Below are positions 1-64,000 of a DNA stretch of 64,000 nucleotides, in pieces. The first letter of the stretch is position 1. Every line of letters starts with the position of its first letter. Below the pieces are notes generated by a model. The model did not search any database, was not told the DNA's origin, and saw only the letters and a program-made list of their open reading frames with translations. The stretch is from the NCBI GenBank assembly GCA_009914755.4, contig CP068257.2, positions 31,904,001 to 31,968,000 of the forward strand, read 5' to 3'. The position numbers were made by a program, and so were the translations under genes. Origin of the DNA: the human T2T-CHM13v2.0 reference genome, Homo sapiens.

Positions 1-21
1 GCAAAGTATAGGATCACTGAC

Positions 22-116
22 CTGATCTGGAAGTGGCTTTTGCTAAAGGCTGAATTTTCTTGACCAGCATATTTCCAGCTGCGATATCTACTCCAGATTC
101 CTTGTAAGTCAAACTC
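22..116 (-). CDS. GART: GART coding exon (exon 12; start of AIRS region: (R)SLTYKESGVDIAAGNMLVKKIQPLAKATSRS(G))
   Basis: Minus-strand translation matches GART. Acceptor ttag|G at 118-117, donor G|gtcagt at 21-20. Phase is consistent with the upstream exon ending in AG. Confidence 0.85.
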
Positions 117-1518
117 CTAAAGAATTAAAAACAAGTCATCACCTAAACGTCAGGGAAAATTATTTTAATCTTAAAATATTATTTAAAGCAGAAGATATCC
201 CAAGTGATTTTCACATACCCTAAAGTGCTTAAATTTTTTTAAAGTCAGTGCCTGGGCCACATCTATACAGATTCTGATTTAACTGGTCTAGGGCAGGCTC
301 TGGGAATTGAAATGAGTTTGAACCATCTCCCCAGTTGACTTGATTACATCATCCCTGAGAACCGCTATTCTAACTCAATCACCTATTTCTTCTACAAGTA
401 CTTCTCACAGGCTGCTAAATATACTGATTCTTTTAAATGATTTTTTATTAAGGTAGAATATACACAACATAAAATTCAGCATCTTAACCATTTTTAAGTG
501 AACAGTTCAATAGTATTGAATACAATTATAATGCTGTGCACCCGGCACCATCATCCATCTCCATAATCCTTTATCTTGTAAAACTGAACGTCTGTCCCAG
601 TTAAATAACTCCCCATTCCCCACTACCCCAGACCCTGGCAACCATCTGTTTAAAAGTAGATATACTGACATTTTGCTGCAACTTTTCTCAGTTCAATTTT
701 GGTATGAACAAGAGAGGAATGCCTAATCAAGTCAAAAAAGTGAAAATTAGATTTGTAAAAACCGTACACAAGTATCCCTAAATAATTAAACTGAGTTCTT
801 AATTTCAGTAATATATAACTGTATCTGTTTCCTAATAGCTGAGGACAGTAAACACTATGACAAAAGCAAAACCAGGTAAAGATACTCAGTGCATCATTTC
901 CTTCTGTATAGGACCCACAAGTCGGAGCAGTACATTTAGAGATCAAATTTTTGAATGACACTGCAGATTTTGTAGTCTTGACTTGCAAAAATGAGAACTC
1001 TGGCCTGCTGGGATGCAGTGATACATGAAGAAATATGTGTTTTTATAGAAGTGTCTTTAAAAAAAGCATACAAAAACAAAAAACAAAAAAGCTGCCAGAA
1101 TACAGTTGAGTGCATTGGCAGTTAACTCAAATAAAGCCAGCAGCTCTGGGTCACTCTCAGATAGAAAACAAAGACTGATGTTAAAAAACCTTTTCTCCAG
1201 TAGCAACTAACACTGTGGCATTTCCATTTTTTCATCTTTATAACTTAAATAATTCAGACTAGAATTGAGATTGCAGTCCCTTGAAATAGGTCATTTCAAT
1301 GGAATCTAGTCATTTTTAAATGAAAAATAAATTTTTAGCCTGGTATTTTGATGTTCTTGATTCTTGGAAAATCTGTGTTTAAACTTTAAAAAAACCTGCC
1401 TCTTGGTAACAGTATAGCTTGAATTACGTTGGTAAAAAAATTTTGTCTTAAAATTTATTCATTATCCGTAAATGAACTTCACGAACAATAGCAAATGTGA
1501 TATATTTTTAAGAAATCA

Positions 1519-1823
<305 letters not shown>

Positions 1824-2100
1824 AGAAATCAAAACACCCACATTTCCAACTAAGACTTTATTGATTTTACAAGTCAACAGTTTGTACATACCAACAATGA
1901 ATCAGTAAGAGGTCAAAAAATACATTTTAGTAATAGATACAAACGCAGTGATAAAATGAGACTGTCAAACTTTACAGTATAATCAAATCAAATTACAAAG
2001 TTAGATGACCAGTATTCTCATCTTCAGTTCTTTGATAAAACCATGAACTATGTTTCAAATACAACACTATGTGATAACGCAAGGAATAAAAATCAGTATC

Positions 2101-2345
2101 AGGCCAAGTGCAGCGGCTCATGCCTATAATCCCAGCATTTTGGGAGGCCAAAGCAGGAGGATCACTTGAGCCCAGGATTTCAGACTGGCCTTGGCAACAT
2201 GGTGAAACCCCATCTCCACAAAAAATACAAAAAAATTAGCCAGGTGTGGTGGCCTGTGCCTGTAGTCCCAGCTATTTGGGAGGCTGAGGCATGAGAACTT
2301 GGGCGAGAGAGGAAGACCCTGTTAAAAAAATTAAAAATATAAAAT
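2101..2345 (+). mobile_element. Alu (older, diverged)
   Basis: ggccaagtgcagcggctcatgcctataatcccagcattttgggagg. Confidence 0.8.
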
Positions 2346-2430
2346 AAAAAAAATAGAAAACAAATAAAAATCAGTACCACTGTGATTTTGCTAAACTTTC
2401 CAAACTTACGCTATCATGAAGTTTTTTCCA

Positions 2431-2436
2431 TTTAAT
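2431..2436 (-). terminator. GART: Intronic ATTAAA polyA signal in GART intron 11 (short monofunctional GARS isoform)
   Basis: Read-through of the exon-11 donor gives AGG TAA, an immediate stop at 2606-2604. The minus-strand ATTAAA lies about 170 nt downstream. Confidence 0.45.
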
Positions 2437-2607
2437 TTGAGTATTGCTATAACCAGTTTTGATTCAAACAAAATACAAACCAAGACTGTATCACTCCCAC
2501 AGAGAGAAAAGAATACTGAATGACTTATAGGGTTAATGAAATGTTCTACATAGCCATTTAGGCCAGTTTCTGAAATGGCACTACAGCTAACTTGCTTAGA
2601 GTTTTAC

Positions 2608-2839
2608 CTGGGCTGCTGGAGGAAAGCTATGGCACGAAAGCCGACGTCTTTCCTATAAATTGCTCCCTCAAACTTTATAGCAGCTAGTCCTTTCTTGGCT
2701 TCCTCAAGGGCTGATATGAGATTTTCCCGGATGGCTGTGACTGCAAGAACTCTACCCCCATGAGTTACTACTTTGCCATTTTTGAGGGCAGTGCCTGCAT
2801 GGAACACCTCCAGTCCTAGAGCTTGAGCCTCAGGAAACC
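2608..2839 (-). CDS. GART: GART coding exon 11 (GFPEAQALGLEVFHAGTALKNGKVVTHGGRVLAVTAIRENLISALEEAKKGLAAIKFEGAIYRKDVGFRAIAFLQQPR; end of GARS domain)
   Basis: ORF-track ORF 2604..2879(-). Acceptor ttctag|GG at 2841-2840, donor AG|gtaaaa at 2607-2606. Frame links to exon 10 (ACA G|GG TTT). Confidence 0.9.
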
Positions 2840-2943
2840 CTAGAAGAGAGCATATTTGACATATGATTTCAAATAGCAACAGTATTTCACACCGTGAAGT
2901 GATTTACGATTTCCACAAGTTTCTTTTTTTTTTTTTTTAACTT

Positions 2944-3236
2944 GGCTAGGTGCGGTGGCTCATGCTTATAATTCCAGCACTTTGGGAGGCTGAGGCAAGG
3001 ACTGCTTGAGTCCATGAGTTCGAGACCAGCCTGGGCAACAGAGCAAGACCTCGCCTCTACATAAATAAATAAATAAATAAATAATAATAGCCAAGTGTGG
3101 CGGCACACACCAGCTGAGGTGGGAGGATCACTTGAATTTGGGAGTTTGAGGCTGCAGTGAGGTGTGATCGCACCACTGCTCCAAACCCAGCAACAGAGAC
3201 CCTGTCTCCAAATAAATAAATACATAAAAATTAAAG
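2944..3236 (+). mobile_element. Alu
   Basis: ggctaggtgcggtggctcatgcttataattccagcactttgggagg, with an (AAAT)n tail. Confidence 0.85.
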
Positions 3237-3282
3237 ATCTTTCTCTCACTTAAAAGAACCTTCCCTATCAGACAGGTCTTCT

Positions 3283-3521
<239 letters not shown>

Positions 3522-3708
3522 ATAGGTTTTAATGCAATGTAATAGTAATTAGACCTTTCTCCTAAGAACTGTCTGCTATTTTAGGATGACAACCTAAATT
3601 CTTGTGTTATCGTAAATCTCATTATAAAAGCAATTGTTTAATGAGGAAAGAAACAAAAATCCTGCATCTGATCACATTAATCTTTTCCTTAAGAGTAAGG
3701 GAACTTCC

Positions 3709-4007
3709 TTTTTTTTTTTTTTTTTTGAGACAGAGTCTCGCTCTGTCGCCCAGGCTGGTGTGCAGTGGTGCAATCTTGGCTCACTGCAAGCTCCTCCTCC
3801 CAGGTTCACGCCATTCTCCTGCCTCAGCCTCCTGAGTAGCTGGGACTACAGGTGCCCACCACCATGCCCGGCTAATTTTTTGTATTTTTAGTAGAGACAG
3901 GGTTTCACCGTGTTAGCCAGGATGGTCTCGATCTCCTGACCTTGCGATCTGCCTGCCTGGGCCTCCCAAAGTGCTGGGATTAGTCATGAGCCACTGCGCC
4001 CAGCCGG
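3709..4007 (-). mobile_element. Alu
   Basis: Poly-T, then gagacagagtctcgctctgtcgcccaggctgg, ending cgcccagccggg. Confidence 0.9.
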
Positions 4008-4018
4008 GAACTTCCTTT

Positions 4019-4312
4019 TCTTTTTGGGACAGAGTCTTGCTCTGTCACCTAGGCTGGAGTGTGCAGTTGTGCGACCTCGGCTCACTGCAACCTCTACCTC
4101 CTGGGTTCAAGCCATCCTGCCACCTCAGCCTCCTGAGTAGCTAGGATTATAGGCATGCACCACCACATTTGGCTAATTGTTTTTGTATTTTTAGTGGAGA
4201 CGGGGTTTCACCATGTTGGCCAGGCTGGTCTCGAACTCCTGACCTCAAGTGATCTGCCCGCTTCGGCCTCCCCAAGTGTTAGGATTACAGGTGTGAGCCA
4301 CCGTGCCTGGCC
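4019..4312 (-). mobile_element. Alu
   Basis: ttttgggacagagtcttgctctgtcacctaggctggagtg ... gccaccgtgcctggcc. Confidence 0.9.
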
Positions 4313-5075
4313 TGTAAAGGAACTTCTTTTCATCACAGTTATTCAATTAAAGCTGCTTCTTTTTTTCTTTTTCGATTTTTTTTTTTTAACCAGATCATGA
4401 GACTTAAGTTTCTTTCTTTTCAGTATAACCAATATGATCAGTACAATGCAAAACATAAGTAATCTTTTCACTATTATAACACTTGTATGATTTTAAGACA
4501 AACTTGGCTTAAATTAAGTTTTGGGGTCAGCCCCAAATTCCTGCCCCTTCACTGTATTTTGAATTATTTTTAAACTCTCAGATACAGCTTTATAGTTAAA
4601 ACATTATTAGACTATATATTCTAAATTCTAAAGTGACCAAAGGGGACAGTTTATGTAAAGATAACACTTTTTCTTAATTTTTAGAAAACCATTCTTTCAT
4701 CTCCTGGTGGTCTTCTTTTTCCGTCTCTATTTCTTTTGTTAGCATCCTATTTGGTAGTTTGTTAATATACATCTTCCCTGAGTGTTTTTACAACACAAAG
4801 CCATTTAGTGATTCTGAATGGCTACTCTGCCTGCCAGTACTGGTAAAACTCAATATTGCTCTGGCAGAACTATTATACACTTGTTACTTCAATCTTAGGG
4901 AAATTTTACCAATGCAAGGGATCTTGGTTCTGGCCCATTTCTTTCTTTGTCCATATTCAAAAGGAATCAATTCTTAACTGCCTGCCTAGCTGCCATGCGT
5001 GGGATTCATAAGGCAATGGACTTGGTGTCTGGGCAAGACAGTTTATGGGGTTGTTGAATTAAATACACTACTGGA

Positions 5076-5364
5076 GGCTGGGCATGGTGGCTCAGACCTG
5101 TAATCCCAATACTTGAGGAGGATGAGGTAGGCGGATCACTTGAGGTCAGGAGTTCGAGACCAGCCGGGCCAACATGGTGAAACCCCATCTCTACTAAAAA
5201 TACAGAAATTAGCTGGGCCTGGTAGCATACACCTGTAATCCAGTTACTTGGGAGGCTGAGTCAGAAGAATCGCTTGAACCCAGGAGGAGGTTACAGTGAG
5301 CCGAGATCGTGCCACTGCAATCCAGCCTGGGTGACAGAGCTAGAGTCTATCTCGAAAAAAAAAG
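5076..5364 (+). mobile_element. Alu
   Basis: ggctgggcatggtggctcagacctgtaatccc ... poly(A). Confidence 0.9.
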
Positions 5365-6005
5365 GAAACCCCCCAAATACACTACTGGAGCACGGAGAGT
5401 GGCCAAACTATAGGCTGCTAGGGGTCACAGAGGTCTGCCTTTGGACTTACGGCACTGGAACTTAGATTTAACATCATTTAACGAGATGTTTCACCTACTT
5501 TATATAAAGAGAGAGAGAAAAAAAAGAGAAGGATAAACTTTGAAACTGTTTGAATTTTGCCATCCAAGTGACTATGGGGTGCACTGTAAACTGGGGGTCA
5601 AACCACACAAAACTGTATGCATTTGTGATAATTCAGAGTCCTCACCTCTAAAATATATCTTATTGATATACTTTGTACTAATGTTCCTCTGACTCTCAGA
5701 GAATCTCATTATTACCCTGGCTCTAGGCAGGTGGAAGTGGAAGGCTGCACTGGGTGACACTCGGGAGATGTGGTTCTGCCACTTATGTCTTCCTTGCACA
5801 GGAAGGGAAATCAACGGTTCTCTGAATACAGTAATTGCGGATATTTGAACACACATATCCAATAAGCAACATGGTTAAGACCCTCTGAAAGGTTTCTGAT
5901 GGCTTCACACTCTTATCGAGAGCAAGCCTTAGTGTGAGAGGGGGGTCTGCTGTGGTGCTGGCACTTGTCACGTTGTACTCCAACCTCTTGCTCCCTGACA
6001 CTCAC

Positions 6006-6174
6006 CTGTTATCTCTACACCCTTGGTGTAGTCTCCAGGATAACCTTTACTTGCCATGACAACAGTTAGGGCGGTGTGGTTTTCTAGCCAAACAGGCAGA
6101 GATGTGCAGAGCAGTCCATCTAAGGTGGACTGAATCACTTCATAAAGATCACTTTTAAGAAGTGGGAGGATTAC
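6006..6174 (-). CDS. GART: GART coding exon 10 (VILPLLKSDLYEVIQSTLDGLLCTSLPVWLENHTALTVVMASKGYPGDYTKGVEIT(G))
   Basis: ORF 5968..6195(-). Acceptor ttttccag|GTA at 6176-6175, donor ACA G|gtgag at 6005-6004. Confidence 0.9.
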
Positions 6175-6309
6175 CTGGAAAAACATAATCCACATGGCAG
6201 GTGGGATAAATTTTAGTTTTCCTTAAACATTTTATTCACTGGTGTACTAGCAGAACTTGCATGAATTTCCCAAAGGTAATTACTTCCAGGCTGATAAATT
6301 CCAAGATTA

Positions 6310-6504
<195 letters not shown>

Positions 6505-6688
6505 TTACAAATATAAAATCTACTACATAAACTTCTAATAATCAAAGTTTTGGAAAAATCATAAACATTTAAAAAATGGTCCATTAAAAAGTGGTAAAAA
6601 AAAAAAAAAAAGGGAATGGAAAATAAGTTTTATCAAAAGTAGAAAGTTACTCTATAGGTGGCTTCCATAGTAATGTGGGTGGGCCTAC

Positions 6689-6776
6689 CTGTATATGGAG
6701 TACCCTCTTGCTGCATGCCATCCACTGTCCTCTGAAGAACAGTATCTTTAATTTTTAGTAATAGATCATTAGAAAC
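6689..6776 (-). CDS. GART: GART coding exon 8 (VSNDLLLKIKDTVLQRTVDGMQQEGTPYT(G))
   Basis: Acceptor ctccag|GTT at 6778-6777, donor ACA G|gtaggc at 6688-6687. Confidence 0.85.
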
Positions 6777-7289
6777 CTGGAGAACGTGCAGAAACAGTTA
6801 AATGTAACAGGTAACTTAAAAAGTCTAAGTAGTATTACATGGGACAACAGAAGGGGATGATGAGGATAACTCATTTTTTTACTACCTGAAACATGCTGAA
6901 CACTTTGAACTTGAAAGATTTAAACTTTCTCAATCCTCACAATGACTCTGTCAAGTAGGTATTTTAGCTTTATGATTTTCAAAAAATACACTCTTAAAAG
7001 AACTAGCCAAAAATAACTTCCCGAAACGTAATAGAAATGAAACAAGTTCTCTCCTACCCTAAGGCTTCTTTGTACTCTTCCCAGTATACGCTGCATATTT
7101 CATAAGTCTATATATGTAAGATTCTGGGTTTATGAATTTAATTGTAAAAATTAGACCCAGATATAGTTCTTAGAATACACTATTACCAAATGGTAGTTTT
7201 AATACAAGTGTTTGGATTACAGGTGTGAACCACTGTGCCTGGCCTACACTTATGAAGTCTTTTAAAAAAAATGAAGTTTATGTTTAATC

Positions 7290-7628
<339 letters not shown>

Positions 7629-7711
7629 TAAAGGGGCACTACATTAGCACAAACATTATGACTATCTTCAATGAAAAGAATAGGTGAGTTTTCGGATTGT
7701 TAACCTACTTA

Positions 7712-8086
<375 letters not shown>

Positions 8087-8102
8087 TTATGAAGTAGAAA
8101 GA

Positions 8103-8265
8103 TCAGAACAAATTCTGATCTGACTTGGTTCTCAATTCATATCACACACACACAAGAAATTCTGATCTGACTTGGTTCTCAATTCATATCACACGCACAC
8201 TAGAAATTCTGATGTGACTTGGTTCTCAATTCATATCACACACACACACAGATACACACAGACAA
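8103..8265. repeat. Minisatellite, about 47-bp unit x 3 with embedded (CA)n, in a GART intron
   Basis: The unit aaattctgatctgacttggttctcaattcatatcacacacacacaag is repeated three times with a few substitutions. Confidence 0.8.
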
Positions 8266-8567
8266 CACTTTTGTGCTGAACCACGGATATCCAAAGATGA
8301 ATCCAAGACCACGACAGGCTCCCATGTGTTAAAAATTGGCTGCAGAGAGGAGGGAATAGGAGGATCTATTCAACCCATACTATACTTTAGATTGGCTTAT
8401 TTTAGTTCTTCAAAAAAGGCTTTTAGGAAAAGTTAGTTTTAGAGACCAGAAAAGATACTCCTCATTTAATTGCTGATTAGTAACATAATTCATAGCAACA
8501 AACAAACAGAAAACAAAACAAAATAGAAAGTATCATCTAAGAGTTCTCTGAGAAAACCAAACTACTA

Positions 8568-8723
<156 letters not shown>

Positions 8724-9327
8724 CTATAAAGAAAACAAAATAGTCCATTTATGTTAACTGTCAAAAACTAAAAAAAAAAATTTAGTGAGGCAAACTATAT
8801 GTCCCTTAATTCTTCTTTGAGGAAAAGTTTGTTTTTTTTTTTGCAGAGAAATGAACCGAAACGTCAATAACATTAAGCTACATACATCAAGAATCATAAT
8901 GTACTCAACTTCTGAAGGATTTGTAATTTTTGAGGGAAGTCAGAAAAAATCAAGCTACTCTCAAAGTAAAAGATTTCAACCTTTCCCCCACTTTAAGCTT
9001 CCAGGCATTAAAACTTGGTTTAAGGTGACTTTATTTATTGTGCAATAAACTGTATATGAAAGAAAAAGCATGAATGCTTGAATTAATCCAGAACCTCAAT
9101 AGTGTGTAAGTCCAAGTGCCCCCACTAACACACTAGGGATGACTAACAGAGGATCGATTATTTTTTCATTTGCACCCCCAACAATAAAAGTATACAAATT
9201 CCTTTGTAACTGCTGGGTTTATGTTTTTAGATGAAGCAACCAGAGTATATCAAGTCTTTTCTGGGGTACACAGGTCAGATGACAGCTTCTTATACACTAC
9301 AAAAGCCAAAAAGATGAATATACATAC

Positions 9328-9396
9328 CGACACCTCTTCTCCGTCAAGAAGTTCTTCAATGACAATTGTTTCTCCAGCTGCCCCAAAGGCTTTCTC
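9328..9396 (-). CDS. GART: GART coding exon 6 (EKAFGAAGETIVIEELLDGEEVS)
   Basis: Acceptor caatcag|GAG at 9398-9397, donor TCG|gtatgt at 9327-9326. 69 nt. Confidence 0.85.
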
Positions 9397-10183
9397 CTGA
9401 TTGTAAGATTTTTTTTTTTTTTTTTTTTAAAAAAAGAGGCTTGGTAAGTTTTTGATACTTAGTTGACTTTTAGCATTATCCAGCATTTGTATTATGAACC
9501 AGTGAGTACTGTAATTTTTCTTTCCCTTTCAGAAAGACTCAAAGGGAACATATAAATGTTTCCTATTTTTAATGTGGCAATAGTGTAGCTAACACTGGTA
9601 CAGACGGAATAAACACACCTCTAATATTCTCCTGAAGATTTGGTGATCCAGTTTCAAATAAGGTATGGGAAAAACAGATGTTTTCATTATCGCCACTTAA
9701 TCCTTACTTCCGATTATAATTATACATGTTTGGCTGTAATAACTATACTAAAGCATGCTTGTGAAAGTAGACTTCTACAAGGACAGAAAACCCACAACAA
9801 CAAAGATCGATCACGAAAGACAAGGCATATTCATTCATTAATTTACTTCTCTTAGACCCGGGACATGTGGGACAAATACTTTTGTCCTCATGGATGGCTT
9901 GATAATTTATTTATATGTTCTAGAGTCTGAGGATTTTCTTTCAGTGGCAGACAACAAAGGATGTTACAATTTACTTCAAAATAATACAATCATGGTTTAA
10001 TTTACAGTGTAAATCCATAACTATTTTATAGAGATGGATTATAATACATGGGATTATAAAAAATAACTTACCCATATGTTTGCAAAATAGATTTTCCTTA
10101 TTGTGAGGAACATTTTTTAAACTTAAAACGGTATTTATTCAGTATGAATAGAAAAGTAAATTTTTTCAGAAGACCCAGCCTAC

Positions 10184-10295
10184 CTGCATGATCTCTTGTA
10201 CAGCTTTGCAGGCCTCTTCTTTGCTCTTTGCAACAATCACCCCTTTTCCAGCTGCAAGACCACTGGCCTTCACAACCAAAGCAGGGAAGTCTGCA
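10184..10295 (-). CDS. GART: GART coding exon 5 ((S)ADFPALVVKASGLAAGKGVIVAKSKEEACKAVQEIMQ)
   Basis: Acceptor ctttacag|T at 10297-10296, donor CAG|gtaggc at 10183-10182. The leading T completes the AG|T Ser codon from exon 4. Confidence 0.9.
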
Positions 10296-10995
10296 CTGTA
10301 AAGACAGAGTAATCGTCAACATCCAATAAACCATTACAACTCAAGATTTTAAAATGCTGTGGGATTTTGTAACGATATGCTATAGCAATGACTGAAAAGC
10401 AGAAAGAAAAAAATTAATTATCATTCCAACACATTTTGATGTACTTCCCACCAGGATTTTTTCCCCTACGTATTCCTTTGTAGTTCCAATCATACAGTAC
10501 CTACAATTTTGCTTTTTTCATTTATCATGAGATTACATAGGCAATATCTTTGGAAGAATAAGTAGATGTATAGAGTAGATATGGCATAATCTCTAAGATA
10601 CAAAGTAGCAAATAGTACTCTCATTCAGGTAGAAAATGCGGCTGTATAACAACAGTAAGCATACACAGACCATTTCTGGGAGTACACATATGAAATTATC
10701 AAGTGGGCCTGGGGGTCTGGAAGGAGACTTACCCAAAGTAAGTAACAAAACTGTTACTTGCTCAAGGCATCTGGCTGCTAGGAAATAATAATATTCAGTG
10801 TTTAAGAAACTCTTTAGGATATGAATGAAAAAAAAATGAAACTGACACAACTGAAAGGAAAACATAACCAGGAAGCAGAAGTGCCAACAAAAAAAGGGCA
10901 AATGCATGTGTCTACTAACACTCATTAATTGCTCAATGCTTTCCACATAATAGAGAACAAAGGATGTTTAATTTTGAAATTTAAAATTGCAATAG

Positions 10996-11340
<345 letters not shown>

Positions 11341-11457
11341 TGGCAATAGTGGTGGCAGATGACCAAGTGATGATTACTCACTCTGGTTAATTATTTATGA
11401 CAAAAAAAATCAATGTTCTTTATGTTGTAAGATGCCACTGCGTTTGTCAATCTGACC

Positions 11458-11745
11458 GTGAGGCCTAGTGTTACGGCTCATGCCTGTAATCCCAGCACTT
11501 TGGGAGGCAGAGAGAGGCGGATCTCTTGAGCTTAAGAGTTTGAGACCGGCCTGGGAAACATGGTAAAACTCCGTCTCTACAAAAAATATAAAAACTAGCT
11601 GGGAGTAGTGGTGTGTGCCTATTGTCCCAGCTACTTGGGAGGCTGAGGTGGGAGGATCACTTGAGTCCAGGAAGCAGAGGCTGCTGTGAGCCAAGATCAC
11701 GCCACTGCACTCCAGCCTGGGTGACAGAGAGAGGCCCCGTCTCAG
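11458..11745 (+). mobile_element. Alu
   Basis: ggcctagtgttacggctcatgcctgtaatcccagcactttgggagg. Confidence 0.85.
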
Positions 11746-12062
11746 GTTGGGGGGTGGTGGTGGGGGGCGGGGAACCAAAAACCAAAAACATGGCTGTGAA
11801 GAGCGCACAACTGCAGAACCAAGTGTATTTTTCCCCTGAGGAACTACTCAGATTTTATTAAAAATGTCATCTTCCTGCAAGGCCACAAGATCATATAAAC
11901 TCTGTATGCATAGGATCCCATTTTATTTTGGTTCTGGAAAACGACAACCCACATAATATTTATTGAGAAAGTTTTTTCCTTAATTATCTTACTACATCTT
12001 GAGACAGCCTAAAGACCTAGCATTACATTTTCAACACAGAAGTGACCTGTATATTTATTTAA

Positions 12063-12353
12063 TTTTTTTGAGACAGGGTCTCACTCTGTCACCCAGGCTG
12101 CAGTGCAGTGGCACAATCTTGGCTCAGTGCAGCCTCCGCCTCCTGGGTTCAAGTGATCCTCCCACCTTGGCCTTTAGAGGAGCTGGGACTACAGGTGCAC
12201 ACCATCATGCCCGGCTTTTTTTTTTCTGTATTTTTTGTAGAGACAGGGTTTTACCATGGTACCCAGGCTGGTCTCTAACTCCTGAGCTCAAGTGATTCAC
12301 CTGCCTTGGCCTCCCAAAGTGCTGGGATTACAGGTGAGCTACTGTGCCTGGCC
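12063..12353 (-). mobile_element. Alu
   Basis: ttttgagacagggtctcactctgtcacccaggctgcagtgcagtgg ... ctgtgcctggcc. Confidence 0.9.
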
Positions 12354-12417
12354 ACTGACCTGTGTATTTAAATATCAAAACTAAACAACTGTCCTTCACA
12401 GACAACCATTTACCTAC

Positions 12418-12592
12418 CTCAAAATGAAGCTGCAGGCTTCTTCAGGTTTGGTGAAAGCCTTCCATTGTGCGGTTGGGATTCCATGTCTGTCCATAAACTC
12501 TTTGGCAAACCTTTTGCTGGACTCTAACTGAGCCGCTTCTGCTGTTGGGCCAAAGCATTGCACTCCTGCAGACCTCAGGTTCCCAACAATCC
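12418..12592 (-). CDS. GART: GART coding exon 4 ((G)IVGNLRSAGVQCFGPTAEAAQLESSKRFAKEFMDRHGIPTAQWKAFTKPEEACSFIL; ATP-grasp)
   Basis: ORF 12414..12626(-). Acceptor caatag|GG at 12594-12593, donor TTG AG|gtaggt at 12417-12416. Confidence 0.9.
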
Positions 12593-13063
12593 CTATTGAT
12601 GAAAACAGTAGCCTTAGGTGAACCAAGGTCTCCCCAGGGGCTTTTCAGCCTGAAGACGAATTAGTATCAGACTATATCTACATCTAGACAAGGCAGATGA
12701 CTGGTGGCAGAGGATAACTAACTTTTTCATGTTGTCTACTGGATAGAGATAAAATGCTATTAACATGTTATTCAAATCTATCAAAAGTTGTTATATTTGC
12801 ATATATGGATTATTAAACACACACCAGAATACAGCAGAATAAAGACATATAAAATGTTTTCCATGGCTGCAAATTTGATCTCTAACTCATCATATAACTG
12901 ATGCTTGGGAAAAAAAATCTAGACTCCATAAATTTCGAGAGTGGAAGCTCTTTTTCCAAGATAATATTACAAATTCTCATCTGTAAAATGAATTGGATTA
13001 GATGATCCCTAAGCTTCTGTTTGCACTGAATATACTGTAACAATAAACAGAAACAAACTTTAC

Positions 13064-13159
13064 CAGCAGCCAGAGGTGCTTCTGGTCCAACAACTACAAA
13101 TTCAATTTTCTTCTCTTTGCAGAATTGAGCAAGGGCAGTGTGGTCACTGATTGAGATGG
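13064..13159 (-). CDS. GART: GART coding exon 3 ((A)ISISDHTALAQFCKEKKIEFVVVGPEAPLAA(G))
   Basis: ORF 12882..13190(-). Acceptor tttacag|CC at 13161-13160, donor GCT G|gtaaag at 13063-13062. Confidence 0.9.
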
Positions 13160-13580
13160 CTGTAAACAGAAAAAAAAAAAAAAAAACCACTGCATTTACA
13201 AAAACATTCCACTTAAGTAAACTAAGTGTCTCACTAAAAAAACTAAGTTCTATACTTTAGTATGCTTGTTATCTGTTGGTTTTCTTATATTGGCAGAGAT
13301 GACAGTTTCAACATGTGAAATTCAGAGGAGAGTGCATTAGGCTAACCAACAGAGCTCAGTTCTCCGTTATCATTGTAGACAGATGAAAACACCAATAAAC
13401 TTCCCAAAGAGCCATAAAGTATCACCTCCATGATATTGTTCACGTCACTAATATTGACTGTATATTAAACAAAAAACGTAAGATATACTCAGAAATTGGT
13501 CTTTTAATGTCAATCAATCAATTGTACTGAAAATCCACTATGTGCTAAGTACTGTCCTCAGCACTGGTATTAAGATGTCA

Positions 13581-14078
<498 letters not shown>

Positions 14079-15798
14079 TCAATGACGCTTTTAAGAGGAA
14101 CCTGTCTTCTCCAACCTGCAAGTCAGGTAAATTTTCTTCTGTGGAGTTCTAAGTAACTAGTGGTAGGATCAACCACATACTGAACATGGTTTGGCTCCAT
14201 AGGGGCTCTCCTGCTTCACTGTGCCTGGACCACCATTCGTTAAGTCAGCTGAAGTGTGCAATCACTCTGCCATTGGTACAGAGTACAAGAAGTGATATTT
14301 GTGATGTACAGTTGTCCCTCTTTATCCTTAGAGGACACATTCTAAGATCCCTAGTGGATGCCTGAAACCACAGTGCTGAACGCTATATATATAGTATGTT
14401 TTTTCCTATACATAAACACCTATGATAAAGTTTAATTTACAAATTAGGCACAGTAAGAGATTAACTATCACTAATACTAAAATAGAACAATTATAACTAT
14501 ATGCCAGCATCAGCTTTGGGGCCATTATTAAGTAAAACAGGGTTACCTGAACACATGCACTGAGATAATATGATAGTCAATCTGATAACCAACAGGGCTA
14601 GTAAGTAACAACATGGATATGCTGGACAAAAAGATTCACGTCTCAGGTTGGACGGCACAAAATTTCATCATGCTATGCTAGACTGGTGTGCAATGTAAAA
14701 TTTATGAATTATTTCTGAAATTTTCCATTTAATATTTTGGACTACAGCTGACTGTGGGTAACTGAAACTGTGGAAAGTAAAATTGTGGATAGGCTGGTGA
14801 CTACTGTATAGGGTCCAAGTCCAGAAAAGGTAGGGTCCTCAATCTGCAGCAACTGCCTGAATGTGATTAGGATGGAGTACCACGCACTGTGGGTTAGTGG
14901 TTCTGAACACAACTAGGCTGAGCAGCGTCAACTATATCAGTATAGCAGAGGGCAACAAGAGGAAGAGGTCTCTTTAGTAGTCTTACAAGACTACTTGTAG
15001 TAGTCTCATGATGATCTTAAGAGATTTTGATGGGCTTGCCTGTATGACCTCAATCGCAGATAAACTGTCCTAGTTCTCTAATAAACAAATATCTCACCCG
15101 TAGAATTAAGATCCCAGAAAAGGAGGTATTTGCTAATTTGTATTATTCCTTTTGGTCTTATATACATGCCACTATCTTCTCCCAGTTTGTGGCTTGTTGG
15201 GTCCATGCTCTTCTTTCCATAAATATTATGTGCCACATAGGGAACTAAGCACTGTGCACACCATGCAAAACAAGACAGACAAGTTCCTTGCCCTCATGGA
15301 GCTTACATTCTACTAGAGATTATATTCTAGTGGAGGAAAAGAACATAGAAGACAGACAATAGTGAAGTAAAAATAAACACAGACATTCATGATCATAAAC
15401 AAATGAAATGGGGATGGACACTTGCTTTTAGTAAGAAACTGTAGGAGAGATATAATTAAGGAGGCTAACATTTAAGTGGAGCTCTGAATAATGAGGAGAC
15501 AGTCATAGTAAGGGGTGGGAACAAATATAAAGTCCAAAGCAGCAAGCTTCTGCTTGGGAAATTGGTAGGACAGCATGGATAGGGTATAGTGAAAAGAGAA
15601 AAAGGGATATAAAAGATCAGGCTGGAAGAGCAGGCAGAAGACAGACTGCACAAAGGGCTTTGAAAGGCATGGTAAGGAATTTGAGTTTTATTCTGAGTAT
15701 TATTAGAATACTGAGGAGTTTCTGAAGCCACTGACAAGCTTAATGTAGTATATGAACTGACCATTTTTTCATTTTTGCCAATTGAGAGATAAGGGTGG

Positions 15799-16101
15799 AG
15801 GCTGGGCACGGTGGCTCATGCCTGTAATCCCAGCACTTTGGGAGGCTGAGGCGGGCAGATCACCTGAGGTCAGGAGTTTGAGACCAGCCTGACCAACATA
15901 GTGAAACCCGGTCTCTACTAAAAAAACAAAAAATTAGCTGGGTGTGGCGGCATGCACCTGTAGTACCAGCTACTCGGGAGGCTGAGGCAGAAGAATCGCT
16001 TTAACTCAGGAGCCAGAGGTTGCAGTGAGCTGAGATCACGCTACTGCACTCCAGTATGGGTGAGAGTGAGACTCTGTCTCAAAAAAAAAAAAAAAAAAAA
16101 A
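15799..16101 (+). mobile_element. Alu
   Basis: ggctgggcacggtggctcatgcctgtaatcccagcactttgggagg ... poly(A). Confidence 0.9.
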
Positions 16102-16154
16102 GTCAGAGAGAGATAAGGGTTGAGATCTATTAGAGTAACAACTGTTAAAAACTT

Positions 16155-16372
16155 TGTTTTGTGAGACAGGTTCTCATCTTACTCTGTTGCCCAAGTAGCT
16201 GGCACTACAGATGTGCACCACCATGCCTGGCTAATTTTTGTATTTTTTTTTTGTAGAGATCGGGTCTCACTACATTGCCCTGGCTAGTCTCAAACTGCTG
16301 GGCTCAAGAGATCCTTCTGCCTTGGCTTCCCAAAGTGCTGGGATTGTAAGCGTGAGCCACTGCACGTGGCCG
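16155..16372 (-). mobile_element. Alu (partial)
   Basis: ctctgttgcccaagtagctggcactacagatgtgcaccaccatgcctggctaatttttg ... gtgagccactgcacgtggcc. Confidence 0.8.
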
Positions 16373-16610
16373 CAAGTTGTATTTAATAGCAATACTAAAC
16401 TTTCCATTTACAAAAATACACAACAAAATGCCTTTAATCTGTATTAGGCACTTACTACTTTTCCAATGGATGTGTTTTATCAGGTTTAAAACAGTTTAAG
16501 ATAAGGAAATGCCATATTCTGAACAATAGGTTACCTTAAGTTTATAACATATTGGCAAGCATTCAAATTACCAAATAAATTTTAAGGTCAAGGAAAGCAC
16601 TCAACCCTGA

Positions 16611-16918
<308 letters not shown>

Positions 16919-16965
16919 TATCTTTATTAACATAAAGTACAGATATGGTTGACAGCATACCATTA

Positions 16966-17223
<258 letters not shown>

Positions 17224-17248
17224 TTAGGATGCACATTTTAGAAACCCA

Positions 17249-17541
17249 GGGACGGGCACAGTGGCTCATGCCTGTACCCCCAGCATTTTGGGAGGCCGAG
17301 GCAGGTGGATCACTTGAGGTCAGGAGTTTGAGACCAGCCTTGGCCAACATGGCAAAACCTCATCTCTACTAAAATACAAAAATTAGCCAGGCATGGTGGC
17401 GGGTGCCTGTAATCCCAGGTACTCAGGAGGCCAAGGCAGGAGAATTGCTTGAACCTGGTAGGAGGAGATCGCAGTGAGCCAGGATCACGTCACTACACTC
17501 TAGCCTGGGAAACAGAGCAAGACCATCTCAAAAAAAAAAAA
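17249..17541 (+). mobile_element. Alu
   Basis: gggacgggcacagtggctcatgcctgtacccccagcattttgggaggccgagg. Confidence 0.9.
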
Positions 17542-18977
17542 GAAATCCAGATTTGTAAATATAATTTAAGTAATCATTTGTACTCATACAAATGACATTT
17601 TCATCCAATGATTCATTTTTGAAAAACTGGGATTCATAATTTGAGAAATATGACTGTCGTCATAAGCATAAGGGAGGTATTTCAAAAAGAAGGCAGGCTG
17701 GCCTAGAGAGCTAGGTTAAGGAGTCAAACGATGACTCTCAGCTCCTTATGTGATAATCTCCCTTCTCTGGGCTTCACTTCAAAAAGATTTAATAATCATC
17801 ATGCCTTAGTTATGAAATGAATCTTGTTTTAGACTCAAAATGTATTATAAAATATCAATTTTTAAACCTTGAAATCTTACAGATAATTAGGTTATCATAA
17901 ATTAAAGGATATACTGAAAACTGGGGTAAGCAAACTTTACACAAAAAGGGCCACATAGTTCTGTCAAAACTACTCGACTCGGCCACCTTAGCAGGAAAGC
18001 AACCAAAGATAATACGAAGATGAATCAATGTGCCAATGTCCAGAAAAATTTAATGGACCCATAAACAGGCAGTGGGTCAGAGATCACTGTTGCCTATCAG
18101 TACTTTAAGTAGCAGGAAACCATCAAAGGTTTGTAACAAATAAACGTGACTCGCTTTCAATAAAACTTTATGTACGGATACTATAATTTGAATTTCATAA
18201 AATTTTCACATGTCACAAAAACCTCATTTATTTCCTGTTCTTTTTCTCAATCATTCATATTTGGTGAGCTGTACAAAAGCAGGCAGCAGAAGGATTTGGT
18301 ATGTGGGCCATAGTTTGCTGACTCCTAATTCAAATAGCGCAATATGCTAGAATATTGGTAGAGAAGGCAAAAATCAAATTCCAACTCATTTCACTTTAGT
18401 TCTGGCACCTGAGACTTAGAAGGATGGATACAACAGCAGTGTAACCTAGGAGATTAACTGAAATGACATTTATAAATAAGTACAATCTGGCACTCAGCAG
18501 TAGTAAATGTTAACTTGTTACATTTACTTACCACAAGACAAACTGGTAACAGGAAAAAGAAAATTGAAAACTTATTTTGATGATGTTGGGATTACATATT
18601 TTAAGAAAAATGTAAGCTGACAATATACAAAACTAACATTTTTTTGAGCACTTAACCTTGGGCAGGGTACTATTTAAAATGCTTGTCATGAAAGAATCCT
18701 ATGAGGGAGATACTATTACTATCACCAATTTGCAGATAAGACAAGGAGGCCCAGATAGGTAAATAACTTGCTGGAGGTCACACAGGTAAGAGGGGGTGGA
18801 GCCTAACAGAAGCAATTTTGCTTCAGATTCTCTCAACAAGTGAAACGATGATCATTGAAAATTTGAGAAAGGAAAAAAAAAAACCCTGTTAAATTACAGT
18901 CTCGGAAGGAACAGCTACTTTAGTGTAACGGGAAAACACATTTTACTTGCCATGTGTATCTGAAATAAACAGATTTT

Positions 18978-19273
18978 TTATTTTATTTATTTATTTATTT
19001 GTTTAGACAGTCTCTCTCTGTCGCCCAGGCTGGAGGGCAGTGGTGTGATCTCAGCTCACTACAACCTCCGCCTCCCGGGTTCAAGCGATTCTCTTGCCTC
19101 ACAGCCTCCCAAGTAGCTGGGATTACGGGCGTGCGCCGCCACGCCAGGCGAATTTTTGTATTTTTAGTAGCGACGGGGTTTCACTACGTTGGCCAGGCTG
19201 GTCTCGAACTCCTGACCTCCAATGGTCAACCCACCTTGGCCTCCCAAGTGCTGGGATTACATCACATCCGGCC
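18978..19273 (-). mobile_element. Alu
   Basis: (TTTA)n, then gacagtctctctctgtcgcccaggctggagggcagtgg, ending atcacatccggcc. Confidence 0.85.
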
Positions 19274-19904
19274 AGAAATAAACAGATCTTTAAATCTAGA
19301 GCAAATGTTACATCTTTAGTTTGAATATAGCAGTAGTGTGGGAAAATTCTGTTTACTCTAGTGGATCACTGAAAATAGCCTTACTACCCAGTGGTGAGGA
19401 CGCCTGGGCTCCTGAGTCTCACACAGCGCCTTGGCCTGGGTAGAGACGCTGCCCCATACTAGCAGGAAGACCTTGGGGGACTTCACTAACCTTGGGCCTC
19501 ATTCCTCAGAATGGGTAACATAAGCAGAATAAGACAGGCAAATAAAGCCGTATCAGAGGATATGGAGAATAAAGTAGAAACCAACTACAAAATTAACCAA
19601 GTAATCTGCCAGAGACAACGGGTGCATAAAGAGAAAGTACACCAATTTAGGGTTATGTCCTAAAAATGTATAAAGACACAAAAAGGCCTTGACATCTTAG
19701 AAAACAGGAAAAGTAAAAGAGCAAATAGAAACCAGCTAACAGTAGCAAGTGAAAAGCACATGGCCAACCCCCACCCACCGCATTTACAAACAACAGGAAA
19801 ATTTCTACAAATCAGTTTCTATGGTTTCACTCAGTTCGCGATCTTAAATCCCCAAACCAAAGCCTAAGCGCGCTCCGTGTAAAAGCGGAGGGGGTTTACG
19901 CACC

Positions 19905-20030
19905 GACACCGGGTGGCCACCTGGTTCCCGCTTGCCCGCTCGCCGGAAGTCGGCCCACCGGGACCGGCGCGGGACCAGCGCGGCACCGCCCCTCACTGCC
20001 CCGCCCTACGACGGCTTCCCTGCCCCATTG
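19905..20030 (-). other. GART: Probable GART non-coding exon 1 (5'UTR) inside the CpG island; boundaries approximate
   Basis: The coding exon at 17162 begins with an acceptor, so a 5'UTR exon must lie upstream. Candidate minus-strand donors are GTGTCG|gtgcgt (exon end about 19904) or AACCAG|gtggcc (about 19919). A CCAAT box (ATTGG at 20027-20031 on plus) and a CTTCCGG ETS motif lie just upstream. The TSS is not determinable from sequence. Confidence 0.3.
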
Positions 20031-20931
20031 GTCCGCGCGGCCCTGGGTCTCCGCGGCGAGAATCTAGTCTGATTCCCTCCCGCCCTGGGCGCTGCCTGAC
20101 TGCTCCCCAGCCGAGACACCCAAGCCTTAGCACGTTTATAATGTGACAGTGGTACGGGGTGCCACGCAGTGTTTCCAGGAGCGCCGGGGGGGAGCGCCAA
20201 AATGCTAAACCCATTCTTAGCCAATTGTGCGCCGCTCACGAGTCAGAGCTGAGCAGCTACCGCGGAAAAATCTCGTGACACGCCTGACTCCTGATGAGAC
20301 TAAAATGCACCGGGCTTTGAATGCCGGTCGCTTAGGACATCCGGCCTATTGCTAAAAAAAAAAATGAGGCTGGTTATAGAACGCACTGGGGAAGACACAG
20401 GGCAACAGCGAGTTCCTCCTCTCACATGCCAGTGGGGGCGGGGGCTGAAAAATTCTCTCCCGGATGCATATCCCTGTCGAAACTGAACTTGGCGCCACCT
20501 GAGAGCGCCTGAAAGCCGTGTGTTAAACACCGGGTTGCCCTTCTTGCTCTTCTTCCTCTTCGCCTTTAATCTCAGGCACTTAGCAAGCCTGTTAAGGCTC
20601 CCAAACACTGCTGGGGACTGACAACTTATGCGGACACGGTCGCCTCAAGAGAGACGGCTCCTGTAATGGCGCCTGCGTCAGACACTAACATGGCGGACAT
20701 AGTCGTGCGCGGCGCAAACGTCAGCACCTCTACCCCAGCCGCTCAGAAACAGCAGAGGAGAGCAGGGCCGTGCTCACTGATTGGTCCCTCGGTGGAGCGG
20801 GCCGGACCGGGCATTCCCTTTGGAGCCAATCAGGAAGGCGAGAGACCGAATTGGCCGCTGCGCCTCCTCCCGAGGCATGCTGGGAGCCTGGAGGACTAGC
20901 GAGGAGGAGTTGAGAGAACGGAGCGGACGCC

Positions 20932-21008
20932 ATGGCGACCAACATCGAGCAGATTTTTAGGTCTTTCGTGGTCAGTAAATTCCGGGAAATTCAACAGGAG
21001 CTTTCCAG
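20932..21008 (+). CDS. SON: SON exon 1 coding part (MATNIEQIFRSFVVSKFREIQQELS(S)); 5'UTR extends upstream to about 20.7 kb
   Basis: ATG at 20932. Donor TCC AG|gtaaac at 21009. Links in frame to exon 2 (AG|T = Ser). Confidence 0.85.
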
Positions 21009-22959
21009 GTAAACGCCTCCCAGATTCTTCTGCTCCCAACGGACCGTTAGGCCCTCACCTAGCCTTCTTTGGCACCTTTCTTCGGAGACGCAGTCGTTCC
21101 CCGGCTCAGGCCCCGCTAGGGCCCCGCCTGGGCCTGGGATCCATTTTCCGGGCCCCCCCCAACCGCCCCCCCAGCCGCTCCCTTCCTTTTCCCTCGAGGA
21201 ACTTCGCCTTTTCCGAGGTAACCCAAGACTCCCTGTTTCAGAACCGAGTTAAGATGTTCACCCTTCTCCCCTGTTTGGGTCCCCCCTGCCGTTTAGCTAC
21301 TCGTAGGCCCGGTTGTCCGCCAGGGACGGGCCTAGTTCCTTCCTCAGCTCCTCCTCCGCCGCCGCGTATCCCCTCCCCCTCTCCGCCTCCGCGGATTTTG
21401 CCGGCCGGTGCCTATGACCGGAAAGGGTCTCTAACGGCCGTTTCTTGGTTAATCTTAAATCCTCTTTATTATTGCGAGCTTCAGACCGCTTGGGGGTCTG
21501 GATCTATTAATAAGATTATTCGGGGCCTAGTGTCCTGTAGTATCTGTCAGCCGTTCTGATAGTTAAATGTTTCAATTAAAACGAACTCAAACTGATGCAC
21601 TTGCTAGTTTGTTAAAATACTCGAGATAAAGATGGAAGGGGACTTTGAAATGGTTGCGATTAATTACAGCAAGTGAAAGTGGACTTTGTGTGTAGGTCTA
21701 TTATTTTCTTGCTACCCCTGCCCCAGTTGACACGCTATTTTTGTCATTGCTGGTAGACTTTACATAATTTGCGCTTGGCTTCACAAAATTTGAAGGCGAA
21801 GAGATTGTTAAAGAAATGGTTGTTTACTTAGGAAAATAGTGTGTCATGTTCAGCGGTTGTCTCTCGATATTTGCTTTTGTATAAGATACTCATTTCTTTA
21901 AAGTACAGAAGTAGGAAAGAGATCTTGAAACGTAAGTGTTCCGAGTTCAAGTGTTTTTAATTGTATTTTAAAAGTTGAGAGCAAGAGCAGTACGTGAATT
22001 TGAAAATGGGCCGAAAACCAGTTGTAAGTGCCCAAAGTAATACAGGATTATTAGGGCAATGATGTATTATTGCTAGAATTATCACTTTTGCAGAATGTGT
22101 TGTTTTTTAAGTGGAAATAGATCCACTCACATTGCTTTTTAAATTTTTGTGATATTGCTAGTAGTGTTTTGGATGAGAAGAGACCCGAGCTAAGAGAATA
22201 TAATTTTCCTGACAAATCTCTGGCTGCAATAAGTAGTTGTTTGCTTAGTTTAACGAGGTGTGTTTTTGTAGCTTTTAAAAGCTAGTCTTTCCTTTAGAAA
22301 ATGAGCGTTTTATTATAATTTAGAAGACATGAAAAAGGAGAAAAGAAAAAACTCACGTTATTGATATTCTCATGTCATTTCATTTCCCCCCCCATGTATT
22401 GTGTGATATGTGATCATCTTGTTTTGTATTGATCATTTTTCCAGCTAATACGTTGTGAACAGGTTTATCCCTCTCAGTCTCAGTCTTTTGGACTTCTTCA
22501 TGGCTGCATAGAATCCCATTGTAGGAATATACTGTTGCATATTTAGGTGGTTTGAAATTTTCATTGCTTTTCAGTAAATGCGGTTAACGATTGCTGGCTT
22601 TAAGATGAAATCATTACTTCCTTGTAGATTAACTTTTAAAACCATAATTACTTTTCTGATTTTCAAATTTGTCATAATTATGTATAAATGCTTAGGAAAA
22701 TTGTAAAATAAAGTGCTACAGAAGGAATATCTAAAAATAATATTAGACGAAGCAGTTTATTACTAGAGGAATATGCAGCTTCTCTTCAACACATAATGCG
22801 TTATCAGTCTGCAAACAAGTTTTTGATTATTTGCCATTTCAGTGAGCTGTTTTTTTTCTCATCTGCTTTTATGTAAATTAGAGTAATGAGGCTGACATTT
22901 AGATAGTTAAAACAAGTTATCGAACTTCTGTTATAGATGGTGTGTAAGAATATGGCCTC

Positions 22960-23115
22960 TGGTTTGAGTACCAGCTTCACCTCTTAGTAGCTGTGTGACC
23001 TTCAGCTAAGTTTCTTCATTTATAAAAGAATAATAGTGGTGATCTCAGAGTTTTGTTAGGATTAAATGAGTTAATGTAGAACAGTATGACACTAGTAGTC
23101 AATAAATGATAATTA
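22960..23115. mobile_element. MIR SINE fragment
   Basis: agctgtgtgaccttcagctaagtttcttcatttataaaag...ggattaaatgagttaatgtagaacagt. Confidence 0.6.
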
Positions 23116-24052
23116 TTATAACTATAATTATACAATTCATTGTATTAGAAAGCCAGATGTTCCTTAATAATAATTAGGTAACTACTGAATTTTTTTTGGT
23201 TTTTGACCATTCAGACTTTTATCAGGTAGTGGAGCATAATTGATGTGTTTTCATTTAGCTAAAATTGAAGTTAAAATCAAACTGTTGCTGAAAGTATTTG
23301 ATTTTTCAAAATTTTGCAAATTCACACAAAAATAGTAAAAATTACTGGGCGAATGATATGTTCTTACCTATTTAAAAATTTCTCTGGCCCTGTGAATGGA
23401 ACATGTGTTAAGCCATCTATGCTTTTACTGTTGGTATAAATGCCACTTGTTTTATGTGAGTTTTATAAACCAGAGTTCTTGATAATTGTGTAAAAATTAC
23501 ATAAATTATTTTCCTTTTTAAGTTCAGTGGCATTTCAGTAGCAATGTAAGCCTGGACAGAGGTTACAGGTTACCCTTTTTATTCAGTGTGCCTGTGGCTA
23601 ACTTTTGTGTTCCTTGATACTATTGATGGTGATTGTGATTTATGCACAGCTGTGGCTTTAATGTAGCCATGGTTTCTACCATAATGTTAGGCCACATGTT
23701 TTTCTTTTGATTTGTGACCGGGCTCTTATTAATTTTTCTCCCCTGAAAGAAATATGTGGGTATCCCAAAAGCCTAAAGTTAGATTTCTGAAATTATTTTG
23801 TTTAACAAAGAGTGTACTTAGAAACCTGTTTTCTTAATTTTCATAGTTCTGAAAACTTTAATTGTATAAAAATGAAATGTCCAAAATATAAGTAGATCAT
23901 GGTAAGAAGCATTATTAGTGGTGAATATCTAAAATAGGAAAAAGGTAAAACATCTGACAGTCAGTACAACATATGATTATTGTAATTAATTGGATTTTTT
24001 TATTAATGGTATGATAAAATATTAATGAATTTCGATAACTTTTCATGTCAAG

Positions 24053-24219
24053 TGGAAGGAATGAAGGCCAGCTGAATGGTGAAACAAATACACCCATTGA
24101 AGGAAACCAGGCGGGTGATGCAGCTGCCTCTGCCAGGAGTCTACCAAATGAAGAAATAGTGCAGAAGATAGAGGAAGTACTTTCTGGGGTCTTAGATACA
24201 GAACTACGATATAAGCCAG
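24053..24219 (+). CDS. SON: SON exon 2 (GRNEGQLNGETNTPIEGNQAGDAAASARSLPNEEIVQKIEEVLSGVLDTELRYKP)
   Basis: ORF 24045..24272(+). Acceptor tgtcaag| at 24051-52, donor CCA G|gtaagt at 24220. Confidence 0.9.
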
Positions 24220-24291
24220 GTAAGTTGGAGATAATTAACTGTCTCAAAAATTTTCTTTTAAGATTTTTTTGAAATTTGAAGGTTAATGTTA

Positions 24292-24630
<339 letters not shown>

Positions 24631-24773
24631 TTTTTTTTTCAGTAAATTTAAGCTTTTGTTTAATTGATTTAATGAAGACTTTCTTGTTTAAATTTTCCTT
24701 CCATACTTCCACTGGAAAACAAACATTGATGTACTTGTTTACTCTGCTGGTAGAATATAATTTTTATTTTTGA

Positions 24774-25121
<348 letters not shown>

Positions 25122-25543
25122 TGATTAAGTTTCTTAGTATCAGGAATTTGAGTATGGATTTTTATTAAACAGTTGTGTAAAAATACCCATCCCACTTAAA
25201 CTGCAGTGGATGGAGAGGAATCATTGCTTGAATATTTAGCGTTTTTGGAATTGATTAATTGATGTTTAGAAATGAAGGATTTAGCCACAAAAATAACAGT
25301 CATTACCTTGATTTAGTTCTGGAATCAAGTTTGTAATATGGTTGGTTTGTCCTCTTTTTTGGGGGGAACTTTAGCTGTGCTTAGATTCATGACTCTCAAA
25401 CAGACTTGCTTAGATTCATGGCTCTAACAACCTTCATTGAAGTATGACTTATCTAACATTTTGTATTATGAAACAAACAATTAATAGAAAATGGTAAGTT
25501 TTGCTTTGGCCTATGTCAAGTGTTGATTTATTTTCTTCTGTAG

Positions 25544-25862
<319 letters not shown>

Positions 25863-25988
25863 TTTTTTCTGTAGTCTTAATGGCTCAGATTTCTGATGAG
25901 CTTTTTTGGGGGTCCCTAAGATTTATCTAATTTGATATTGGCATTAGAGTAAATAAATCCCATCTGGTTGTTAAAGTTGAATACTCCC

Positions 25989-26290
25989 ATCTCTTTAGGG
26001 TATGTAAATTCAAACCTTCTTAAGTTGTAAATTAAGGACTAAGAATTTCCTCTCTAAAATCAGTATTCTTTTCTAAAATAGAAACATTTGAAAAGTTATT
26101 TATTAGTGGTTTTAGAATAGTATTGGGGGAAAATGTTATCTCTTTAGGGTATGTAAATTCAAACTTTCTTAAGTTATAAGGACTAAGAATTTCCTCTCTA
26201 AAATCAGTATCCTTTTCTAAAACAGAAACATTTAAAAAGTTATTTTAGTGGTTTCAGAATAGTATTGGGGGAAAATATTATTTTTATTAG
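25989..26290. repeat. Tandem duplication, about 150 bp x 2, in SON intron 2
   Basis: atctctttagggtatgtaaattcaaac...agtattgggggaaaat occurs twice, head-to-tail, at about 95% identity. Confidence 0.8.
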
Positions 26291-26922
26291 AATGTAACGT
26301 AGGCATGATAAGGTAAAATTTGAGTTCTCTATGAATATTTTATATTTGTTATTCAGATATTTTTATACTCTGTAGAAGCAATCACTAACCTTTGTTGAAA
26401 GCTTATTCTGTGCCAGGCATTATTTGATGTACTTTGCATGTTTTAACTCACTTTATCCTCTAACTCTAGAAGACACAAGTGTGTCAGTAATTTGGCCAAG
26501 ACCATTAACCTAGTAAGTGATGAACTGATTGAGGATTCAAAAGTGGCAGTCTGTTCCAGAGCCAGTGCCATGTTGCTTCCTGTATAAACAAGGGTTAATA
26601 ATCGCAAAAATTATATTATGTGGGTATTTTTAATAGAAACTGTAGCAACTAATAACATGAAATATATTCAGTGACAAAAGTAGTTTAAAAGTAATTTTGC
26701 TATGATTTGAGAGCTGGAGGGAATAATTATTTTAATAGAATTTAGTGAAACATGTCTTAATGTAATTCAAAGTAAGTTTTGGTGTTTAATAATTTATTTT
26801 TAACCCAGGCATTAGTTGTGGAAAGAATTATCAGAAAAGTAGTAGTCTCCAGGTTAACTGTTTTATGAAAAATAGTTTATTTGGTAACTTTTAATTTAAC
26901 GTGAGGTGTTATACTGTGGGGT

Positions 26923-27212
26923 TTTTTTTTTTTTTTGAGACAGAGTCTTGCTCTGTTGCCTAGGCTGGAGTACAGTGGTGCAATTTCAGCTCACTGAAAC
27001 CTCGACCTACTGGGTTCAAGTGATCCGCCTCAGCCTCCCAAATAGCTGGGACTACAGGTGCGCGTCACCATGCCTGGCTAATTTTTGTATTTTTAGTAGA
27101 GATGGGGTTTCACCATGCTGGCCAGGCTGGTTTTGAACTCCTGACCTCATGATCCACCTGCCTTGGCCTCTCAGAGTGCTAAGATTACAGGCGTGAGCCA
27201 CTGTACTTGGCC
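26923..27212 (-). mobile_element. Alu, about 100 bp upstream of SON exon 3
   Basis: Poly-T, then gagacagagtcttgctctgttgcctaggctggagtacagtgg, ending ccactgtacttggcc. Confidence 0.9.
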
Positions 27213-27315
27213 TGTACTAAGGTGTTTTAACATGGAATGTAAATATGGGTTTATATGATTTAATCTAACTCTACTTTGGGGAATGTCTGACAAAATTAAT
27301 TTCTATTACTTTTAG

Positions 27316-30300
27316 ACTTGAAAGAGGGCTCCAGAAAAAGTAGATGCGTATCTGTACAAACAGATCCTACTGATGAAATTCCCACTAAAAAGTCAAAGAA
27401 GCATAAAAAGCACAAAAACAAAAAGAAGAAAAAGAAGAAAGAAAAGGAAAAAAAATATAAAAGACAGCCAGAAGAATCTGAGTCAAAGACGAAATCTCAT
27501 GATGATGGGAACATAGATTTAGAATCTGATTCCTTTTTAAAGTTTGATTCTGAACCTTCAGCTGTGGCGCTGGAGCTTCCTACAAGAGCATTTGGCCCAT
27601 CTGAGACCAATGAATCCCCTGCAGTTGTGCTAGAACCTCCTGTAGTATCAATGGAGGTATCAGAGCCACACATCTTAGAAACTCTGAAGCCAGCTACAAA
27701 AACTGCAGAACTGTCAGTTGTATCTACATCAGTAATCTCAGAGCAGTCAGAGCAGTCTGTGGCAGTAATGCCAGAACCATCCATGACAAAGATTCTGGAT
27801 TCCTTTGCAGCAGCACCAGTGCCTACTACAACACTGGTGTTGAAGTCATCTGAGCCAGTTGTAACAATGTCAGTGGAGTATCAGATGAAGTCTGTGCTGA
27901 AATCTGTGGAGAGCACATCTCCAGAGCCATCAAAGATCATGTTGGTAGAGCCCCCAGTAGCAAAAGTGTTAGAGCCTTCAGAAACCCTTGTGGTATCATC
28001 AGAGACACCTACTGAGGTGTACCCTGAGCCAAGCACATCAACAACAATGGATTTTCCAGAGTCATCTGCAATTGAAGCGCTAAGATTGCCAGAGCAGCCT
28101 GTAGACGTACCATCGGAGATTGCAGATTCATCCATGACAAGACCGCAGGAGTTGCCGGAGCTGCCTAAGACCACAGCGTTGGAGCTGCAGGAGTCGTCGG
28201 TGGCCTCAGCGATGGAGTTGCCGGGGCCACCTGCGACCTCCATGCCGGAGTTGCAGGGGCCCCCTGTGACTCCAGTGCTGGAGTTACCTGGGCCCTCTGC
28301 TACCCCGGTGCCAGAGTTGCCAGGGCCCCTTTCTACCCCAGTGCCTGAGTTGCCAGGGCCCCCTGCGACAGCAGTGCCTGAGTTGCCAGGGCCCTCTGTG
28401 ACACCAGTGCCACAGTTGTCGCAGGAATTGCCAGGGCTTCCAGCACCATCCATGGGGTTGGAGCCACCACAGGAGGTACCAGAGCCACCTGTGATGGCAC
28501 AGGAGTTGCCAGGGCTGCCTTTGGTGACAGCAGCAGTAGAGTTGCCAGAGCAGCCTGCGGTAACAGTAGCAATGGAGTTGACCGAACAACCTGTGACGAC
28601 GACAGAGTTGGAGCAGCCTGTGGGGATGACAACGGTGGAACATCCTGGGCATCCTGAGGTGACAACGGCAACAGGGTTGCTGGGGCAGCCTGAGGCAACG
28701 ATGGTGCTGGAGTTGCCAGGACAGCCAGTGGCAACGACAGCGCTGGAGTTGCCGGGGCAGCCTTCGGTGACTGGGGTGCCAGAGTTGCCAGGGCTGCCTT
28801 CGGCAACTAGGGCACTGGAGTTGTCGGGGCAGCCTGTGGCAACTGGGGCACTAGAGTTGCCTGGGCCGCTCATGGCAGCTGGGGCACTGGAGTTCTCGGG
28901 GCAGTCTGGGGCAGCTGGAGCACTGGAGCTTTTGGGGCAGCCTCTGGCAACAGGGGTGCTGGAGTTGCCAGGGCAGCCTGGGGCGCCAGAGTTGCCTGGG
29001 CAGCCTGTGGCAACTGTGGCGCTGGAGATCTCTGTTCAGTCTGTGGTGACAACATCGGAGCTGTCAACGATGACCGTGTCGCAGTCCCTGGAGGTGCCCT
29101 CGACGACAGCGCTGGAATCCTATAATACGGTAGCACAGGAGCTGCCTACTACATTAGTGGGGGAGACTTCTGTAACAGTAGGAGTGGATCCCTTGATGGC
29201 CCCAGAATCCCATATATTAGCTTCTAACACCATGGAGACCCATATATTAGCATCCAACACCATGGACTCCCAAATGCTAGCGTCCAACACCATGGACTCC
29301 CAGATGCTAGCATCCAACACCATGGACTCCCAGATGTTAGCGTCTAGCACCATGGACTCCCAGATGTTAGCAACTAGCTCCATGGACTCCCAGATGTTAG
29401 CAACTAGCTCCATGGACTCCCAGATGTTAGCAACTAGCACTATGGACTCCCAGATGTTAGCAACCAGTTCCATGGACTCCCAGATGTTAGCAACCAGCTC
29501 CATGGACTCCCAGATGTTAGCAACCAGCTCCATGGACTCCCAGATGTTAGCAACCAGCTCCATGGACTCCCAGATGTTAGCAACCAGCACCATGGATTCT
29601 CAGATGTTAGCAACCAGCACCATGGACTCCCAGATGTTAGCAACTAGCTCAATGGATTCCCAGATGTTAGCATCTGGCACTATGGACTCTCAAATGTTAG
29701 CTTCTGGCACCATGGATGCTCAGATGTTAGCGTCTGGTACCATGGATGCCCAGATGTTAGCGTCTAGTACCCAAGATTCTGCTATGTTGGGTTCAAAATC
29801 TCCTGATCCCTATAGGTTAGCTCAGGATCCTTACAGGTTAGCTCAGGATCCCTATAGGTTGGGCCATGACCCCTATAGATTAGGTCATGATGCTTACAGG
29901 TTAGGACAAGACCCTTATAGATTAGGCCATGATCCCTACAGACTAACTCCTGATCCCTATAGGATGTCACCTAGACCCTACAGGATAGCACCCAGGTCCT
30001 ATAGAATAGCACCCAGGCCATATAGGTTAGCACCTAGACCCCTGATGTTAGCATCTAGACGTTCTATGATGATGTCCTATGCTGCAGAACGTTCCATGAT
30101 GTCATCTTACGAACGCTCTATGATGTCTTATGAGCGGTCTATGATGTCCCCTATGGCTGAACGCTCTATGATGTCAGCCTACGAGCGCTCTATGATGTCA
30201 GCCTACGAGCGCTCTATGATGTCCCCTATGGCTGAGCGCTCTATGATGTCAGCTTATGAACGCTCCATGATGTCAGCTTATGAACGCTCCATGATGTCCC

Positions 30301-33231
30301 CAATGGCTGATCGATCTATGATGTCCATGGGTGCTGACCGGTCTATGATGTCGTCATACTCTGCTGCTGACCGGTCTATGATGTCATCGTACTCTGCAGC
30401 TGACCGATCTATGATGTCATCTTATACTGCTGATCGTTCAATGATGTCTATGGCTGCTGATTCTTACACCGATTCTTACACTGACACATATACAGAGGCA
30501 TATATGGTGCCACCTTTGCCTCCTGAAGAGCCCCCAACAATGCCACCGTTGCCACCTGAGGAGCCACCAATGACACCACCATTGCCTCCTGAGGAACCAC
30601 CAGAGGGTCCAGCATTGCCCACTGAGCAGTCAGCATTAACAGCTGAAAATACTTGGCCTACAGAGGTGCCATCATTACCATCTGAAGAGTCTGTATCGCA
30701 GCCTGAGCCTCCTGTGAGTCAAAGTGAGATTTCGGAGCCTTCAGCAGTGCCTACTGATTATTCAGTGTCAGCATCAGATCCCTCAGTTTTAGTATCAGAG
30801 GCTGCTGTGACTGTTCCAGAACCACCACCAGAGCCAGAATCTTCAATTACGTTAACACCTGTAGAGTCTGCAGTAGTAGCAGAAGAACATGAAGTTGTTC
30901 CAGAGAGACCAGTGACTTGTATGGTATCTGAAACTCCCGCCATGTCAGCTGAACCAACTGTGTTAGCATCAGAGCCTCCTGTTATGTCAGAGACAGCAGA
31001 AACATTTGATTCCATGAGAGCCTCAGGACATGTTGCCTCAGAAGTATCTACATCCTTGTTGGTTCCAGCAGTAACTACTCCAGTGCTGGCAGAGAGCATT
31101 CTGGAGCCGCCAGCCATGGCTGCCCCAGAGTCTTCAGCTATGGCTGTCCTGGAGTCTTCGGCTGTGACCGTCCTGGAGTCTTCGACTGTGACTGTCCTGG
31201 AGTCTTCGACTGTAACTGTCCTGGAGCCTTCGGTTGTGACTGTCCCGGAGCCTCCTGTTGTGGCTGAGCCAGACTATGTTACCATTCCTGTGCCAGTTGT
31301 TTCTGCGCTGGAGCCTTCTGTGCCTGTTCTGGAACCAGCGGTGTCAGTCCTTCAACCTTCTATGATTGTTTCAGAACCATCTGTTTCTGTCCAGGAATCG
31401 ACTGTGACAGTTTCAGAGCCTGCTGTCACAGTCTCAGAGCAGACTCAAGTAATACCAACTGAGGTGGCTATAGAGTCCACACCAATGATACTGGAATCTA
31501 GTATCATGTCATCACATGTTATGAAAGGAATTAATCTATCCTCTGGTGATCAAAATCTTGCTCCAGAGATTGGCATGCAGGAGATTGCATTGCATTCAGG
31601 TGAAGAACCACATGCTGAGGAACACCTGAAAGGTGACTTTTACGAAAGTGAACATGGTATAAATATAGACCTTAATATAAATAATCATTTAATTGCTAAA
31701 GAGATGGAACATAATACAGTGTGTGCTGCTGGTACTAGTCCTGTTGGGGAAATTGGTGAAGAGAAAATTTTGCCCACCAGTGAGACTAAACAGCGCACAG
31801 TATTGGATACCTACCCTGGTGTTAGTGAAGCTGATGCAGGAGAAACTCTATCTTCTACTGGTCCTTTTGCTCTGGAACCTGATGCAACAGGAACTAGTAA
31901 GGGTATTGAATTTACCACAGCATCTACTCTCAGTTTAGTTAATAAATATGATGTTGATTTATCTTTAACTACTCAAGATACTGAACATGACATGGTAATT
32001 TCCACCAGTCCTAGTGGTGGTAGTGAAGCTGACATTGAAGGGCCTTTGCCTGCTAAAGATATTCATCTTGATTTACCATCTAATAATAACCTTGTTAGTA
32101 AGGATACAGAAGAACCATTACCTGTAAAAGAGAGTGACCAGACATTAGCAGCTCTGCTCAGCCCTAAAGAAAGTAGTGGAGGAGAAAAAGAAGTACCTCC
32201 CCCTCCTAAAGAGACACTGCCTGATTCAGGATTTTCTGCCAATATTGAGGATATTAATGAAGCAGATTTAGTGAGACCGTTACTTCCTAAGGACATGGAA
32301 CGTCTTACAAGCCTTAGAGCTGGCATTGAAGGACCTTTACTTGCAAGTGATGTTGGACGTGACAGATCTGCTGCCAGCCCGGTTGTAAGTAGTATGCCAG
32401 AAAGAGCTTCAGAGTCTTCTTCAGAGGAAAAAGATGATTATGAAATTTTTGTAAAAGTTAAGGACACTCACGAAAAAAGCAAGAAAAATAAGAACCGTGA
32501 TAAGGGGGAGAAAGAGAAGAAAAGAGACTCTTCATTAAGATCTCGAAGTAAGCGTTCCAAATCTTCTGAACACAAATCACGCAAGCGTACCAGTGAATCT
32601 CGTTCTAGGGCAAGAAAGAGATCATCTAAGTCCAAGTCTCATCGCTCTCAGACACGTTCACGGTCACGTTCAAGACGCAGGAGGAGAAGCAGCAGATCAA
32701 GATCAAAGTCTAGAGGAAGAAGATCTGTATCAAAAGAGAAGCGCAAAAGATCTCCAAAGCACAGATCCAAGTCTAGGGAAAGAAAAAGAAAAAGATCAAG
32801 CTCCAGGGATAACCGAAAGACAGTTAGAGCTCGAAGTCGAACCCCAAGTCGTCGGAGTCGGAGTCATACTCCAAGTCGTCGACGAAGGTCTAGATCTGTG
32901 GGTAGAAGAAGGAGCTTTAGCATTTCCCCAAGCCGCCGCAGCCGCACCCCCAGCCGCCGCAGCCGCACCCCCAGCCGCCGCAGCCGCACCCCCAGCCGCC
33001 GCAGCCGCACCCCCAGCCGCCGGAGCCGCACCCCTAGCCGTCGGAGCCGCACCCCAAGCCGCCGGAGAAGATCAAGGTCTGTGGTAAGAAGACGAAGCTT
33101 CAGTATCTCACCAGTCAGATTAAGGCGATCAAGAACACCCTTAAGAAGAAGGTTTAGCAGATCTCCCATCCGTCGTAAAAGATCCAGGTCTTCTGAACGA
33201 GGCAGATCACCCAAACGTCTGACAGATTTGG
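27316..33231 (+). CDS. SON: SON exon 3, giant 5916-nt exon (about 1972 codons) with all SON-specific tandem peptide repeats and the RS domain
   Basis: ORF 27318..33245(+). Acceptor ttttag| at 27314-15, donor TTG G|gtgagt at 33232. The repeat arrays (MDSQMLATSS, DPYRLAQ, ERSMMS, PSRRSRT) are diagnostic of SON. Confidence 0.95.
29215..29765 (+). repeat. SON: In-frame 30-nt tandem coding repeats in SON exon 3 (MDSQMLA(T/S)S(S/T) x about 18); several copies are 100% identical at DNA level
   Basis: Direct reading of the sequence: ccatggactcccagatgttagcaaccagct units are repeated. Confidence 0.9.
29800..30450 (+). repeat. SON: Further in-frame SON exon-3 tandem repeats: 21-nt DPYRLAQ-type (29800-30060) and ERSMMS(A/P)Y-type (30060-30450)
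   Basis: The ORF translation shows the periodic peptides. The DNA units are near-identical. Confidence 0.85.
32924..33075 (+). repeat. SON: SON RS-domain 21-nt perfect tandem repeat (cccagccgccgcagccgcacc x about 6, PSRRSRT)
   Basis: There are identical 21-mers and the region is GC-rich. Confidence 0.9.
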
Positions 33232-34254
33232 GTGAGTCATTTTAAAGTTTAATGGGATGGTAGTAGAAAATGTTTTAAACCTTAATTTTTTTCTGACCTT
33301 GAGTCAAGTGAAATACTTAGTTACTGGTTTAGGATAAATGTTTCTGTCTTTAAGTTTTTATTATTACATGGTACTGTATTTAGGAACTACTGGGATCAGT
33401 GTATTATAATTAGAGTTAAAAAGTCCTGTTTCAGAGTATAATAGAACCAAGGTGTTTCCATATTTGAATGTTTTATTTTGTTTTAGTTATCTTGCCATAG
33501 CTAAAAATTGAAAGCAGAAACAGATGTAGAACTCTAGCTAAATTAAAAACAAGCTAAGTATATGCTCAGATTGTTATTGTATGTGTTCTAACATACATCC
33601 TTGCAACTAAGCCTAAAATTACAATGTTCCTTTTTAAATAAGTTAACATATCTTAAAATGGCATTATAGGACTGTTAAATGAAGGTAATTCTGATTGGTA
33701 TAGTTGGTAATGGAAGTGAGTGGGGAATTTTGCGTGTGGGGGTTATTTAATTGGGTAGGTGATACTAGCTAAATAAAGTTAAATATTTTAGATCAGTGTG
33801 ATTTTTAATAACCTGTTCTGCTTTACTTTAAAGATAACTGTTCTAATTTCCCCTGATTTTTAGTGTGCAGAGGTGATTAAAACTTGATCGATATGAATGA
33901 TTACCTATAATAAATATGGATAATTTATCCTTATCCCAGTATACTGGACATTTCTAGGCCAGGATTGTCTAAAGAAGAAGAGGTTAAGAGTAAAAAGGGA
34001 GAATCTGCATTCAGTTCAACAGAAGTTTTCTGAGTTCTTTTTTATTCACAGCAGAGGAACAGTATGTAATTCCTCAAGTGATTGCAAGTGGTGGAGGAGA
34101 CATGGGTAAAATGCATATATGTCTCTCTTATAGTAACACTGTCTAAAAAGGACAGAATGTGATTACTATAATACTGATAGAGGTGAGGTACTTTAGGAAC
34201 ACAATGGGAAAAGGGGAAAAGGAATGTTAATTCTGACTTAATGACAGCTTGTTA

Positions 34255-34568
<314 letters not shown>

Positions 34569-34995
34569 GAGGTGGCACTTGAACTGGGGCTCAAAGAGTG
34601 ATTTAAGGTGTCAGAAGGAGAGTAAGGTCATGATAATTTTGTGAAATGAAATAGGCTTTGGCAGGTTTATATCTTAGAGTGTGTGTAGTAGGGTGATCAT
34701 TATAGTTGTGTAGTAACCTATTGTAATATTCTAATGGGAAGCTCAATATGTGGACTTAATTCCCTGAATGAGGCCACTGCTGAAAAACTTTGAGCCAGTG
34801 GTTTGATCATAGCTGTAACTTAGAGCAGAATATTGATGCCTATAGTTTTTTCCTTTTTTTTTTTCTTTTTTGTTAGATACCCAAGTTCTTCGATGGATCT
34901 AGGATGCCTTTAGTTTTGTTAGTATGTTAGACTTTTGGTAATACAAAATGTACAGTCTTTTAGGAAAACTGCAGCTTGTATTTTTCTTCTTACAG

Positions 34996-35156
34996 ATAAG
35001 GCTCAATTACTTGAAATAGCCAAAGCTAATGCAGCTGCCATGTGTGCTAAGGCTGGTGTCCCTTTACCACCAAACCTAAAGCCTGCACCTCCACCTACTA
35101 TAGAAGAGAAAGTTGCTAAAAAGTCAGGAGGAGCTACTATAGAAGAACTAACTGAG
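34996..35156 (+). CDS. SON: SON exon 4 ((D)KAQLLEIAKANAAAMCAKAGVPLPPNLKPAPPPTIEEKVAKKSGGATIEELTE)
   Basis: ORF 34935..35165(+). Acceptor cttacag| at 34994-95, donor GAG|gtaagc at 35157. Frame links from exon 3. Confidence 0.9.
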
Positions 35157-35221
35157 GTAAGCTAGACAGAATTTGTTTTCATTCTTAAATGGATTATTCC
35201 AGTGATGTTGACTCTGGAGCG

Positions 35222-35714
35222 TGCCAAAACCCGAATTGTGGGCAGAACTGATAATGGCTGGCACCGAGTGGCCAAAACCCGAAATACAGATGTGGCAGCG
35301 GCAGAAGCTCTGTTTAGCAGGCCATTATCCGGGATGGCTAAGCTCCGCTAGCTAAAAGTTACTTCCCATTACTTTTGCTTTCCAGTTTTAGAAGCCAAAC
35401 TGACTGAGGAGTGGGACGGTTCGTTTGAATGGAGGAGGTGTTGAGTGAGCAACACGCAGAAGCTCGCCTACAGTTTCGTTTCCATTCACGACGCGTTCAC
35501 TGATCGCCACGAGTATACTGCATATACGCAAAGACACAGACAATCTTCAGAAATGATCTTTTGCCACCGGAGCTTGGAAATTAATAAGAATAGCTGGCCA
35601 TTGCCTGAAAGGAACTTCTTTCGCATCAACATTTCGGGTTTTGGCTGTTTGGTACCAGCCATTGGCGATAATGGCCGGCCATTATCAGTTCTTCCTGCGG
35701 TTCGGGTTTTGGCA
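35222..35714. other. Anomalous 493-bp CpG-retaining element with about 44-bp imperfect terminal inverted repeats, subterminal direct/inverted repeats and an internal 20-bp perfect palindrome (MITE- or transposon-end-like; origin undetermined)
   Basis: Left end is tgccaaaacccgaa at 35222-35235 and right end is ttcgggttttggca at 35701-35714, a perfect 14-bp TIR. An inner arm aactgataatggc (35246-58) pairs with gccattatcagtt (35679-91). The gccaaaacccgaa motif is repeated at 35271-83 and, inverted, at 35633-45. A palindrome gataatggccggccattatc lies at 35665-35684. There are about 25 CpGs in 493 bp (obs/exp about 0.9), against about 1 CpG per 280 bp in the flanking intron. Confidence 0.6.
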
Positions 35715-36759
35715 GTAACATATATATTTTAAACACACTTATTTTTGTTTTTAAAAGTTTGATCTTTTCAATTGAGGCTTTTTTGGGGCTTTGTTTTATT
35801 ACTATTTTTTTGGTGTGGGTGGATGGGGGGAGATGCTAAAATATTGCTGCTAGGATCCAGAAATACCACACTGTTTCATATATTGGAACTTGTTATTGGC
35901 TAGCCTTATGCCAGCCTGCCACTGTCAATATATTCTGTTCCCCTTGGTTACAAGCTTAATATACTCTTGTGTTTTTGGCGAAATGAGCTTTTTATCCTAT
36001 TGTAATATTTTCAATTGATAATAGATGTCATTAAATCTACTGCTTGTATAGAGACAGGTGTACCCAAATTTACTCTTGACCTTTTTATAAAGCCAGGTAA
36101 TGGAGTCTGTTCCTTTGCATCTCAGGAAGGAATTGACTTTGCTTTATGTATCAGACCTCATCAATTGCACCCTCTCCATCATGCCTTATTTTCCTAAGTT
36201 CTCCTTAAAGAAACTCAACCCACAAAACATTTATGGAGAGACATGTTGCTATCTAATCCTGTTGCAAATATTTCAGATCTTTTGTTTTGCCATACATCTG
36301 GGAAAATGTAAAGCTTCTGAATCTGTTTCCTCACTTAGATTTATTACAATATGAATTACAACTTTTTTTAAAAAATTAAGGACCTTGTAAACGCTTCTAT
36401 TGCTTATTTACCTAATCCAAGCTCCTTATCCAAAATGCTAAGGACAGTTAGTATTTTGCTGTTTTCGGCCCCATCTTCAGCCTTCTTGTCCCAAGTTTCT
36501 TCTCACCTTTTTACCACCACCTGACTAGGATGACTTCTCCTTTCCCTACCAGTCTTTGTTCTTTACTATGAAAATCTGGCTTAGAACTCTTCAAGGAATA
36601 TTCCTTGATTCTCTAACTCTGCCTGACTATTCTCTCTTAAGCCTTTGTTCTTTTAGCACTTATGTACTCAGTTTGTATTATATCAGTTTGCACTTGTTAT
36701 TGTGTTGCTCTGTAAAAGTGTTCAATTATTTCATGTATATGTATTCCTTCTCTTGTACT

Positions 36760-36905
36760 AGATTGTAAGCTCCTTGAGAGCAGGGACCATGTCTTCTACT
36801 TTTTTTTTTTTTTTTTTTTTTTGTATTCCCCAGACAGTGCCCAGTACAGTGCTCTCTCTGCACATAGTAGGTGCTCAATAAATGTTGTTGACTGACTGAC
36901 CAGCC
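36760..36905. mobile_element. MIR 3' region
   Basis: attgtaagctccttgagagcagggaccatgtc...gcacatagtaggtgctcaataaatgttgttgactgactgacc. Confidence 0.6.
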
Positions 36906-37069
36906 AGAGTGTGTTTAAATAGTAGTTAATATGCCAAGTTACGTATCTATAACCTATCATGAATCTTGTTTAACTTTGGAAAGTTGCTATTATGTGGTTT
37001 TGATTCTAAGAAATTACATGTTCTACATAAAGCGTAAGATTTATCTTTTGTTTGTTTTTACTTTTAAAG

Positions 37070-37216
37070 AAATGTAAACAGATCGCACAGAGTAAAGAAG
37101 ATGATGATGTAATAGTGAATAAACCTCATGTTTCGGATGAAGAGGAAGAAGAACCTCCTTTTTATCATCATCCCTTTAAACTCAGTGAACCCAAACCTAT
37201 TTTTTTCAATCTGAAT
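37070..37216 (+). CDS. SON: SON exon 5 (KCKQIAQSKEDDDVIVNKPHVSDEEEEEPPFYHHPFKLSEPKPIFFNLN)
   Basis: ORF 37052..37336(+). Acceptor cttttaaag| at 37068-69, donor AAT|gtgagt at 37217. 147 nt. Confidence 0.9.
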
Positions 37217-37426
37217 GTGAGTATTAGTGCTTATGGATTGGTAAAACAGTGTAACTTGTGGAACTATTTAAATAAAACCCAAATCGAATTTAGTTTATTA
37301 ATTTTTGTTTTAAATACTGTGAGAAATAATGGATAATATCATTTCCTTCAGATTATGTAGAAAATCTCAAACCATTTAATGTAGATATCATATTGAGCTT
37401 TAATTAAGAAACACTTTATTTTTTAG

Positions 37427-37615
37427 ATTGCTGCAGCAAAACCAACTCCACCAAAAAGCCAGGTAACATTAACAAAAGAATTCCCTGTATCATCTGGATC
37501 TCAACATCGGAAAAAAGAAGCGGATAGTGTTTATGGAGAATGGGTTCCTGTGGAGAAAAATGGTGAAGAAAACAAAGATGATGATAATGTTTTCAGCAGC
37601 AATTTGCCCTCAGAG
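37427..37615 (+). CDS. SON: SON exon 6 (IAAAKPTPPKSQVTLTKEFPVSSGSQHRKKEADSVYGEWVPVEKNGEENKDDDNVFSSNLPSE)
   Basis: Acceptor ttttttag| at 37425-26, donor GAG|gtaagt at 37616. 189 nt, in frame. Confidence 0.9.
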
Positions 37616-37715
37616 GTAAGTAGGAGGAATATTATGTATTTTTCCTTTTTTATACCTGAATCTGCCATTTCATTGTTATGTTATGTCTGATTTGGATTCT
37701 GTTTCACTCTTCTTA

Positions 37716-37995
37716 GGGCCGGGTTAAACGGCAGGGCCGGGTTAGACGACAGATGAAACAACCCGCAGCTTCTCATTTGACAGTAACTCGATGCAATTCA
37801 CTTTGTGGAACCAAGCCACAAAGTGAAAAGCATCGAATTGCAGAGAACAGTGTTATCACATCCCTACCCAACATTGGGCCCTCCCTGCACTTGTGGGAAG
37901 GTAGTCCAAGGTACAACTATTTAGCTTCCCGATTTGCTTCAAGGCTCTATAGCTCTAGATTTTGGTGGTAGCAAATTTATCGGGTGGAGGGATTG
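37716..37995. other. Anomalous CpG-retaining segment about 280 bp long in SON intron 6, starting with an 18-nt tandem direct repeat (gggccgggttaaacggca / gggccgggttagacgaca)
   Basis: It begins right after a strong acceptor-like cactcttcttag at 37715-16. There are 10 CpGs in about 280 bp (obs/exp about 0.6). Hairpins are present: ctttgtgg-N7-ccacaaag at about 37800-37822 and cccgatttgc..gcaaatttatcggg at about 37928-37984. ORF-track ORF 37753..37971(+) is 72 aa with no recognisable family. Confidence 0.45.
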
Positions 37996-40900
37996 ATCGG
38001 AGAGGGCAGATCCTCAGGTTCAACACAAGAACTGGATTGGAAAAGGTCATTGTAGGTTGATGTGAGCATCTTGGGTACATAGCCCATTGCCCTTAATGAT
38101 GGTTTCTTACTGTTTCTCTGGGTTGTTTGTCAGATAGCCTTTAATTTTAATTATTTTTCCTTCCCTTTGCTACCTTGGCCCTTTTAAATTCTTGTGTTTA
38201 ACCTAATGCTCAGCCTTGGTACTCCATTCCCTTCTCCTTCCCCTCTTTGCTACTATTAAAAGTCGGAGAAGTGGAATTCAAACGTTGAAATTTCCACGGG
38301 GCTATAGTTGTATCTTAATAATGCCAAGTGTCAAAACAACCCCATTAAAATGCCGCCTGATTAAATAATGTGCTGCTAAATATAGTGCACATGAAAACAG
38401 CAAGACTGTATATATATGTAAATATATATATATATCTGTATCTTTGTATGTATCTCTGTATCTGTACCTTTGCTGTATCTTTTAATAAACAGTTTACTTT
38501 TATTTAACTTGTTGTGCAAAATCACGCTTGGGGGATGTGGGAGGGTGGAGTCTTAATAGGGGGGTGGGAGTTTTAATTACTATAGATTAGTTGTCATCGC
38601 CTCTTGCCCTTGGTTTCCAAAGCCCAGACTTTTGCCAAGGACTGGACTAGGTATCTGATGCCCATCTGGACATTTTTCTTGCAGTTCTTGGATATGTAGA
38701 TCAGAGACACCTGTACTCTTCACTGTAGGTTCCCTTCCTTGGCTTGGCCATATCATCATCTTCCAGTAAACACCTCCAATTCTACAAATAAATCCTGTTT
38801 ATAAAATCAGAAAGTGAACAGAACCCAAATCAGAAACTTTTTGATAGCAGTACTTTTCTCCCCAAGCTATTCACAGCTGACATTTTCACTTTTTTTTTGT
38901 TTGTTTGACCTGCAGCATTTTGAGAGAACAAGTTCTGTACAATGAAGCTGGACATGATAACTAGCCAGTGCAACTTACAGTTACTGGTGATAATCTGTAT
39001 TCCCATGGGATTCAACAAGTGAAGCAAGTTATGCCATCACCAGTTAAGAGGGAGATAGTTGGTTTGGATAATATTTTAGTGAGACCATTTGAGTTGTTAA
39101 TCCCCCAATCAGGCTACCTGCATATCTCAAGAGAGAAAGGTTAACTGACATGTGCAGCTGACTTAATCTTCTTGTAGTAGCTGAATAGAAACCATGATAA
39201 GAGGGTTGAACAGGCTTACTTAGAAATCCTAATATGTATGCTTTTAGTAATTTCCTGCAGTTTAAGCATTTAAAAAAGAGTTGGAAAAAAAAATAGGTAG
39301 GGAGAGAGTCTGTATGACAAATATTTTCCACTGAAGACTTAACAAATATTGCAGAATTCCAAGGGATCTTCCTGAGAAGATAAGTGAGCATAACTGTTTT
39401 GAATTTCTTCGGTTCAATCATGGGGAAAGTGCTTAGTAACTCCTGATGCTTACACTTTTTTGAGAGAGAGAGAGTGTGTGTGTGCGTCTATTTATTTGAA
39501 ATTTAGTACTCAGCCATTTTCAATCTTAACACTGAGTGTGGTGCCTTAGCCTTGTTTGTCATCAAAAGTTGTCAGATTTTAATTAAAGGTTGAGGAGAAT
39601 TATTCTTAAATCTGGTGGGAAAAGTTGATAGAGAAAGGTACTCAAATAATGGTGACATTATTTTTTGTTAAAAAAATTTTTTTTCTTACCAAAGAAGAAT
39701 CCTAGAAGGTAAAATTATTTTACAATTCTTTTCAAAGGGCTAAATGAATAAAGCAGATGATGTCTCTTGTGGGACGATATATGTAACTATTTGATATAAA
39801 ACCTCTTTAAGCTGCTTAGAAGATTAGACTCAAAAGAACATACAGATTAATTCTAAAGAAGAGAATCCCAAAATACAAGGGCAAAGAGGCAGGATTGCCT
39901 TTTGCTTTCATATCTGCACTTTTACCTGGCAATAATGTTAAAATGTGTAGAGGAAATAGTCACAATTTAAAATGTTTAGTTCCAGTTATTTAGTGACCAT
40001 CTAAATATACTATATTGTATATATAGAAGGTAAAAGTAATGAATTTATTATTTATACAATTAGTGTTATATATACCAATGTTGTGAAATACTTTTGGTAA
40101 CACTTCGTGGGAGCATTAACCCTTTTGATTCCTTGTTAGAGTTTGAAATAAAGGCTTCTAGAGTAAAAGGAGATAGTTCTTTTAAATGGTCAACCTTTGA
40201 ACTGAATAGTAATTTTTATCTATGCCTTTTTCATTTTAATAAATATAAATGGAGTTTGTGGTTCTTTGTTGTTGAGCATAAAACATTTAGGCAAAGATCA
40301 CAGATTTTATCTCCATAAGAGGGCTGAATTAGCTTTGCTGTAATCCCTAATCCCACCAATTGTCTTGCATATGAATGCTCTTTGACATGAGTATGAATGG
40401 ATAGACATTGTGGATGAAGCAGCATAAATTCATTTCTTATGGAAAAACAACTCATCAGACTGTGTGCGGTACTGCCATAGCATCGTCTTCATACTCAGAA
40501 ACCAGCCAGCATCATCCTCAGTAAGGAGTGACTACAGAACTTTGACTGTATTTGTGTGAATTTGATTTATAAACAATGAAATAAAATGTTGGAAAACTAA
40601 TATTTTAAAAATAGTCCTCAGGGGCATTAATTCTTGGTAATAAAGTTAGTAGAGGTTTATTGAGTAGAAGATTAGGATGTAATCTTTGACATAAGTGGAG
40701 TAGTAACTACTCAACTATTAGTGTGGAGTTTTCATGGATTTAGTATCAATCAAATGTTTTAGGGGTCCAGAGGTAGTATTGTTAAGGTCTAGTGAATGCT
40801 TAGATGTTAAGATCATCTTTATGTTAAGCAGTTTACTGGTTTGTATTTATCAAATCATATTTCCACATCCCAATGGAATTACAATTTTTTTAAATTTATA

Positions 40901-42405
40901 AGCTCTAAATGTATAGGAAAACTTGGAGAAAAATGAAAATTTTAATTGGAAATTAAACACATAGGTCCCGGCACTGCTAGAATGTGTAATATACAGCCTT
41001 GTTATTCTTTCCTTCCTAGATTCTCTTATGTGGTTAACGCTGAATTTCTCTGAACCATTTAGTAGGTTATCTATTTGTTTTCCCGTTGTACTTCATTTAG
41101 TCTATTATACACTAGAGAATTTTGTATGATACAATAAAAAGATTCGTAATTCACTTTTTAAAGCCAACCAAACACATAACTGGGACATTCTGTGGCTTTT
41201 ATTTTTGTAGTTGTCATTTTGCTCTTGTATGCATTAACCTCTTTATATTTTAATATTTGCTAAATATTCTAAAATCATGTTTTATATACAGGCCAGATGC
41301 TTTTACCTTAGGTCTATTTTCTTATAATTAAAGTTTTCCTTTTATGCCTGCTTTTGAGATATCTGTGATTACCAATAATAGAAAATAATTTTCTGGTTAT
41401 AGGTATTTTCCTTATCTGACTCACCCCATCCTAACAATTATCTTTAGCTCTTTTATATCCTTTCACTGATATTCTAAGAAGTCTCTTAAAATATTGTTCT
41501 TTTTATGTCAACAGTTGTGTTAACAAAAGGAGTAAATGGATTTAGAAGAATTTCCTAAATGAGAAATAAAAATGTAAAAGGCTCACTTAAATGTATTAAT
41601 ATAGGTCATGAAATGCATGTTATATGGTGCCAGTTGCATTATGGTAATTTCATTATGCCTCAGACACCTTTGTAGGTTTTATAAGAAGTAGTTGTCTGCT
41701 TTCTTGCTGAGGGAGAGAGAGTGAAGAATTTGGGCAGTTTTTATTTACCTGAGATTTGTAATTCAGGACACTTTTTATGTAAATTTCACCTTTTAGAGCA
41801 AAGGTGAAAAGTCAGTAAACATTTCCCCCATTATCATACCTAGAATATTACTACAGAATTATTTTTATACACTAGGTAACATGCTAGTCTTATAGTGTAT
41901 TGGTAGAAACTAAGGCTTGTTGGTGACAGCTTGGTAATAGTATTCTACAGATTAAAGATTCTCTTTTTCCCAGTTTTTGGAGGGGCCTTTTACCATCATT
42001 TTGGTGCCTTTCTTATATTTCCAGTTTCTGAATATTAAACGACAGTTAAGATTCTAAAGCTCTATTGTCCAATACAGCAGTTACCAGCCCCTGAAAAATC
42101 AGGTTTTTAATCACACTAGTTACATTTCAAGTGCTCAGTAGTGATCACTGTAAGAAGTTGTACTGGGCAATGCTGCTCTAAAGGGTAGCTGTGGTATTAT
42201 GAGTGTTTCAATACTGATAAGTAACATCGGGTTTGACCCTTAAACATTGCTGCTTTGGGGATTGTATTGGCTTTTTATGCCTCATTGTATAACTTGAGTT
42301 ACCTTGAAAGGCTGGAAACAGGCTTTTTGATGTAAACTTTTGAGGATCTTTATGAGGTTAAGATAATCTTGATTCATTCTACTTTGAGTATATGTTTTCG
42401 CATTA

Positions 42406-42720
<315 letters not shown>

Positions 42721-44996
42721 ATGAAACCAGTAGTCAAATTACTATTTGGTAATACATTTTTGACATGAACTTGCAGCTCCCTTGGTAAGTCTGTTGAAGA
42801 GTAAATGAAGTTTTACTACCTCAGGAAAAACATAGTTGTAATTTTATTTAAATATCAAGGTTGCTATAATAAAATTCCTTTCAGAATCATGAGTTTAATA
42901 TGAAACACTAAGATTTGAAGAGTTTCATTCTGGGGATAAATGGTGAGGCATTTAGGTTAAACGTTTAATAAAGGCTAAGAGAGAAGAACATTCGCAGGTG
43001 TAATAGTTTGCTTTCCACTTGGAAAGAATTAGTTTTATTCTAGAAGTTATATTTTAGAGCCATCTGAATAGATGAGTAGCTAATTTATAGTTGGAAATTA
43101 GGGATCAGGAGTTGGGATAGTGGGTAGACACATTTTCCCCAGTATCCTCAGATTTTAGCCTTGTTAGAATAAAAGCCTATTATTTATGCCTAAGCACCCT
43201 AACACTTAGATTTATAGAGACTGCTAGGAAAAGCAAAGTAAGTGTGAGAAGGTTAATGAGACAGTACTTGTCGCATCTTGTGTGCCTTCAAAAATTACCT
43301 TGATAATCCTACCTGACAAAACATCTTAAGGTAGGCCTAGGGGGACATGAATTTTCACCTGAAATATCTGCATTCTCATTAAAGTCCCAGGAATCAAACA
43401 GACTTAAGTGAAAGATGACATACTAAGTTTCTTAGTGTTTCAATCTCACTTTGCTTAGATTAATATTTCTAATAGGTCTTAGAATTGTTCTAATTTGTGT
43501 GATGATTTACTTAAATCAACTTAGCGAAATTACAGTTGAGAGATTCAATTTGAAAGATGCATTCTGCAGTTGATTAGACTGTTTATAGATCTCTAGAAAG
43601 ATTTATATATTAACATAAACAGTCTTAATTACAGAAAGGATTAATTTTGTTTTCATTTTAAGAAGGCATTGTATCAGAATCCATACTTAAAGAAAAACCT
43701 TGAGTTAGCTAAAGGAATATTAGTTTATTAGCAAGGTAACTAAGAATTATGGAGGATTAGGGGTTCTGAAGGTAAGAAAGATTTGTGAATCCTTATGCAT
43801 GAGTTATAATTATTCTCATAGTCATACAGCCTTCTCTACTAGACAGGTCTTATTCTTAAGAGAAGTCTTTTATACATGATACATAGTCTTAATTACAGCT
43901 AGCCTCTACTTGTAAAAAAGAAAATCCTTAGCCGTTAGCTATTTACTGACTTCCCCGTATTTGTTATGTTCATGCAGTGTCTACTTATTCTTTGTATATG
44001 AAAACAGCAAAATCTTCCATGTCAGATAAGCATTTTACAAAAATGAATTTTCTTGTGTGAGATAACTAGGAAATAATAATAATGTTAAAAGAAGGACAAA
44101 AACCAAGAAATGAGTTGATAAAAATCAACTCGAGCTTTTAATTTTAGAACAAAAAAAATAACAAATACTTATCTTGATGTGTTTTTCATTCTGTGGTTAA
44201 ACCTTCCACAAATCTGACAAATTAAGAATTGGCTCCAAAGATTACTTTGAAAAAAAAAGTTTCTTCCACTTGCCGTAAGGTTTTAAAAGGTAGAATATGA
44301 GCTTTGAAAAGAAACAAAAGTGTTTCAGTTGATGTTATGGACTTCCACAGAAATATTGTAATTATAAATAGTGTAATATACTTAATATAAGTAATAAGTG
44401 TGTATAAACTGAAAACATGGTTCATTTATTTATATCCTGAATATATTGTTTAAAGAAATTGGGTTCTTAAGACCAAAGTGTCCACAACTGGAAGATGTTA
44501 AAGATACGCTGATGAGTAAAGGAGTGATCATAGTGGTTTTCTGCTTGCTTGTTCAGTAATTTTGCTTACTGCTCTTGAAGGTTATGCTAATGAGTAAAAT
44601 GAAAACTGCTAAGGAATGTAATAACCTTACCACAGTTCAAAAAATTTGCAGTTTACTATAAATGGCTTTCAATCATGAAGAGTAGCGAGTTTTAAGTTCT
44701 TAATGGAACTTTCTATGATTATAGTTTGATATATATATATAATAGAAAATTGACTAAATTCAGTCAGATTTTGGGTTCAGTTCTGCGACCTGTGTGATAC
44801 TTTGTAATTTATCTTAATCCTCTTCTGTTTTCCAAGATTACTTTCTCTTTCTGAGTCTTCTCCCTGTTTTCCAAGATTATTAGTATTATAAGACTATTAT
44901 TTTGTTTTTGATATGTAGCAACTAAAGATATGAGTACTTTTCAGAATTTAGGGGACTATGGTAATTTGAGATAATTATCTCTGTTTTCTTTCTTAG

Positions 44997-45107
44997 CCTG
45001 TGGACATCTCTACAGCAATGAGTGAACGGGCACTTGCTCAGAAAAGACTCAGTGAGAATGCATTTGATCTTGAAGCCATGAGCATGTTAAATAGAGCTCA
45101 GGAAAGG
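44997..45107 (+). CDS. SON: SON exon 7 (PVDISTAMSERALAQKRLSENAFDLEAMSMLNRAQER)
   Basis: ORF 45000..45188(+). Acceptor tttcttag| at 44995-96, donor AGG|gtatgt at 45108. 111 nt. Confidence 0.9.
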
Positions 45108-45475
45108 GTATGTAGCAGTTTTTTAAAAAAAATTATTATTTACCATCAGCCAACTCACACCAATGTACCAGTTTTAATGTCTAAATAAGAATTTTGCTAA
45201 CTAGATGGTTGAGTTGTAACATCCTTTACCTTATTTTCAATGTCTTATTTTAAATGAAAGTGATTCGAGGCCTGATCATTTATTCAATAAATGTTTATTG
45301 TTTACTATGTGGCAGGAACTGTTTCTTGAGAGAACAAAATAGAAAAATTTCCCTGTCCTCACAGAGTTTACAATCTGGTGTATAAAAACAACTAAGTGCC
45401 TACAACCCTATGAAATGTGTAGGTATTAATAGTTGCCATATTTCAGCCGAGAAAACTGAAGTAAAGGGTGGTTAA

Positions 45476-45760
<285 letters not shown>

Positions 45761-46049
45761 AAGAGTGATTAAGTGATATCCATAGTCACACAACTAATTA
45801 GTGGGGGAACTGGGATTCAAACCCAAGCAATCTGAATCTGGAGTCTGTGCTTTTAACAATGGACAGCCTCTCCATTTCATTTCTACTGTTTTATGGTAAA
45901 TCAGTAAGTACATGTTCAGACAGGAAATACATTGCTGACAGTGCAAGGTGTTTAGTAAATCTAATTTGTGTGAATGACAGCTGATCTTTATCACAACAAA
46001 TGTTGGTGACTGAAAAAAAGTATACAAGCTTCTTTAAAAAGTTGTTTTA

Positions 46050-46360
<311 letters not shown>

Positions 46361-46810
46361 TCAAGTGGACAGTTTCCTACATTTAAACTCTTTAAACCTG
46401 TGTCATGAATTTAGTCTGTATAAATGTCTCAAAGGAAGTAATTAAGAATCCAGGCTGTCATGACATGTATTACAATACATTTGTATGAGATAGGAAGGGA
46501 GGGTGGGGACCCATTGTCATATGAGCTCTTTTTTGCATTTTTAGTGTATCTGTGTGATAGTTTGAAGAATATTAACAGCTGTATTTTTTAGTAGCTGTGC
46601 TTTTAGATACATTTCAAAATCTTATTAATGGGATTCACTAAATGTTGTCAAACTGCTTCTTTAGAAAGTTTAGGCAAACATTTAATGTTAAATATGTTTT
46701 AAAAGTTAAATATTTAAGTCTGCTTTTCAGCCATTTTTAGTGAATTATTACCAGTGATGTTTTAATCAGGTAATTTTACTTAGTTAACTGAGACTACTTC
46801 TTTTCTTCAG

Positions 46811-46927
46811 ATTGATGCCTGGGCTCAGCTGAACTCTATTCCTGGCCAGTTCACAGGAAGTACAGGAGTACAGGTTTTGACACAAGAACAGTTGGCCAAT
46901 ACTGGTGCCCAAGCCTGGATTAAAAAG
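46811..46927 (+). CDS. SON: SON exon 8 (IDAWAQLNSIPGQFTGSTGVQVLTQEQLANTGAQAWIKK)
   Basis: Acceptor ttttcttcag| at 46809-10, donor AAG|gtacac at 46928. 117 nt. Confidence 0.9.
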
Positions 46928-47274
46928 GTACACAGTATATGCACATATGAAAGTGTCGAACAAAAAGTTTAAATTTTTTGGAAACTGTTTATTAAAACTG
47001 CATGAAAAGACCAGTGACTCTAACCAAAGTTCCAAGTAAATTTGCTATGTGTATATGCTCCAGGGCGGACACTGAAGACGGACTGGATTCATGAGAAAAT
47101 GGCAAATGTATAAATGTGGCTCAAGAGCCACTAACTTATAAGGTTATTTTAAAAATTGTTACTGCTGCTTTTGAAGGGGTGATTTAACTTTATTTTGAAC
47201 GCTAATAGTGTATCAGGTGCTGTTCAGAATATTCCACAGTTCCTGCTGGACTACTAACCTAATCATTTCAAAGC

Positions 47275-47703
47275 AGTGGTTCTCAAATTTTTCTTCATCA
47301 TGGGATACTTTATTACAGGTTTATTTTTAGTGGATCACTGCCCCCAAGAGCCCTCTACCACCTTAATTTTCCATTCCTCTATTCCTTTGCCCTCGCACCC
47401 CACCCGCTTCATTAGTGCCTGTGCCTTCTTGTAAGATCTCTTGGCCCCCGTTCCTCACTCCTCTTGTGACCTGTAGCCCCAGGACCTTTTGGTTGTCAGC
47501 TGCTGGTTACAGCAAGTGGTTGGGAGGCCCTAGTATTAGCTCTGCATGTGGTGATCTTGCCATGGGACTGGAAGCCTGAGGGAGGATGGCTGGAGTGGGG
47601 TGGGCTGTGGTGAAGGGGATGGGATGGAGATTAATCTGTGGACCACCATTTAGGCCCTAGTGGCCTCTGGTGATCCACAGGCTCAATTTGAGAACCACTA
47701 ATT
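47275..47703. mobile_element. hAT-type nonautonomous DNA transposon (MER5/MER20-like MITE) with about 15-bp TIRs
   Basis: Left end is cagtggttctcaaat and right end is atttgagaaccacta, the characteristic CAGTGGTTCTCAA hAT-Charlie terminus. The flanking atttca(a/t)g looks like a degraded 8-bp TSD. Confidence 0.55.
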
Positions 47704-47944
47704 TCATGACAAAACAGATATGTAAGACCTAAAATCAAGGGAGAGAATGGACGCCTCGTGCTACGAAGATGTAGGTGCATCTGGTTTCAGATTCTGCAGT
47801 GAGACCTGTGAACTCCACCTACGGCTGCCTCATCATTGGGGGAGTCTTAGGTGGCTAAGAAGGGCATTCTGAAGAAACGCGTTGTGGTGAAGGGACAAAG
47901 CTTGGTTGGATGGGTGATGGGAAATTTGTTACAGGAGTACTGGC

Positions 47945-48150
47945 AGCATAGCAGTGCTGAAACTGGGAGGCCGCGTGGTCTAATGGATTGGGAAGGTTTC
48001 TTTATCCTGTTGTACTCCTGACTCCTTGTGTAATCATGGGCAAGTAACTCTTTGGAATTTCAAAGTCTCTGAGGTGTCTAGTGGTAATCAGTAACGTGAT
48101 GGTTACCTATAGAGAGTTGCTATGAGTGCCAGTGAATGAGCTGAATTTCT
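47945..48150. mobile_element. MIR (mammalian-wide interspersed repeat) SINE fragment
   Basis: gtggtctaatgg...ttgtgtaatcatgggcaagtaactctttggaatttcaaagtctctgagg matches the MIR core tgtgaccttgggcaagtcacttaacctctctgagcctcag. Confidence 0.6.
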
Positions 48151-51145
48151 GAAAAATGAGACATTGGTTGCTTTGTGTATTTTAATCTTGTAACATTTAT
48201 TTCAATTTTGATAGCTTTATCTTTGTTGATCTTACTAACAAATTAATATGAAACATCATGTATACTCATTATGCCTGCCTTTTTTTGGGAAGTAGTTGCA
48301 CTGATGTGTATAGTGAGTACACAGTTAGATTCATTAAGAAATTACAATTTCTGCAGTTTGCTGAGGGTTGGTGTTAGAATAAAGGGTGAAAATGTATATA
48401 GCAAAATATTTTAAAGATTGGATTAATCTTGGACTTCTATATTATAGTTACTATGAAAGTGATTTATATAATATTTGAAAAAATGTCTTTCATCTTTGGA
48501 AGAACTATAAATGTACATCTATTTCTTTAGTTTTAATTCTTTAATACTATTTAGTCTTGAAGCTAAGTACTCAGCCAGTATTTCAGGAAGTTAGAAATAA
48601 AGCTTATGGGTGTTAAAATAGGCACATAATACAGAGTCATGTACACTGCTAGGTAGAAACTTCTGAATGTGCTTCCATTACAAAATTTTGGTCTTTATCT
48701 AATGATGTGCTGATCCATAATGTTTGTATACTTATAAATGTGTTAATAACTTAAATAACTTTTAAAAAGTGAATCTTTTACTGACTCAATTGGTTTTCCC
48801 CTAAAATAATTTCTTCTGGTATTTGCAGTCTTGTAGGCAGTTAACAGACTTTAATAACTTTAAAATGTTTAGTAGCACCTTGAAAAAAGGCTTCAACTTT
48901 ATATTTTATGTAAGATATACTTTGGGAAGCAAATTATTTTGATAAATTATGAGATAAAGATATGTTCAGACCAAATTTTAAATTATAGATAAAAGTAGCA
49001 CTTAAAGGAAAAGATTCATTTGTATAGAATTACTGAAGAATATTTGATGCTAGTATCAACTAAAAAAGAAACTTTTGAAAATTAAAAATGGGCCACAACA
49101 TGTAGAAGTCATTAGGCAGCTGAAAATTTAGGATGTATGATCCATGTTAAATATCACAAATATTGTCTACTCATTAAATGTTTAGTTGTGTTTAGAAAAC
49201 CTGTCAAACGATCATTTTGGCTCTTCTTTAGTATAGTCCAGCATCTGCCTTATGTGTTAAAAAACACATGGAATACCAACATCCTCCGTGTTCTTTTTAG
49301 TTTGTTGCAGTGTATTTTTAGATTACAAAAAAAGCAAAGTTTTATCAGTAGTCTCATTAATCAGTAAAACATTTAAAGTAGTTCGTTTAAAAGAAATTTT
49401 ATTTCTAGAATGGAATGATTTGGATGTGACCTGATAAATACAGTTTGTTATTGTGGTCTCATTAAATTAATCAGCTTTTTCACACTGGGGTAAAGAAACA
49501 GATGATGATACTAGGGAATGGAAACAAAATTGGAAACCTGGGTTATTTGGGGATTTATATTGTACTCTGCACAGTTGCCCTTTTTTTTAGGCGTGTTCCC
49601 TGGAAAAGAGGGACGGATGAACCTGGAAGTAAGTAAAAGACATTCTAGGTGTGTAGCATCAAGGCAGTTAATATCCAAGCATCAGCTTTCTCTTTATACA
49701 TCTACACTGCATGGCCTGCACCAAATAAGGAACTGAACCAGGGGTATGTTTTTACCTCCACAGCTGCCTCCTTCCATCAGAGCACCTTGATGAACTTAAT
49801 GTCTAGTCACACGTCATTGGCATGTTTTCTCCCCAGCATTTAATTACAAAGCTGGGAAACAAAAGATGATAGATACAGTTTTACTACTGCATACAAACAT
49901 TTCTTTTTTACATTCAGTATTAACTTATCAATATAGGAGATGTGCATACTATTTCCTGAGCTACTGAAGTTTTTTTACTCTCTCTGTTGATAAGTTAATG
50001 ACTTTTGCTATATTATATATTTATATATATATATATATATATTTGGTAAGAGAACATAAAAACCTAAAATTTAGTAACAAGGGGAAAATAAAGCATGATT
50101 TGGAGATATGTTTCAAATTTTTAAAAAATGACCATAAAGATCAACAGTACAACTTAATACTGTTTGCTATATGTACATGGATGCCCTTTAATAAGAGGCA
50201 TTGAATATTTCTTAACCTGTAAAAATAACTGTTGACCATGCTAATGTATATATACTTGTGCATCTTAGGACATTAAGTGGTTTGCTGCTTTGATGGAAAT
50301 TATGGTTCAGTGGGTTGGATACAAGAGAGATGACTGTTCACAGAATAACCTGTGAACTTTCACCCCTCTGTATGGAAACTTGTTTCAGGGCCAAATCCTT
50401 GTAGCTGTCTTCTTGCCCCGGTCAGTGCCAGCCGTACTATTCACAACACTGCTGCTACCGAGGCCTAGGTATGTAAACATTTAAGGAGTTTTTTAAAAGT
50501 CTTTTAACATCAAGCTAGGTTTTAAAAGAATTCAAATTCATTTTGGCATACTTACAGGATATTTTATGTGATTGTTTTCTATTTGTTACTGTGTAAATTT
50601 CAAGAGTTTTTTTTTTTTTTTCTGCTTTAGGGATTTTCTAAGTAAAATATTTATACTTGCTTTATAGTAGAATGGGGAAGAAAACTTTGGATGACAACAG
50701 TATGCTTCTTCAGTGTCTAAACTATTTCTAAGTGATTTCTGGGCTTTATTCATAAACTAGGTACACCTGGGACAATTAATATCATTGATTGTTTTAACAT
50801 TGCCTTCTTTTTATTTTGCAAGCTAAGAAGAGATACCAGTGAACCTAAATAGTGGACGAAAACAGGAGTGTTCTAATTTTTTTTTTTTGAGGGGGGCACG
50901 AGGGCTACTGTTTCAAAACTGCCATTTACTTGTCTTATTTGACTTCCAAAATACTATTACGTTAATGTGCAAATAATCAGAACATACACACTACAGTATG
51001 TATAAAGTATAGAGGAATTTACATTTAATTGCTATAACAGATCTAGAAGTAAAGTAAGATTCCTCTTTTTAGAAAGTAAACAATGAATCTGTCACCAAGT
51101 TCTAACTGTAAAATGGGGACATTTTACCTTTCTTTCTTTGGATAG

Positions 51146-51293
51146 GATCAGTTCTTAAGAGCAGCCCCGGTAACTGGAGGAATGGGAGCCGTTTTGATGA
51201 GAAAAATGGGCTGGAGAGAAGGAGAAGGATTAGGAAAAAACAAAGAAGGCAACAAGGAACCCATCCTAGTTGATTTTAAGACAGACCGAAAAG
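51146..51293 (+). CDS. SON: SON exon 9 (DQFLRAAPVTGGMGAVLMRKMGWREGEGLGKNKEGNKEPILVDFKTDRK(G); G-patch)
   Basis: Acceptor tttggatag| at 51144-45, donor AAA G|gtaaca at 51294. The G-patch motif GWREGEGLGK is recognisable. Confidence 0.9.
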
Positions 51294-52880
51294 GTAACAA
51301 GTTCTTTTTTGGAATGTTTATTAACGTCTCCTTTAACATTACCTTTAATATATCCTTTTGAACCCAGTGATACTGAACTGAAGGCACTTCTTGTATATAT
51401 ACAGGTATTTGTCAGAAAAAACATTAACCCCTTTTGGGGTTCACAGAGCAGCTTATTTTTATATAACTATGGATAGAGACACCAGTTTGAACTTTTAAAA
51501 GGCACCTTTTGTTATGCTAGTTGCTAAATATGGAAATGTGTATATATCTAATTTTATTATTACACCTCCAAATTCAACTGGATTTCATGTTTAGAAAACA
51601 GGATTTCCATTTTATTTTCTCTTGACAAGGAACCATCCTTTTTTCTAGAGTTTAGTTTATTTTTTGTTAGATATTTTAGCACATCTTCATTATTTCCTAT
51701 TACAATACTGTTTAGTCTAGATTTCATAAACCCTGTTTGCTTTTTTCTTCCAAGCTCAGTAGTTAAGTTGGGTTAGAGTATAGTAGACCAGCTGCTGACA
51801 ATAATGTTACTTCTTCCTGTTGCCTTGTGTTAAGGCATCTTGGAACTGTTAGCATTGACTGTATTTTCCTTTTACCTTCAGATACCTGGGCAGGGCAGCA
51901 CTGTGTCTTCTATGTAGCTTGTATGTAGTTGCTAAGTATTTAATCATTCCCACAGATGATAGCTAATTGGCGTCTTTTAAATAACTTCTTCCCTTGGAAT
52001 AATGTAAGTGGAATCATGAGAGGCTTGCCAGCTCAGTATGATTTTTGTATAGCTTGTTTAAACCTCATTTATAAAAGCTGACAAATGTAAAACTGGGATT
52101 TATTTTCATCTTTGTAATCAAACAGTAAGTTGAAGCTAACTTCAATAGTTAAACTGTCTTAATGAATTTGGAAATGAACTAGCTCTGCACCAAATACTTT
52201 GATGTTAAGTATTGTACAATTTCAGGAAGCATTGTCCTTGGAATTGTGGGACATGGCCTGACTGTAAGCTCTCAGAGAACCACAGATTTCCCAGGATAGG
52301 TTTAGAAAAGCTTATATTAGCATGGAATTATTTAGCAAAGGTTGAAAAATTTCCTGTAACATACAGGATGAGCATCCCACATCTGGAAACCTGAAATGCT
52401 TTAAAACAGAAAACTTTTTGAATACTGATATGATGCTCAAAGGAAATACTCATTGGTGCATTTTGGATTTCAGCCTCTTCAGATTTGGGATGCTTGACCG
52501 CTAAATACAATGCAAATATTTGAAAACCTGGAATCAACCAACACACTTCTGGTCCCAAGCATTTTGGATAAGGAATACTCAACCTGTATATGAATTGGGA
52601 AAGCAGTGTTTGGGTTTAGCAATGTAGCTAATCCCCTTTGTAATAAGTCTATGGAGAGAGAGGTTATGTAGAAAGGTTATGTTCATATTTTGAGAACATC
52701 TCCCATTTGTTAGGAAGGGAGAGGAGAGTTTGCTAGGAAAAAAGGGACCTATTTTATTTGGAGACAACCGTTTTCACCTTTTTGGTGGCTTAAAATCCTA
52801 ACCTTTTTTGGAAGAGTCTTAACTGAAGCTTATTTTTTTAAGAGACAGTAAATCTGCAGAAATCACTTGGCAATAAGCTA

Positions 52881-53172
52881 TTTTTTTTCTTTTTTTGAGA
52901 TGGAGTTTTGCTCGTTGCCCAGGCTGTCAGTGGCACGATCTTTACTCACTGCAACCTTCGCTTCCAGGTTCAAGCGATTCTCCTGCCCCAGCCTCCCGAG
53001 TAGCTGGGATTACAGGCGCGCACCACCACGCCCGGCTAATTTTTGTTTCTTTAGTAGAGACGGGGTTTCACCATGTTGGCCAGGCTGGTCTCAGACTCTT
53101 GACCTCAGGAGATCCACCCGCCTCGGCCTCCCAAAGTGCTGGGATTACAGGCATGAGCCACTGTGCCTGGCC
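52881..53172 (-). mobile_element. Alu
   Basis: ttttgagatggagttttgctcgttgcccaggctgtcagtggcacgatc ... ccactgtgcctggcc. Confidence 0.9.
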
Positions 53173-53432
53173 ATACTTAACTTTTTGTTTTCTGTTTACA
53201 TTTGGTATTTATTACAATTTCTCATACCAAGATCTATGAATATTAAATATAAATTTATATGCTGAAAAACAGTAAAAGAGAAGAAAGAGAAGATTGATAG
53301 AGAAATCGAGTGTACTAGGAATCTGCTGATTTTATTTGAAGGCATACATTTTGAGGTTCAGACTCCTACAGAGGGATCTTTGTTTTAAAGTGGTGCTTTG
53401 AAATTTATTTAGTGAACAATTTTTTTTTAAAG

Positions 53433-64000: not shown

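What the first reader, a model, noticed from the sequence alone, without database searches (positions are those of the whole stretch)
37716..37995. Second CpG-retaining segment in SON intron 6, starting with an 18-nt tandem repeat directly behind a strong cryptic 3' splice site
- About 280 bp carry 10 CpGs (obs/exp about 0.6) in an otherwise CpG-poor intron.
- It opens with the tandem pair gggccgggttaaacggca / gggccgggttagacgaca. This pair is placed immediately after a polypyrimidine-AG acceptor-like site (ttctgtttcactcttcttag at 37715-16), only 100 bp downstream of the exon-6 donor.
- Read as an exon from that acceptor, the SON frame stays open for 73 codons. It begins GRVKRQGRVRRQ, two tandem dibasic R-X-K/R-R motifs, then hits a stop.
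- The nearest GT donors (37901 and 37911) would give 184- or 194-nt exons that shift the frame. So it could act as a cryptic or poison exon, or as a structured intronic element.
- It also contains clean hairpins: ctttgtgg-N7-ccacaaag, and cccgat..ttgc/gcaa..atcggg.
- Together with the intron-4 element it brackets exons 5-6, and both lie just downstream of 5' splice sites. This is the kind of placement seen for intronic splicing regulators or for engineered insertions.
Basis: partly seen in the sequence, partly recalled or inferred. Interest (0 to 1): 0.55.

Follow-up and report, generated by a model that had tools for sequence, protein, structure and literature searches.

The report
Known SON alternative last exon (E7a)
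The flagged segment is not a cryptic or engineered element but the start of an already described alternative final exon of the human SON gene, which produces the shortened "SON B" protein and is almost unchanged across mammals.

Summary
The interpretation needs revising. The AG at 37715-16 is the real 3' splice site of SON alternative exon "E7a". Exon 6 (ending at 37615) joined to 37717 gives an 84-codon tail and a TAG at 37969-71. The exon then runs about 540 nt as 3' UTR to a textbook poly(A) site (AATAAA at 38484-89, eight UGUA upstream, GU/G-rich downstream). A published SON-B qPCR primer spans this exon 6 to 37717 junction. The spliced CDS is 2303 aa, against 2426 aa for full-length SON. 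The alternative tail replaces the G-patch and dsRNA-binding domains. The segment is present in six other non-primate mammal contig sets, with a 199-nt exact match to one of them. That excludes an engineered insertion and explains the CpG retention, since 8 of the 9 CpGs are invariant. The last 29 codons vary only at synonymous sites, the pattern of a translated, constrained peptide. The first 56 codons show no synonymous change at all, which points to an added nucleotide-level constraint. The poison-exon reading is disfavoured. The exon was not detected in frog or sauropsid loci. Verdict: already known, low interest.

The parts
37427..37615 (+). SON constitutive exon 6 (63 codons, ends in phase 0). 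Its donor GT at 37616-17 is shared by the E7a and exon 7 splicing choices.
   Evidence: Translation IAAAKPT...NLPSE. The published primer's 5' part, CAGAG, matches the exon end.
37616..37716 (+). 101-nt intron '6a'. It holds a candidate branch site CTGAT (A at 37690), a pyrimidine tract at 37697-37714 and the acceptor AG at 37715-16.
   Evidence: Sequence. It is 85-94% identical in the other mammals, against roughly 52-76% in ordinary intron. 37686-37716 is invariant apart from one base in one taxon.
37717..37971 (+). Coding part of alternative terminal exon E7a: 84 codons (GRVKRQGRVRRQMKQPAASHL...SRFWW) plus TAG at 37969-71. This is the SON B-specific C-terminus.
   Evidence: Exons 1-6 plus this segment give 2303 aa. 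The ORF length and stop are identical in every contig set that covers them. There are 4 non-synonymous and 9 synonymous variable sites.
37715..37752 (+). 18-nt tandem duplication (AGGGCCGGGTTAAACGGC / AGGGCCGGGTTAGACGAC). It encodes GRVKRQ/GRVRRQ and forms four G-triplets (G3N2G3N10G3N2G3, 37716-37741) straddling the splice junction.
   Evidence: It is invariant in all taxa except G/A at 37745.
37686..37884 (+). Near-ultraconserved core: a 199-nt exact match to a non-primate mammal. It spans the branch site, the acceptor and the first 56 codons, which show no synonymous substitution in any taxon.
   Evidence: exact-match blocks; 0 of 56 codons versus 9 of 29 codons with synonymous variation, Fisher p = 2.4e-5.
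37785..37839 (+). Imperfect hairpin with 24-nt arms, a 7-nt loop and a 12-bp perfect tip (CACTTTGTGG / CCACAAAGTG).
   Evidence: (I2) and the folds. The only changes are in the loop (37811) and at the stem base (37838). There are no compensatory pairs.
37972..38510 (+). E7a 3' UTR. The end is approximate, inferred from the poly(A) signal.
   Evidence: 85-96% identity to the other mammals with indels, so conservation drops at the stop codon.
38384..38548 (+). Poly(A) site module: 8 UGUA motifs at 38384-38483, AATAAA at 38484-38489, and GU-rich (38510-17) and G-rich (38531-48) downstream elements.
   Evidence: UGUA background is 0.68 per 100 nt (maximum 2). The block is identical in taxa A and D; the exact match to L001 runs 38422-38536.

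Best explanation
The segment is the 5' part of SON alternative terminal exon E7a, about 0.8 kb long (37717 to about 38510).

Mechanism:
- After exon 6, the spliceosome can pair the exon 6 donor (37616) with either of two acceptors. One is the proximal acceptor at 37716, across a 101-nt intron. The other is the exon 7 acceptor, 7.4 kb downstream.
- Proximal use, followed by cleavage and polyadenylation at the AATAAA at 38484, gives the SON B mRNA.
- SON B protein (2303 aa) keeps the repeats and the RS region. It replaces the last 207 residues, which contain the G-patch and the dsRNA-binding motif, with a conserved 84-residue basic tail.

Shown here: the anatomy, the reading frame, the conservation and the published junction primer.

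Inferred:
- the exact cleavage site;
- that the extra nucleotide-level constraint on the first ~170 nt plus the acceptor region reflects splicing or polyadenylation control elements (G-runs, hairpin) that set the SON F to SON B ratio.

CpG retention is a by-product of purifying selection, not a sign of foreign origin.
For: - PMC8455679 describes twelve constitutive SON exons plus alternative exons E5a and E7a, specific to SON E and SON B.
- Its SON-B reverse primer 'Exon7a', reverse-complemented, reads CAGAG+GGCGCGGGTTAAAC. The predicted junction is CAGAG|GGCCGGGTTAAAC, that is 37611-15 joined to 37717-29. The two differ by one extra base in the stored text.
- The spliced CDS is 2303 aa with E7a and 2426 aa with exons 7-12.
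- The replaced tail carries G-patch (E = 6e-18) and dsRBD (E = 9e-10) domains.
- The 84-codon ORF and TAG are conserved in every mammal contig set that covers them.
- All 9 variable sites in 37885-37962 are synonymous, including 6 downstream of the putative donors.
- The conserved AATAAA has 8 upstream UGUA motifs and GU/G-rich downstream elements.
- Conservation runs at 99-100% over 37700-37900, against 52-80% in ordinary intron.
Against: - No RNA-seq junction or 3'-end data could be consulted, so usage rests on one paper's primer table and figure legend.
- The primer text differs from the genome by one inserted base.
- The original description (Kim et al. 2016, Mol Cell) was not held in the library.
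- An exact-sequence look-up of the 2303-aa product found nothing. The canonical 2426-aa protein was also absent, so that test is uninformative.
- No assembled transcript with the exon 6-E7a junction appeared among the protein hits.
Confidence: 0.9

Rival explanations
1. Frame-shifting cassette ('poison') exon. 37717-37900 or 37717-37910 is spliced on to exon 7, which creates a premature stop and NMD, as for the ultraconserved poison exons of SR-protein genes.
For: - Near-ultraconservation in a splicing-factor gene.
- GT dinucleotides at 37901 and 37911 are conserved.
- Both exon lengths (184 and 194 nt) shift the frame.
Against: - Both donors are weak. They read AAG|GTAGTC and AAG|GTACAA, with no +5 G and 6 of 9 matches to consensus. 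Position +5 of the first varies (T/C).
- The 6 variable sites between 37914 and 37962, beyond both donors, are all synonymous. The stop at 37969 is conserved, so selection acts on translation through to the TAG.
- A strong conserved poly(A) site follows.
- A better poison-exon candidate lies elsewhere in the gene, at 50389-50468.
Confidence: 0.07
2. A structured RNA (or DNA) regulatory element overlaps the exon start. The G-run cluster, a possible G-quadruplex, and the 24-nt-arm hairpin act as a switch controlling use of the proximal acceptor and poly(A) site, possibly under SON autoregulation. This is compatible with the main explanation rather than exclusive of it.
For: - The first 56 codons show zero synonymous changes, against 9 in the last 29 codons (p = 2.4e-5).
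- Fold z-scores are -4.1 and -4.7.
- Three of the four core substitutions fall in unpaired positions of the consensus fold.
- The sister exon E5a lies in a published conserved, edited dsRNA for which autoregulation was proposed.
Against: - None of the 108 predicted pairs shows a compensatory change, and the covariation term is +1.38. There is too little variation to test.
- Both strands fold equally well, as any inverted repeat would.
- There is no Rfam match.
- The 3-of-4 unpaired observation is post hoc and weak.
Confidence: 0.3
3. Engineered or foreign insertion (a recombinase target, vector remnant or spike-in) that, with the intron-4 element, brackets exons 5-6.
Against: - The same sequence sits at the orthologous position in independent assemblies of six other non-primate mammal contig sets.
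- There was no significant plasmid match.
- Matches to loxP, FRT, rox, phiC31 and Bxb1 att sequences, which I recalled from memory, were chance matches of 12 nt or less.
Confidence: 0.01
4. A copy of a known interspersed repeat family that happens to retain CpGs.
For: - The exon was not detected in frog or sauropsid SON loci, so it arose later and could be derived from a transposable element.
- A weak sub-threshold Rfam hit in the 3' UTR (SMAD5-AS1_2, 25 bits against a gathering score of 50) might reflect a shared old repeat.
Against: - It is single-copy in the 64-kb window apart from the TA-rich stretch.
- It has no terminal repeats.
- Its conservation far exceeds that of neutral repeats.
- No repeat library was available to test this properly.
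Confidence: 0.1

Closest known systems
SON alternative exon E7a / isoform SON B (Ahn laboratory; RefSeq isoform B by my recollection)
   Same: - Position after exon 6.
- The junction sequence matches the published SON-B primer.
- The product is 2303 aa.
- The G-patch and dsRBD are lost.
   Different: Nothing structural. This report adds that the exon start is near-ultraconserved at synonymous sites and that the poly(A) module is invariant in the mammals sampled.
SON alternative exon E5a and its conserved edited dsRNA (bioRxiv 10.1101/2025.01.24.634786)
   Same: - It is the sister alternative terminal exon in the same gene.
- It is also CpG-retaining and 98-99% conserved.
- It also truncates SON before the RNA-binding domains.
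   Different: - E5a is embedded in 40-nt-arm inverted repeats that form a ~180-bp duplex between intron and 3' UTR. E7a has only a 24-nt-arm hairpin.
- E5a adds about 1 codon. E7a adds a conserved 84-residue tail.
Ultraconserved poison exons of SR-protein and hnRNP genes (Lareau 2007, Ni 2007)
   Same: It is an extremely conserved alternative exon inside a splicing-regulator gene that lowers output of the full-length factor.
   Different: - It is a terminal exon with its own poly(A) site, and its stop codon lies in the last exon, so NMD is not predicted.
- The peptide itself is under purifying selection.
Intronic polyadenylation / alternative last exon isoforms (for example IgM secreted versus membrane)
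   Same: - It involves competition between a proximal 3' splice site plus poly(A) site and a distal splice acceptor.
- It has UGUA-AAUAAA-GU/G-rich architecture.
   Different: It is a skipped-terminal-exon type with a very short (101-nt) upstream intron and unusually deep sequence conservation.

Membership tests
Alternative terminal exon (SON E7a) | A functional 3' splice site joined to the upstream constitutive exon | tested here: met
   A branch-site-like CTGAT, a 16/18 pyrimidine tract and the AG are conserved. The published junction-spanning primer matches 37615|37717.
Alternative terminal exon (SON E7a) | An in-frame ORF that ends inside the exon | tested here: met
   84 codons plus TAG, conserved in length in every contig set that covers them. 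The product is 2303 aa.
Alternative terminal exon (SON E7a) | Its own cleavage and polyadenylation signal | tested here: met
   AATAAA at 38484-89, 8 UGUA motifs upstream and GU/G-rich elements downstream, invariant in taxa A and D. The cleavage site itself was not observed.
Alternative terminal exon (SON E7a) | Transcripts that end there are observed in cells | not testable with these tools
   Only indirect evidence: the qPCR assay for SON B in PMC8455679. No RNA-seq or 3'-seq data were available.
NMD poison cassette exon | A usable 5' splice site at the exon's 3' end | tested here: inconclusive
   The GTs at 37901 and 37911 are conserved, but both sites match the consensus at only 6 of 9 positions and lack the +5 G.
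NMD poison cassette exon | No protein-level constraint on the exon sequence | tested here: not met
   All 9 variable sites in 37885-37962 are synonymous, including 6 beyond the putative donors.
Bejerano-type ultraconserved element | At least 200 bp identical between human, mouse and rat | tested here: inconclusive
   The longest exact run is 199 nt (37686-37884), against one unidentified non-primate mammal. Runs against the other taxa I checked (B and C) are 65-139 nt. The species identities are unknown.
Long conserved dsRNA / ADAR substrate | An extended duplex of about 100 bp or more | tested here: not met
   The longest local duplex is a 24-nt-arm hairpin, 88% paired. There is no long reverse-complement alignment across 37600-38650.
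Rfam RNA family | A score at or above a family's gathering threshold | tested here: not met
   There were 0 hits at gathering threshold in the window, and only sub-threshold chance-level hits locally.
Engineered recombinase / att site insertion | Sequence absent from unmodified genomes, with a match to a known site or vector | tested here: not met
   It is present in six other mammal contig sets. There is no vector or site match.

The most novel reading that the evidence does not exclude
The 199-nt invariant block (branch site, acceptor, G-run tandem repeat, hairpin and the first 56 codons) is an RNA-level switch layered on the coding sequence. Candidates are an hnRNP H/F-bound G-run or G-quadruplex cluster at the splice junction together with the hairpin. 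The switch would set the SON F to SON B ratio and may be read by full-length SON itself, as has been proposed for the E5a dsRNA.
Probability: 0.25. Interest if true: 0.45.

Novelty: already known. Interest (0 to 1): 0.15.

Why it matters
It matters mainly as a correct annotation. A scan should not flag this as a cryptic site or an engineered insertion. SON dosage and isoform balance are clinically relevant: SON haploinsufficiency causes ZTTK syndrome (my own knowledge), and short isoforms are upregulated in leukaemia (the latter as cited in PMC8455679). The split constraint seen here therefore gives a concrete, mutable target region for anyone studying how the SON F to SON B choice is regulated: the tail end of the exon is constrained as protein, while the exon start is constrained at the nucleotide level.

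Tried and rejected
- **Rfam.** The whole window at gathering threshold and the local region at E ≤ 10 gave nothing meaningful.
- **Plasmid similarity.** Searches for both CpG-retaining elements returned only chance 26-29-nt matches.
- **Long inverted repeat.** A search for one centred near 38110 found only a 27-nt patch.
- **Metagenome scan.** A scan with a 54-nt invariant pattern gave 0 hits.
- **Exact protein look-up.** Neither reconstructed SON B nor SON F is in the collection, so the test is uninformative.
- **Original paper.** Kim et al. 2016 (PMC4799497) is not held.
- **Pfam.** The 84-aa tail matched no family.
- **Bacterial promoter and terminator scan.** Irrelevant to this locus and empty.
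- **Naming the comparison species.** I searched for lineage-specific SINEs (B1, B2, Bov-tA, CanSINE, PRE-1, Alu), using consensus sequences from memory, and found none (one search timed out). The taxa remain "non-primate mammals", inferred from about 70% neutral-intron identity and the lack of the human Alus.
- **Frog and sauropsid loci.** blastn and nhmmer found only the SON exons, with no homologue of E7a.
- **Covariation.** The alignment has no power: 0 compensatory pairs.

Full report
**What is in the sequence**

The window carries the human-type SON gene. The ATG is at 20932, and the giant exon 3 runs 27316-33231. Exons 4-6 are at 34996-35156, 37070-37216 and 37427-37615. Exon 7 starts at 44997 and the stop codon is at 54262-64. 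Published human SON primers match the window exactly, and Alu elements are present.

The finding lies 101 nt into intron 6. Most of its descriptive claims hold.
- An 18-nt tandem pair sits at 37715-37752.
- A pyrimidine tract and AG end at 37716.
- There are GT dinucleotides at 37901 and 37911.
- A hairpin is present that actually has 24-nt arms, 37785-37808 / 37816-37839.
- The fold z-scores are -4.1 on the + strand and -4.7 on the - strand.

Two numbers need correcting. There are 9 CpGs (obs/exp 0.55), not 10. That is still far above the rest of intron 6, which has obs/exp 0.19 and a mean of 1.5 CpG per 280 nt. The SON frame stays open for 84 codons, to a TAG at 37969-71, not 73.

**It is natural and extremely conserved**

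A protein search with exon 6 plus the read-through peptide found an ORF (P0001) that had been called on contigs of another species. Fetching that ORF and other exon 6-containing contigs gave six further mammal contig sets:
- A: L001-L010
- B: L011-L016
- C: L025-L027
- D: L028
- E: L029-L034
- F: L035

Against L001, ordinary SON intron is 52-80% identical and coding exons are 95-98% identical. By contrast, 37700-37900 is 99-100% identical, 37900-38500 is 90-100%, and the intron-4 element (35200-35700) is 98-99%. The longest exact match is 199 nt, at 37686-37884.

L001 lacks the human Alus and contains no Alu sequence, so it is not a primate. I could not name the species.

Eight of the nine CpGs are invariant in all sequences. 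CpG retention is therefore a consequence of purifying selection.

An engineered or foreign origin is excluded. In addition, no plasmid similarity and no lox, FRT, rox or att-like site was found.

**It is the known alternative exon E7a**

PMC8455679 (Fig. 1a legend) states that SON has twelve constitutive exons and two alternative exons. E5a is specific to SON E and E7a is specific to SON B.

The paper's supplementary primer 'R-SON Exon7a (SON B)' is GTTTAACCCGCGCCCTCTG. Its reverse complement, CAGAG-GGCGCGGGTTAAAC, is the last five bases of exon 6 followed by the first bases after the 37716 AG. The predicted junction is CAGAG|GGCCGGGTTAAAC, so the stored text carries one extra base.

The 'Exon5a' primer likewise joins the end of exon 4 to 35387, inside the intron-4 element.

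Splicing exons 1-6 to 37717 gives a 2303-aa product, and exons 1-12 give 2426 aa. From my own knowledge, these are the lengths of SON isoforms B and F.

The 207 residues that E7a replaces contain the G-patch (E = 6e-18) and a dsRNA-binding domain (E = 9e-10).

**It is a terminal exon, not a poison cassette**

Downstream of the stop codon, conservation drops to 85-96% with indels. It then returns to identity over 38364-38536. That stretch holds eight UGUA motifs within 100 nt (background 0.68 per 100 nt, maximum 2). It also holds an AATAAA at 38484-89, a GU-rich tract and a G-rich tract. This is the canonical anatomy of a strong poly(A) site, which places the exon end near 38510.

They match the consensus at 6 of 9 positions and have no +5 G, and position +5 of the first site varies.

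The substitution pattern is the more decisive evidence. The 255-nt coding part has 13 variable sites among eight sequences.
- The nine sites in 37885-37962 are all synonymous.
- Six of those nine lie beyond both putative donors.
- The stop codon is conserved.

Selection has therefore acted on translation right through to the TAG.

**An extra layer of constraint**

The first 56 codons (37717-37884) show four variable sites. All four are non-synonymous, so there are no synonymous changes, against nine in the last 29 codons (Fisher p = 2.4e-5). Together with the invariant 30 nt of upstream intron, this indicates a nucleotide-level constraint on the exon start.

Candidate elements are visible in the sequence.
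- Four G-triplets (G3N2G3N10G3N2G3, 37716-37741) are created by the tandem repeat and straddle the splice junction.
- The hairpin lies at 37785-37839.

A consensus fold predicts 108 pairs, but none shows a compensatory change. There is simply too little variation to test it. That these elements regulate the choice between E7a and exon 7 is inference.

**Evolutionary depth**

blastn and nhmmer found the SON exons but no counterpart of E7a in a frog locus (L017, Hymenochirus). They also found none in two probable sauropsid loci (L018, L022), the second of which spans the whole of intron 6. The exon therefore appears to be a mammalian acquisition. Its origin, including a possible transposable-element source, could not be tested.

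**Verdict**

It is wrong on 'cryptic', on 'poison' and on 'engineered'.

The feature is already known: SON B exon E7a. The only modest addition here is the split selection pattern and the invariant poly(A) module. Interest is low.

Noticed in passing
window 35200-35720 (intron 4): The 'intron-4 element' is the other described alternative terminal exon, E5a. Its acceptor AG is at 35384-85, and the published SON-E primer joins the exon 4 end to 35387. It is embedded in 40-41-nt inverted repeats (35222-35262 / 35674-35714 and 35253-35292 / 35624-35663). It is 98-99% identical to a non-primate mammal. By approximate coordinate mapping (editing site chr21:33557388 maps to about window 35227), it appears to be the conserved, brain-edited ~180-bp SON dsRNA reported in bioRxiv 10.1101/2025.01.24.634786. 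Spliced from 35386, it adds a single codon before the stop, predicting a 2108-aa product.
   Followed up: partly
window 50316-50494 (intron 8); L017 29847-30023 and 33992-34168: This block is conserved to frog at 79%, better than the neighbouring coding exons (74-75%). It has a conserved acceptor (AG 50387-88) and donor (GT 50469-70) that delimit an 80-nt cassette-like exon (78 nt in frog). A conserved inverted repeat (TGTTCACAG..CTGTGAACT) lies just upstream. It is a better candidate than E7a for an ancient regulated or poison exon of SON. The frog locus carries the exon 8 / block / exon 9 unit twice, which is either a duplication or an assembly artefact.
   Followed up: partly
window 38315/38316 (E7a 3' UTR): The window lacks 16 nt (TGTCAAAATGACGCGG) that are present in the non-primate mammal sequences covering this point (taxon sets A, B and D).
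   Followed up: no
window 37932 and 37981: The window alone has A at 37932 and C at 37981. Together they make the cccgat/atcggg helix around the stop codon perfect. All other taxa have T and T, giving G.U plus a U.U mismatch. The C also creates the only non-conserved CpG of the segment.
   Followed up: no
window 38205-38330: There is a sub-threshold Rfam match to SMAD5-AS1 conserved region 2 (25.3 bits against a gathering score of 50, E = 0.0012) inside the E7a 3' UTR. It could be chance or a shared ancient repeat.
   Followed up: no
proteins P0013, P0017-P0020, P0023 (loci L018-L021): In a group of probable bird contigs, the reading frame continues from exon 6 straight into the intron. It gives a conserved basic tail (EVRKGRKAYHIRKPKPLPGQS...), which might be an analogous short-isoform ending produced by intron read-through.
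   Followed up: no
protein P0004 (Logan contig, 950 nt): This contig from another mammal has exons 4, 5 and 6 already spliced together, yet it reads on into intron 6a (…SLPSEVSRRNTTCLL). That suggests transcripts which retain the 101-nt intron upstream of E7a.
   Followed up: no
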